From positions 4,526,001 to 4,590,000 of the forward strand of contig NC_087436.1 in the NCBI RefSeq assembly GCF_036321535.1: 64,000 nt of DNA, written 5' to 3'. The translations under genes and the position numbers were made by a program. This DNA is from Camelus dromedarius (Eukaryota). A model generated the notes under the pieces. The model was not told where the DNA came from. It made no database searches and worked only from the letters and a program-made list of their open reading frames with translations. Every line of letters begins with the position of its first letter. Position 1 is the stretch's first letter. This document shows positions 1 through 64,000 of this stretch, in pieces.

Positions 1-1884
1 ATTGATTTGACTGCCCTCTGTCAAGCTGCTAAAGACAAAATAGTTTCAATAAAGGCTGATGAGGAAAATGTAAAAGCGTTTGAAAAGTAACTGATCAGCT
101 CAACAAAAAGCACACATTATTTCTTGGAAATAAATGAGTATCTGAGGAAGATCACATCCAGCAGCATTCTAGATTAGAGCAGTCTCACTATGAAGCAGCG
201 GAAGGTAAAACTCGCAATCAAATAAAAGATGTAAACTAGAAATATCGATGATGTGTTGACAGTTGGCCTCCTGCATTGTGATTCTCCTGGACTGGAAAGA
301 AGTCCTTACGTCAGAGTCTCCTGTTCCACTCACACAACCACGAGGACATTTAGCCCTTCACTTTGTCTTATGTTGTTCTTCTTGTATCTACAGAGATAAC
401 TAATATCGACACCTTGCCTTCCTTAATATCTGGGGAAAATCCAATATGCTGTCAGTCTCTCTCACTGACTCACAGCTGTGGCTTCAAACAGAAAACCCTG
501 TTCTCTGAAGGTGATTGTTCCCTGTCCCTCCTCATTCCCTTTGCTCAGACCCCGGGACCCCCAAGCCCCAAACCGCTGTGCCCAGACTCAGGTAGCACAT
601 TAGGCAGCAGAACCCAGGAACAGAACTATGACTAACGGTTTACATGACTCTGACATTGCAAAGATGGGGGAGGCAACTAATAAAATGTTATCAAATCAAG
701 GGAATTAATTAACTGAAGCATTAGCATTATAAATGGCCTACGGTGGTCTCATGAAATGCTAGAGTGATTGTTTAAATGTGTGGAATTAGTTAATAAATAG
801 GAAAATAATTGATTAACGTTCCTATCCCTCTTGACCCCTTACACTTTGTCTACCAAACAGCTCACAAAGGGGCAGCCACGGAGCTGCCTCTCCTCTCAGC
901 CTCTACGCCCCCCCCCCTCCACAACATCCTTCTCTGACCTGCTCTTTCTAATCCTGTCTCTCTGTGCACCAAATTTCTGTCCCATTAACTCAAAACTGGT
1001 GAGTTTATTTACAATTTAGAGGAGCAAGTTCAATATCCTGTAATAATTACATTGTATGTGCTGATTGGCCAAAAACATGCTTTTGCAGTATCTGCAATAA
1101 TTTTCAAGCCTTGTTGCCATCCCAGGTTGTCTGTTATCACCTGAGCATCATCCCTGCCCCGTTCTGTGGTCTCTGTTGCATCCCGAGCAGGGAGCATGGA
1201 AACTGCAGCTCCTGGCATCCTTCACCGATGGGGTTTAGACTGGATTCTGAATCACTTGAGGTGTGGATGGCAGACAAGGAGAAGCACTAACCCCTTGCAG
1301 GGGCTGACACCTGCCTGGATGGGGGTTTGTGTCACCCAGGTGCACCCTGCAGGCAGCTGGCATCATCAGTAACATTTCTCTGCTCCTCCCGCCTCCCTCC
1401 CCAAGGTCCTCCAACGGTTTTGTGAACCCCTCTTTCTCTTAAAAATGCAGAAGTGATTTCTGTTTCACTAGGGGGAAATACAAGCTGATGAGTGGTCCTA
1501 ATAGAACAAATATTGTCCACCTTAGGAACTAAAAACAACACCATGTTGATTAAAGGGAGACACAGGGAACGCCCTCCTGTCTTCCTTTCCACCCACGTCC
1601 ATCACGTCCTGCTTCAGTTTTCTCCACACCACACCCTCTGACATCCTGTACTTTTATTTGTTCCTATTTTTGATTGTCCATCAGAATGGAAGTAGCATAG
1701 CAACAAAGGTCTTTTGTTTTATCACACTGTTGAGTCTCCAAACAGTAACAAGTGAGTGCATATCATTCAATACAAGTATTTTCATGAATGAGTGAATCTC
1801 AGGAAATTGTGTTTTTCTGCTGAGAATTTATGTTTGTTTCTGCCAGGCTCCTGCAGCGTCCCCAACACAAGACCACTTTATTTA

Positions 1885-2040
1885 CTTTTTAAATTTAATT
1901 TTATGTATTTTGGTGGGAAGGAGGAGTCATTAGATTTATTTGTTTTACTATTATTATTTTATTTAATGGAGGTGCTGGGGATCGAACCCGGTACCTCGCG
2001 CATGCTAAGCACGCACTTTACCACTGAGCTCCACCCTCCC
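1885..2040 (-). mobile_element. tRNA-Ala-derived SINE (camelid Vic-1 type)
   Basis: Minus strand GGGAGGGTGGAGCTCAGTGGTAAAGTGCGTGCTTAGCATGCGCGAGGTACCGGGTTCGATCCCCAGCACCTCCA with A and B boxes, then AT-rich tail. Confidence 0.85.
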
Positions 2041-3644
2041 TCCAAGAGCATGTTCAAATCAAGTATCTGCCTGCGGATTTTCAAGCCACTGAATTTGCAA
2101 GAACTTCTGAGCCAAACCTGTGGCAGTGAGGGCTTGAGGGCAGGGATAATCAGGAGAGACCATTCTCCCCATGCTGAGCCCGGTCCTAAAGAGAGAGGGT
2201 CCCTGGTGTGACAGCCCTTCCTCCAGGATTTCTGTTGTGTTATCACTTCCTATCTGTTTGCTCTGTTTTCTGCCTCCTTGCCGTGTTCCCAGTGTCCCCG
2301 GCTCCCGCCCACCAGTTACAGGTGGATGGCCTCCCAGTCCCTGCCAGTGCCAATGAAGCCCTTCCTCCTCATTCTTCCTGGTTTTAGCTTGTTCCCCTTT
2401 CTGGGCAGCCAGCCTGATTAAGCACTAGAATTGTGTTTACAGTTTATCCAGTGTTGTCAGGTGTCCGGTGCTGGGAAGGGTTCCTCTGAGTATCCACCAC
2501 GGTGTTGGGACGGGACGGCCCCTTTTCTTGCTTGCATTATTTTATAATCAAGCCAAAATAGAGTACTCTCAAGAATAAGAAGAGTTTGGTAAGATGCTAC
2601 TTCCCCTAGGTAATAGTCTCAACCATTTAAACCAAGTATTTTATAAATATTAAGAGCAGCAGCCGTAACTGTCATTTTCAGAAAATGAGATTTCTGCAAG
2701 TCTGCTCCAGCATAATTTGCCTTTTCTTTATGTCAAAACAGAGTTCTCTTTACTTGGAGACTTGAATCAGTTTCTTTCTTTCTTTTTTTTAAATGAAGGC
2801 TCAGAATATGCTTTTTGGCCCCGACTGGCGAGACCACCACTTAAGAGCATCCCAGTGTCTTTGGTGGCGTTTTGTAGTTTTGGGAGCTAAGTGCCTCCTG
2901 TTTCTCAGAAGGAGATGCATACTTGAAACACTTACCAGCAAGACTCAAAGAAAACATCTTGTCTTTGGAAGTAAAGTGAAAACCAAAGGCAACACTGACC
3001 ACCGCTTGTTAGACGTTTCTGATGAAGACGCCCTGGCTCCGTGCACCCCGTCCCCATTTGGTGAGTGTCCTGTGTTAAAATAATGAACATGACGTAGACC
3101 TTTCTCCCATTGGACTGTCCACTGAGAGACATATTATTTTTCTCATACCATATTTTGCATCATTAAATTATAAAAGTATAATTATAAGAAGCAGAACAAG
3201 TTTTATCTGCTACAATAGCTAAAAGGGGAGAAGGCAGTTCACTGACTTTTCAAGCCTGTCACCGGGACTGGAGAAGTTACAAACATGTCTCTCCACACAG
3301 ATGGCTCCCTTTGCTATGGGTCAGGTCAGTAGGTCATGTTGCTTTGGAATGTTTCTCTTAAAACTTAAGGGCTCATAAATCTTCCCATATTTATGTTCAC
3401 ATGTAAAAAACTCTTCTCATTTGGATTAAATGCATTCTCCTAGAATAGATACTCTTTTAAGGCTGTGATTTTTTGCCTCTTCCTGTGAAGCTGCCCTGAA
3501 ATACTGGACTGGCCCCCTGCTGAGGAAGGTGCCTGGGGCTTCACCTGTGGGGACTCTGGGATTGTTTAAAGTCCAGCGACTAGAAATGGAAGGTGATAAA
3601 GAAGTTTCAACTCTTTATAAAAGACACACATTTAATCAATGCTT

Positions 3645-4539
3645 CTTTTTCTTTTCTGTTTTTTTAACTGAAGTACAGTCAGTTACAATGTGTCAATTTC
3701 TGGTGTACTGCACAATGTCCCAGTCATGCATATACATATATTCAATTTCATATTCTTTTTCATTAAAGGTTATTACAAGATACTGAACATAGTTCCCTGT
3801 GTTATACAGAAGAAACCTTTTTTTAAAATCTATTTTTATACATAATTGCTAACATTTGTAAATCTTAAACTCCCAAATTTATCCCTTCCCACCCGCTTTC
3901 CCCAGTGGTTACAGGGAAATAAAATAAACAAAATAAAATAACAAAATAAATTGTTTACTATGTCTGTGAGTCTGTTTCTGTTCTGTTTTGTAGATGAGTT
4001 CATAGTGTCCTTTTTCCTTTCCTTTATTTTATTTTTTTTAAGATTCCACATATGAGTGATATCATATGGTATTTTTCTTTCTCTGTCTGGCTCACTTCAC
4101 TTAGAATTACCATCTCTAAGCCATGTTGCTGAAAATGGCATTATTTTCTTTCTTTCTTTTTTTTTTTTTTTTTTGGCTGAGTAGTATTACATTGTACAAA
4201 TATACCACAACTTCTTTATTCAGTCATCTGTCGATTGACATTTAGGTTGTTTCCATGTCTTGGCTATCGTAAATAGTGCTGCTGTGAACATTGGGGTGCA
4301 TGTGTCATTTCCAATTAGAGTTCCTTCCAGCTATATACCTAGGAGTGGGATTGCTGGATCATAGGGTAAGTCTAGTTTTAGTTTTTTGAGGACTCTCCAT
4401 GCTGTTTTCCACAGTGGCTGCACCAAACTGCATTCCCACCAACAGTGTAGGGGGTTCCCTTTTCTCCACACTCTTTCCGGCATTTATTCTTTATGAAGGG
4501 CTTTTTAATTTATTTTTATTTTTTTAATTGAAGTAGTGC
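3645..4539 (-). mobile_element. L1 3' fragment (3'UTR and end of ORF2)
   Basis: T-rich tail, GAAGTACAGTCAGTTACAATG, AGATTCCACATATGAGTGA, GGTTGTTTCCATGTCTTGGCT; TSD CAATGCTT (3637-3644 / 4540-4547). Confidence 0.85.
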
Positions 4540-5524
4540 CAATGCTTATTTTTAAGTGTGCCTTACCATGAGAAGAAGCAGGAACAAGTCAATCTTTATG
4601 ACAAGAATTGGCTGAAGTTACCTGAGTGTGATTTTCTCAGTAGTTTCTTTCATAAGCAGCTTTATTGACTATACTTCCAGTGCTTTGCCTGCCTGTTCAG
4701 TGACCTTCCTTCTTTCCTTCCTTTCTTCCTCCTCTGTCTCTGTCTCTGCCTCAGTCTCTCTCCCTCTCTTTCCTTCTATAAATGCATAAATAAATGGAAA
4801 CGCACTTGCTGCGATGTAGTTAACCATTCCTGTTAGGAAATAAAGCTGTTGAAACTCGTGTTCTCTGCTGTTCACGTGGAACTGAAACTAATGTCAAACA
4901 AAGAAATTTAAAGAACGTCCAAACAGTTTGAAGTACAAGTGTTGAAAACCCTATGACTTAATGGCATCCGGAATGTGTACCAGCCCAGAGACTTCTGCAA
5001 TAAGACAACTTTACTACTGTGAAATATTTAGTGTCTCTGAGTCCATCTTCAACCACCAGAATGAGCTACGGATGCTTGTTAAAATGTAAATTCCTGGGAC
5101 CTGGCAGTGCCCAAAGATGTGGATATAATCAGGCTGAGTGGAGCTCTTTGTTTTGCATAATTAACAAGCTATTGGCAGGGAGACCAGAGGGATTCACACC
5201 GCAGGGTCCGGAGCCAGACCACCTGAGTCTGAGTCCTGCTTCTGCTGCTTGCTCGCTGTGTGACTTGGGGAAAGTTGCTTAATTTCCTTATACCTCATTT
5301 TTCTTGTTTGTAAAACAGACATAATCTCAGTGCTCACCTGAAAGGGTCACTGGAAGAAAGAAATGACCTAATGCATGTGGCGCTGAGAAGAGCGTCTGAC
5401 GCATAGTTTACATCGCACAGTGCAAACTATACTATGATCCTTTTTTGACAATTAACATTTTGGAACCCCAGAAGAGATTTCATTTGTCCTTCTTTTAATA
5501 ACTTTGTTGTTTCCAGCTCTCGTT

Positions 5525-5980
5525 TTAAAGACAACTTTATTGAGATAAATGTACATACAGTAAAATATACCCATTTTAAGTGTACAATTCTATGAGTTTT
5601 GATAAATGCATATACCCTCGTCACCACCACCACGAGCATGAGATAGAGTATTTCCATCAGCCAGAAAGTCCCTGGTACCCTTTCCCAGCAGTTCCCCACC
5701 CTGGTCCAGGCAACCACTGATCTGTCCTCTGTCATTACAGATCAGTCTTGCCCTCTCTAGAGGTTCATATAAATGAAGACGTGCACTATGTAATCTTTTG
5801 TGTGTCTTGTTTTTCTTTTTCCTCAGCGTAGTGGTTCTTAGCTCCACCTATGTGGCTGTCTGTCAGTAATTTCCCCTTTTCCAATGCGGAGCAGTATTCC
5901 GTCCTACGGTTCTACCGTAATTTGCTCATCTGTTGGTGGACATTTGGGTTGTTTCCAACTTGGGGCTGTTATAAATAACT
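5525..5980 (-). mobile_element. Old L1M-type 3' fragment
   Basis: CTTTATTGAGATA...CCCATTTTAAGTGTACAATT...GGACATTTGGGTTGTTTCCA motifs; boundaries approximate. Confidence 0.7.
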
Positions 5981-6616
5981 CAAATAATGTCTTTGTTGGC
6001 AGCTAGCATTAGTTTTCCTATTTAAAAAAAGAGTGAAGTCAAGGACTCAGAAAATAGACTCTCTCTTTCTATGATCAATTATTTTGAAAAGCCAAGGAGT
6101 AAGAGTGGGGAGCGGGGAGGCTAAGCTGGAGAAAAAGCAGCGTCAAGAACTGTGTGTTTTAACTAAGTTAGAAAGAGAGCTTAATCTCAGCTGTGGATCC
6201 TTTTCCTTACAGGCAACATAGCTTTGTATGGCTGAACTGTTCTTTTTAGACTTGTCAACTTTTATTCATGTGAAATAATCTTTTACTAGATGGAGTAAAC
6301 ATAGTTACATTCAATAAATACCTTAGAACAAGTGTGTCAGACGTTTATTTTGCAGTATCCATTAACCCCTTCATCTTAGGAACTTTTCACATCACTGTTT
6401 CTACCTTATGTTTTTCTTTCAGTTTCCTGAACTCAATGCAATTGTAAGCTATTTCTGTGGGGGAGCATTTTAAAAGCAGCATTAAATACACTGAGATATA
6501 CAGATATTATTTTGACCTTTTTTTCTGAAACACAATTTATAAGTACCAGTGTTGTTATCAGGGCAGAAAGAGTGAATATAATTATTACTTTAGGACATAA
6601 GATTTAAATATGGGGG

Positions 6617-7118
6617 TGTCACCTGAAATAAAATGCACAGCCTAAAAGTTGAGAGTTATGTTTTACTTGGCGGACTTTCTGAGGACTTAAGCCTGGAAGG
6701 CAGCCTCTCAGATGCTCTAAGAGACTGTTCCACTGAGGCTGGATAGGGGCCAGGATTTACAGGAGATTTTGCAGCAAAGACCAGGTAGTCAGAACATCAA
6801 AAGATTACTGTTAATGAAAGAAAACCAGACATCTCAAGTTAAGGAATTTAGCGCTTTTCTATGTGTGGGAAGGTGCAAAGGTCTGGGTCCATTGAAATCA
6901 TTCCTTTGATGTGCTGGCTGTCTTGGGCCAGTGTCCTGTGCTTTCCCATCCTGAGTCCCCTCAGGGGGCACTGTTGGGGGTGCAGCAGAGGCCACGCTGC
7001 CTGCTTGTCTGCATCCTGAGCCCCCTCCGTTCACCGTCAGGGGTGGCGGTAGTGGCTGATGACTTGATGGTCACAGCATCCTTTGTTTACTGATACGGCT
7101 GCAATGTTTTCATTCACA
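6617..7118 (-). mobile_element. Solo LTR (ERV1-like), copy A
   Basis: Reads TGTGAATG...GGTGACA on the minus strand, 502 bp, perfect 4-bp TSD GGGG (6613-6616 / 7119-7122); homologous to 7591-8096. Confidence 0.85.
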
Positions 7119-7590
7119 GGGGTCTACTGTATAAATACACTCAGCAGATTTTTCAAATATGAGCATTAACAAAACCTCTCAGGATGGCCAAAGTCCAAGA
7201 ACATCACTTTTACCCAGAAAAGTTCGGCAGGGCACACTCACTCAAGCATCCGGAGAAGCTGAAGATCCCCCATGTCACCAGTCCTGGTTCCTCCGTGCTT
7301 CGCAGTTCCTCCTTCAACCCACCCCTTTCCCCTCACATTTTACAATAAGCATCAAAAAGAAACCAGCCCGTGCCTGCGACACTTTGCTTAGAAATTGCCT
7401 TGGCTAAATGTCCCAATTCACCATTTCCAGATACCCGCAGACTACGGTTCTGTTCAGTTCCTGCCCTTCCCCGGTTTTCCCTTAACAGCCACCTCATTTC
7501 CATCTGTGCCTCCACCGGCAGGAGTTTCCCATCCACACTTCGCTGGCAGAGCACAGGCCACATGTCAGGAGTCTCTAAGATGATGGAGGC

Positions 7591-8096
7591 TGTGAATGAA
7601 ACATTGCAGCCGTATCAGTAAACAAAGGATGCTGTGGCCATCAAGTCATCAGCCGCTGCCGCCACCCCTGATGGTGAGCGGAGGGGGCTCAGGATGCAGA
7701 CAAGCAGGCAGCCCGGCCTCTGCTGCCACCCCCAACAGTGCCCCCTGAGGGGACTCAGGATGGGAAAGCACAGGACACTGACCCTAGACAGCTATGGTGC
7801 ACATCCAAGGAATGATTTCAATGAACCCAGACCCTAGCATCTTCCCACACATAGAAAAGCGCTAAATTCATTAACTTGAGACATCTGGCTTTCTTTCATT
7901 AACAGTAATCTTTAATTACAGATATTCCCACTACCTGGTCTTTGCTGCAAAAACTCCTATAAATGCTGGCTCCTCCCTTCCCTCTTCGGAGCTGAGCGAT
8001 CTGGGAGGCCACCTCCCAGGCTTGATGTTCTCAGGAAGTCCAGCAAATGAAACATAATTATCAACTTTCAAGTAGTGCATTTGTTTTTGATTGACA
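7591..8096 (+). mobile_element. Solo LTR (ERV1-like), copy B
   Basis: TGTGAATG...TTGACA, 506 bp, TSD AGGC/AGGT; TATAAA near 7958; inverted homolog of 6617-7118. Confidence 0.85.
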
Positions 8097-8319
8097 AGGT
8101 TTTTCCCTGCTGCGGGTCCGGGTCCTCACTAGCAGATCTAACAGCTATGTTTTCACTAATAGTACATGCAACCAAGGCTTTTTGAAAAATCAGGCCCCGC
8201 GAAATTCTTCCTGCCTTTGCCAGTGCCCCACTCCAGTTTGGGGTCTCTGTTCCAACAGCACCCTGCTTCCCAGGACTGAAGTCGGAATCCTTTCCATTGC
8301 TGCCACAATAAATAACCAC

Positions 8320-9108
8320 AAAGCTGCTCCTTAAAGCAATGCAGGTGAACCACCTTCCATTCTAAGCGTTGGAGGTTTGAATGAGCCTCACTGGCCTGGA
8401 ACCCAAGTGTCCATGAGGCTGCTTCTCTCCCAGAGGATCCGGGGGATGGGTTTTCCAGCCTTGTCCAGGTCCAGCGGCTGCACACATCCCTTGGCTACTG
8501 ACGCCTTCCCGTCTGCAAAACCAGTGACTGCTCGCCCAGTCTTTCTTTTTTTTTATGTGCTTTTTAAATTGCATTTTTCATTGAAGTGTAGTTGACTTAC
8601 AATGTTAGTTTCTGGAGTACAGCAAAGTGATTCAGTTATACACATACATATATTTCCTCAGATTCTTTTCCATTATAGTTTACTACAAGATATTGAATAT
8701 AGTTCTCTGTAATAGACAGTAGGTCCTTGTTGTTTATCACTTTTATAGAGTCATGCGTATCTGCTAATCCCAAACTCCTAGTTTATCCCTCCCCATCCTT
8801 TCCTCTTGGGTAACCACAGTTCGTCAGTCTTTCTCACACTGCATCAGTCTGACTGTCTCTGACTCTGACCTTGACTCTCTTACCTGCATCTTCCACTTAT
8901 CAGGACCCTTGTGATTACACTGGGCCACACAGGTAACCAGGGATCATGGTTATCTCAAGGTCAGTTGGTTACAACCTTGCTTCTGTGTGCAGACTGAACG
9001 ACCCCTTGCCACGTGCCAGGTAACATAACCTGGTCACAGGTCTCTGGATAAGGACATCTTCTCCTGGGGTTGAAGTCAGGGGTCTGGTGCATCATTCTGT
9101 CAACCACT
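8320..9108. mobile_element. MaLR (MLT1-like) LTR interrupted by an L1 3' fragment
   Basis: Typical MLT1 motifs GGACCCTTGTGATTACACTGGGCC...ATCTCAAGGTC...GGTAACATA; boundaries approximate. Confidence 0.6.
8547..8824 (-). mobile_element. 5'-truncated L1 3' end
   Basis: Poly-T then TTGAAGTGTAGTTGACTTACAATGTTAG; TSD CAGTCTTTCT at 8537-8546 and 8825-8834. Confidence 0.85.
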
Positions 9109-10354
9109 CTATTTAATGCTGACAAACACCATCTGTTCTGAGAAGACATAATGACAAACATTTCTGTCACTGTTAGCCTCTCTTAAAGTCCAAGGTGCTT
9201 CATGAATGCTGGGACCAGGAATTTAGGGACTCCGACCTCAACGTTCTCTTTTCCTCAACTGAAATGGGACATCTGGATGCTAACATGGTCTCAGCAATCG
9301 CAAGTTGCCAGTGTAAAATGTATCTTAACTGCGTGTGTTTAAGACAAATGGAAAACCAATGATCTTAAGGAGGGGAAACAATAATAAAAAGAAAAAAAAG
9401 ATACAGAAGTTTACTCTTATGTTTCTTGTGTTTGACAAGTTACTTTGATTTGATAGACAGGACAGGCAGCGGTTTGCTTGCTAAAATACTAAAGTTCTGC
9501 TTTGGACACAGAAAAAAAGTATGGATGCAGTATTGTGCAATGTTCCTCACGTTTCTCCCTTCCTGCCTAACTGCTCCCCTCCCCTCTTCCCTCTGAATTC
9601 CCCTTGGTTTGGGAACTTGTGGTTTTAGTCTATGAACTTGACCAAGAGGCCAATAAAGATGAATCCATTAGTCCCATTACTTTATTTGAACTGATATGGT
9701 GCTAATATCCCAGCTGGTTCTCCAGCTCCCCAGGAATGAACAGATTCCTGAAGCCCATTTCCAGGTCCAGCATCCTTAATGAGCTGACTGCAGATCTGTG
9801 CTTGGAAAACTTCCATATGCATGTGAGTTAACTGAGGATTTTGCTAAACGAAAATTCTGGTTCAGGAGGTTTGGAGGAGGCATTTCTGACAGGATCACAG
9901 GTCTTGGCCTTGCTGCCGATACAGAGACCGCACTCTGAGCAGCAAGGTGGTGGATGGCATCTATGATTACCACTGTCATTTGCAAGTGTGAAAAGAATGC
10001 ACATTTGAATGCTTTTGTGCTGTTGTCCGTCATGCAAAAGGAAAAACAAAGAATCCTGAGAAAAACTCGAACCTTTCTACCTCAGAGACAGAGACACAGA
10101 GACTGCTTTAAACTGAATACTTGCCCTTGTTGACATTTTCATTAAGTTGCCCTGACAACTTCCCTATTCTCAATAAAGTGGAGGCAGGTAGGTTTAACCA
10201 CACCATCTATAAGACAGAACAGACCTCAAAGATAATGAGATATTCAGGTGCTCATGTATCCACTTAATGATCATTTTACTGAATCCCTTCTGTGGGACAT
10301 ACCCATGGCTAGACACTAAGGCTGGAAAAATGATTTCCCTAACATCAAGGAACT

Positions 10355-10397
10355 TTTTTTTTTAATTCTTTTCCTGTGGCCATTTTTTTTAACGTTT

Positions 10398-10429
<32 letters not shown>

Positions 10430-10548
10430 GGAGGTGGTGGTGGGGATTAGGTTTATTTACTTATTTATTTAATGGAGGTACTGGGGATTGAACCCAGGAC
10501 CTTGTGCTTGCTAAGCATGCAATCTACCACTGAGCTCCACCCTCCCCA
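10355..10548 (-). mobile_element. tRNA-Ala-derived SINE (Vic-1 type)
   Basis: Same tRNA head, long poly-T tract, TSD CAAGGAACT (10346-10354 / 10549-10557). Confidence 0.9.
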
Positions 10549-10685
10549 CAAGGAACTCTCACTACCTTTCCAGGGCATATCAATCATCCAGGTAAGAGAA
10601 GTTTTTCACAATCACCTTCTGGTGGCCCCAGCATCCTAGACTGGCTGCTTTTCCCACACACCCCACAAAGAATGGGAGAAGCATA

Positions 10686-11151
10686 CAGGCAGACCTCTTT
10701 TCACTGTACTTCCTCTTCCTGTATTTTTTACAAATTGAACTTTTGTGACAACCCCTGCGTCAAGCAAGTCTATCGGCACCGTTTTTCCAACGGCATTTTC
10801 TCACTTCATGTCTGTGTCACATTTTGCTAATTCGTGAAATATTTCAAACATTTTCATTATTATTAAATTAGTTACGGTGATCTGGGATCAGTGATCTTTG
10901 ATGTTACTACTGAGACTCGCCAAAGGCTCACATGATGCTTAGGACTTTTTAGCAACAACGTAGTTTTCAGCCAAAGTAGATACATTTTTTTTTTTAAGAC
11001 AAATGCTACTGCACACTTAGACTGCAGCATGGTGTAAACATAAGTTTTACACGAGCTGGGAACAAAAAATTCATGTGACTCGATTTATTGTGATACTTGC
11101 TTTATCTTGGTGGTCTGGAACCGAACCCGCAGTATCTCTGAGGACTGCCTG
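10686..11151 (+). mobile_element. Non-autonomous Tigger1-derived DNA transposon (Tigger1a_Art-like)
   Basis: TA|CAGGCAGACCTC ... GAGGACTGCCTG|TA termini with TA TSD; Tigger1 motifs CAACCCCTGCGTCAAGCAAGTCTATCGGCACC and GGTCTGGAACCGAACCCGCA; 466 bp. Confidence 0.85.
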
Positions 11152-11237
11152 TACAAGACTGCAGCTGAGGGCTTACCCTTGGTAAAGCTGAGCAAGCCCT
11201 GGAAGAAATTACTGAGGTTAAAAGCCGTCCTTATTGA

Positions 11238-11340
11238 ATATGAAAATGAATATATGTATGTTCATGTATGACTGAAGCCTTGTGCCGTACACCAGAAATT
11301 GACATGACATTGTAAACTGACTATACTTCAATTAAAAAAA
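11238..11340 (+). mobile_element. Very short L1 3' end
   Basis: GTAAACTGACTATACTTCAATTAAAAAAAA terminus; imperfect TSD AAAAGCCGTCCTTATTGA / AAAAGTGGTCCTTATCGA. Confidence 0.75.
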
Positions 11341-12361
11341 AGTGGTCCTTATCGAGGAGTTTGGCGTGCCTCAGAATTTGAGGATGGTGAAGGCAGAGAT
11401 GAACCAGTTAAACAGGTCGCCATCGAAGCCAAGAGCGATATTGACCAGAGTAATGCCAAAGCCAAAAAACCGGGTTTGATACAAACCTACGATGTGTGGC
11501 AGCTGGAGGACAGGCCAAGTGAGGCCACTCAAATTACCTTCCTAGCTCAGCTTCCTGGACTTTTATTGGTGCCCTTTGCAAAGGACACCACCTCCAGGCC
11601 TTTGCTCACAAGTTTGCCTCTGCCTGAAAAGCACAACACAAAAGAAAAGATAAAAACTTCCTTATTTTATCTTTTCTAAAATCTGAACTACCTTTTAAGG
11701 CCTAACTCTCATGCTGTTCCCTTATGAAGTATTTCTCCTGTGTCTGAGGATACCTCTTCTTTCTCTGCAATTTCATACCACTATATTTTTTTTTATAGTG
11801 TAAGATTCTCTTCCAATTATGCATTACTGGCAGTTTCTTTTTCTTTTCTTTCTTCCTTTTTTTTTTTTTTTTTTTTTTTGAGGCCTTAAATTCTAAGTAC
11901 TCTGAGGACAAACGACCTTTTGATCTAACAGATTATCAAGTGCTGGGAGTAGAGAAAGAGAAGGCTCCTGAGAGGGCAGAACCAAAAATGCAAATTCGTA
12001 GCTCTGCGCTTTTGCCTAATACTAAGGCAATGTTTAGTTAAACACCTTTTTTTTTTTAAACTTAAATGTCTTTTTTTTCTGCTTCTTCTGACATGTGCAG
12101 AGCATTAGTTGTCAAGGCTGGGAGAAAAATGTGCAGATGTGATGATTCTAAAATAGGATGGGATTATGTGGAAGGTTTAGGGAGAAATACAAGAATTGGA
12201 GATAACCATGAACATTTTGTCTCAAAGTCCCTGGGCTTGAAGAGAGAGCACATAACACTCATGATTAGTTATGAAATCACAATGAAAGAGAGTAACGCAT
12301 GTGTTTTTTTCTTTTAAGTCAGGAAGGTGCTTCCAAACATATCAGAACTTACTTCTCTGTT

Positions 12362-12364
<3 letters not shown>

Positions 12365-12424
<60 letters not shown>
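12365..12424. repeat. Perfect (AC)30 microsatellite
   Basis: 60 uninterrupted nt of AC, read directly. Confidence 0.97.
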
Positions 12425-12426
<2 letters not shown>

Positions 12427-12999
12427 CGCACACCCAACCACAGAACTAAATGCACTGAACCAAGTGACAGAATCAGGATCTTACTGGAAAGATGTAACTG
12501 CCCTGCAACCACACAACTGCATTTGCAAAGGAGTAGATTGGAAACCAAGAGAAGAAAACCATCCATGCAGACATCAGTTTCCCGTTTCTCCCAGGTGAAG
12601 TTTTTAACCACGGAAAACTAGCTTTTCCGGACCAGTGTATACTGGAAAACTTTTTTTTTTTAAGTGGGTCAAATTTTCGTTGAGTTCCCTCCCTTTTTTT
12701 TATTTTCCCGCTTTCTCTTCCTTTGTCCCCGTCTCCCCTCTGACTGCACCCAGTCACGGCGGTCGGGCGGGCGTTTGGAGGACTGGGTACCCTGCCCTGG
12801 TCCGGTCGTAGTGGCGGGGACTCGGCGCCGAGCTGCTTTTCCACGCGCAGGTTTCCACTCTGGCTGCGCCAGAAAGCGGGGAGCCGCCCCGGGAGACCGA
12901 CACCTGCTGGGGAAGGCGCGCTGCGAGCTGCCCCCAGTGACCTCCCCACGGTGCGCTTCAGCAGCTACTTTCTTTTTCAGTCTTTGTTGCAGGGGAGGG

Positions 13000-13370
13000 G
13001 AGGGGTTCCGAGGAGAAGTCGAAGGCATCTGGGAGAGGCGCTGCAAGGGATTCTCCGGGCCATGAGAGAGAGAGAGATCCGGAGGCACAGGCAGAGCCCG
13101 GGCAGAGCTGATTGAGCGCTGGGGCGCAGCGCGGGGAATCCGGTTTGCTGTGCGCCCCACCCCGCCTGTTGAGCCAGGAGACCGGACTTAAGCGCCGCGG
13201 CCGCGCGGGCGGTGGGTGCACCGGCGCAGGGACCCGCAGGTGCCACGGCAGGGTCCCCTCTCCCGCCCCCAAAGCCCACTCTTTGTGCGCTCTCGGTGCG
13301 GCTGTGCGAGGCGCGCCCCGGAGCTGCCGGCGATCCGGGAACGAAGCCCCGAGGTCCGGGAAGCCACCGA
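13000..13370 (+). other. GUCY1A1: Probable non-coding exon 1 of GUCY1A1 (start approximate)
   Basis: Consensus donor GCCACCGA|gtaagt at 13370/13371; preceding GCGAGGCGCGCCCCGGAGCTGC...AGCCCCGAGG resembles the human 5'UTR as recalled; the TSS cannot be fixed from sequence. Confidence 0.65.
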
Positions 13371-13988
13371 GTAAGTGGTCGCCGTGTCCCCGCCCCGGGT
13401 CGTGTCTCCCGGGTGAGCGCCCCCAGTCCTGGGCCGGTCCTCCTCCCTCCCCGCACCGGAAGCCTTCTTGCGCTCCCAGCTGCCCAGCCCCGGGGGCCGG
13501 GCCCGGTTCCCACGCCGGGGAGGAGCGAGGGAGCAAAGCAGACGGCGCCCGGGGCAGCTCACGGCCCGGGGGCCCCGCGGCGGCCGAGGGCGGAGGGCTG
13601 GCCGCGCTGGCGTCTGCGCTCGCGGGGCGCGAGCGTGAGGACGCGGGGGGCGCCGCGCGCTGCTCTCCCACGGCCGGGGCGCCGGGCAGCATCGCCTCCT
13701 CGGGAAGTCGGGGCGCCGGGGTCGCCTGGACCTCAGAGCCCGCGGGGACTGAGGCCGCTCCGGCTCCTCCGCAACTTCGTGCCGCCGGCGGCTGCTTGGG
13801 TGAGCGATTCTCCCTCCTCGGGAGCAGAGGGCTGCGATCACAGGGTCGCTCAGCGCGGGCAGCCTTCCGGGGGCGCCGCCCGGGGTTTGCCCGAGGCGTG
13901 AGAGTGAGTGTGCACGCGTGTGCGGGTGTGCAGGCGGGTGTGCGCGCGCGTTAATTACCGATTGGCGGTCTGACTTCCGTCCCCCGAG

Positions 13989-14010
13989 GACTGCAGCACT
14001 TTGAGGATCG
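13989..14010 (+). other. GUCY1A1: Possible non-coding exon 2 of GUCY1A1 (3' end uncertain)
   Basis: Branch-like ctgac plus ttccgtcccccgag|GACTGC acceptor; nearest good donor CG|gtgagc at 14010/14011; the exon may extend further. Confidence 0.4.
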
Positions 14011-16494
14011 GTGAGCCGGGGGTCGCCGCGGTCTCTGCGGGCCGGGTCGGTGCCCGGAGCCGCCCTGCGAGGGCTCGGCAGCCTCGCGGTGGCCTCTGTG
14101 TGGGGGCTGCGTTGCCATGCGGTCGTGCGATTTCAGGAGTCTTTCTTTTGCTCGCTTGTTTCACACGGTGGTTCCTTCATTTTGCACTTGATAAATAGTT
14201 TATATCTTCTGAAGTAAACCAGAAGGTGGAAGGCGTCAATTGTGGCTGAGGCATCTTGGTTTCCAACAGACTGCAAATCCCTCTGAATTTTAAATAGCAC
14301 AGGTCATATATATAGTTTTAAATTAGACCTTCACTTAAAACATATTGGTAGTGATTTTTCAAGGTCAGTCCTAAGGTGATTTCACTGAAGGTTTGCCTAC
14401 TTACTGGAGCTGGTCTTGACAAGAATATCTTTAACCCTCTGGTTAGGCGTAGGTAGACGCTGGAGCGTTCAGTAATGGTATAGATTTTCACATCTTGGTT
14501 CCTAGTGTAGAAATAATCTGTTGCTTTTCTTAAAATGGCTATGCTATTTTTTTTTCTGCAGAAGTCATTTCAGGTACTTTATGAAGGTATATTATGAAGA
14601 GTGGTAAAAATCAATAGCAGCAATGTAACAAAATATGAATGTCTAAAATTTCAAAGCAAACATTAATTTGTCAAAAAGGCAAGTAAATTTTATGCTTTTC
14701 AATGGCAGTAGTCTGTACTCTCTGTTCAGATTGAACAGCTGTCTGTGGATTGCTTCAGGGGGTCCCTGAAATTGTGTCTAAACATTTGAGTCACTGCATT
14801 TTTAAGGAGATAGCCCAGGGTCCTCAGATATCCAATATTTTTGACCCAACAGAAAAATAAGAACTGCAGAGTTAAAATATATCCTTTTCCAAGTCAAAAC
14901 AAGTAAGCTTTTTACATAAATACTAGAAAAAATTCTAAAATGATTAAATACTGTTACAGTAATTAAACATCTCACATAAAACAGACCCACTTGTATGTTT
15001 TTAAATGTATCAGTCAGGAAACTCAAGATGTTGAAGTTTATTTAATAGAAATCTGTAATGAATAGATGGGTACCTTCTTTCTCTTCTTGCGCCGTAAGAT
15101 CTATGGCATACAAAATAAGGATTTTACCTTTCTCTCTTTGAAACCCAACACAAACAGAAAGTACTTATGCTTTGTGTGATGTTTCACAGTGTATGAATAT
15201 AAATGGCCCCTCAAAGGCCCTCTTTCTAGATATCCAGGTATAAAATAACATGTCCAAGATAGGTTTCTGACATTTATGAGAATACAGGGGGTACTGTAGC
15301 TTCACAAGATTTGGTCCTCATATTTCTTATAACTGTGGCTTATTAAGTGATAACGCTGTAAGGCATTATTTGGAAAAAAAACTTTTAAAATTATCATCGT
15401 ACTAATAAAAACTAAGGAAGTGATAACTCGAATTGTTATTTTCATTATAAATGTCAGATTTGCCAGGAAGTTGCTCAGTTTTCTCTTATTTGCTAGGATG
15501 TATAACTTTTATGTCATTGATTTTTTTATCCCACTTAATTAGAAATATTTACCCAGGTGATTTAACCTTGAACACTGCTCTTGATTCCTTCTCTGCATAT
15601 TTGTAGAAGCAGATACACTTCCTTCTAAAATATCAGTAATTCCAATGGTTTTTTAGTTTCTAGGCCATCTAGAACTATATGCTAAGCATTCGTTAGGTGT
15701 CTGTTTTGGTTGGGTACCTCCATCTTGATACAGGAGGAGCTTCTGGCAGTTGTTAGGTCTTTAGATGATATATTTGTTGCCCATAGATTAGTTGACTTCT
15801 TTGGCACTGGAGTCATTTTGGGGCTATCCCGAATTCCATTTGCTTTTGTTTTTCTCAAGCAGTTTGGACGTGTCTGACCTATTTCATGTTTCTCTCCCCT
15901 GAGTGCAGGCCTGCAGGCTCATCCTCCTTACATAAGCCTTGAGGCTTACAGGGTCTGATTGGAATCATTCACCGGGAGTGAGGAGCTTCAGGCCGGGACA
16001 GCAGCGGGAGAGAGGGACCACCTTACACACCCCGAGGGGGCCCTGGGGCCTGACTCCCCACCATGACAGTGTGATTCTCTGCTGCTCGGACTTGCCTACC
16101 TGGAATGCTTGCTGGCCATCCGCAATCTCTGCATTAAAATGAACCCTCCCTCAGAAAAATCAGCGCAACTCAGGTTAAGTGGCACATCCCGCCCCCTCCT
16201 CACCCCAGGAGGAATCTGCAAGAAGACACAGAACACCCGGCCTTTGGGAGGGAGCACCCTGGGAAGGGACTCAGGCCTTTGGAACCAAGGAGAGCTTCCT
16301 AGTCCTGAACTTTTTGCGGGTGTGACGTAACTGTGTGTCCCCTTTCACCGCAGTTAGAAACACATGCTCCGGTGTCTGTGCTGCCACCACACTCAGCTGT
16401 CCCTGGGGGGGAGGGCAGCCTCGGCTGCTGGGACCTGGGGCCTCGTGGGCTTCTGGGGAGCCTCACTGTGCTGTCTCTGGAATTATTGACGTGT

Positions 16495-16690
16495 TTTTTT
16501 AAAAAAATGTTTTCCTTTTTTTAAAAAAATGGCTTATATTTTTAAAATTAAAAAAATTAATTTTTTTCCTTTTTTTGATGGGTGAAGTAGTTAAGTTTGT
16601 TTGTTTATTTACTTACTGGAGGTACCGGGGATTGAACCCAGGACTTCATGCATGCTAAGCACATGCTCTTCCAGCAAGCCCCGCCCTCCC
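16495..16690 (-). mobile_element. tRNA-Ala-derived SINE (Vic-1 type)
   Basis: GGAGGTACCGGGGATTGAACCCAGGAC...CATGCTAAGCAC core at 16617-16690 with T-rich tail. Confidence 0.85.
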
Positions 16691-19496
16691 TCCTTGACTT
16701 AAGTTTGGATGTCTTGGTGCTGCAGGTTATTCTGTTCAAGAACACCATCTCCAGTGATGGGCCAGCCGTGAGCCTCCGGGGACAGCTGCAGCCTTTGTCG
16801 CACACAGACACTTCTGTGCCTTTTCCCATAAGGCTTGCAGCCTGTTCAGAGCTGCTTCCAACTGTTGCTTCCTTCAGCATCACCCTGTGACCCTTTGTCT
16901 TTCTAGGTCTACACCCTGCACTCACGTTCCCCGTCCCCGTTACCAGTGCCCGTCCACCTCCTGAATAGTCCACTTTCCCTGGGAGTGTGACCGGGTGGAG
17001 GACTTTCTGTCTGCACTTTGATCAGCTGTCACTGTTCGGGACCTCATTCAGCATCAGCCCGTGGGCTCCCCCAGGACCTCAGCCTGCCTTCTCCCCTCGG
17101 GGAATCCACTGCCATTCACTCAGCTGGCCTTCTGAAAAGCTGAGACTTGCATGTTCCCTTTCTGACCCCAACCTCCTGTCCTGCCGGTAAGCCCCTCCCT
17201 GGGCACCGCCGCACCCCGCCTCTCCTGCTGTTGCTCCTGGGCCCGGACTTTCTCTGTCTCCCTCTCTTGCTCGCCACGCTTACTCTGGGCAGCGCCGGCT
17301 CTGCTCCAAGCCCTCCATCTCTTCCCAGAACCTGATGCACTCTGCTTCAGCTCCAGGGACGTGAACAGGGCTCCGAAGCTACTTATTTCCTCTTGGATAA
17401 TCTCTCTCCAATTCTCCGCAGTCCACGTTCCAGATTTTTCCGGATTTTCCAGTCCACATTATCTTTCTCCTTTTCATTCCTAGCAGATGACCTTATGTCC
17501 GATTCAAGGAGAATATTGAGGTCAGTTTAGGCAAGTTATTTATCAAGATTCAGCTTGAATGTAGGAGACGTTTGTTGATTTGACCTGATCTGAGCATAAG
17601 AATCTTTTCTCATATTGAACTATGCTATTTGTTTCTAGAATATTCATATCCCAATTTTTACCTCTTAAGGGATGTATACAGAAGGCTTTTTATTATAGGA
17701 CAGCAGTATGCCTGTGGTCTTTGTGGTCATATTCAGTCCTTTTAACCCATCCTTTGTTGACATAGTTTGAAACTCTCTCAGCAGGGCATTTCTCCCGTGG
17801 ATGCCCTCCCGGGTTTCTGAAAGTGTGGTCCTCAGGGCTGAGCAAAGATGGGTGGGCGCAGGTCACTGGACAGGCCGCGTGAGCTCCTCTGGGTGTGAGG
17901 TGGTGAGTCATCCTGAAATCTAACCTGTCCCCCCACTGCTTTTCGCATCCATTGAGCACGCACCTTTTTGCATACTCTTCTGCAAATACACTCCTCTATT
18001 TGTGCATTGGATCACTAGATTCGGGACTTTTAAAAAATACTTACTGCCATTAAGTTTAATTTTTATCTTTAGCTCGCCTGCTGTTCCAGAAGGTCAGGGT
18101 ATTTTGGGATTCTGATTTCCTGATACGGATTAGGCATTTTTCCCCATCAAGGGGCATTAGCGGATTGGATCAGGATACAGTCACTATCTTCATCCAGATC
18201 GCGGTGCAGAATTGTGAACCAGAGGGACGTCTAGCGTCACCCTAGATGCCTTGCCCTTGCTCTGCCCGAGCCCATGAGTTAGTCCTCTTTCCAGGGCTGT
18301 TCCTAGCCAGGTAGCTCTCTTTCCTCAGAGTTTACATTCCTCCGTGTGGCCCGGGAGGATACTGTGACAGGCTTGGTCACATTCCTTGCTGAAATGCATT
18401 TCCGCTTTCTGCAGAATGGCTATCAGGAACCCTGCAAAAACAGAAGGAAGTAACAGTAGGTTAGATTGGAGGGGTCGGTTCCTGGTGACCTTGCATAGCT
18501 TGGAGGCAGCAGCATGTCGCATGTTAGAGCTTGGGTACCATCACTGTGGCAGTCTCTTGGGGACCGTGCCTGGAATCAGTGTCAAGCTGTCTAGGCTGAA
18601 GCTGGTGGAATCCACCTTCTTCTCTTTTTTGAAAAATTGAGACCATGGTGGGATTCCTTGTTCTCTATCAACACCTCTCTTCATTGTAGTATTTTAATGA
18701 TTTTACCTCTGCCTTTATCTCATCCAGAAATGCTTTCAGTCCTTGGTGGTGAAATTTAGCCAAATTGATGGATTTAAACTCATTTAAAAGATTTAACCTC
18801 ATACTTTACCGTGGGCCTTAAATTTGCTGTTTTGATGTTCGTCTTGCTTTTGCCAGTTTAGTCCTATTTTCCTGAGGAGCTGAGAAGAAACAGGGCAGGA
18901 GCAGGGTGGTTCTGCGGGTCCAGCCACGTACTTGCCATTGAACTTCTTCCTCCCCCAGCAGTCAGTGTGCTGTTCCCACACCGAATAAAAATGCTGTTAT
19001 CGCCGCTGTGTCTGGCAATAATACCAAGAATTACAGGAACATGTTTTGGAATTTGTGATTTTTGAAAGCTTCGGGTGACTTTATATTCTATGAGACTCTT
19101 TTCAGAGGGTGCTCAGTTTTTCTAGTTCTCACAGCGAGGTTTATCATGAATCATGCTAGTCACGGAGGAAGAGACAACAAGTTCATGGCATTCCCTCCCT
19201 TGGGGGAGTTTAAAGCCTGTGTGTGGAGATAGCAGGACCCAGAAATAGTCTCAGAGTTACACACGGCAGCCCTTAACAATGAGCTTAATACCCGTGGTGC
19301 AGGTTTACTAAGTTCTCAAGAGCCTGAGGCCCGGGCCACAGGAGGGCCGCGTTGGAGAAGGCTTTCTTAGCACTGAGCTCAGGTCTGAGACAGCACCAGA
19401 ATGCTGGACTTTGCAGAAGCTGTAGCATTTAAATACAGAGAATACTGGAAAGAATGTTCTAGGCAGAGAGAAGGTAAGGGGCAGGGTAGGAAGCAG

Positions 19497-19832
19497 GTGA
19501 GTGTGTGAGTGTGTATGAGTGTGAGTGTATATGTGTATATTGTGAGTGTGTATGTGTGTATAAGTGTATGTGAGTGTGTATGAATTTGAGTGTGTATGAG
19601 TTTGAGTGTGTGTGTGCATGTGTGTAGTGCATATGGGTGTATGTGTGTGCATGTGTCAGTGAGTATGTGAGTGTGTATGTGTGTTAGTGAGTCTATGAGT
19701 GTGAATGTATTGTGAGTGCGTGAGTGTATGTGTGAGTGTGTATGCATGTACGTGATTGTGCATGTGTCAGTATGTGAGTGTGTATTTGTGGGTGTGTGTG
19801 TATGAGTATGTAAGTGTGTCTGAGTGTGTGCG
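19497..19832. repeat. Degenerate (TG)n-rich low-complexity tract
   Basis: ~335 bp of TGTG/TGAG/TATG units. Confidence 0.92.
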
Positions 19833-21724
19833 CACGACTAGCACATGGAGCTCAAAGGGCAGCACCAGTTCCCCGCCAGCCGCGGTTTGCTCTGTTCTTT
19901 CTGGGATCACCAGGCCCCCCCCTTGTCCTGACGGCCCCCCCCCCATCTCCATCCTTGCGAGGCGCGAACCTGCGCCTCCTCACAGCAGCACACAGGGCTC
20001 CACTTCTCAGAACCATCCCCGTACTCCTCCGCTGTCCCTGCTCTCTGAATTGTCTGCTGTCCCCTGGGGACGACATTCTGTTCCTGTTCAGCCCCCAGTC
20101 TGTTCACCAGAACTGCTCCGCGGGTCGTGAGCGCGCAGGACCCGTGTCACGTGATCCAGCCGCTTGGAGCAGCCGGCGGTGGTGGGGAGGGAGCGTTTAT
20201 AAAAAGATTTAAGGTAAAAGGGGTTAGATCACAAGGCCAGGGCGTCAGCTGAGCCTTTCTTTATCAGGTGATGAGCAGCCCTTTTGATTTTTTGAGTTTG
20301 GGGGAAAGGCTGTGTGGGGTCTGCATCACTTTTAATTAGACCTTCGTGGGTCAGTTCAGACCACTCAGAGTTACACGTGCATTTCCAGACTCAACAAGGA
20401 CATCGTTTGACTCCTTACTTTAGGGCTGGTGTTTCCATCCATGCTGTTGACAAACCCTGGAACGTTAATACCGTGCATTTTCATTAGAGGAGTTTTGTTA
20501 CGTTGCTGGTCTAATTTTATATGTCTACACTGAAATTGTTAGCTGCTTATGCTCAATGTTTAGTCATTTTGCAGCTTAATGTGTGCTCTAAGTAGTTAAA
20601 TTATTTTTTAAAGTTTGTATTAAGTCAATTAAACATAGGACAAAACATTCCAATGTTTCATTAGTATAATATGAACTTTTAGGTTGTATATTTGTGAATT
20701 TAAAACTTAATCAGTACAGCATTCAGAGAATTACAAATGTCACGTGGGAAATACTTGGATAAACACTAACACTGTCAAGACTTGATGTGTCCAGAGTTGA
20801 AGCAGGATCCTCTTGCCCTGGATTCTCAGTGCACATTTCCAAATGTGGTTAGCAAAAGCTGTCTTCCCAGTGAACACTCTGGGTAAAATTTCATTTTTTC
20901 CTATGTCTTAAAATATTTGCAGCCCCTAATGATGATTAATTAACTTTCCTCTTTGTTCATCTCTACTCCAAGGAACAATTTAATGTGCTGCAGGATCTAT
21001 TTCTGGTTCTTTTCGGTGGTGACTGCTCAGAGTAATATTCTTAAGCCCCTGATGTGTCGTCTCATGCTAAGAGGTTTTCAGTGGCGGTATGTGAGAGCCG
21101 TGCTGTTTCTTGATAGTCTGTTGGGTAGCATGTCACCCGACCGGAAGTGCTGTCTCCCCCCACCTTTTCCCCTTGCCCTTTGAGGCTGTCAGACCTTCCC
21201 CTGGCTTAGGCCGGGGTGTCACCTGCAGCTCACCTGCTGGCTTGCCCAGGAGCAGGGAGGTCATACATCACGGCCATCGCAAGGACGCCATCCATTAAAG
21301 TTCCTCTCCCCTGGTCCTGCCCCCCAGGGGGTCCTGCCCCCATTTTGGGGGCAGCCATCTGGACGGTATCTCTGGGAGGCCACGGAATAACTGTTTCACC
21401 CAGAATCACAGCACGGCCTGTGTGTCCAATGGCGAAAGTCACTTTTATTAGGTTGCCTCTGTTTTCAGTGCTACAAGCAGGGTGCCCTGGGCAGCAACGT
21501 CATGCTCAGAGAGGAAGACGAGGGTCAAAAGAAGAGAGAGAAGGTCCCAGACAGAGCTGTTTGTTCGCACTTTCTGTGCCTGGTTAGTTTTCTTCATCGC
21601 TAAAGGAGAAACTCGGGTGGTCAGACCATTTTCCCTCACCAGCGTGTTGTGGCCTTCATTATCTTAGGCTGTCAAACCCGAGCAAAATCTGTTTAGTTAC
21701 TTACTTATTTTTATCGATAATTAC

Positions 21725-22140
21725 TTTTAAAAATTGAAGTCTATTTGACTGACAATGTTGTATTAGCTTCTGGTGTACAGCATAATGATCCAGTTATACA
21801 GATAAATTCTTTTTCATTACAGGCTATTATAAGAGATTGAATTTAGTTCCCTCTGCTCTACAGTAGGACCTAGTTTATTTATTTTATATACAGTAGTTTG
21901 TATCTGCTAATTCCAAACTTCTAATTTATCCCTCCCCCTCCCCTTCCCCTTGGTAACCATAAGGTTGTTTTCTGTGTCTGTGAGTCTATTTCTGTTTTGT
22001 AAATAAGTTCATTTGTGTCATATTTTAGATTCTACACATGAGTGATGTCATATGATACTTGGCTTTCTGTGCCTGACCCCCCTCGCTTAGCGTGATCACC
22101 TCCAGGTCCGTCTGCGTTGCTGCAGGTGGACAGCCGCACT
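21725..22140 (-). mobile_element. L1 3' fragment
   Basis: AATTGAAGT...GGTGTACAGCATAATGA...AGATTCTACACATGAGTGA; same family as 3645-4539. Confidence 0.8.
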
Positions 22141-22829
22141 GCGTGGTTCCCAGAGCATGAGTGCACACAGCACACATCACATCTGAGTACCGTTAGGAAA
22201 ATGGTTCTTACCTGCTCGTCCCGTGGAAGGGTCTCAGGGCACATCCCCAGGAGTGTGTGGGCCTTTGCGCACTTAGACACCTACTGTTTTGCTGACCAAG
22301 CTTTGAGCAAAACAACATTAAGATGCTGGAATAATTTACACCCAGTTTCAGGTAATGATAGCATCCATTCAGGACATACTGTGTTCCAAGCCTTGTTAAA
22401 ACTGAGCTGCCTCTACTGAACAACTTGAGAAGTGTCACGCCCTTGTCATTTAATCTGAAAATGAGAAACAAAGTCAAGGGTGGAAAAGTAATCTGCCTCA
22501 GTGTCATCCACTGAGTTATTGGAGGAACCAGTGTTCTGAGCCCGCAGGGTCCATCTTCTTAAAAACTGTGCTTTACTGCCTTTTTGGCTTATATACACAT
22601 TTTTCTGATGGTTTGTAAAAGACTTTGCATGTGACTCATAGCGTTTGTTTTTACAACAGTCAAATTAGACTCTAGAGCATAATGAGTTTTTAGAGTTAGG
22701 TTTCAGTGGTCTATAAGCTTCCAAATAAAATACATAAAGCAAGAAAAAATTAATACTTTTAATACAGATGATAGATATTCAGTTAAAATAAACAAAGTAT
22801 CTTTAAATTTTCCGCCAGTCTAAAGTTGT

Positions 22830-24360
22830 CATGATTGTAATGTTTAGGAATGTTTTCTTTGCATTTATCATGGGTGGGGTTTAAGGAACTTCTTGGATAT
22901 GTGTGCAATGCTCTCATCAAATATGGAATCTTCAGAGCCATTATCAGTTCAAATGTTTTTCTGCTTCCATTTCCTCCTTTTTTTCTGAACTCTAAATACG
23001 TGTATGTGAGACCTTTTGATGTTCTGCAGTTTTCAGATGCTTTTCTATTTATCACTTTTTATTCTCTTTGTGTTTTTGCTGGGGTTATTTCAGTTAACCT
23101 GACTTAATGTTCACTGATCCTTTCCTCTGATGTTAAATGGAGTTCCTTTCTTATTTCTGATATTGCATTTTCTGTGTCTCCAGTGGTTCCTTTTTTTTTT
23201 TTTTTTTTTACATGCTATTTCATCATGGAAGCTTACTACTTAGGCCTGCTATTGAACTATACACTGGTTTCTTTACTGTGTTTAACCACAGCTGTTTTCA
23301 CATTCCTGTCTGATAGCAACATCTGGGCCATGCCTTGGTCTGTTTCTGTTGACGGTTCTCTCTTGCCCCTGGGTCCCTTTCTTGTTCCCTTTCACGTGTC
23401 ACCTGTCAGGTGTGTGTTGTGGAGCACACCCCTACATTGGGCTGCAAGCCTGGAAGGTGAGTCAGTCTCAGCCGAGGGGCTCCCCGGGGGGTTCTTCTCT
23501 GTCACGCAGCAGCTAGAAGTTCGACGCACGCTCATCCGGCCTCTCGTGACCTGACTGTGGGCGACTGTCTCCTGCCTCCGCTTCATCTGGGATGCAAATG
23601 CCCACATCTCTTCCCTCCTAGGGCTCGTTATTTGTTTGTCTCTTTTGGAATTTAGGGTTCTTTAGCCTTCCACTGAGGGTTTTTTTTAATGACTTGGCTA
23701 AGGTATAATGTTGTGTACAATAAACCTCAAATACATAAAATATGCAGTTGGAGAAGATGTGACAGGTGTGTTCACCTGTGAAACCACCACCATGGTCGAG
23801 AGAAAGACCATCCCTATCTCCCCTAGAAGTTTTCCTATGTCCATTTCCAGTCAGTGTCCCTCTTCTGTCCCCGGGCGGTTGCCATTCTGCCATCTGGACT
23901 CGCAGACTTGTGTCTAGGCTTTAGATAAAAGTAATGTCACGGTGTGGATGCTTGTATGTGGTCCCGTTCACTCCGATGATGACTTTGAGGGGTTATCCTC
24001 TTGGTTGCCCACACCTGCTGGATAACGGTCCTTCCATGTAAGGCTAAAACAACTTCTTTTTCATTCATTCACATTATCAAAGACATCTGAATAGTTTCCA
24101 GGTTTCAGTAATTACAAGTAAAGCTGCTATGCGTGTTTGCATTCAGGTCTTTGTCTGACCTTTCTCTTGGGTATTTACCTAGAAGTGGAACGCTGGGCAG
24201 CATAGCAGGATGCGTTCACATTTTAAGAAACCACCAGACTGCTTTCCAGAAGGGGTTGTTCCTTTTTACTTTCTCACCAACAGTTTATGGAAAATTCTGG
24301 TTGTTCCCCATCCTCATCAAGTCTCAGCATTGTTGGACTTAAATTTTAGGCATTCTAATG
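22830..24360 (-). mobile_element. Cluster of old, degenerate L1M fragments
   Basis: L1-like motifs (AAATATGGAATCTTCAGAGCCATTATCAGTTCAAAT; TTTTAAGAAACCACCAGACTGCTTTCCAGA); boundaries approximate. Confidence 0.55.
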
Positions 24361-24384
24361 TCTCATGACTAATGCTATAGAACA

Positions 24385-24552
24385 CAAAGGGACTTTTTTA
24401 GGAAATATTCTGTTTAGGTGAGGTCACAAGGGTGGGGCCCTCAGGATGGGATTAGGGCCCTTATGGAAGGAGACAGCAGAAAGCTAAAGGCTGTCTCTCT
24501 CTCTCTCTCTGCAATGCGAGGGCACCAGGAGAAGGTAGCCATCTGCAAACCT
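24385..24552 (+). mobile_element. MLT1A-like MaLR LTR fragment
   Basis: GAGGTCACAAGGGTGGGGCCCTCAGGATGGGATTAG...AGAAGGTAGCCATCTGCAAACC. Confidence 0.65.
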
Positions 24553-27439
24553 ATGATACTATTTAAATGTGAATCTAAAAAATGACACAAGTGAACTTTT
24601 TTACAAAACAGAAACAGACTCACAGACATAGAAAACAAAGTTATGGTTATCAGGGGGTAAAGGGGGTGGAAAGGGATAAATTGGGAATTCTAAATTTGCA
24701 CCTCTTGGGAAGTGATGGAAATGTTGGCTATCTTCATTGTGGTGGTGATTTCATGGGTGCAGACATCTATCAGAATCCATCAAATGGTACATCTGAAATA
24801 CGTGTAGTTTACTGTACAGGAGCCATGCCACAATGAAGGTGTTACAAATAAAAAGAGAGAGAGAGCGAGCTTTCACCAAAACTCGCTCGTGCTGCCCCCC
24901 TGCAGCTCCAGGGCCGGGAGAAAACGAGCCCCTGCCATTAGGCCCCCGGTTTCTGGTGCAGCGTGGCGGCAGCCCCAGCCGACAGGCACACCCCCGTACC
25001 CTCTTCAGGCCCCCAGAAAAACCTGCTTTTGAGCACACGCCCGCTTCTGTTTGCATTCCCCTCGTGTTTTCCTGACGTCTGCCTCTCCATCTGAGTCATG
25101 TGGCCCTTCTTCAGTCTCAGTGAAGGACGTCCTCCCGGGGCGCTTGGTCGGGCCATCTTCCCTCTCGGCTCCAGCCCTTCAACACCAGGCAGCTTGAATT
25201 AAGCTCCTGGATTTAATGGCTCCCGGTGTGGGGGCCCAGGAGTTCACGTCTCTTGTCTGCTTTATGCTCCTGCATTGCGGACTCCAGTGGTCAGATGTGT
25301 CCCTGCCTGGCTGTCCGGCCAGCAGTCCCAGAGATGTGTACACAGCACAGAAGTCAGCGTCCTTCCCCAGACTCACATCTTCCCAGCGAGGCCGTGTTAT
25401 CCTTCCAGGCAGAGCTCAGCAAAATCTTGCTCCCGATGCCTGGTCAGTTGCCCGTGACGCCGGCTGTAATTCTGGAATATCTCAGGCACCACCCTTTCCT
25501 GCCTGCCCCACAACTTTCCATCCCTCCATCCGCTCGCACGGCTCTTCCCCTCGGGCAGGACCTTGTGCTGAAGACTTCACGTCCAGTCTTAGCCACTTTC
25601 AGATGACCTTGGGGAACCTCGTCCATTTCTGGGTCAAGTGAGAGTTTTCCCTTCCAAAAAAGGCCGAAGAATGATAAAACAGGAAGGGAAAATATAATTG
25701 ACAAAAATAATAAAAGTGGGACAGCCAATACGAAATAATAAAACAGAAAAGAGGAAACTATATGGGAAAACGTTTTGGAAATGACTTCGTTCTCCAGCTC
25801 TGTGCTGTTTGCATCTGTGTCTGGGCTGCACGTGCAGAAGCTTCGGGGGAGATAAAGGCGTAAGAGTGAACTGTGTGGTGAGGACTTAATACCTGTACAT
25901 CGCCTGCGTTTGCACCAGATGGCTGCAAGCCGGTAGTCCTGTCTTTCCATTTCAGTGTAAAACTGCACACCGGAAGTCTAAAGTCGGATAGCTTGTAATC
26001 TGTGTGGTTGGTTAGGTTAAGGCTGGAAACGTCCATAACTTTTCGATTAAGTGGCAAAGACAGGCTGATGAATAAGGCTATTCAGAAAAGATGTTTAGAG
26101 AATTAAGAAAGGACTAAAGATAACTCCTTGAGAAAGTACAAAAGGCGATGAGCAAATCATGCAAAAGAGCCTGGGGAAATAGTCTGGAAACTGAAGATGG
26201 CTAAAGCAGTTTTGCCGTGTGTGTTAGTGTTGGTGTGATACGTCCATGGAACGTAAGCCTCTGATCGGACTGAAACCCAGTGTGTGTGATAACTCCCAAC
26301 TGATCATGTGCGGACCTGGAATTCGGGGAACTAGTTGTGACCTGCTGGTCAAAGCAGAGTCAGCAGTTTGGGGGGTGGGCCCACAGAAGGAGAGAGGTTT
26401 CCCTGCGTTTCGGGTGAGGGGGTGATGAGAGTGTAGGGGTGAGCTCTGGGCCAAGGTCAAGTTGCCCACGTTGACCGCCACGCCACAGGAGCTCTGGGGC
26501 TTGGGCCAAGTCACAAAAATCTGGATTTTTGTTCCACCAGCTGTAAATAAGCTCTGACATCTCTCCTGCTTGTAAACGCCTGAGCCTTAGCGTTGACGTT
26601 TACATGAGAGATGCGGAAACGAAGAAGAAAACGTGTTTGCGTTTACTGTGAGCAGGCACATTTCTTTAACCTTGTCTGTTTTCAGCCAGTCAGAGACGAG
26701 GCGGCACTGAAGGATATGGTTGTGGTCTCAGGTCTAACGGGGACAAACTCAGCCTTCTCAGCCCATGCTTTGTGCAGATCCAAATACACACCCGTGAAGT
26801 CCACGTTTAGAGGCCAAATCTCGTTTCTGGTCGTGGCGTCTCCTGAACTACTTGTAATGTGAAAAATCAGAACGCATTGTCTTGGAATTTGCTTTTTTTT
26901 TTGGCTGGCCTTGGCTCAAAGTAAAATTTTGCAGAAGGGGTTCCCGAGAGGGTCTCCCACACCTGTGTTTCGGGAACGTCTGGACTTTCCCTCAGCCCCC
27001 AGGCCCGACAGTCTGACCTTCTATTTTAGCTGATAAATTTAATCTTTGTTTTCCCAGGTTGTATTTATTGGTAGAGGAATTTCAGGAGTAATCACGATGG
27101 TATGTACAAGGCCCCCCATTTCTCAGAGTCGCCCCAGAACACTGGCTTTATAGCCAGATAAGCCTGGGTTCATTGCCTGTTTCTGCCACTCGTAAGCAGT
27201 GACTGCAGACAAGTTTCTGAATCTGTGTTTTAGATTCTTCTTGTGTAAAACACACACACGCAGACTCCCTGTAGGATTGCTGCAAAGATTAAGTGAGGTA
27301 ATGTATGTGCCGTCTTAGAAGGTCAGCAAGCTGAGTCTGTGAAGGACAAGACAGTAAGTGATTTCGGCTTTGCTGGCCTGGTCTGTCTCGTTGGCCTTCC
27401 AACTCAGCAGCCTTCTGTAAGTGAACGAGCCTGGAAACG

Positions 27440-28215
27440 TAAAAACCCGGTTTCCCTCTATGTCAGCATTTAACACCTGACACCAGACGTGTGGTTTCCC
27501 TCACCAAGCAGCTCCCCGCCTCTAGCCGGGCATCTACCACTGAGTTCAGTTCTGAGACCATATTCCTAGAGTCACAGATGAATGGGTCAGTCCCACAGGA
27601 CAGCCCCCCACCTCGGATCCTAATCCCAGGTCCATGCCTGGTCCTTCCCACAACAAGCTGTGAGCTGAAGGTGCCCACGGCCCCTCCCTGGGCTCAGGGA
27701 TGTGCCAGAGGAGCTCACAGAACTCAGGAAAACAGTTTACTTACCATCCTACCTGTTTATTACAAAAGGATGCAATTCGAGAACAGCCAGATGGAAGAGA
27801 CGCAGGGGGCAAGGACTAGGGGGAAGGATGCAGCCCCCACGCCAGCCCCCAAGCCCGCTCTGGGTGCACCACCCTCCTGGCACCTTCGTGTGTTCAGCAC
27901 CCTAGGAGGTCCCTGAAATCCCTCCGGTCAGGGTTTTCTATAGAGGCCTCATTAGGTCAGCACTACTGATTAAATTTTGACCATTAGTGTTCAGGGCAAC
28001 TCCAGCCCCTTCCCTCCCCGGAGACTTGCTGGGACACAGGATTCCGACCCTCTAACCCCAGCTCGGGCCATCAGGGAGCCCCCAGCCCCCAGCCCCCTCA
28101 ATGGCACACAAAAAGACACGTCACTGGAGACTCCTAGGGTGCTAGGCAACTAGGAAAGGGAGCGGGTGGGCAGAGACCAAATATATATATATATATATAT
28201 ACACATTTCTCATTG
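27440..28215 (-). mobile_element. MER21-like LTR
   Basis: GGGTCAGTCCCACAGGACAGCCCC, GCTCACAGAACTCAGGAAAACAGTTTACTTAC and AGAGACCAAATATATAT motifs typical of MER21 as recalled; boundaries approximate. Confidence 0.65.
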
Positions 28216-31200
28216 TGGTGCAACTTGGCTGTGTCCCAGTGAGGCCTTATTTGTGGGCACTGAAACTCGAGTTTCATGCGGTGCTCCTGCATTGGGAAAC
28301 ATTCTTCACATTTTTCTCCAGCCTTTCATCCTGGAAAGACCATTCTTAGCACAAGGGCTGGAAGGAAGCAGGCATGAGGCGGGCTTTGGCCCACGGGCCA
28401 TGGTTTGCCCACCCATGCGTGTCCAGTGTCCTTCTAGGGGTGGTGTGGCTTCGTCTGAGCCTCCCCGTTGGCCCGGTGCCCAGCTCCTCCCCGCCCGGGC
28501 CTCCACCATTGGCACATTTCTCACCGCTCTCCTGGGCTTCCTCTGTCTTTCTGTGTGGCCAGGCCAACGTGTCTTGATTCATTTGTTCTTGAGCAGGTTG
28601 GATGAGGTTCCGTCTCCAGCAGTGGTGACAAACCTTCATGATTCTTAGTTGGGGGTCATTTTTTTTCCCTCAAGGATCTTGGGAAAAGCTCCAAGGGCTG
28701 GATTAGGAGACTCCAGGGTCACTCTTGCATCTTCTTCTAGAATCTTCTTTCCAAATATGACAGATTAGAGCCCAGATCATTTGGCTTTCCTCCACCAGTC
28801 TCCTCAGTGTTCAGCATGTGACTTCAGGTGCTGCACGGATGTGACAGTCAGTCCCAGAACCTACCTTAATTACTCTTGTTAGAAACCCGATTCTACTCAG
28901 ACTCTGGGTGCTTCACCTGGATTGCACAAATATCCTGAAATTAACATTCCAGTAAGTGTCTCACCTCTCCCTCCTCATCACTTAAACCCTTCTACAAAGA
29001 TCAATAAACTTTGAGAAAGTGAGTCCATGGAAGGGTTAACACTGACTTGACCTTGAGGAGAACAGGTAATTACAAAAGCAGTGACTAGAGATAAGAGTCT
29101 TTGTATAACACATACTAATTATTTGTCAATCTCTCATTTTAGGAAAAGAAAATCAGATAGCAAAGAATTTCTCTTTCAGCTTGGTTGTTAAGAGTTTATT
29201 TGGTTCAAAAAATTTTCCACATTGGGGATAATGTGGATTTATAGAAAACAGTATGCATTCAGGTGACAAAAGACTTGCTTGATATAACACGTTTGGATTA
29301 ATGAGTGGAAAAAGAGATTTAGAATCTAGAATAGTTCTTCAATTCTTTATTCTAATATTTTATTAAAGAAATTTGGCATGCAGCTTATTAGCTAATCGAA
29401 TTACACAAGATGAAACCAAAATAGAACGTCAGTGCTCTGGGCTGGGCTGTAAACACTATTATTTCATAATTCAATAAAAGGAACCCTAACTATTGACAAG
29501 CATTCCTTTCTGGATGTGTTGTCATGCTCTTCAGGTGGAGAACATTTTCTGTATTTGCAGGGCACCAAGCACCTGCCATGTATGAGCTCCCTTGGCTTTG
29601 AAAAGTGATGGAAAGAGAGTGTCACAGGTTTCAGATGTTCCCAGATCTTCCTGGGAAGGCAGAATAATCTTGTCAGTCATTTATTTAGTGACTTCTGTGA
29701 GCGTGATGGCCTTTGCATATTATTTTCTCTGATCCTTCATGTATCCCCATTTCACCACCGTTTTCCCCTTTCGTGGGTGAGGAAACAGAAGCTTAATGAA
29801 GTGTAGGAGCCTGGTCGACATCCCTGAACTGCTGAGGAGGGACTGTAATGGCTGACATTTACTCACTGCAGACGGGCAACAGCTGCTTTCCTAAGTGTTT
29901 TACGTTTATCGACGTTTCCCATCACAACACGTACATGAAATAGTTGCTGTTGGCATCCCTGTTCCCAGGTGCGGAAAGTTCAGGTGAAGTCAGGCTGAGA
30001 CGTCACAGAGCTGGGACACGGTAGGGGCGAGAGGCAGACACGGACCTGCGGTCCTGGGGCCTGACGGAGCTCTTCCCTGCTGGTCCGACTCCACGACCTC
30101 AGAGCGCAGCTGCGTTTGCGTGAGCTGGTCCCCGCAGACCACGAGGGCTCCATCGTACTGCGCCAACCGTCACGTGTCTGCCAGATGCATCCTTGCAGAA
30201 GAGGGAAGGAAGTGGGGACGCGTGGCTGCGGGCACATCAAGTCAGGGATGTGCTTCCGGGACTTTGTGGCTGGCTAAAATGAAAAAGAAGAGAAAACGAA
30301 AAGGTTACGGTGTCATTATGCCACTTACCTGAAATCTACCAGCCCAGTTGTTTCCCCATCATGGATTTGCTTGCATTTTGCAAGTCTCATCGGAGTATAC
30401 TAACTAAGTCGTAATAAAAGCCGTGAAGTCTAAGATAATGTGACCTTCTTGGATGTTTTTCCAGATAGTTAAGTAGGTTTTTAACCTTACTTGTAAATTT
30501 AAATCAAACATCATTGTGATACAGGCATTTCTGATACAGCACGATATACGTGTCCCTTAAAAGCCACGTGTGCTCTGCTGCTCAACTCTACTAGAAATAA
30601 AAGGACTTATGGGAAGAAAGTGTGTTGGGGTGAAACCAGTCAACACGAGCAGTAACAAAAGTTGTAACAATCCTAAAAAATATACACGCTTAGTTAAAAA
30701 GATAGGCTGTATTGTAGGGAATACGGCACTACAGTAATTATGGGACTGATGTAGGGGGAAAAGGTGGCTTGATTGGAAGAGACTTGAGGACAGTGCTGGA
30801 CCTGCTGAGTTGTGGAGACGCAATAGATAAAAGTGTGTGATAAATCCTCCCAGGACACGGTGTACGTGCAGACTGAGGGAGAGTGTGGGGCGGGGACCTA
30901 GCGTGACTGCTACTTTATCCCGAAATATCCCCCTATTTGTAATTGAGTACGAGCCACATCCCATTACAGAAATACCCAGTATTCACCGGAAAACAGGAAA
31001 AACGGAATGGCTTTTTATAGGGTAACAGAGGTAATTTCTCCCTTCACCCTTTTCATAGTAATTATTACATTTTCAGTACATATATTTGTAAATGGCTTGG
31101 TCTCTGGAAGGAACTATTTCAGCTGTATACTGTGATGGGGATGGTAGGAAAAGCCCAGGAAGTTATTTCATACATTTCAGGAGCAAAATATTGAGACATT

Positions 31201-31814
31201 GGTCCGGTTTCCTCATGATCTCCATGACCTGCTCTAAGTGGTCATGATACGTAATTTGAAGAGATAGTAACTGCATGTATTCAAATTTCACTGATAATCC
31301 TATTGGAGAGTTTTAAAAACATAGATGGTTAGGATTTATAGTCTCAAAGGTTTTGCTCCTTAATGAGTTACAAGACATTCTGCAAACATTTTGCTGTACA
31401 ATTTGACAATCAAACAAATGATAATCCTTAAGAGTTAAAATCTCCCTACCATGGAGTGTACTAAACTTTGCTACTATGACAAAGTTGTCCCTGAATTGCC
31501 CCCTAAATCCCACAAGAAAGGTGTGGATCACACCACCTCATTTTCAATGACTTAGTGTCATGTGTTAGACGTAATTCGTGTCTGATCCCGTGGCTTCAGT
31601 GAGGCAGTTGTTTTCAGGGGAATGGGGGTTCCTGGCATTCTGGTCCGTAGATCTGAGGTTTCCACTGCTTTAGAGGTGACCTCCTTGTTTTGGGAGGATT
31701 ATCAGTCTAGGCTCTTAGTAACAAAAAGTAAGCACCCCCCCACTGTTCTTGAAGAGAGCTGGAGACACTGACACTCATGTACAAGTGCAGTCTGTTGCGA
31801 ATTGGTGATGTACA

Positions 31815-31995
31815 TTTTTTTTTTAAATTGCAGTACAGTCAGTTACAGTGTGTCACTTTCTGGTGTACAGCAGTGTCCCAGTCACGCATATGCATACATA
31901 TATTTGTTTTCATATTCTTTTTCATTAAAGGCCATTACAAGATACTGAATATAGTTTCCTGTGCTGTACAGAAGAAATTTGTTTTTTATATATTG
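31815..31995 (-). mobile_element. Short L1 3' end
   Basis: Poly-T plus GTACAGTCAGTTACAGTGTGTC...ACAAGATACTGAATATAGTT. Confidence 0.8.
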
Positions 31996-34516
31996 ATGTA
32001 AATTGCAATCAGTGTTCCCGTGTCTGGGCTTTGGGAGGATGAGAAACGCCTTCCCGAAGGAGATTTCAGTAGGAGAGGTGAAGCGTCCCCTCCTGCAAGG
32101 TGTCAGGTCACACTGAGAGCCTGCATCTGGGCTGAGTGACCACGAATAGCCCCAGGCCTGGGGGGTGCACCCTGGACCATTTCAATTGCCCTCCATGGCC
32201 CCAGACTTGTGCCTTGGCTTTGGTGTTGAGACGGAGAGTCCTCAAGTCCCCTCGGGTCCCCTCAGGAGCCAAAGCCTGTGGCTTCTCCCTGGGAAGAGAG
32301 CCAGAAATGACCCACTCTGTCATCCCCTGGGTCACTGTTCTCACCCATCCAAGGCCAGCCCCCTGTCCAGCGCCAACCACCTCTCATTCTGCGTCCCAGT
32401 CTGCTCTACTCAGACCCACTTCTTCATCACTCAGTTGGTGGCCCGTGGCCTAGAGCTTAGGCTTGTTGAGCCTGGTCTGCAGGGCCCTCCTGCCAGGGAC
32501 GCCCTGGCCTCTGCCCGTGCCACCCCTCACCACTGTCCACACGCCCCAGCCAGGCCCGGGGAATTCCACCCCCTGGACCACGACTGGTCTGTCCCCACCT
32601 CCGAGCACGTCGGCCTCTCTGGGACTGTCTTCTGAGGCTCCCAGCCACCATGCAGCTGGATGTCTCTTCCTCCTGGGACTGATTTCAGCCCCTACTTGCC
32701 CTCCCAGAGCTACGCGCCACTGCTGTCGCACATGTCACACCGCGAACTGTGCGTCGGAAATAGCTTTCCTGTTGGACCGTCCTCTCCACGAGGGATGTGA
32801 TGCCCGTTGCGTGCTGCTCTGCCCTTGGCGTCTGGAAGGATGGCCCACACGTTGCAGACCATCCTAGATATCTACTGAACAGAGTGAAACGTGAACAAGC
32901 AAAGGAATGAATGACATCGAGTGTGTTCAGTGCCGAAGGATTCTTGAGCTTTAACTTCCAGGAGCTCATCCTGGAATTTACCAAGGAGGTTGGGGGTGAC
33001 ACCGGGGAAGTAAAAACCAGAGCCTTGGAGACGCAGGAATAAATCTTGTCCGAGGACTTGAACACAGCACAGAAGGGAAAGCAGGGAGGAGTGATGCCTG
33101 GAGGCGCTGGAACCGCGTCCTTTCCCTCCACTTAGTGCTGGAGAGACTTGGACCTTCGCACCAGCTCCTCCACTGCTTCATCCCGCTTTCCTGATATATC
33201 GAAGGGGCAAGTTCTGTAAGTGCCCTTTACTGCCAAGTGAAAAGAACACAGTTTACAAGCCTGACTTAGGGACTTGTACTGAACATTTGTGCAGCCTTTG
33301 AGGAATGAAAGCGTTCAGCTTGCAGTCTACCAGGGACGTCAAGCTGTCCTCTTGACATCTGTTTCTGAAAATGGTCGGTAGGTGTGTGCTGGAGTGTGGA
33401 CACTCTGCCTTTCCTGAGGCTGTCTGTTTTGAAGTTCCCTCTTAAAAAATCTGCACTTTGGAATTGAATCTTAAAACACTCATACTTCTTTAGTCACAGA
33501 TTTCGGCCTGGCTGGGTGCTGGGTCTGGTGTAAGGACCTCTGTTGTGAAACAGACAGAGGACCTAGTGGGTGCTTCTCTCAGGTTTGGTTTTTTTTTAAA
33601 CATATGAAAAACAAGGCTTTTGTGCTTAATTCCCTCCTGGAGTTTAATGATGGAGCCACATTTCCTGAGCAGTAGGGTATCCTGGTTGTTAATTTGAGGC
33701 CAGTAGATGGGCCCTTATTCTCAGCGCAGCAGAGTTAATCACTTACCAGTGAAAGGAGAGAGCAGTCAGAACATTTGGAGGCTGTTTAATCATCAACTGT
33801 GGATGACAAGCACCTCTCTGAGTTTCTGAGAATATATACCCCACTGCCTGTCAAGGCCTGGTCACGAAATGCATCACTTTAATTAATTTGTTTTTTCCTT
33901 GCCATGTTTTTTACTGCCATCTCTACACCCCACTCTGGACTGAATTCGGGAGCGATCAAACCATTCCTGAAGTCACTGCTAAGGCTGCACCTACAGATCA
34001 TCCCTCGTGCAGCCCAAGGGCGCGTTCTGTCTTCCTGGCAGGACCACGCCAGGCAAACACGGACTTCCAAGGTGCCCAATCTGCACGCATCTGTTCTCGG
34101 TGCAAATTCTTCCGCGGAACAGACGGCGACTGCTAATGAGTTTGTTTACACATGTGTGATTTAATGAGACTAAACACTTAACTGATCGTGAAGTCAGACT
34201 TGTTTCCTGCTGCTGTTTTTGCTTTAATTAAAAACAATGTTGGGCACATTTTCTGGGAATTACAGCACTGTGACAGAGGAGATTTCCAGGAAGGGTTGGC
34301 TGTTCAGTTGTGGGACTGAAGAGGAAGATGAGAATACAGTGTTGGGTTTGGGGACAAGGGCTAAAATCTGGCTTAACTGACAAGATTAGGTGTAGTGAAG
34401 GAATTTTTCATGAAGTATGTCATGGCAGACTCTTTGGTCCAATGCTAAGATTAGAGTATGTCCCAGAATAACTTATTTTAGGAAGTTCTAGACCTGAATG
34501 GGCTCCACCATAAAAT

Positions 34517-34668
34517 CTTTTTTTTTATTGAAGTATAGTCAGTTTCCAATGTTGTGTTAATTTCTCATGTACAGCATAGTGATTCAGTTATACATATGTA
34601 TATTTCTTCTCATATTTTTTCATTATAGGATATTACAAGATATTGAATATAGTTCCCTGTCCTATATC
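34517..34668 (-). mobile_element. Short L1 3' end
   Basis: Poly-T plus ATTGAAGTATAGTCAGTT...GAATATAGTTCCCTGT. Confidence 0.8.
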
Positions 34669-35519
34669 AATTTTATATGTAATCTATTGTATAGCCTTCC
34701 TTTTTTTTGAGTGAACTCTTTTCTAGTTATTGGCTTATATTTTGATATAACTGAAATCATGACATTCAATTAAGACAGTTCTTCTTCCTAAAAATTCATA
34801 TAAAATAATGGTGATTTAACTTTTATAAATAAATATTTATGTAAGGTTATCTGATACACTCCCCCTTTATTACTTTGAAATTCTGCAGAACTGAACCCAC
34901 ACAGGCTCACTTTGAGGTGGAAGAGATGAGGAAGGAACTCTAACCCCTGACCCACAGGCCAAATCCAGTCTGGTTTTGCAAGTTTTCTCCAGACCCATCT
35001 CTCATCCCTCTGCGTGTGTGGGCTGGGGAGTGGCGGAGCTGAGTCTCCGACTGCAGAGTGGGAGTGACCCACTCCGGCCCTGTACACACAGGTTTCTCAC
35101 CACTGATCATCTCCCTGCTGGGTCTGCGATCTCCCTGTACCTTCCCGAAGATTCCTAAATTCCACCTGACCACAGGTGTGGGTGTGGCTTTGAGTAGCTC
35201 AGGGCCCAGGGCCTGGCTGCTGCTTCTGGCCCGTCTGCTGCTTCTGGCCCGTCCTCATCCCTTCCCCAACCCTGGGCACCCTGAACACCCAGAGGGCTGG
35301 CAAATGCGACTTCACCTGCCTTGTTTGTCCCAGTTTGGGAAATGAGTAGGCCATTGTTCTCGACGTACTAGATAAGTTGTGACAAATTACAAGCTGTTGC
35401 TTATACATATTAGGAATACATGGAGAGCACTGAGGTGCATAGAAAAGAAAATAATAAATGATTTTTTATTATTAAATACACTAATTTTTTTTGTAAGTTA
35501 ATTATTTTCTTTTTCTTGC

Positions 35520-35895
35520 CTTTTTTTCTTTAACTGAAGCATAGTCAGTTACAATGTGTCAATTTCTGGTGTACAGCCCAATGTCCCAGGCATGCATGTA
35601 CATGCATATACATGCATATACATTTTCATATTCTTTTTCATTAAAGGTAACTATAGGATATTGAATATGGTTCCCTGTGCTATACAGAAGAAATCTGTTA
35701 CTTATCCATTTTTATATACAGTGGCTAACATTTGCAAATCTCAAACTCTCAAATTCATCCCTTCCCACCCCCTGCCGCCAGAAACCGTAAGATTGTTTAC
35801 TATGTCAGTGTGTCTGTTCCTTATTTGTAGATGAGTTCATAGTGTCCTCTTTTTTCTTTCTTTCTTTTTTTAGATTCCACATATAAGTGATATGT
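35520..35895 (-). mobile_element. L1 3' fragment
   Basis: Closely similar to 3660-4060. Confidence 0.85.
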
Positions 35896-37387
35896 GAAAT
35901 GTTAGACTTTAGCCTGGACGATTGAAGTTCCATCAGCTAAGGAGGTTTTTATGTTCTTGTTCGCTTTCTAAGGTAAACTTATAAACCGTATCTTTAAGAT
36001 AAACTAATCCAACTGTATAAACCTGATTATTTAGAAACTCATCTCATTAGGTAATGAGTTTGGGTTCACAGAAAATGCACTCGCTGTGGGGTCAGCTGGA
36101 CCTGCGTTTCAGCCCGAGCTCTGTCACTTTCTAGCATTTCAGATGGAAGAAAATGTCCTCAACTTGGAGCCTCTGGCCCACTGGGGATAATAATGCCTGT
36201 TTCAAAGAAGCTCGCCGCAAGGCCCAACTGTAAACACAGAGTTCCCGGCACTGTTCCAGGCACGACACGGCCTCTTTTTCACACTTTCGTGCCTTTTGAC
36301 TTTACAAGCTTGGAAAGTTGGTGGACCCAGGTAGTCAAGATCGTTGGTACTGCTGATCAGCAGAATTTACAAGCAGACAGTTCGGCTGAAAAGTAGCTGG
36401 TGAGAAACGGGTGGTGGATTGTGTGGAGAAGCATGGTCACAGCATCAACACAAACAAAAGCAGGAGGGAGCGCAGGCCAGGACAGCCCAGCGCGTGATGT
36501 TCGTGGACCCCCAGGGAGAGAGGCCTTCTGGGTTTACTCCAGTGTCTTCCAGAGTCAGATCCACACACCCCTGCAAATCCAATGGCATGTTCTCAAGGAA
36601 TCAGGAGTTCTTTGAAAAAAATACTATTTGCTTTTCATTTTGATGCTATTTTAAAATTACTGCACTATTGATAGAAAAAAAATCTTTTGCAGTAATCATT
36701 TCAATTAATTTTTTCACGTGAAAGTCAGTGTTTCAGATCTAACAACATACACTTGGGCATCATAATGTATTTTTTTTCTTCAGGTGTGTTTAGGAGACGT
36801 TAGTTATGCTGTTCTGACTTTTCAGAAGAGATCATAGTGAGGGTGTAGTAGTTCCCACACTAGTATGACCTAGACTGAGACTTGACTTCTGTCCTAAAAC
36901 CATCGTCTTCCACTCTTGGGGAATCAAACTAGGCCAAATGGACTGGGGAAAAAAAGGGGAAATCAGTAGTTTGTTCTAAAGGCATTTTGGAGAAAATTAT
37001 ATTCCACTGGAAAATACTAAAATACTAATAGTTGGTCTAGCAACTTGTGAGACATAGATAATTTTGGGAGTTTCTCAAATGTGTGTGCAGATGTTGGTAA
37101 ATATGACTCTTTTGTAATTAATTCATGTACAGCCTCATCCTGTGCAGTTTAACAGTGAACGTGCAGGGTCCCAGCCAGGGGTCCTTTGTGGTTCCTGGGT
37201 ACGCAGGTATTTTACCAGAATGCTCACCAGTGTTCCATCCATTTTAGGATTGACATCTCCACCAGAATTTTTGTTTTGCTTGGAAATGACCGACGACAGT
37301 AGGGTCTTTGCTTTCTCATGCCTGGCTTTTTCTGTATTCGCAGGAACAGGAGGTGCCTCCTCTGTTCTGAGCTGCTCCTGCCTGTAG

Positions 37388-37489
37388 ACGCGCGGGTCAC
37401 GAGGGTCCCTGGTCTGTCGTGGCTTCTGTGTGTCTGTCCCACCTGAGAGCAGCTCCCTGGGGGGCCACCCAGGTGGGGCCGCCAGCACC
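37388..37489 (+). other. GUCY1A1: 5'UTR part of the ATG-containing exon of GUCY1A1
   Basis: Pyrimidine-rich acceptor ctgctcctgcctgtag|AC at 37387/37388, 102 nt before the ATG; similar to the human 5'UTR as recalled (GTGGCTTCTGT). Confidence 0.7.
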
Positions 37490-37753
37490 ATGTTCTGCAC
37501 GAAGCTGAAGGACCTGCAGATCACGGGGGATTGCCCCTTCTCTCTGCTGGCGCCGGGACCCGCGGCCAAGGAGCCGGCGGAGGCGGCGGCGGCGGCGGCC
37601 GGATGCTCGGAGGCCGGGACCGCAGCCCCGCGCGCGAGCAGGGGCGTCCCCGAGGGGCGCGCGCACGGGGGGCTTCCCCCCAGGAAGACCAGCCGCAGTC
37701 GCGTCTATCTTCAGACTTTGGCCGAGAGCATTTGCAAACTGATTTTCCCGGAG
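37490..37753 (+). CDS. GUCY1A1: Soluble guanylate cyclase alpha-1, first coding exon (aa 1-88, N-terminus)
   Basis: gccagcaccATG Kozak context; translation [23 protein letters not shown]...[24 protein letters not shown] matches the sGC alpha1 N-terminus; donor GAG|gtgagc at 37753/37754, phase 0. Confidence 0.97.
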
Positions 37754-38399
37754 GTGAGCGCTTGCCCTTTCGAGATGGCACTGATATTTTGAAGATGCTA
37801 AAAAAATGTTTTTCTAAGGAAAATGCGAACACTTGCTTTCTCACTTTCAGGGCTGTGGTGGATGTAGAGTATTTTCCAGAAACATATAAAAACATTCCTC
37901 TACAGGCATCGTGTTCTTGAATTGTGTTTCATCTTAAAATGTTTAAGATCTTGCACTCTGTCCTGCACTCTGGTGAGCTTGATGACTTGCTTAGTCTGTT
38001 GGCCTCAGCATCCTTACCTGTAAAATGGGAATGGTGACACCACCCACTCCATAGAGCCTCAATGTGCATGAAGTAAAACAATCCATAGCTCCGGCCATCC
38101 ATAAGGACCCATCCATTGTTAGCTGGTTTTTAGAGCTAAATTCCTCAAAGAATAACTTATTTTCTGCTGGGCTGTCCTGGTCTGTGTCCAAAGAGCATCA
38201 CACATTCCCTGCCAATTTGCTGAGGTGTCCTGCTGGCTCTGAGTTTGAAGTCTCCGCTCACGCCAGGCTCGACCTCATCCCTAAGTTGGGGTCAGGGACC
38301 CGCACCTGCCAGTACCTACCTGCCGGCAGCTGGGACATGCCTTGTTATAGTGAACAGCCTAGAGCCGCGCTGAGATCTGGAGCCCCTCCCTTAAGAGAC

Positions 38400-38830
38400 C
38401 TCTGGAAAGACAGCTACTGTGTCATCTCATTTACATATGGCATCTTAAACAACACCACCAAGTCCCAAAGAGAAAGAGATCAGACTGGTGGTTCCCAGAG
38501 GCAGAGGGTGGGGGAGGGGAATTAGAGGAAGGTGGCCAAGGTGGTCAGAAGAGACCCACCTTCAGTTCGGAGATGCTTGGGTACCAGGGACGCAAGGACA
38601 GCGAGATGGCTGTAGCCAGCACCGCTGGATGATGTATGGGAAAGCCTCCGTGAGGAAAGCCTATGAGTTCTCATCGCAGCGAGAAATGTCTTCTCTTTAC
38701 TTTTTATTGTACCTACATAAGAAGATGGGTGTTAGCCGAACCCAAGCTATTGTGGTCATCATTTCACATTCTGTGTAAATCAAGCCATCATGCTGCAGTG
38801 ATGGATGTCAATTATTTCTCAATAAAACTG
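38400..38830 (+). mobile_element. Old L1 3' fragment
   Basis: AAAGACAGCTACTGTGTCATCTCATTTACATATGG...GTCAATTATTTCTCAATAAAACTG. Confidence 0.65.
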
Positions 38831-41800
38831 CGGGGAAGGGAGAGCTCTGGGGACAAGGTATGTACCTAATTAAGTCAAGTATCTTTGGAATAGAAGACAT
38901 GCGAGGAGCTCCTCTCTGTCGTGGGGTGGAAGAAAAGAGAGGCTGAGTGTCTTCACGGTGTGTCTTCCTCGGTCTGTCAGAGTTCGCAGGCTTATATAAA
39001 TTCACTAAGCTGGGAGATCGGGCACTGATGTCATCAGACTTCAGCCGTCATGATCCACTGATGGCTTGTCAGTGACTCAGCACCGACCCTGTGCGTTGTG
39101 CGAAGCACTGCGGAACCAGACTGCAGACTTCTAGGACTGAGGGAGCTTCAGAGGCCATCTTGATTCACTCCCAAGAAGGACTAGAGAGGTTAAGTGACTT
39201 GACCAAAGTCACACAGCTTTCGAGGGGGAGAGCAGTTACTGCTCTCGACAATATGGGCTCCAGTGAGAAAGAAGAGACCTGAAGCTCGGAGGATGGATGG
39301 GTTAGAATTAGCTGGAAGTCGAGGGAACTTATTTCAGATGTAATGCTAGAACAGTAGCCCTTTGGGTAGTGGCCTTTGAGATGGAAATACTGACTTACTC
39401 TCCCCTAGTGTGGCCCTTCTCAGGCAGCTGGTTGGCGTCACAGCCTGGGAAGCAGGTGGCACTCTCGGGTTCAAGGACAGAGCGAGACACACAGAGGAAC
39501 AGAGGGTGGGGGAGGGGAAGCTGGAGAGCATCCCTGCTTCCTTGAGTCCAGCCTGTCACTGTCCCGTTGGCGTCATTATTTTGTCTGATAAATTTTGAGT
39601 CCCTCTGATAGAAGTCATGTACATGTTGGAATTTCTTTAAAAAACATTCTGAATTCCAACTAAAAATGACGTTTGCCTTTTTTCTTTTTCTGTATTTAGA
39701 ATAACCTGTCATTTGCTTGCAAACTCCCAGGAATAAGGATCAGGATTTGACTACAGGGTTATGCAGCAGAGAAGGCAAGACTGTCGGGTCTGGGAGGCAG
39801 GGGTGAGGGAGGGTACAGTGGGAGTCAATGACTAGGTCTCCTTTCCCACAACTGAGGCTATTGGCCTTAGAACAGTGACTATCCAGTGTTGGTATAACTG
39901 GACTGTATAGTAACCAGCCTAGGTTACATCATCAACTGTCCAAACATCTGAATGTCTTTGATTAAAGAAGGTTTTTTTTCTTTTAAACTGCTTCTTTTTG
40001 AGTGGTCAGAGGTAGCACTTCTCCTACTGTTCACTTTTGGTTCTATCAGTAACTCAAAGGAGGAGACTCCAGACAGCATTTGACAACATCATAGTTCTTG
40101 TTTTAGAGAATCAGATTTAATTCCCCAATTATGTTTTATTGGGGGGGGGCAAGAATTATAGTTCATTATGCTGAGCAAATTTAGAGTGGGAGCTGGCATT
40201 CCAGAGCCATGGAATAGTAGGACTTAGAAAAGGCTTATGGCTTATCTAATGCAAACTTTTCATTCGTCTGGAAAGATTGAAGCACATAAAGTCAGGACGC
40301 TTGCTTTAAGTAAGAGATAACGGGGGGAGGTGAAAAGGTCTCTGCCTCTCACTCATAACACATTGCTCTTTCTGATGTAACATCGTTAGGTCATTTTTCA
40401 TGGCTGTGCACCCCAGTAATCTTGGAAGCCCCTCAGACATAGTGTCTTTAAGAAACTTGCAATACAGTATCAACCACCCTTGTAGCAAATCAGAACCCAC
40501 TTATTGAATTGAATCAGCTGAGTCAGATCTGCTTGTGTAAACAATACTCTCCCAAACCAAAGACCTCATGAGACTAAGGAGGGTCCGAGGGAACTCCTGA
40601 AGTCTCTAAATGTGCTCCAAAATACTGCGTTGCAAGAAGGAAGAAAAGAAGCAGTGTCACAATTTATCCTTATGAATTGAAATATCCTTGGTCTAGAAAA
40701 ACATTAAAAACTGTAGAAAAGTTGAAAATCAACTGAAATAGCACAGCTTATCCAGAAACCCTACCAATGAAATTCCATCCAGAGTGTTGACAGCAAAAGT
40801 GCATTGAACAGCAGTTGTACCTAAGTACTGCTGTGTGCTGTGTTTGTGAGAAAATGCTCGTTTTAACAACAGAATACATATCTATCTTTATCAAGTCAAA
40901 AGAGAGCTGTTAAGTAAAGAGAAACAACTTGAGAGCAGCACTCTATTTACTTTTGGGGATGGGCAATCCTCTCTGTCCATCAGAAATCCCATGATCCACA
41001 GCACTTCAGGGTCCAAGGCTTGGGGGTATGAGTGAGCCTGTTCCTCCAAAACTCAAAACAGATGCTTCCTGGGTAAAAGGGAGATTGAGGGCCAGGAACT
41101 GAGAATCTTCAGAAGACTGTGGTGCAGTATTGATGTGCATTGAATTGCAGGGACTTAATTTAGAAGGAAATACTGGACTTGGTCCTCAAATACCGTAGTA
41201 AACTGAAAGTCACTGTATATAGCTGTCAGGATGTGGAGTACCTGACCTTCCACAGCAGTTGGCTCTGAATCTCAGGTCTCACTTCAAGCTCAGTCCTGCT
41301 TAATGGCTTCCCTGTGAACGGTGTCATCTCGCGATCCAGGCTCAGGAGGACTGTGGGCGCCGTGGTAGGAAATCCTGCACCCCAGCAGCCTTTAGCAGTA
41401 AATGTTTTGCTTGGGAAGCTTGTGGCTTTTGCCTTGTCTTGTTTTGAATTTGTAACAATTTTCCAGGGGAGCAGTGGTATATAATGAAAGCAGGTGCAAA
41501 AGCCTGTTAACCTGTATTATCACTAAAGTATGCTGTTAAAACGTGGCCAGGAAAAAAAGTTCTTTAGAAAAAAAAAAGTTTCGATGCAATGTGGAAAGTC
41601 AGGAAGACCTCTGCTCCGCGGGCCCCAGCACCGGGAGGGAACGTTTCTCCTCCGTTACCGTGGCAGCGCATGTGTTAGGGGGGAAAGACTAGAAAGAGAA
41701 GCTCCTGGTGGCAGCGGGAAGGAAGTGAAGGACCAAGGAGGATACTGATTGAAAAGGGTATGAACGTGCATGTGACGGTTTAACCAGAAGGTTGAGAGGA

Positions 41801-43782
41801 GAGAGAATGGTGATATCCCCACCTGACCGGGGCGAGGAAGGAAAAACGGCTTCAGAGGCAGGGTTGGATGGGTTGTCTTTCCTCATCGCCCGTCAGAAGT
41901 TCCTAGTCACAGCAGTGATTCGTATATAAACAAATATAATTCAAATCGTTTTAAATTGGAAACAATCTGAAGGGACTCATGAGCAAGCTGAAAGGGCAGC
42001 AGCTCTGTCCTGGGCTGTGTTGCTTCACAGATGCGATAATTATAGACGAAGCCCTCAAGACTTGAATTAACTGATGGGGGCACATGGTGTTCGTTCATTC
42101 GTTTGTTCACTCCATCATTACGTAGCGAGCATCCCTCTGGCCAGGCACTGTCTCGGTGCCGGACGTGGCTTGGTGAGCGAAGCAGGTCGTCCCTGCCCTG
42201 TCGGAGCCTCTGTTCTAGAGGAGAGGACAGGTAGTAAGAAAAAAAGTCGGGTAGCAAATGCCTGAAAGACGATTGAGAGCATGCGCAGAGGCAGTGCCCT
42301 CGTTTCACTCATGACTCTCTTCCCCAAGAACACCCAGAAAGATGGAGCGTGGTTTTATGGGTTTTAATCCACACTAACATGCTGGCGTTAGGAATACCAG
42401 AGTAACTTGAGAAATGGAAGCTTCTTAAGGACCCCGGGCTGATCTGCCTATTTACAGTCTCCAATTTAATGTTCCCTTCCTCTTTCCCTAATATCAAAGA
42501 CGGCCAAGAAACAGGCCCACGTTTCCCTTCCCAAACACGGTCGTCGCCTGCCAGGCATCACAGAGATCGCCGGGCCCTTGCTCTGAATCTGCCCAGGGCT
42601 CCATCTCCTTCCAACCTCTGCTCTCCTCCCAAGGCAGGTGTGCCCCCTCTTCTCACCTGAACAGTCAGAAAAACTGCTCTACATGTGAACTGAAGTTTTC
42701 TTTTATTTCTTCTCATCTCTTGCATTTTCTTTCAATGAACTTCACATTTCTTTTCTCAGCTCTATGCACTTTAAAAACCAAAAGTTCTTTTCATAACTCA
42801 TTTCCTTGAAACAGAAGCTTGGTGTGTTTTGCTTAACTCTGCTGTCCCACTTGACCAGTGGAAACTCCGGGAGAGATATAAATAGTTCCTAAGGAAAAAG
42901 GAATTTCACAACTTGGGACATAGCCAGAGAATCGTTCACTGTCCTCTGGGTAAACCACAGAGAGAGTCCACGGCTATATACACACATATGATTTTTTGAG
43001 GGGGAGGAGGGAGGGATGCAGAAAAATTGGCAGCACTGTTTACCAGGGTTTTACTTTGCACTTAGCAACTAGTTAGGGAGAAGGAGCTGTTACAAGAGAT
43101 GAAGAGATAGTCGACCAGTATCTAAAACTCCGGAGGCTTATGTACAAATACTTTGCCATAGAGGAAAAACTGTGACACACTCAGAAATCAATAAAAGAAG
43201 AAACCTGTAAGTATTTGGTGAAGATTATTAGTTCAAAGAGAGGAAATGAGTACAAGTTACAGGAAATCCAAGATTTGTTCCAAATCAATGATCAACTGAC
43301 CTTGATGACAAGGGTGGGTTTAAGGGCTCAGAGAGGAAAGACAGGAGGTCTGGAGTTTTCTGGAGCAGAAGTAAGTGATGCATGAGACATGAATGTGTGT
43401 TCGGAGCGAAGCGGGGAGGTCCCTGCTGGGGCTGGGGTAGTGTCTGTGCCGGGAATGTGAGTTTGCAGATTCCTGAGATTTCTCCAGGAAGACCCAACTT
43501 TACCAAACTGGAGTCTCTGGTGGGGACTGGCGCTTGTTCTGTGGCTGCAGGGGATACCCACCCAGGGCAGGGCCTGAGGGCCACAGCCCAGGTCCAGACT
43601 CCAATTAGCCTGAGCTCCTTGCTGCTTCCCAAGTTTACAAAGTGCACAGGAAACTGTGAGTTCCCCACACTTAAACCATTAAAGGAACGTTTCCGCTTTT
43701 TCCTGAGAGAATTTTTACATATGTATCTTCAAGAAAATGATTACTTAAGGGGATGCTTGAAACTTTTCTTTTCCATCTTCAG

Positions 43783-43844
43783 TTTGAGCGGCTGAACCTT
43801 GCCCTCCAGAGAACACTGGCAAAACTCCAAATACAGGAAAGCAG
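43783..43844 (+). CDS. GUCY1A1: GUCY1A1 coding exon 2 (62 nt; FERLNLALQRTLAKLQIQES-R)
   Basis: Acceptor cttttcttttccatcttcag|TTT, donor CAG|gtaagt; continues the frame of the previous exon; too short for the ORF track. Confidence 0.95.
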
Positions 43845-44330
43845 GTAAGTTGACCCAGTTCCGTTGTGTGAGTGTCCTGGTCCAGTCACCATTGCCGGGA
43901 ACTGGCGCTCAGTGATGCGTCAGCGTGTGGGCATCACTTTGGCACACCTGGCACCGGGCTGCGGGTCTCAGCTGTCGCGAGTCTGCACGCAGCACACTCA
44001 TGTTCCACACTGTCTCTATCGCCAGGCAAGCTCGGGTGTATATAAAATGTTTAGGATTCTGCAGCTGTTGAGGAAAAGGCAGAACTGGGTTTCAAGCTGG
44101 GGTTCTTCAGAGCCCCTGATGTGAACCACCTTGCCTGTGCTGCTGCTTTTGATAAGCTCCCAGAAGGCCTGTTCTTTCCTACTAAGGGGCAGTTCCTGAA
44201 ATATTTAACAAAGGTGCAGCGTGGATCGGAGCGGACTCCTTGCTCGAAGATTAGGGCAGGGTCCCAGGGCCGCCTGCCTCCTCCTATTGTCAACCTTCTC
44301 CCAACTTCAACCACAGGTTAAACTTTTTAG

Positions 44331-44480
44331 TGGGGGTGGCTCAGTGGTGGAGCATGTGCTTAGCATGCGGGAGGTCCTGGGTTCAGTCCCTGGTACCGCC
44401 ATTAAATGAATACATAATGAAATAAACCTAATGACCTCCCCTCCCCCCCAAAGAATAAATAAAAATTATTAAGAGAAAAA
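44331..44480 (+). mobile_element. tRNA-Ala-derived SINE (Vic-1 type)
   Basis: GCTCAGTGGTGGAGCATGTGCTTAGCATGCGGGAGGTCCTGGGTTCAGTCCC plus A-rich tail. Confidence 0.85.
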
Positions 44481-47173
44481 CACTTAGCTGCTGCATCAGG
44501 AGGAGGAGGAGGGCTGGGGGAGCGAGAGGAGGGCAGCTCGGGGGGTGGGGCAGCAGCAGTTGCCACTCTGTAGGGAGGTGTTTTGGTATTTCCACGGCTA
44601 GTTTGGTTATACTGGTGTGCACTGGCTGAGTAGCAGTTCTATTCACACTTTTCCTTCTACTCTGTGTTTGAAATTTTCTTGAAGAGAGTTTTCTGTAGAG
44701 GTTTAATTAATATGTAAGGTGATTTTATAAAAAACAACCTGACTTCTACAGTTAATTTTTAAAGATATCTTGGCACCTGACTGCTGATGGGGAGCTTGAT
44801 TTGGCCTCATGTTTGTTTCCCTGCAATCAAAGGGCTATTTCACTGGTGAATCATAACACAAACACTTGAGTTCCAATTTTCAGAATCAGACTTTGATGTT
44901 TTGCAAACCAGCGCTGTTATCGGGAATGGTCCATAAATCCATCCATCTGTCCACTGCTGGAGAGCGGGTAATCTGCTCTGGGGATTATCTGTGCTGGTCT
45001 CCCTTGCTGGCGAACTGGTCCCCCACTGCAGGCGGCAGGCGCGCCAAGAAGGGGTCACAGGCGAGTCCAGAGGGAGAGAGTGTGAAGCTCTGAGTCTGAC
45101 GGAGCTGTGTTTACAGAGTGATATGGAGAGCATGCCAGAGACCTCGGCCCTTCCTCCTCAGTCAAGCTGATAAGATATCTGACAAGTCCTGGAGCTGCTA
45201 CCGTCCGTCCGTCTGTCTGTCTGTCTGCCTGAGCCCTTGGCAGGCAGCTCCCCTACTCCGAGTGCGTGCTCAGGGCTTGTGCACGCAAGTATTCCTAAGC
45301 TGCCTGCAGCTATGCTGGCAGGATGAGTTCCCAGAGAAGTATCTTTTTTAAAAATCTCAAAACTTACAAAAATTATTTTATTTGGAAAGCTTGAAACATC
45401 TTTTACCACTTCCCTGATGTCTGAAAGAGTGGATCATAGTTTTAAATTGTCCCAATGATTATTCTGTTGTTGAAATAAGATCAGGGAACTTTTTTTCTTA
45501 GAAGACGGCCTGCTGATTATCCTAAGTGGCTTCTCTGTGCTTTTTAGGCCCTTGGGGTACTGGGTTCATCCCCCGTGTGTTTGGTGGGTCAGCCTCCGTT
45601 TCTACTGCTGTCAGTTTGCCAACTGCTGAACATACCTTAATAACTCTGTTTTGTGCACTGCTTATTACCTTATGTGACTTGAAAAGCAAAATCTCTCTCT
45701 ATATATAAAACAGTACACTGCTTCTAAACAAAGTGCTGGACCCCCTTTCTAAGTGAGTGAGTCCCAGCCCAGTCCTTACGATGCTCCTCTCAGCTGTTTG
45801 CACAGAGAGCTTCTGCTTCATTTCTTTTTCCAGGACCTTTGTTCATATCACGGCATCCCACGTATGAACTCATGGCTGGGGTGTGTGGCCATGTGTGTAC
45901 AACACACACGCTTGCTGGTGTAATGCAGGCTTACACTTTCTTCTTTCTGAATTTTTTTTTTTTGAAGGTGAAGATAGGGAACGTATTTTGAATTGCACCG
46001 TGTGTTGTTTGGATTGGCTGAGCTTTGCTGGGAATTGGCAGGAGTCGAGTTCTCCAGGCAGATTTGCTCTCATTCTTCAGAAAAAAAATAGACATTGCTT
46101 AAATGAGAAAAAAGATGTGGATCTAAAGACGGATTAATATAACATATGTGACAAGGAGGTGGGGATCTCTTGATTCAAATTAGATATCATATAGTGGCCC
46201 TTAATCTATTTAGATAAGAATAATTTTCTACCTAGCGTTTTAAAATAAGTGTAAGCAGTGCACCTGTATGTGATAAAGTAGCCAGCTGAGCAGTTTTCCG
46301 GCTCAAAAATGTTTCCCTTTGAAACTTCTCTCCATGTAGGGTGCTTTACTGAAGTCTGTCTAGTAGTTGAAATTTGTGTGTTTGCCATCTTGGCAAGCTG
46401 AACCACAAATAGAACTTGAGTGTCTTTTAAAACACTTTAGCAGTGTGGCACATTTGGTCATAATTAGTCATCACTCTTGGAAATCATTAAAAAAACAAAT
46501 AAGCAAACACAATAGCATGTTTGTATTTTAGCAAGTTGTCCAGCTGAAATTACTAACACCTTCTAGCCATCAAAATATATGCTATTACGTTATTGGCTTC
46601 TGTGCTATGTGCAGTAATTGAATAAGGAATAGACTTCTGTAGTCATGAATTCTTATATAAGACCAAGGATGAAAGTTTAATGTAGTGAAATCTGAGAGTT
46701 AAATACATAGAGCCTAAAACTTGAAAGCAGGGTATACCATGTTACTTGCTTTAGCAAATAAATAAGGATACTTTAAAGTGGAATCCATCAGTACGTGGAT
46801 GTTTCTTCTTGGTTGTGTGTTCAGAAAACCCCAGTCTGATTCATTACCATCCTTTCTGGAAATTTCATACCACTGGTTTTCCACCAGTGCAAACACCCAC
46901 ACTCTTAGCCTATGTAAAGTTAGATTAAAAGGTAAATATACTTCATAAAATATGGTGAAACACTCTAGATCAGGTACATTTTGGGATTTTTTTTCCCAAC
47001 ATTATTTGAGGTCTGTACATGTCTCTGCTCCTTTCCTGCAAACTTAACAATGAAGTTTTGCCTCAAAGAAAAGGTAATTTAAATTACTTTCTGTCATCAT
47101 TTCTGTATGTTATAGCCTGAAATTTTATCATTCATTCGTCAGTTTATAATTTAAAATATTGAAATCATTTCAG

Positions 47174-47232
47174 GAAATCTTTGGAAAGAGAAGACTTTGA
47201 AAAAATAATTGGGGACCAAGCAATTGCAGCAG
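47174..47232 (+). CDS. GUCY1A1: GUCY1A1 coding exon 3 (59 nt; KSLEREDFEKIIGDQAIAA-G)
   Basis: Acceptor catttcag|G, donor CAG|gtaata; phases 2 and 1 fit the neighbouring exons. Confidence 0.95.
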
Positions 47233-47790
47233 GTAATAAAATATGAGCAATTAGGAAATAATTATAATTGTGGAACTAATATTTTGCCTGTAGACTAAGA
47301 TTGTCCATTCCTAGAAAATATTTACCTGTAGAACTAGTATTTTTGTCTAAAATATTCCTGTTTATTTGTTGGTAACTTCCAGTGTGAAATGTTCAACATC
47401 ATGTTTTGTGTTAACATAAAGAATGTCTTTTTCAAACTGCATAAATATCTTTGTTTGACCTGTAACATTTCCTCTTCTTTCAAGGTTACTTGCTGAGAAG
47501 CAGCTAAAGCTGCCTGTGAGGCTGACTTATAGACATTCACATGCTTCCACCTTCAACTCAACTAAGTGTTCCTCATTTACACATAAAAAATTCTACTCAG
47601 CAATGTAAAATGAATAATTTTTTTAAACATTGGAAGCAATCATGGGGAAAAAGGAGAGCAGTGATCTCAGTAATACTTGGTTTGAGGGAAACAAGGAAAT
47701 GGGTAACTGTCACACTGTCCCTTTCAAGGACCATGAGTCCATGGACTAACAGGTTAAATTTTTCTAAAAGTACAAGATATTAAGAATTTA

Positions 47791-47814
47791 ATGATGATGA
47801 TGATGATGATGATG
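47791..47814. repeat. (ATG)8 microsatellite
   Basis: Read directly. Confidence 0.9.
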
Positions 47815-48269
47815 AAGGCTGGCTCACACTGAGTCCTGCCTCCGAGTCTGGGACTATTTTAGTATAGTCCCCAGCACCACAGCAGTCTGGCAACAGGGCA
47901 CTCTTGTTTTCCCTGAGTTTCACATGAGAAAAATGTGGTACTCAGAATTTAAAGACTAAAGGAGACTAGAGAAGGAGAAGCTATAGAAATTAAATAGTAT
48001 GTTCCCAACACACATTCATTCAGTAGCATTTGAACAACAAGAATACTATTTTACTCAGAAAAAAAAATTACTTTATATTATCTCTAAGAAAGAATGACAA
48101 AATTGTGTTTCACCACAGGTGATTTCAAAATAATTCCTGTATCTGATGCTTATTTTCTGGGAGGTCCTCTGAGGGGGTACAGTACCCCTTCACCAACATG
48201 TACTACAGTTTTTGTTGTTAACAAGGTGGGAGAGCTTCTTCTAAAATGGACTTGATCCTATATTTCCAA

Positions 48270-48550
48270 TTGTTTTTTTTTTTAAGCTTGTATTTATTTA
48301 TTTATTTTTGAAGTCTAGCCAGTTTGCAATGTCGTGTCAGTATCTGGTTGACAGCATAATATTTCAGCCATACAAACACATACATAGATGCGTTTTCATA
48401 TTTTTTCATTATGGGTTACTACAAGATACTGAATATAGTTCCCTGTGCTCTACAGAAGAAACTTGTATATATAGTAGTTAACGTCTGCAAATTTCAAACT
48501 CCTGATTTATCCCTTCCCACCCCCTTTCCCCTCTGGTAACCATAAGTGTT
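48270..48550 (-). mobile_element. L1 3' fragment
   Basis: Same 3'UTR motifs (ACAAGATACTGAATATAGTTCCCTGTG; CTGGTAACCATAAG). Confidence 0.8.
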
Positions 48551-48838
48551 CTTTTATAGTTAAGTTTCAGGAAGATAAAAAGTCATACATTATACTCAGT
48601 TGATCATTCTGTTGTAATCAGTTGATTTGGGATTTGTATTGAGAGTTCTCAGAATTTTGGAGGCTAATCTATGTAGACACTTTGAATACAGGTGGTTAAC
48701 TTTGGTGGGAACTCTTATGACTAGCAGATACAAGGCAAACTCAATCATCAGATAAAACAATATTAGAAACAGTAGAACCAGCGCCATCTGCCAAGATGAC
48801 GCGTTTGCTGCGGCAGACAGTGTGCTATGTGCTTTCAG

Positions 48839-49554
48839 GAGTTCCGGTGGAGATCATCAGAGAGTCCCTGGGTGAAGAGCTTTTTAAAATATGTTACGAG
48901 GAGGATGAATACATCCTAGGTGTGGTCGGAGGAACCCTCAAAGATTTCCTGAACAGCTTCAGCACGCTCCTGAAACAGAGCAGCCACTGCCAAGAAGCGG
49001 AAAAGCAGGGCGGGATTGAGGACGGGTCCATCCTCTGCCTGGATAAGGACGAGGACTTCCTCAGTGTCTACTACTTCTTCCCCAAGAGAACCACGTCCCT
49101 GATTCTGCCCGGCATCATTAAGGCGGCGGCCCACACGCTGTACGAGACCGAGGTGGAGGTGTCCTCCATGCCCCCCTGCTTCCACGCGGAGGGCGGCGAC
49201 GTCCTGCAGCAGCCCTGCCTGCTCTACTCCGTCCGCGTCACCAGCGCCAGGCCCGCCCCGTCGCCGGCCCCGGGCAAGCCGCCGTCCTCGCTGGTGATCC
49301 CCGTGTCGCTCTTCTGCAAGACCTTCCCGTTCCACTTCATGTTTGACAGAGACATGGCGATTCTGCAGTTCGGCAACGGCATCCGGAGGCTGATGAGCAG
49401 AAGGGACTTCCAGGCGAAGCCCCGCTTCGAGGAGTACTTCGAGATCCTGACTCCCAAAATCAGCCAGACGTTCAGCGGAATCCTGACCATGCTGAACATG
49501 CAGTTCGTGGTGCGAGTGAGGCGGTGGGACAGCTCCGTGAAGAAGGCTTCCAGG
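48839..49554 (+). CDS. GUCY1A1: GUCY1A1 coding exon 4 (716 nt; pseudo-H-NOX, linker, start of PAS domain)
   Basis: Within ORF 48796-49569 ([22 protein letters not shown]...[12 protein letters not shown]...KKASR); acceptor gctttcag|GA, donor AGG|gtaagg. Confidence 0.97.
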
Positions 49555-50456
49555 GTAAGGAGAACCTAATACTGCTGCTAATACGAAATCAGCGATTTCA
49601 CCTTTAAAGTATAGGAAGCGAAAAAGGTAAAAAAGAGATGCTTCGCTCCAGATGTCAATTAAACATTTCTGTTTAGAATGATTCTCAAATACTTTTCAGG
49701 CTGGATGGAATCAGTTGAAAATAAGATCTTGCTGCATTCATTTCTTGCTTACCTAACCCCTCACTTCACAGATGCACGTCGCATGCAGTCTAGCTTTTAA
49801 AATCCTTATGGAGTATTTTATAACTGAAGTAGAAACGTGTTTATATAAAATACATTTTCAATCATCACAAATAGCTGACTTAATTTAGAATAATAAGAGG
49901 TATTTTTCGACAGCCAACAAAAACGGCTTCTTTCTTACAGAAGGCAGCCAAATGGATTTTAAATCAGTATTTAATAGACATGGAAAAAAATCAATAATAA
50001 TGTATTGCATTAATTGTTAGAAAATGTGGGAAAAACTGCTTTGCTTACATCTCATGATAGAGTACCACGGTGATTATTTAGAAAGGACGTTTGTGAAGTG
50101 GTAGCTGACGGTACAGGCAGAGCTCACAGAGAGGCTCAGGACACATCTGGCTTTTAGACACGCGTAACCTGGCAGACACACTGTCTGTTCCCACAGGAAG
50201 ACAGCTTTGCTGCTTTTTTTATCATAAAAATAATATAGCCAAGTGTTTAAAAAATAGGTAATATTTAAAGGTGTTTATTGCAAAATCAAAAAGCATTAAT
50301 TATATACATTTCTGTTTGAAACAAAAAGTACTATTTGCAACTTATTTTTTTTAATCACTAAACAGTATATTTTGAGCATCTTTCCATGCCATTATATCCC
50401 CATCTGTTTCACTTTTTTCCAGGGCTGGGTAATATCTCATTGTACCGTTGTCTTCC

Positions 50457-50620
50457 ATTTTATTTTATTTTATTTTTTATTGAAGTGTAGTTGATTTACA
50501 GTGTTAGTTTCAGGTGTACAGCAAAGTGATTCAGTTACACATATACATACATACGTATATTTTCTTTTCAGATTCTTTTCCATTACATGTTATTACAAGA
50601 AACTGAGTATAGTTCCCTGT
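50457..50620 (-). mobile_element. Short L1 3' end
   Basis: (TTTTA)n tail plus TTGAAGTGTAGTTGATTTACA. Confidence 0.8.
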
Positions 50621-51103
50621 CCTTCACTTTATTTAACTGCCCACTGTGGAAGGACGTCTGGGCGGCTGTCAACCCTTTGCTGTGGTAAACACACACGCGC
50701 AGGTCTGTCCCACTCACACGAGTAGACCTTGTGATGCTGGGTGATCGCATGAACCCTCCCCTGGCTTGGGGCTCCCTTGGGGCAGCCCCTTCTGCAGCTG
50801 TAGAAACGGAAGCATCAGCCTGCCTCGTAGTGAGAAGGCCCGAAGCAAGTATTTTTTGCATTGCTGATGGAAAATTAAGATTTCCATGTAGTGTTTATCC
50901 CTAAATATTCTCCAAGTGTCTGCGTGCATCTTAGAACGCATAGTAAATTACACTGTGAGAAAGTGTATCATTTGCTGGCAACAAGTAGAAAAACATCAAG
51001 CTGAAAAACTAAGGGATTATCTCTGTATCCACGTCCTCACTTTGTCTCCAGAAGGTGCTGGAGACCTGAATAAACCGCCACGCGGTTCTCCTTGGCTCCA
51101 CAG

Positions 51104-51589
51104 GTCATGGACCTCAAGGGCCAGATGATCTACGTGGTGGAGTCCAGCGCCGTCCTGTTCCTGGGGTCGCCCTGCGTGGACCGGCTGGAGGACTTCACGG
51201 GGCGCGGGCTCTACCTGTCGGACATCCCGATCCACAACGCGCTGAGGGACGTGGTCCTGATCGGGGAGCAGGCGCGCGCGCAGGACGGCCTGAAGAAGCG
51301 GCTGGGCAAGCTGAAGGCCACGCTGGAGCAGGCGCACCAGGCGCTGGAGGAGGAGAAGAGGAAGACGGTGGACCTGCTCTGCTCCATCTTCCCCGGCGAG
51401 GTGGCGCAGCAGCTGTGGCAGGGCCAGGTGGTGCAGGCCAAGAAGTTCAGCGACGTCACCATGCTCTTCTCGGACATCGTGGGCTTCACGGCCATCTGCT
51501 CCCAGTGCTCGCCGCTGCAGGTCATCACCATGCTCAACGCGCTCTACACGCGCTTCGACCGGCAGTGCGGGGAGCTGGACGTCTACAAG
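51104..51589 (+). CDS. GUCY1A1: GUCY1A1 coding exon 5 (486 nt; PAS end, coiled coil, start of cyclase domain)
   Basis: [10 protein letters not shown]...[22 protein letters not shown]...[12 protein letters not shown]...LDVYK; acceptor ctccacag|GTC, donor AAG|gtagcg. Confidence 0.97.
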
Positions 51590-51922
51590 GTAGCGGGGGA
51601 GGGAGTCTTCCCTGGGCGGGGGAGCCGCTTTCCCCGCCCGCGCGCCCCGTCAGGTCTGGGTGGAGGGCGGGCCGTCGCGACCTCAGCGCGTGGCTGCCCG
51701 CTGTCCAGCCTGGAATCGCTCGGAATCTGTGCAGAAACCGATGATTCCGTGCAAGGACCGCCACCGCGCCCTCCCCAGAGAGTAAGTGGGTGGGGGTGGG
51801 GCCCCGGGGAAAAGGGGCGTGTCGAGGTCAGTGAACTGACACTTGACCATGAACACTGAGTAGATTCAGCATGAGACGGACCAAAGTGTAACTCGTCTGG
51901 GGAGGATGTATCCTTCCATCTG

Positions 51923-52054
51923 AATGTTTGGTTTTGTTTATTGGAGGGGGGAGGTAATTAGATTTGTTTATTTATTTAATGGAGGTACCGGGGATTGAAC
52001 CCAGGACCTTGTGCCTGATAGGCAGGTCCTCTGCCACTGAGCTCTACCCTCCCT
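51923..52054 (-). mobile_element. tRNA-Ala-derived SINE (Vic-1 type)
   Basis: Same core; flanked by direct repeat CATCTG (51917-51922 / 52055-52060). Confidence 0.85.
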
Positions 52055-54960
52055 CATCTGTAAAAGCAAAGGAGTGTGAGGAGTATACAAATTGCCTTGT
52101 GCCAAGTGAATTCAGTACAGAGTCAGTGTGATATTTTTCATGGCCAGTAACAGACACCAGGCCACCTGCTTAAGGTGTTCTTGTACAGAGGCCAAGGGCA
52201 GAAACATCGGGACAGGGAGGTCTGTCTTCAAATCATTTCTTCTACCTTACTTGCCTTGTAAGTGGAGAACGTTAAGTAACCTTTCTCATTTCTAGAGCAG
52301 AGAAAATAATATACACCCACAGAATTTATATCTGTGGTCCATCAGTCAGCAGGGTTTGTTGAGTGCCTTCGAGGTACCAGCCATCATTCTAGGCACTTGG
52401 GATGTACAGAGAGCTAATGAAGAGATCTCATGTTCTTCCTGTTTCTTTAGAAGTGAAACTTTTTTTTTTTTTTTACTGATTTAAAAGTATTTTGCATTAT
52501 TCTCAATATTGGTGTTGAGAATAAAGCATGCTTCTCATATATGTGGTTTGAATCATCTTTTAATTGGCCACATAAAAATCTGGCATTTCAGAGCTTAAGC
52601 CAACATGAAATAAATAGATTATTGAAGAACAAACAAAAATTATTTATGGGAATATATAAGCCCCAATCTAGATGCTCAAAGTAAAACTTTCCTTTTTAAA
52701 AATTTCTAACAGGAAATTCCAGGCAGAGCTATGATTCCCTTGGGGGGAAAAAAAAGAGGGCCTTGTATAATTACAGATAAAATAATTGGCTTCAGTTAGG
52801 TTCAGCTTGGTGGCCTCTTGTGGAATTTGCTGTATTTATCTGTAGACAGTTTACGCCTTGAGGATGTCTCCTCTCTGGGAACTGTGGTTAGGAAGTCTTA
52901 CTGTCTTTGGCAGACTGCTATGATTGCCAGCACAAGCAGCCACTTCTAGAAGTTTCACCTTGCTGACACTTTAAAAAACGCGGTCATTCCTCTCAAGTGT
53001 TTGGAATCTGTCCTTGCTGCAAGGCTGGAAGCCCCAGAATCCGCTGGTTGGCTCGGCATCCGGAGCGGGTGCGTCTGTCTGTCCGCATCTCACCTCCTCT
53101 GCTCTCTGACTTTGCAGAACACCTGGAGCGGTTGTAGGTAAACAAGGATGGGTCTTGACCTTGGAATAAGCAAACTCAAGATACAAGGAATGTTCACCAT
53201 AGGCTGACCTGTGGGGGTGATGGCTTCCAGGAGCAGTCAGTTTCTTGTTTCTTCCAGTACCTGGTGGTACCGGGACTTTGTTCCGTTTCATTTTTTTTTC
53301 TGTCTTTCAATCTTTTGGTCATTTTTTCTGCTTATTTCCGTATTTACATATCTGTTGTTTTAGCAAATACCTACCGGTCGTCCAGCATTTGCCCGCATGG
53401 TGGGTACAGTCCCTGTGAGGGGGGTTCACATGTCCACATGTCAGGGGAGGGGCGGCACCTGGATAGGGGCACAGGACAGTTTCCTGTGACATGGTGGACA
53501 TGCGATTCCTCTCCGGTGTGTGTGGGGGGGTACAGCAGCACAGGGAACAGACTCCCAGCACCACGGAGGGGTGAGGGCGCCCCTCTCCTGACTAGTTCCA
53601 CCCACTGAGCACCTGTGATGTGTCAGCTGTTGTGCTGAGCGCTCCTTCCGTCTGCACTGGAGGAAAAGCTTCTGGAGGCACTGCTGCCTGGTTCCTCCAT
53701 GGGTGGCTGTTCTGGGCACGGGGGAGACAGGAGGTGATAAGCAGAGAGCTTGCGCTTCACGGGGCAAAGAAGGACAGAGAACAAGTGCGTAAGGTTACAG
53801 TGTTCCCGTCGCTGGGCTGCTCTGGCGGGGAAATGGGGCAGGTGTCGGGGGAGACAGCGGAAGGTCAGGGGCGAGCACTGTTCACAGACGCCGTTGGCCT
53901 GGGGAAGTGAGGGACCAGGAGGGGTGCTCCCGGCAGAGGGAGGGGAGAGCAGGTGGGGGCACGTGTGGTACGTTTGAGGGACAATCAGAGATGCTGGGAC
54001 AGAGGGAACAAGAGGGAGGATCAGGAGGCCGAGTCAGGGAGCAGCAGAAAGGCGGGCAAGAACTTCAGGGCATTTTAACGGCTGCAGCATTTATTCCAAG
54101 TGAAATAGGGAATCGCCAACTTAGCCTCCCTTTCTCACCTCCATCTTTCCATACTGGGGGCTTAGGATAAGAGTGGCGATATGATCTGATAAGTTACAGT
54201 AAATATTTAGAGGGGAAGAAAATCTCACCTGTCACTATTCGGTGGCCTATTTGTGGGTTTAAATTAACCATTAGCTTTGTACTTAGAGTCCCAGATAAAA
54301 ATCGCTGGTAACATGACATAATACTAATGTACATGAATTTGTGTAACAGCTTGACTTCCAGTAGCTTTCCAAACACCATGGTTTCTGCCTCCTGGTTTGA
54401 CATTTTGGTTTCCATACTTTGTGATTAATACTCATGTAAACAATTTATCATGGCTGTGAGGACCCCCCAAAATCCTTTTGAAAACCTCTAACCTTGTTAA
54501 CCTTGCACATCTTTACTAAATTTATCTGACATTGACTGAGTAGTGGCTTTGTTCAAAACACTGTATTTTATGCTGAGATGCTGTAAAATCATCCAATAAC
54601 TTTAAGCAATTTATTATTAATCCAAAGTACATCATTTGTTTCTACAAAGCCATTTTACATGGCGGGGAAAGAAAGGTGAAATGGCATGGTGAGTGAGTGG
54701 CAGGTCTGGGAGCTGGAACCCCTCCTGATCCTGAGTTCATGGGGCTGTGGTCCCTCTCAGCGCAGCCCATGATGCAAGGCTCAGAGACCTGTGACTTTCC
54801 TGAAGAGGAAAGCCTGTTCTTGGAGGATATGATTTACTCTGATGTTCCATTGGCCCGAACCCTGAGATTTCTGCTGTGTGCTTCTGAGTGCCCGCTCTCT
54901 GATGTGCACGGTGGTGCTTCCCAAGTGCCTGTTTTAACGTGGAAAATCTCTCATGTGCAG

Positions 54961-55104
54961 GTGGAGACCATTGGCGATGCGTACTGTGTGGCTGGGGGGT
55001 TACACAAAGAAAGCGACACTCACGCCGTCCAGATCGCGCTGATGGCCCTGAAGATGATGGAGCTCTCTGACGAAGTCATGTCGCCCCACGGGGAGCCCAT
55101 CAAG
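54961..55104 (+). CDS. GUCY1A1: GUCY1A1 coding exon 6 (144 nt; cyclase domain VETIGDAY motif)
   Basis: [48 protein letters not shown]; acceptor tgtgcag|GTG, donor AAG|gtgagg. Confidence 0.97.
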
Positions 55105-56974
55105 GTGAGGCAGCCTCGTCCTGTCGTGAGAGTCCACGTGGTTGGTCAGTGATCAGACGGGCGGTGCCCAGCGCGGGCTTGGTGGCAGAGAGCAGCGTCT
55201 CCGGCTAGGTCAAGCAGGAAGGTGTTTACCACGTGGTATTTAGTGGCTTACAGAATCGCGGAGAGGACCAAGAGTCTGTCTACACCTCGCTCGCTCAAAA
55301 AATGGGTCCCAGAGTGACACTTCAGAACCACTGCTTTCTCTGTGATCTGGTAGCTGGCTCCACAGCTCCACAGCCACAGTAGGGAAACCCTTGTGCTCAG
55401 AAAGTTGCTGTCTGTGCTGCTGGTTTCCAGGACAGAAGGGCCCCTCCTATGATTTCAACCAGCAACACAGAGATCCTGCATCATGACTCTCACAAGATGA
55501 GTGACTGGAGTCTGGGCTGCCTCTAAGCTTGCGAGAGAAAACCCAGAGGCTTCCGCAGCTGGGCTCACATGTGTAACCAGCGGAAGGGCAGGCACGGCAG
55601 AAATCCAGCTCCCAGATGTCACACAGGGTATCTGAGTCTCCAACCCTGAGTACATGCAGCAGCCTCGAGGGAGTTGGGAAAATGTAGTTTTTAGTTTTCC
55701 AATCCCAGCAGGGGAGGAATCACAGTAGGACAGAGGTGACTGCTAACCCAGTGTTTTCTAGGGCACATAAAATTCCACAATTTCTAGATGAGCCGGATCC
55801 CAGAATAATGGTGTCTCCTGCAGACGAGAAAGTCAAACTCACATGCCAGCCGTTGGTCTGCTAGGTATTACATGTGCAGAGTATTTCGATCCGTCCCACA
55901 TGTAGTGAATCTGCCACTTAATTTTTATAGAGTAGCCTCTATTGATAAACCTTCAGAAATGGGCCTTGGGAGTGATGTGGAATCCTATCTGGGGTGCTGT
56001 AAAACATAGAGAAGAAGGGAAAATGAGACGTTTAGTCCTGGTGCTCTCCAGTGTTAGTAGAAGCCACGTGTTTGAGTCTTCAGGACTGGTTTCTAAGTCA
56101 GCTGTCGTCCCACTGTGTGCTGATGTGTGATACACTCCTCTGCATTTCGAGGTCTGCGACCGCAGGCCTATCACTGTGCACTGATTCTGTGCGTTGGAAT
56201 TTGGATGAAGCCCAGCGGGGATGCCTTTTCATTCCTCACGAGACCTGGTACCCGGGCTGAGAGCAGTCAGATGGGTGAGGCCATGTGGCATGGCTGGATG
56301 GTACCCCTTGGACCAGGGACCCCTTCCAAGGTGCCTGCTTCACTCACCTGCCTGGGGCCAGAGCTGGGGGTGGCTGAGGACGGGCTCAGCTGGACTGTCG
56401 GCCCAGGTCCTTACACGTGTGCTCAGGCCCTGCAACCTCAGAGCAGTCACGCTCCTTACCTGGTGACTCACGTCCCAGGGAACCAGGTTGGTGTCAGCCA
56501 CACGATCTTTTATGACCTCGCCTAGGAGATACCCAGTGACACGTCCATTATATTCTGTTGGTCAGAGCAGTCACACACTTGCCCAACAGGAAGAGTGTGA
56601 AATAATTCTCAACTGTTTTAAAAGCATCACAGCATCTGACTTGTCCAGATGCTTAATTTCTGTAATTTTTTTAGAGGAGAATTATGTTCGTTTGTTTGTT
56701 TTTTGGTGAGGAGACTCATAACATCAAAGTAAATGCTTAAAGTATCCAGATTAAGAATCAAGCCAGGGATTTCCACATAAATGGGTTTCGTTACTAAGAT
56801 GTGTACGTTTGGGGCAGGGGGATTAGTGACATGATTTTTGATGTTTGCAGAAATGTACTTTTAGAGTTTGGCCATTGCAAGAATTATTCATAGCGAGTTT
56901 CCGAGATAATTACCTGGGTGATAATAGTTCAGCTTTACTGACCTGTAAAGGGAGACGTTAAACATACCTTTTTA

Positions 56975-57130
56975 AAATTTTTATTTATTGTCATATTATT
57001 TAATTATTTTATTTTGTCAGGGGGGGCAGGTAAAATTAAGTGTATTTTTAGAGGGAGTACTGGGGATTGAACCCAGGACCTTGTGCACGCTAAGCATGCG
57101 CTCTACCATTTGAGCTATACCCTTTCCCCA
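56975..57130 (-). mobile_element. tRNA-Ala-derived SINE (Vic-1 type)
   Basis: Same core; imperfect TSD TAAACATACCTTTT / TAAATACACCTTTT. Confidence 0.85.
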
Positions 57131-58299
57131 CTAAATACACCTTTTTATTTGTTCTGCCCTGCAGTCCTAGGGCATCTCTGAGATCCTTGGGGGGCTGTCC
57201 CTGACATGTCACAGAGACAGAAGTGCAGAGTACTTTTAGGAGAGAGAGAAACACTAATGTGTATTGTGGGGAGCAGATTGTGACTTAAATGTTGTCTTCT
57301 TTAAAATCTTTATAACAACATTAAAAGAGGAACCCACAGTTCAGACGAGAGTAGCCACGTCCCTCCTGAATCCAGACTTGGGGCCGTGTGTTTCCAGCTT
57401 CAAAGCCCAGCCTTTCACTACTTTTTACCCTCCTGCCCCATGGAATGGGGTCAAGGTGAAAGACTAGGAAATATTTCCGTTTTTTCTTTTCAAACTCTGG
57501 TTTCCCAGCCTGTCATCTGTACAGACCATATGCCCACTTACTCCGGCTGATCCCTCACTCACATCCCCCCTGAGGCTTAGAAACCCCTGGGGGGACTCGT
57601 GCTGGAGACCAGGGGGCGAGGACAGCAGAGCGAGTCAGGGAGCTTGGAAAGGCACTCGGGGCCCTCCTCCCGTTCCCTAAAGCCTGCCATGAGGAGGGGG
57701 TTACGTCGAAAGTGGCCCCCAAGTGGGAGGTACTCCCAGCAAGTGTCCATTCGAGGCATGATGTGTATCTTAAACGTTGCACCATTTTCATGCTTGTAAA
57801 TCTGAATGGTTCCCTGACAAGAACACTTTGAGTTGAGAGTGAACCTCAAGACTGGGAAAGGATGGCGGGGTGGGGATGAGAGGAACCAGAGGGGCACTGG
57901 CTTTATCTGCATTGTAGTTCACATGTTTACGAGGAGGATGTATTTCTATATTAATCATGCAGTAGAAACATTAAAATTTTATGACAAATTTGTCAAATTC
58001 AAAGGTGGAATAGCTAAGTGTGAAGAGAGAAGCTGGTGCCAAAGAGAGTAAAATCTAAAATTGTGCCAGATGTTTATAAGCAGAAGATAGCCTCTGGTCA
58101 TCATTCTTGTTCATTTGTTTCTATTGTTTGTTATATTGTTTACATGTAAAACCATATTCTCCTAAGGAAGAAGCCAGATGTCATAAAACAGCTGTGTTTT
58201 TGTGCTTGGCGTAAAGCTTTGGTGAAGGAGGGAGATGGAAATTATCCAATCCTGCGCTTTATAGACGAGGAAAGAGCGCTAGGGAAATGAAGGAACGTA

Positions 58300-58570
58300 C
58301 AGACAGTCAGACTCACAGATGCAGAGAACAAGTCAGTGCCCGCCAGAGGGAAGGGGTGACGGGGGAGAAGTCGGGGTAGGCGGGTAAGAGGCCCAAACCA
58401 CTAGGTATGAAATATAAGTAAGTTACAGGGATGTGATGCACAGCACAGGAAATAGCTAATGTTCTATAAGGACTGTAGGTGGAGTACAGAATATAAACTA
58501 TTGAATAACTATGCTGTACACCTGAAAATCATATAACATTGTAAGTCAAGTGTACTTCCACTTAAAAAAA
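58300..58570 (+). mobile_element. L1 3' fragment
   Basis: CAGACTCACAGATGCAGAGAACAAG...GTACACCTGAAA...GTAAGTCAAGTGTACTTC + A-tail. Confidence 0.7.
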
Positions 58571-59668
58571 GGCAGACTGCTGGTTATTCCTAATACAACT
58601 CTCCTGATTCACTGCCTAGTGCTTCTGTTGGAAAGTTTCGCAGAATTCATGATTTGACGTGTTACAAGCAAATGATTCTCAAAAGTTTCTAGAAGAGCTC
58701 TGAAATCAACTGAAAAACTAAGGAGACTGCAGTTTTCGGATTTCTAAATTATATCTAAGCTCCTGAGTACTTAGCCTTTGTTCAAAATACGCATCTCTAA
58801 TAAGACTTTAAAAAAATGGTCAACTGAACATGGAACTCGGAAATAATGCACATGGTGTCCGATTGTTGTTTAAAACGTCCCGCTTTCACTTGCTTTGTTG
58901 TAGCAGGAATTTAGCAGCTAGTGCATCCTCTGGGATCCTCAAGCGCTCAGATCTTCTAGGAGATCCCGGTTGAAAACAGTCCGCCTTGATTGCTCTGCAG
59001 ATCGTTGATAACTTCCAGGATCCCTACACCGCAGTGTATCCTGGCTGCCTCTCGCACCCAGACCCGGCCCGACTGTGCTTTCCGTGGGTCTGGACTTTCT
59101 TAGCTCACATGTACACAGTCACTGAAGGCCAGGCCTCGGCAACCCCAGCTTTCTGCTGCTTCCTGAAATATTACAATACGCTTTCTCCGCTTGTTGGTCA
59201 TTTAAATAGGGAGGAAGTTTGGCATAAAGTTCTTTGAAAGCAAGATACCTAAAAGCCCCGTTCTCTGTATCCCCAGAGCTAGCTCGTTACCTGCCTCTGA
59301 CAGTGTTTCAGGAATAACTTCTGGGCTCCAGAAGTCTTGTCTCCCTCACCTGAGGAACAGAAGAGTTTACAGAAACGGTCCATGGACGCGGTGTCTGGTT
59401 GCTATGGTGACTGTGATGGGTGTGTGGGATTTTGGTTCAGATGCTGAAGACAGTGGAGAGAAAGCTGCCCTGGGTAACAGCCCTAAGGACATACACGGAG
59501 AAGGGTTACAGGTGTGACTGACCCTCACTAGTCGCTGCTGATCGGAAGTGAGGAGGAGCGGAGGTGCGAGCGAGGAGTCAGTCAGTCAGACAGGGCACTC
59601 ACACAGCTGCGACGAGGGGGCGTGTGTTACCAGTGACCAGGAACACTGTGCTCCTTTTTTGCTTTCAG

Positions 59669-59823
59669 ATGCGAATTGGACTGCATTCCGGGTCAGTTTT
59701 TGCTGGAGTTGTTGGGGTTAAAATGCCCCGTTACTGTCTCTTCGGGAACAATGTCACCTTGGCGAACAAATTCGAGTCGTGCAGTGTGCCGCGGAAAATC
59801 AACGTGAGCCCCACCACGTACAG
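59669..59823 (+). CDS. GUCY1A1: GUCY1A1 coding exon 7 (155 nt; cyclase domain); CDS continues beyond the window
   Basis: [52 protein letters not shown]; acceptor ttttttgctttcag|ATG, donor CAG|gtactg; no terminal exon recognised in 59824-64000. Confidence 0.96.
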
Positions 59824-60349
59824 GTACTGCAGCCCCCAGCGCCCGAGGTCTGCTCATCTCATTTACCTCCGCTTGTCGCTGTCCCATCGGTTTGTTTCAC
59901 TCTTCGTACCTTCCTCTCGCTTAGGTAACCTTAAAGGAAAAGAGAAGCAGTAACTCTTATCATCCTGGCTTTAACCTTCTGTCAACTATTCATTTGCCTC
60001 GGGAGAACGCCTCTCCTGAGGTGTCTGTCGCCAGGCTGTGACCCCTGATGCGCATCCTGCCTTCCCCGTTTCAAGGCGTGTTACTTCTCACACTGCCCGG
60101 ACAGGTGTCCTGCAGTACAACTCTGGCACTCACTTCCCAGAGTTAGCACCCACCCGTTAGAGGGCGTGGTCCCCCACAAGAATGCCCTTAATTCAGGTGC
60201 CTGCTGTGGAAACTTTGGTTTTAAAAATCCAACTGTCATGGAAATCCTCGAAGGGCAAAAAAACTGTTCCAGATCGATATGGTCACTGACTTACCTCAGG
60301 CAAGTTCACCTTTCTGTTCTCAGAGGTGACAGTCCTAGAGCACCTTCTT

Positions 60350-61800
60350 TCTCATTAAAGCCCCAACCACCTTTCCTGTCCTTTCCTGTCCGGCCCCGAC
60401 TGTAAGTTGAAGATCTCACTTTCTATTCCTCAGCAAAAAGAGATTACCATCTGCTAAGAACCACGCCACCTTCACCCTCAGATCCCATAGACAGAGCTGC
60501 CTGCACTGTCTTAGGTCCTGGTACCTGTTACGGGGGCTGCGGCCCCCTGGTTTTGCTCCAAGTACCATTTCCTCTCACCTCCTTGAAAACCTGTTCTCTT
60601 GAAAGTATCAGCCTTCTCCATGACCAGTTTCTCCAATGAAATGATTATTCCCATCAAACTACGGACGCATCTGACTATTACACCTCCTTAAAGACGGTGT
60701 CTTCCTTGTCTCCAACTCTGTCTCAGGCATCTCCCTATGTGCCCACTCCTTTCCCAGCAAAACTCCTTCTAAGGTTTGTCTACGCTCAGTGCTTCTCCTT
60801 GCTCACCCTCATTCCCTCTTCTGTGCACCCCACTCGGAGGTCCCTACACTTCACTGACATGGTTCCTACCAGGATCATCCATGTTCCTTGCTGAAATCTG
60901 GGCAGTTCTCTGTTCTCATCTTCCTCAGCATCTCGGAATCTGTTGACTTGATGTGAAGTTCCCTCCTGCAAACATTTTCTTCTCTGGGCTTTCGTGACCA
61001 CTTCACCTGGTTTCCTAGTTACCCCGTGGCTGCACCTTCTCGGTGTCTCCTGTTGGTTCTCTGTCCACACTAGACCTTTGAAGGTTGTGCTGTCGAGAGC
61101 TCAGTCCCTGTTCTACCTGGGTCCTAACTTTTTGATGGTTCAGTTTTTATCTCTAGCCCATTCTGTAATTCTCCACTGAGTTTCAGACTCATATTTTCTG
61201 TTCTGTCCTTGTGCTCTGGTGACTAATTGATGAGTTACAATCAATGTGACCATGTTAGAACAAGTGATTCCCACACTCACCCTGACAGAATCCACTTCCC
61301 ACCAGCCAAACTTCATCCGTCTCCAGCATCAGTCTCAGACGGTAAACCTCGGCGCCATCATCCCTTCCTCCATGTCACGTCCAACCCCCTCCACTTACAA
61401 CTGATACCCTGCATGCAGCTTTTCCCACCTCCCTCGGTGCCACACCCAAGCCACCCTTCGCTCTCCAGCCTAAGCCTCTCAGCCTCACCTCAGTCTGAGC
61501 CCCGCTTGCTTCCTCAGAAGCCTTGTCCCCGCCGTTCACCCTCCACCCAAGAGCCAGGGGAGCTTCCTAAAGGATGTCAGATCTCGTCAACCCCGCAGTA
61601 ATAGCCCTCCAATGGCGTCCCATTGCCACCAGAATGAAATTAAACCTGTAACCACAGACCGAAGAGTCTGCTTTGATCAGGATCCCGCGACCCTCTGATG
61701 TCCTGCAACCCTGGCCTTAGTTTTCCCATCAGACTTGGTAAACCGGTTCCTGAATCAGAGATACTTGCTGTCTCTTTACCTGTTTCCCTTTGTCACCCTC
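60350..61800. mobile_element. Degenerate L2 LINE fragment
   Basis: C/T-rich tract with L2-like motifs (CCCTCCTGCAAACATTTTCTTCTCTGGGCTTTCGTGAC; CCCTCCAATGGCGTCCCATTGC); boundaries approximate. Confidence 0.55.
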
Positions 61801-61985
61801 TCCGCTCGTACCTGAGTCGAAATGGTTCGTCAAGTCAGAGCAAGTTCAGAATCCCGTGAGACGTTGTACAAATACTAAAGGGAATTCTTTCTCTGGACAG
61901 CTTTATGGGTAATACGCTGAATCCTGGGATGGCATTTCTCAGTAACATGACATTAGGAAGCGTCACTCCCCTCATACTTTTTTGA

Positions 61986-62531
61986 TGTTGCCGAGTCCAA
62001 ACTCGTTCTGCTCGCTGCACGGCAGGCCAGTAAATTAGGAGACAAGGTGTTGGGGCAAGGAATAGCGACTTCATTCAGAAAGCCGGCAGACCGAGAGGAT
62101 GGCAGACTACTGTCTTGCAGAACCATCCTGCTACAGCCAGAATATGGGCTCCTTTTATTAAAAAAACAAAAACAAAAACAAAAAAACGGGAAGGGGTGTG
62201 GTTGGTTGTTGGAAACCTCTTGGTGTGGGAATTCTTTGTTCCTGCAGCCATCCTGGGGGGGGTCAGGCCATGGTGCTCCTGCAAAACCTCCAGCAAAACA
62301 AAGGCCACCCTCTATTCTGCAACTTGTTATCCTTATATAAGTGTAGAAAGTGTTAATACCCTGAAAGGTCAGAGCCTTGAGAACATGCTCTCCTGTTTAC
62401 CAGACAGGCTAAAGGCAACATTCTTTTACAAAAGGTGCAGAGCTAGCAAGACTAAACCCAGAAAAAAGGGCTCAGTGGTTAAAATCAAAGGAACAGATCC
62501 AATAGAGTCAGATCTGTTCTGCTCTGTTACA
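61986..62531 (-). mobile_element. Solo LTR (ERV1-like) in the last visible intron
   Basis: Minus strand TGTAACAGAGCAGAAC...GGCAACA, 546 bp, AATAAA on the minus strand near 62153-62158, near-TSD TTGA/GTGA. Confidence 0.75.
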
Positions 62532-63188
62532 GTGAGACACGTGTAAATTTAGGACGGGTACCCACACCAAAAAATACCCAGACCTTCAAAGTCCACGTCC
62601 AAATTCTCATCGGTAATTTAGAACGTAGCAGGTGTAATGACAGCTACACATTCCTTTCTTTTCAGTGTCATGAGGGGTTTTAGTTTAGGGGACAATTTTC
62701 TGCATTTTTGTTACTGAGGGACGGAAAACTCACAAGAGACTAGGTTCTATGTTGCGTGAGTTTCGAGTCAGTGGGTTAACGAGAGGTTTGGGTGGTGAGC
62801 GATCAGGAGAGACAACATTGGCAGGTGGAGGTGTAAATGGAGGCTGCCTGGTGGGCGGGGGGGGGGCGCTGACCTAGAACTCCTCTCTCTGAGGACATAG
62901 CCCCCAGAGGCAGGGCGTGGATTCCTTAGGGGAACAAGGAGAATGAAGGGCCCATAGGAGAGCAGGTGCAGGCGTTTGGGGAAAATGGTGCCCGGTCATG
63001 AGCGGGTAAGGAGAAACCGCCCCACCACACGTGAGCATTTGCACCGGGACTGCCGTCAGGCTTTCGTCGAAATGGTTTCATTTTTCTGACCTGTTTCTCT
63101 TCCAAATCCGCATCTTCTTTAGAAGCTGATTTAATGAACATTTCTAACTCCGTGACACTCCAGTTATGTTTAAAAGCACAGGCTTTGT

Positions 63189-63365
63189 GGGGAAGGGTGT
63201 AGCTGAGTGGTAGAGTGCCTGCTTAGCATGCGTGAGGTGCTGTGTTCAACCCCCAGTGCCTCCACTAAAAATAAATGAACCTAATTATCCCCACCTACTC
63301 TCACCAAAATACAAGAGTTAAATAATACAATGGCAAATAAATAAATATTTTTAAAAATTAAAAAA
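63189..63365 (+). mobile_element. tRNA-Ala-derived SINE (Vic-1 type)
   Basis: GGGGAAGGGTGTAGCTGAGTGGTAGAGTGCCTGCTTAGCATG...; imperfect TSD TAAAAGCACAGGCTTTGT / TAAAAGCATGGGATTTAT. Confidence 0.85.
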
Positions 63366-64000
63366 TAAAAGCATGGGATTTATAGTCAGAAGTGTGTCCT
63401 GCAATGTGAAATACAGGGCTTACCAGATGTGCAGTTCCAAGCAAGGCATTTAATAAATTCAGAGGGTAGTTTTAAAGCCACTGGTAAGATCTCCAGGTAG
63501 AAAAATAAAACCAGAGAAAAATAGATGCCCACTCAGCCTTTCTGCATCCTTTTGCAACTTGCCTTGAATCCACCCGATATTATGGTTTTGAGATTTTTTT
63601 TTTCTTAATGAAATGTAAATCTTATTTATTTATTTAAACTATTCTGAGTGCAGTGGTATGCTGGGAAGGCAGCTTTGGGGAGTGAAGTGGATAATCTCCA
63701 ATTTCTCGCGTTTACCGATTTTTAAAGTGTAGATACACTCACCATGGCAGGTTACAGGCTCCCGATGGTTTTTGTGGCTTGACAGATTACCAGTGTTTGA
63801 CAGTTGTCACGGGCCATATGAGACAAATCCAGCAAGTCACATGTGCATGCCAGGTAAGGTGTATTCCAGGGTATAAATAAGACTGTCTTCAGTCCATGCT
63901 TACTGGAGGATATCCGGCTATTAGTTGTTACAAAACGTGATTGGGTAAATATACATACGTCTCTAGATAATACACCTATAAATGGTGTCCTAGGTCCTGG

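What the first reader, a model, noticed from the sequence alone, without database searches (positions are those of the whole stretch)
51104..51830. A 486-nt exon in which all 162 codons end in G/C, with the GC peak spilling into the intron
Seen: codon by codon, 51104-51589 has no A/T-ending codon (162/162 GC3) and uses CpG-ending codons that are normally rare (GCG, ACG, TCG, CCG). The GC/CpG richness continues ~240 bp into the downstream intron. The exon at 47174-47232, 4 kb away in the same mRNA, has only 4 of 19 GC-ending codons, and the surrounding introns are AT-rich. Selection on translation should act mRNA-wide and stop at exon borders. Inference: a long-lived recombination hotspot driving GC-biased gene conversion, and/or a new unmethylated intragenic CpG island in this lineage.
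Basis: partly seen in the sequence, partly recalled or inferred. Interest (0 to 1): 0.75.

Follow-up and report, generated by a model that had tools for sequence, protein, structure and literature searches.

The report
GC-saturated exon in camel GUCY1A1
One exon of the dromedary gene for the nitric-oxide receptor enzyme (soluble guanylate cyclase alpha-1) has G or C at the end of every one of its 162 codons, most likely the footprint of recombination-driven GC-biased gene conversion rather than of selection, and it is an extreme example of a known process.

Summary
Window 51104-51589 is a coding exon of dromedary GUCY1A1 (human residues 363-524). It has GC3 162/162, against 363/466 in the other six coding exons in the window. 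A CpG-rich GC peak (51001-51920) runs about 240 bp into the downstream intron.

It is not a one-exon oddity. Coding exons 1, 4, 6 and the 3' half of 7 also sit on CpG-island-like peaks (GC3 0.79-0.85, with gradients inside exons). Two exons of neighbouring GUCY1B1 reach 0.85-0.90.

The state is derived relative to a bird orthologue (66/162) and the camel's own paralogue GUCY1A2 (78/162). Amino-acid changes private to camelids run W>S (about 15 against 1.5) and are shared by Camelus and alpaca.

CpG-ending codons are not avoided (18 of 29 NCN codons). This argues against codon selection and for an unmethylated, gBGC-driven island.

Best reading: a lineage-specific, long-acting gBGC hotspot. It is a new member of a known kind.

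PRDM9 status stayed unresolved. Silent sites are more saturated in exons than in adjacent introns, and gBGC alone does not fully explain that.

The parts
51104..51589 (+). GUCY1A1 coding exon (fifth coding exon in the window; human sGC alpha-1 residues 363-524: end of the HNOBA/coiled-coil region and start of the cyclase domain). GC3 is 162/162.
51590..51830 (+). Intronic continuation of the GC/CpG peak: GC 0.71, 25 CpGs, o/e 0.84, no codon periodicity. A 5' splice-site-like AGAGTAAGT lies at 51782.
51001..51920 (.). The whole CpG-island-like peak around the exon: 920 bp, GC 0.64, CpG o/e 0.79, 74 CpGs.
48839..49554 (+). Coding exon 4. GC3 is 202/239, with an internal gradient from 10/20 at the 5' end to 20/20 in three successive bins mid-exon. 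The CpG-island-like peak at 48951-49580 lies almost wholly inside it. Intron GC drops to 0.37 immediately after it.
37490..37753 (+). Coding exon 1 (start codon), GC3 75/88, on peak 37411-37830. It encodes an Ala/Pro/Gly/Arg-rich N-terminus specific to camelids.
54961..55104 (+). Coding exon 6, GC3 38/48 (12/20 rising to 8/8), on peak 54841-55350.
59669..59823 (+). Coding exon 7, GC3 32/51 (7/20 rising to 10/11), on peak 59481-59920.
43783..43844 (+). Coding exon 2, GC3 11/20, with no CpG peak. Internal contrast.
47174..47232 (+). Coding exon 3, GC3 5/20, no CpG at all.
51943..52053 (-). tRNA-derived SINE copy (Rfam tRNA match at 51980-51051 read as 51980-52051, minus strand; 11-14 look-alikes in 184 kb). 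It bounds the old, unique sequence that carries the peak. A second repeat block lies at 50459-50623.
12651..14240 (.). Large CpG island (1590 bp, GC 0.69, o/e 0.92). Presumed GUCY1A1 promoter or 5' UTR island, from position only.

Best explanation
The exon belongs to dromedary GUCY1A1, which encodes soluble guanylate cyclase alpha-1. Its GC3 saturation is the footprint of strong, localised GC-biased gene conversion (gBGC).

Proposed mechanism. Meiotic recombination events initiating in or next to this exon repeatedly formed heteroduplex DNA. Mismatch repair favoured G/C over A/T alleles. As a result, W>S changes fixed at nearly every site where the protein tolerates them, at a few where it barely does, and in the neighbouring intron. 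The resulting CpG-dense stretch now has the composition of an unmethylated CpG island. That would both spare its CpGs from decay and, by analogy with PRDM9-independent CpG-island hotspots, keep attracting recombination. This feedback would explain the saturation. The same process acted on exons 1, 4, 6 and 7 and on two exons of neighbouring GUCY1B1, in a region 4.5 Mb from a chromosome end. At least part of it predates the split between Camelus and alpaca.

Shown here: gene identity, the counts, the peaks, the spill into the intron, the gradients, the lack of CpG avoidance, the W>S direction of camelid-specific amino-acid changes, and the low GC3 of a bird orthologue and of the camel paralogue.

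Inferred, not shown: that recombination is the cause, that the island is unmethylated, the feedback loop, the timing at synonymous sites, and the length of time over which the process acted.
For: 1. Identity. The exon matches PDB 6jt0_A, human sGC alpha-1 residues 363-524, at E 5e-101. It carries the Pfam domains HNOBA and Guanylate_cyc. It is 100% identical to Camelus proteins, and GUCY1B1 lies downstream.

2. The force is spatial, not mRNA-wide. GC3 per coding exon is 75/88, 11/20, 5/20, 202/239, 162/162, 38/48 and 32/51. The last exon has 25/68. There are gradients inside exons 4, 6 and 7.

3. The force acts on non-coding DNA. The intron flank has GC 0.71 and CpG o/e 0.84 without codon periodicity. 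CpG-island-like peaks lie on exons 1, 4, 5, 6 and 7.

4. This is not codon optimisation. 18 of 29 NCN codons end in CG, and 19 CpGs straddle codon borders.

5. The state is derived and not required by the protein.
- The same exon, with the same splice borders, in a bird genomic contig (L009) has GC3 66/162, CpG o/e 0.22 and flanks of 30-40% GC. At 92 third positions the bird has A/T where the camel has G/C. The reverse cannot occur, because every camel codon here ends in G/C.
- The camel paralogue GUCY1A2 has GC3 78/162, o/e 0.12 and flanks 0.28-0.33.

6. Amino-acid changes run W>S.
- At 20 sites where the camelid residue is absent from 18 other eutherian rows (one of them the flawed Homo entry P0023), none needs an S>W change given the camel codon.
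- By a clade-by-clade count, Camelidae have 22 private changes, W>S 15.0 against S>W 1.5. Ruminantia have 10 (3.0 against 4.8), Cetacea 8 (3.9 against 1.2), Carnivora 3 and Equus 3.
- The exon-5 protein is identical in three Camelus species and in Vicugna.

7. Regional effect. Two GUCY1B1 exons have GC3 70/78 and 69/81. The locus lies at 4.53-4.59 Mb of a 123-Mb contig.

8. Precedent in print.
- PRDM9-independent hotspots at CpG-island-like sites coexist with PRDM9 in most of 52 mammals and evolve with hypomethylation, according to PMC11161765 (abstract read).
Against: 1. No mammalian outgroup DNA could be obtained. The synonymous W>S excess on the camelid branch, which is the decisive test, is untested. 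The exon could already have been GC3-rich in earlier mammals.

2. Silent sites in exons are more GC-rich than the introns that touch them.
- At the borders of the five GC-rich exons, exon GC3 is 135/180 against intron GC 300/540 (Fisher p = 3e-6).
- Exon 5 has 20/20 against 32/60 upstream and 47/60 downstream.
- After exon 4 the intron falls at once to 0.37-0.38 without any young repeat there.
- At equilibrium this would need B of at least 4.6-5.0 in the exon against 1.6-2.0 in the flank. Pure gBGC predicts continuity, so something exon-specific may add to it.

3. All five CpG-rich peaks in the coding part of the gene sit on exons, which occupy about 8% of that stretch. This is unexplained.

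4. W>S-biased amino-acid change is not exclusive to camelids. Manis shows 9.2 against 2.2 and Molossus 7.4 against 2.2.

5. Outside the variable N-terminus the camelid signal is modest: 14 changes, W>S 7.5 against S>W 1.3.

6. Saturating about 157 silent sites needs a very strong or very long-acting drive, which is unusual for a large mammal (my own estimate, not computed from data).

7. The one dromedary-private change seen is S>W: R185Q, CGG>CAG, in exon 4.

8. ASIC5, the next gene, is not saturated (GC3 124/207).
Confidence: 0.6

Rival explanations
1. The high GC3 is old. GUCY1A1 exons were already GC3-rich in the ancestor of cetartiodactyls or of placental mammals, through earlier gBGC, and camelids merely kept or completed it. 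The mechanism is the same, but it is not a camelid novelty and needs no unusually strong drive.
For: - No mammalian outgroup DNA was seen in any call.
- W>S-biased amino-acid change also appears on the Manis and Molossus branches, which suggests recurrent gBGC in this gene.
- A fish-like orthologous exon (L010) has GC3 107/161 with AT-rich flanks.
- Saturation is easier to reach over a longer time (inference).
Against: - Camelids have the most private amino-acid changes of the multi-species clades (22 against 3-10) and the strongest W>S bias.
- Ruminants and whales keep ATG or ATH codons (M or I) where camelids have GTN, at exon-5 positions 11 and 17.
- The bird orthologue has 66/162.
- An old GC3 of 100% would still need a continuing force, because introns are 45% GC.
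Confidence: 0.2
2. Selection on synonymous sites. G/C-ending codons in these exons would be favoured for mRNA stability, export or translation, or for exon definition in long AT-rich introns. The intronic GC would be a by-product.
For: - Exon silent sites are more GC-rich than abutting introns (135/180 against 300/540).
- All CpG-rich peaks in the coding part of the gene lie on exons.
- Both subunits of one enzyme (alpha-1 and beta-1) carry GC3-rich exons.
Against: - GC3 ranges from 0.25 to 1.00 within one mRNA and changes gradually inside exons.
- The last exon has 25/68.
- The codons used include the CpG-ending ones, 18 of 29 NCN. From general knowledge, not a call, these are the least used in mammals.
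- 241 bp of non-coding intron are at GC 0.71 with o/e 0.84.
- Amino-acid changes go the same W>S way.
- The paralogue encoding a 78% identical peptide has GC3 78/162.
Confidence: 0.1
3. Ectopic conversion of the exons by an intron-less, GC-rich copy (a processed retrocopy that had evolved in a GC-rich region). This would give exon-limited GC enrichment.
For: There are sharp drops at some exon borders, for example after exon 4.
Against: - No retrocopy is present. A six-frame search of the whole assembly with the exon-5 peptide found only the gene itself, GUCY1A2 (78% identity) and more distant cyclases.
- The peak extends 240 bp into the intron.
- Gradients start inside exons.
Confidence: 0.03

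Closest known systems
[quoted passage not shown] 2020). Source: PMC12290510, Mol Biol Evol 2025, passages read.
   Same: W>S changes cluster at exon scale. Nonsynonymous W>S changes accompany them. Several exons of one gene are affected and the effect persists past a speciation.
   Different: Those cases were defined by substitution mapping on a dense rodent tree. Here only the end state is seen. The saturation (162/162) is extreme, and the host is a large mammal in which gBGC is expected to be weak (expectation from general knowledge).
PRDM9-independent recombination hotspots at CpG-island-like, hypomethylated sites in placental mammals (Joseph et al. 2024, PMC11161765; abstract and the PRDM9-annotation passages read), and the GC peaks of dogs (PMC4053742, PMC4350167, PMC3861134; search listing only).
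   Same: CpG-island-like sequence coincides with a gBGC footprint. A stable location would allow long accumulation.
   Different: Those hotspots are mainly promoter-like. Here the peaks sit on internal coding exons. Camelids are not named in that paper's main text (0 hits for camel, Camelus, Vicugna, alpaca and Tylopoda). Hypomethylation and recombination were not measured here.
Fxy (Mid1) in Mus musculus, whose 3' part moved into the pseudoautosomal region and rose steeply in GC3 with W>S amino-acid changes. Recalled from Perry & Ashworth 1999, Montoya-Burgos et al. 2003 and Galtier & Duret 2007. No passage was seen here.
   Same: Part of a conserved gene becomes nearly GC3-saturated, with protein changes in the W>S direction, in one lineage.
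   Different: In Fxy, as I recall it, introns rose too and the cause is a known relocation into a region of obligate crossover. Here most intron sequence stays AT-rich, and the only positional hint is a location 4.5 Mb from a contig end.
The general mammalian pattern that GC3 exceeds flanking intron GC in GC-rich genes. Recalled from Duret & Hurst 2001 and the isochore literature. Not seen here.
   Same: Exon silent sites are richer in GC than adjacent introns.
   Different: The step here is large (1.00 against 0.53 and 0.78) and lies inside a 45% GC gene, not a GC-rich isochore.

Membership tests
GUCY1A1 (soluble guanylate cyclase alpha-1) orthologue | HNOBA and class III cyclase domains; closest to alpha-1 and not to alpha-2 or beta-1 | tested here: met
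   Pfam HNOBA at 1.5e-32 and Guanylate_cyc at 3.5e-16. PDB human alpha-1 at 5e-101 against beta-1 at 3e-39. The camel alpha-2 exon is 78% identical and lies on another contig.
GUCY1A1 (soluble guanylate cyclase alpha-1) orthologue | Conserved exon structure and tandem arrangement with GUCY1B1 | tested here: met
   Seven coding exons with AG/GT borders translate to the Camelus protein. The bird contig has the same exon-5 borders. GUCY1B1 exons lie 33-68 kb beyond the window's end.
gBGC tract or hotspot footprint | Excess of W>S over S>W substitutions on the branch, at synonymous and non-coding sites | not testable with these tools
Only an unpolarised comparison with a bird was possible: 92 bird-A/T against camel-G/C third positions (the reverse cannot occur, since the camel exon has no A/T-ending codon).
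gBGC tract or hotspot footprint | W>S bias also at nonsynonymous sites on the same branch | tested here: met
   20 strict camelid-specific sites, none S>W. Camelidae W>S 15.0 against S>W 1.5, with controls run on eleven other clades or species. Manis and Molossus show a weaker bias too.
gBGC tract or hotspot footprint | The effect ignores coding status: it extends into flanking non-coding DNA and forms a spatial peak | tested here: inconclusive
   The spill into the intron (GC 0.71 over 241 bp) and the gradients inside exons meet it. The step at exon borders (135/180 against 300/540) does not fit a smooth peak.
gBGC tract or hotspot footprint | Elevated meiotic recombination at the site | not testable with these tools
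   No map or population data. The only hint is the position 4.5 Mb from a contig end.
CpG island | Sequence criteria: at least 500 bp, GC at least 0.55, CpG o/e at least 0.65 | tested here: met
   51001-51920: 920 bp, GC 0.64, o/e 0.79. 48951-49580: 630 bp, 0.61, 0.79.
CpG island | Unmethylated in the germ line | not testable with these tools
   Indirect only: there is no CpG depletion, with NCG 18 of 29 NCN codons and o/e 0.82-0.84.
Translational or codon-usage selection | Acts on the whole mRNA, stops at exon borders, and favours the commonly used codons | tested here: not met
   GC3 ranges from 0.25 to 1.00 among exons and the last exon has 25/68. The intron flank is GC-rich. CpG-ending codons are in the majority among NCN codons.
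PRDM9-less lineage (dog-like stable hotspots) | PRDM9 absent or pseudogenised | tested here: inconclusive
   - Three searches of this assembly found no PRDM9-type exon.
- The only SSXRD match is an SSX6-like gene.
- The 19 PR/SET matches look like other PRDM genes. Those names are my reading from recalled sequences.
- A PRDM11-exon query found no extra paralogue.
- Against this, Baker et al. 2017, supplementary file 1, lists RefSeq KRAB-SSXRD-SET models with intact catalytic tyrosines for C. dromedarius, C. bactrianus and V. pacos.

The most novel reading that the evidence does not exclude
Camelids carry unusually long-lived recombination hotspots that act independently of PRDM9, or act in the absence or weakness of PRDM9. 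These hotspots are anchored on CpG-dense coding exons. A feedback between exon CpG density, germ-line hypomethylation and gBGC drives 'runaway' GC islands on exons inside AT-rich genes. GUCY1A1 and GUCY1B1 would be the first examples. The exon-limited saturation would then reflect a real targeting of recombination or of GC-biased repair to exons.
Probability: 0.15. Interest if true: 0.7.

Novelty: new member of a known kind. Interest (0 to 1): 0.4.

Why it matters
- It is a very clean natural example of how far a non-adaptive drive can recode a highly conserved enzyme gene. All 157 free third positions of the exon are now G/C, and a few conserved residues have changed in the W>S direction.
- Branch-site and dN/dS scans in camelids are prone to read such loci as positive selection in a nitric-oxide signalling gene, so a documented gBGC footprint is a useful warning.
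- If other mammals prove to have ordinary GC3 here, the strength and duration needed for saturation in a large-bodied lineage would constrain models of hotspot lifetime.
- The excess of exon over intron silent-site GC would give a concrete locus at which to test whether gBGC or its repair machinery is stronger in exons.

Tried and rejected
1. Outgroup DNA.
- The search for related loci in metagenome contigs gave 6 loci. Only a bird-like one (L009) and a fish-like one (L010) are alpha-1 orthologues, and none is a mammal.
- Scans of genome contigs and viral contigs found no relative.

2. Sequencing runs.
- The look-up of sequencing runs listed 24 runs. The DNA runs all carry one organism label (A).
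- The RNA runs hold 0.30-0.66 of the sampled words.
These shares are therefore no evidence of expression or of presence in other species.

3. Primers as a sample of outgroup third positions. Five papers were opened (from the listing). One human primer pair was found and it did not look like coding sequence on a reading by eye. It was not aligned to the exons. The route was dropped.

4. Earlier scan notes: nothing relevant.

5. Literature.
- No relevant paper turned up on gBGC in camels ('GC-biased gene conversion' + 'camel': 67 papers hold both terms, 15 listed, none relevant among those seen).
- Nothing relevant on GUCY1A3 or GUCY1A1 in camels.
- Nothing relevant on PRDM9 in camelids.
- The supplement of PMC8892340 could not be read and may list camelid PRDM9 status.

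6. PRDM9.
- The search of representative proteins with a PRDM11-like exon and Pfam scans of 38 of its 150 listed hits yielded no KRAB/SSXRD-bearing PRDM9 to use as a query. The question stays open.

7. Rejected readings.
- Overlapping structured RNA: Rfam finds only the SINE's tRNA-like part.
- A coding extension of the exon into the intron: no periodicity.
- A young repeat causing the GC drop after exon 4: none found.
- Assembly artefact: identical protein in four camelid species.

8. The Homo row (47 private changes) comes from an old 717-aa entry (P0023) that looks error-ridden. I ignore that row, but P0023 still counted among the comparison species for the other clades and among the 18 outgroup rows.
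Full report
**What is there.**
The window is G000:C1:4526001-4590000 of a 2.3-Gb assembly. Contig length (123,284,173) and 100% identity of coding exon 1 tie it to Camelus dromedarius.

The stretch 51104-51589 translates without a stop. It matches human soluble guanylate cyclase alpha-1 residues 363-524 (PDB 6jt0_A, E 5e-101, six differences). It carries the end of the HNOBA domain and the start of the cyclase domain.

Using the Camelus protein, I placed seven coding exons with canonical borders: 37490-37753, 43783-43844, 47174-47232, 48839-49554, 51104-51589, 54961-55104 and 59669-59823. The last coding exon lies 1.5 kb beyond the window. GUCY1B1 exon matches lie from about 33 kb (clean ones from about 39 kb) to 68 kb beyond it.

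- GC3 is 162/162. Without Met and Trp codons it is 157/157, and four-fold sites are 82/82.
- The six other coding exons together have 363/466. At that rate 157/157 has a probability of about 9e-18.
- GCG, ACG, TCG and CCG make up 18 of 29 NCN codons. 43 CpGs give o/e 0.82.
- The first 241 bp of the downstream intron have GC 0.71 and o/e 0.84, with equal GC at all three phase positions, so they are non-coding.
- A CpG-island scan returns 51001-51920 (920 bp, GC 0.64, o/e 0.79).
- Exon 47174-47232 has 5/20 G/C-ending codons, or 4/19 for whole codons.

- The same scan puts CpG-island-like peaks on coding exons 1 (37411-37830), 4 (48951-49580), 6 (54841-55350) and 7 (59481-59920). Their GC3 values are 75/88, 202/239, 38/48 and 32/51.
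- GC3 changes gradually inside exons. Exon 4 goes from 10/20 to three successive bins of 20/20. Exon 6 goes from 12/20 to 8/8. Exon 7 goes from 7/20 to 10/11.
- Other GC-rich 300-bp stretches in the window have low CpG o/e (0.28-0.42) apart from four 5' stretches at 0.58-0.92 (the promoter island among them), and are not exons.
- The last GUCY1A1 exon has 25/68.
- GUCY1B1 segments range from 0.42 to 0.90. Two reach 70/78 and 69/81. Some low rows rest on an imperfect gene model.
- ASIC5, the next gene, has 124/207.

**Is the state required by the protein, or ancient?**
- A 22-kb metagenome contig (L009) carries the same exon with the same splice borders. Its peptide is 98.8% identical to several bird proteins.
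- In L009, GC3 is 66/162 and CpG o/e is 0.22. The flanks are 30-40% GC. Exons 4 and 7 have 86/242 and 16/59. The exon-6 figure of 31/65 includes some intron.
- At 92 of 152 same-amino-acid codons the bird has A/T where the camel has G/C. The reverse cannot occur, since the camel exon has no A/T-ending codon.
- The camel's own paralogue GUCY1A2 has a same-sized exon, 78% identical in protein. Its GC3 is 78/162, its o/e 0.12 and its flanks 0.28-0.33.
- So neither the fold nor the gene family demands GC3.

**Lineage.**
- I could not obtain any mammalian orthologous DNA.
- Proteins are therefore the only lineage evidence. The exon-5 peptide is identical in C. dromedarius, C. ferus, C. bactrianus and Vicugna pacos.
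- Within exon 5, camelids alone have Val at positions 11 and 17, where others have Ile or Met. They have Gly at position 98, where most eutherians have Cys or Ser. All of these are W>S changes. K86R, N116D and Q153R against human are shared with other orders.
- Across the 628 residues in the window, there are 20 sites where the camelid residue occurs in none of the 18 other eutherian rows (one of them the flawed Homo entry P0023). Given the camel codon, none needs an S>W change.
- A clade-by-clade count that uses no codon knowledge gives the following:

| Clade | Private changes | W>S | S>W |
|---|---|---|---|
| Camelidae | 22 | 15.0 | 1.5 |
| Ruminantia | 10 | 3.0 | 4.8 |
| Cetacea | 8 | 3.9 | 1.2 |
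| Carnivora | 3 | 1.0 | 1.3 |
| Equus | 3 | 1.0 | 1.0 |
| Manis | 12 | 9.2 | 2.2 |
| Molossus | 13 | 7.4 | 2.2 |

- Without the variable N-terminus, Camelidae have 14 changes, W>S 7.5 against S>W 1.3.
- After the camelid split the few changes are mixed. Examples are alpaca V250A and H59R (W>S) and dromedary R185Q, CGG>CAG (S>W).

**Mechanism.**
The following features are what GC-biased gene conversion predicts, and what selection on translation does not:
- the patchiness within one mRNA;
- the gradients inside exons;
- the non-coding spill;
- the W>S direction of protein change;
- the free use of CpG-ending codons.

The absence of CpG depletion suggests that the peaks are unmethylated in the germ line.

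Published work offers a ready frame. [quoted passage not shown] PRDM9-independent hotspots at CpG-island-like sites coexist with PRDM9 in most mammals studied, are more stable, and evolve with hypomethylation (PMC11161765, abstract; no camelid in its main text).

A feedback between CpG density, hypomethylation, recombination and gBGC would explain saturation. This is inference.

The locus lies 4.5 Mb from one end of a 123-Mb contig. That hints at a recombination-rich position but shows nothing by itself.

**What does not fit neatly.**
- Silent sites in exons are more GC-rich than the introns they touch. At the borders of exons 1, 4, 5, 6 and 7 the counts are 135/180 against 300/540 (p = 3e-6).
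- Exon 5 has 20/20 on both sides, against 32/60 upstream and 47/60 downstream.
- After exon 4 the intron is at 0.37 at once, with no detectable young repeat there.
- In equilibrium terms the exon needs B of at least 4.6-5.0 and the flank only 1.6-2.0.
- All five CpG-rich peaks in the coding part of the gene lie on exons.
- A general excess of GC3 over intron GC is known in mammals (recalled). Its size here leaves room for an exon-specific component, such as weak selection on exon GC or stronger biased repair in exons. I could not test this.

**PRDM9.**
- The assembly's only SSXRD match belongs to a KRAB-SSXRD gene named SSX6 in NCBI.
- The 19 PR/SET matches look like other PRDM genes. These identities are my reading, partly from recalled sequences. 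The locus I checked has zinc fingers split over several exons, unlike PRDM9.
- A PRDM11-like exon used as query found no further paralogue.
- Yet supplementary file 1 of Baker et al. 2017 lists RefSeq KRAB-SSXRD-SET models with the three catalytic tyrosines for both Camelus species and for alpaca, with no zinc-finger array in the listed architecture.
- The conflict is unresolved. I draw no conclusion from it.

**Verdict.**
The feature is real, statistically extreme and multi-exon. It is best explained by localised, long-acting gBGC on CpG-island-like exons of GUCY1A1, derived at least relative to birds and to the paralogue, and probably on the camelid stem. It is a new member of a known kind. 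The decisive test is synonymous and intronic substitution mapping against other mammals, and it remains to be done.

Noticed in passing
window 37490-37753: Coding exon 1 encodes an Ala/Pro/Gly/Arg-rich N-terminus that differs strongly from other mammals. Eight of the 20 strict camelid-specific sites lie here. Camelids differ among themselves in the length of an Ala run. An older RefSeq protein (P0006) differs from the window by a block that looks like a frameshift, while the newer one (P0122) matches 100%.
   Followed up: partly
G000:C37:77887805-77887885 and the whole assembly: The only SSXRD motif found in the assembly belongs to an SSX6-like KRAB-SSXRD gene. No PRDM9-type SET or SSXRD exon turned up in three searches. 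Baker et al. 2017 (supplementary file 1) nevertheless list KRAB-SSXRD-SET RefSeq models for camelids. The cause is either a limit of the search, an assembly gap or a real difference.
   Followed up: partly
G000:C1:4652676-4652909 and 4655220-4655462 (GUCY1B1): Two GUCY1B1 exons, which encode the parts homologous to alpha-1 exon 5, have GC3 70/78 and 69/81, CpG o/e 0.60 and 1.03, and flanks at 0.54-0.59 GC. Other beta-1 segments are at 0.42-0.77.
   Followed up: partly
window 51943-52053 and 50459-50623: Copies of a tRNA-derived SINE (Rfam tRNA match at 51980-52051, minus strand; 11-17 look-alikes in 184 kb) flank the unique sequence that holds exon 5. The GC peak ends about 100 bp before the downstream copy.
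   Followed up: partly
window 49006-49008: The dromedary has Gln (CAG) where C. ferus, C. bactrianus and alpaca have Arg. This looks like a CpG transition (S>W) private to the dromedary, in the less GC-rich 5' part of exon 4.
   Followed up: no
window 51590-51868: The exon-5 reading frame stays open for 92 codons into the intron. A strong 5' splice-site-like AGAGTAAGT lies at 51782. Using it would add 195 nt (a multiple of three) from the exon end to its GT, if 51782 is the first base of the printed 9-mer. There is no coding periodicity, so the open frame is probably a by-product of GC richness.
   Followed up: partly
alignment (proteins P0136 Manis, P0025 Molossus): The pangolin and a free-tailed bat also show W>S-biased private amino-acid changes in sGC alpha-1 (9.2 against 2.2 and 7.4 against 2.2). 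This hints that the gene is hit by gBGC in several lineages.
   Followed up: no
L009 (metagenome contig, 6486 bases held): A bird genomic fragment with GUCY1A1 exons 4-7 packed into about 5.6 kb sits in a metagenome collection. It is presumably host DNA. It was used here as an outgroup.
   Followed up: partly
window introns 37754-59668: Intronic CpG o/e is 0.39 (0.43 for the whole window). That is higher than the 0.2-0.25 I recall as typical of mammalian bulk DNA. Young CpG-rich SINEs may contribute.
   Followed up: no
protein P0023: The entry 'guanylate cyclase [Homo sapiens]' (717 aa) shows 47 private differences in the alignment. This is far more than any other species and looks like an old sequence with errors. 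I disregard its own row, but it was still counted among the comparison species.
   Followed up: no
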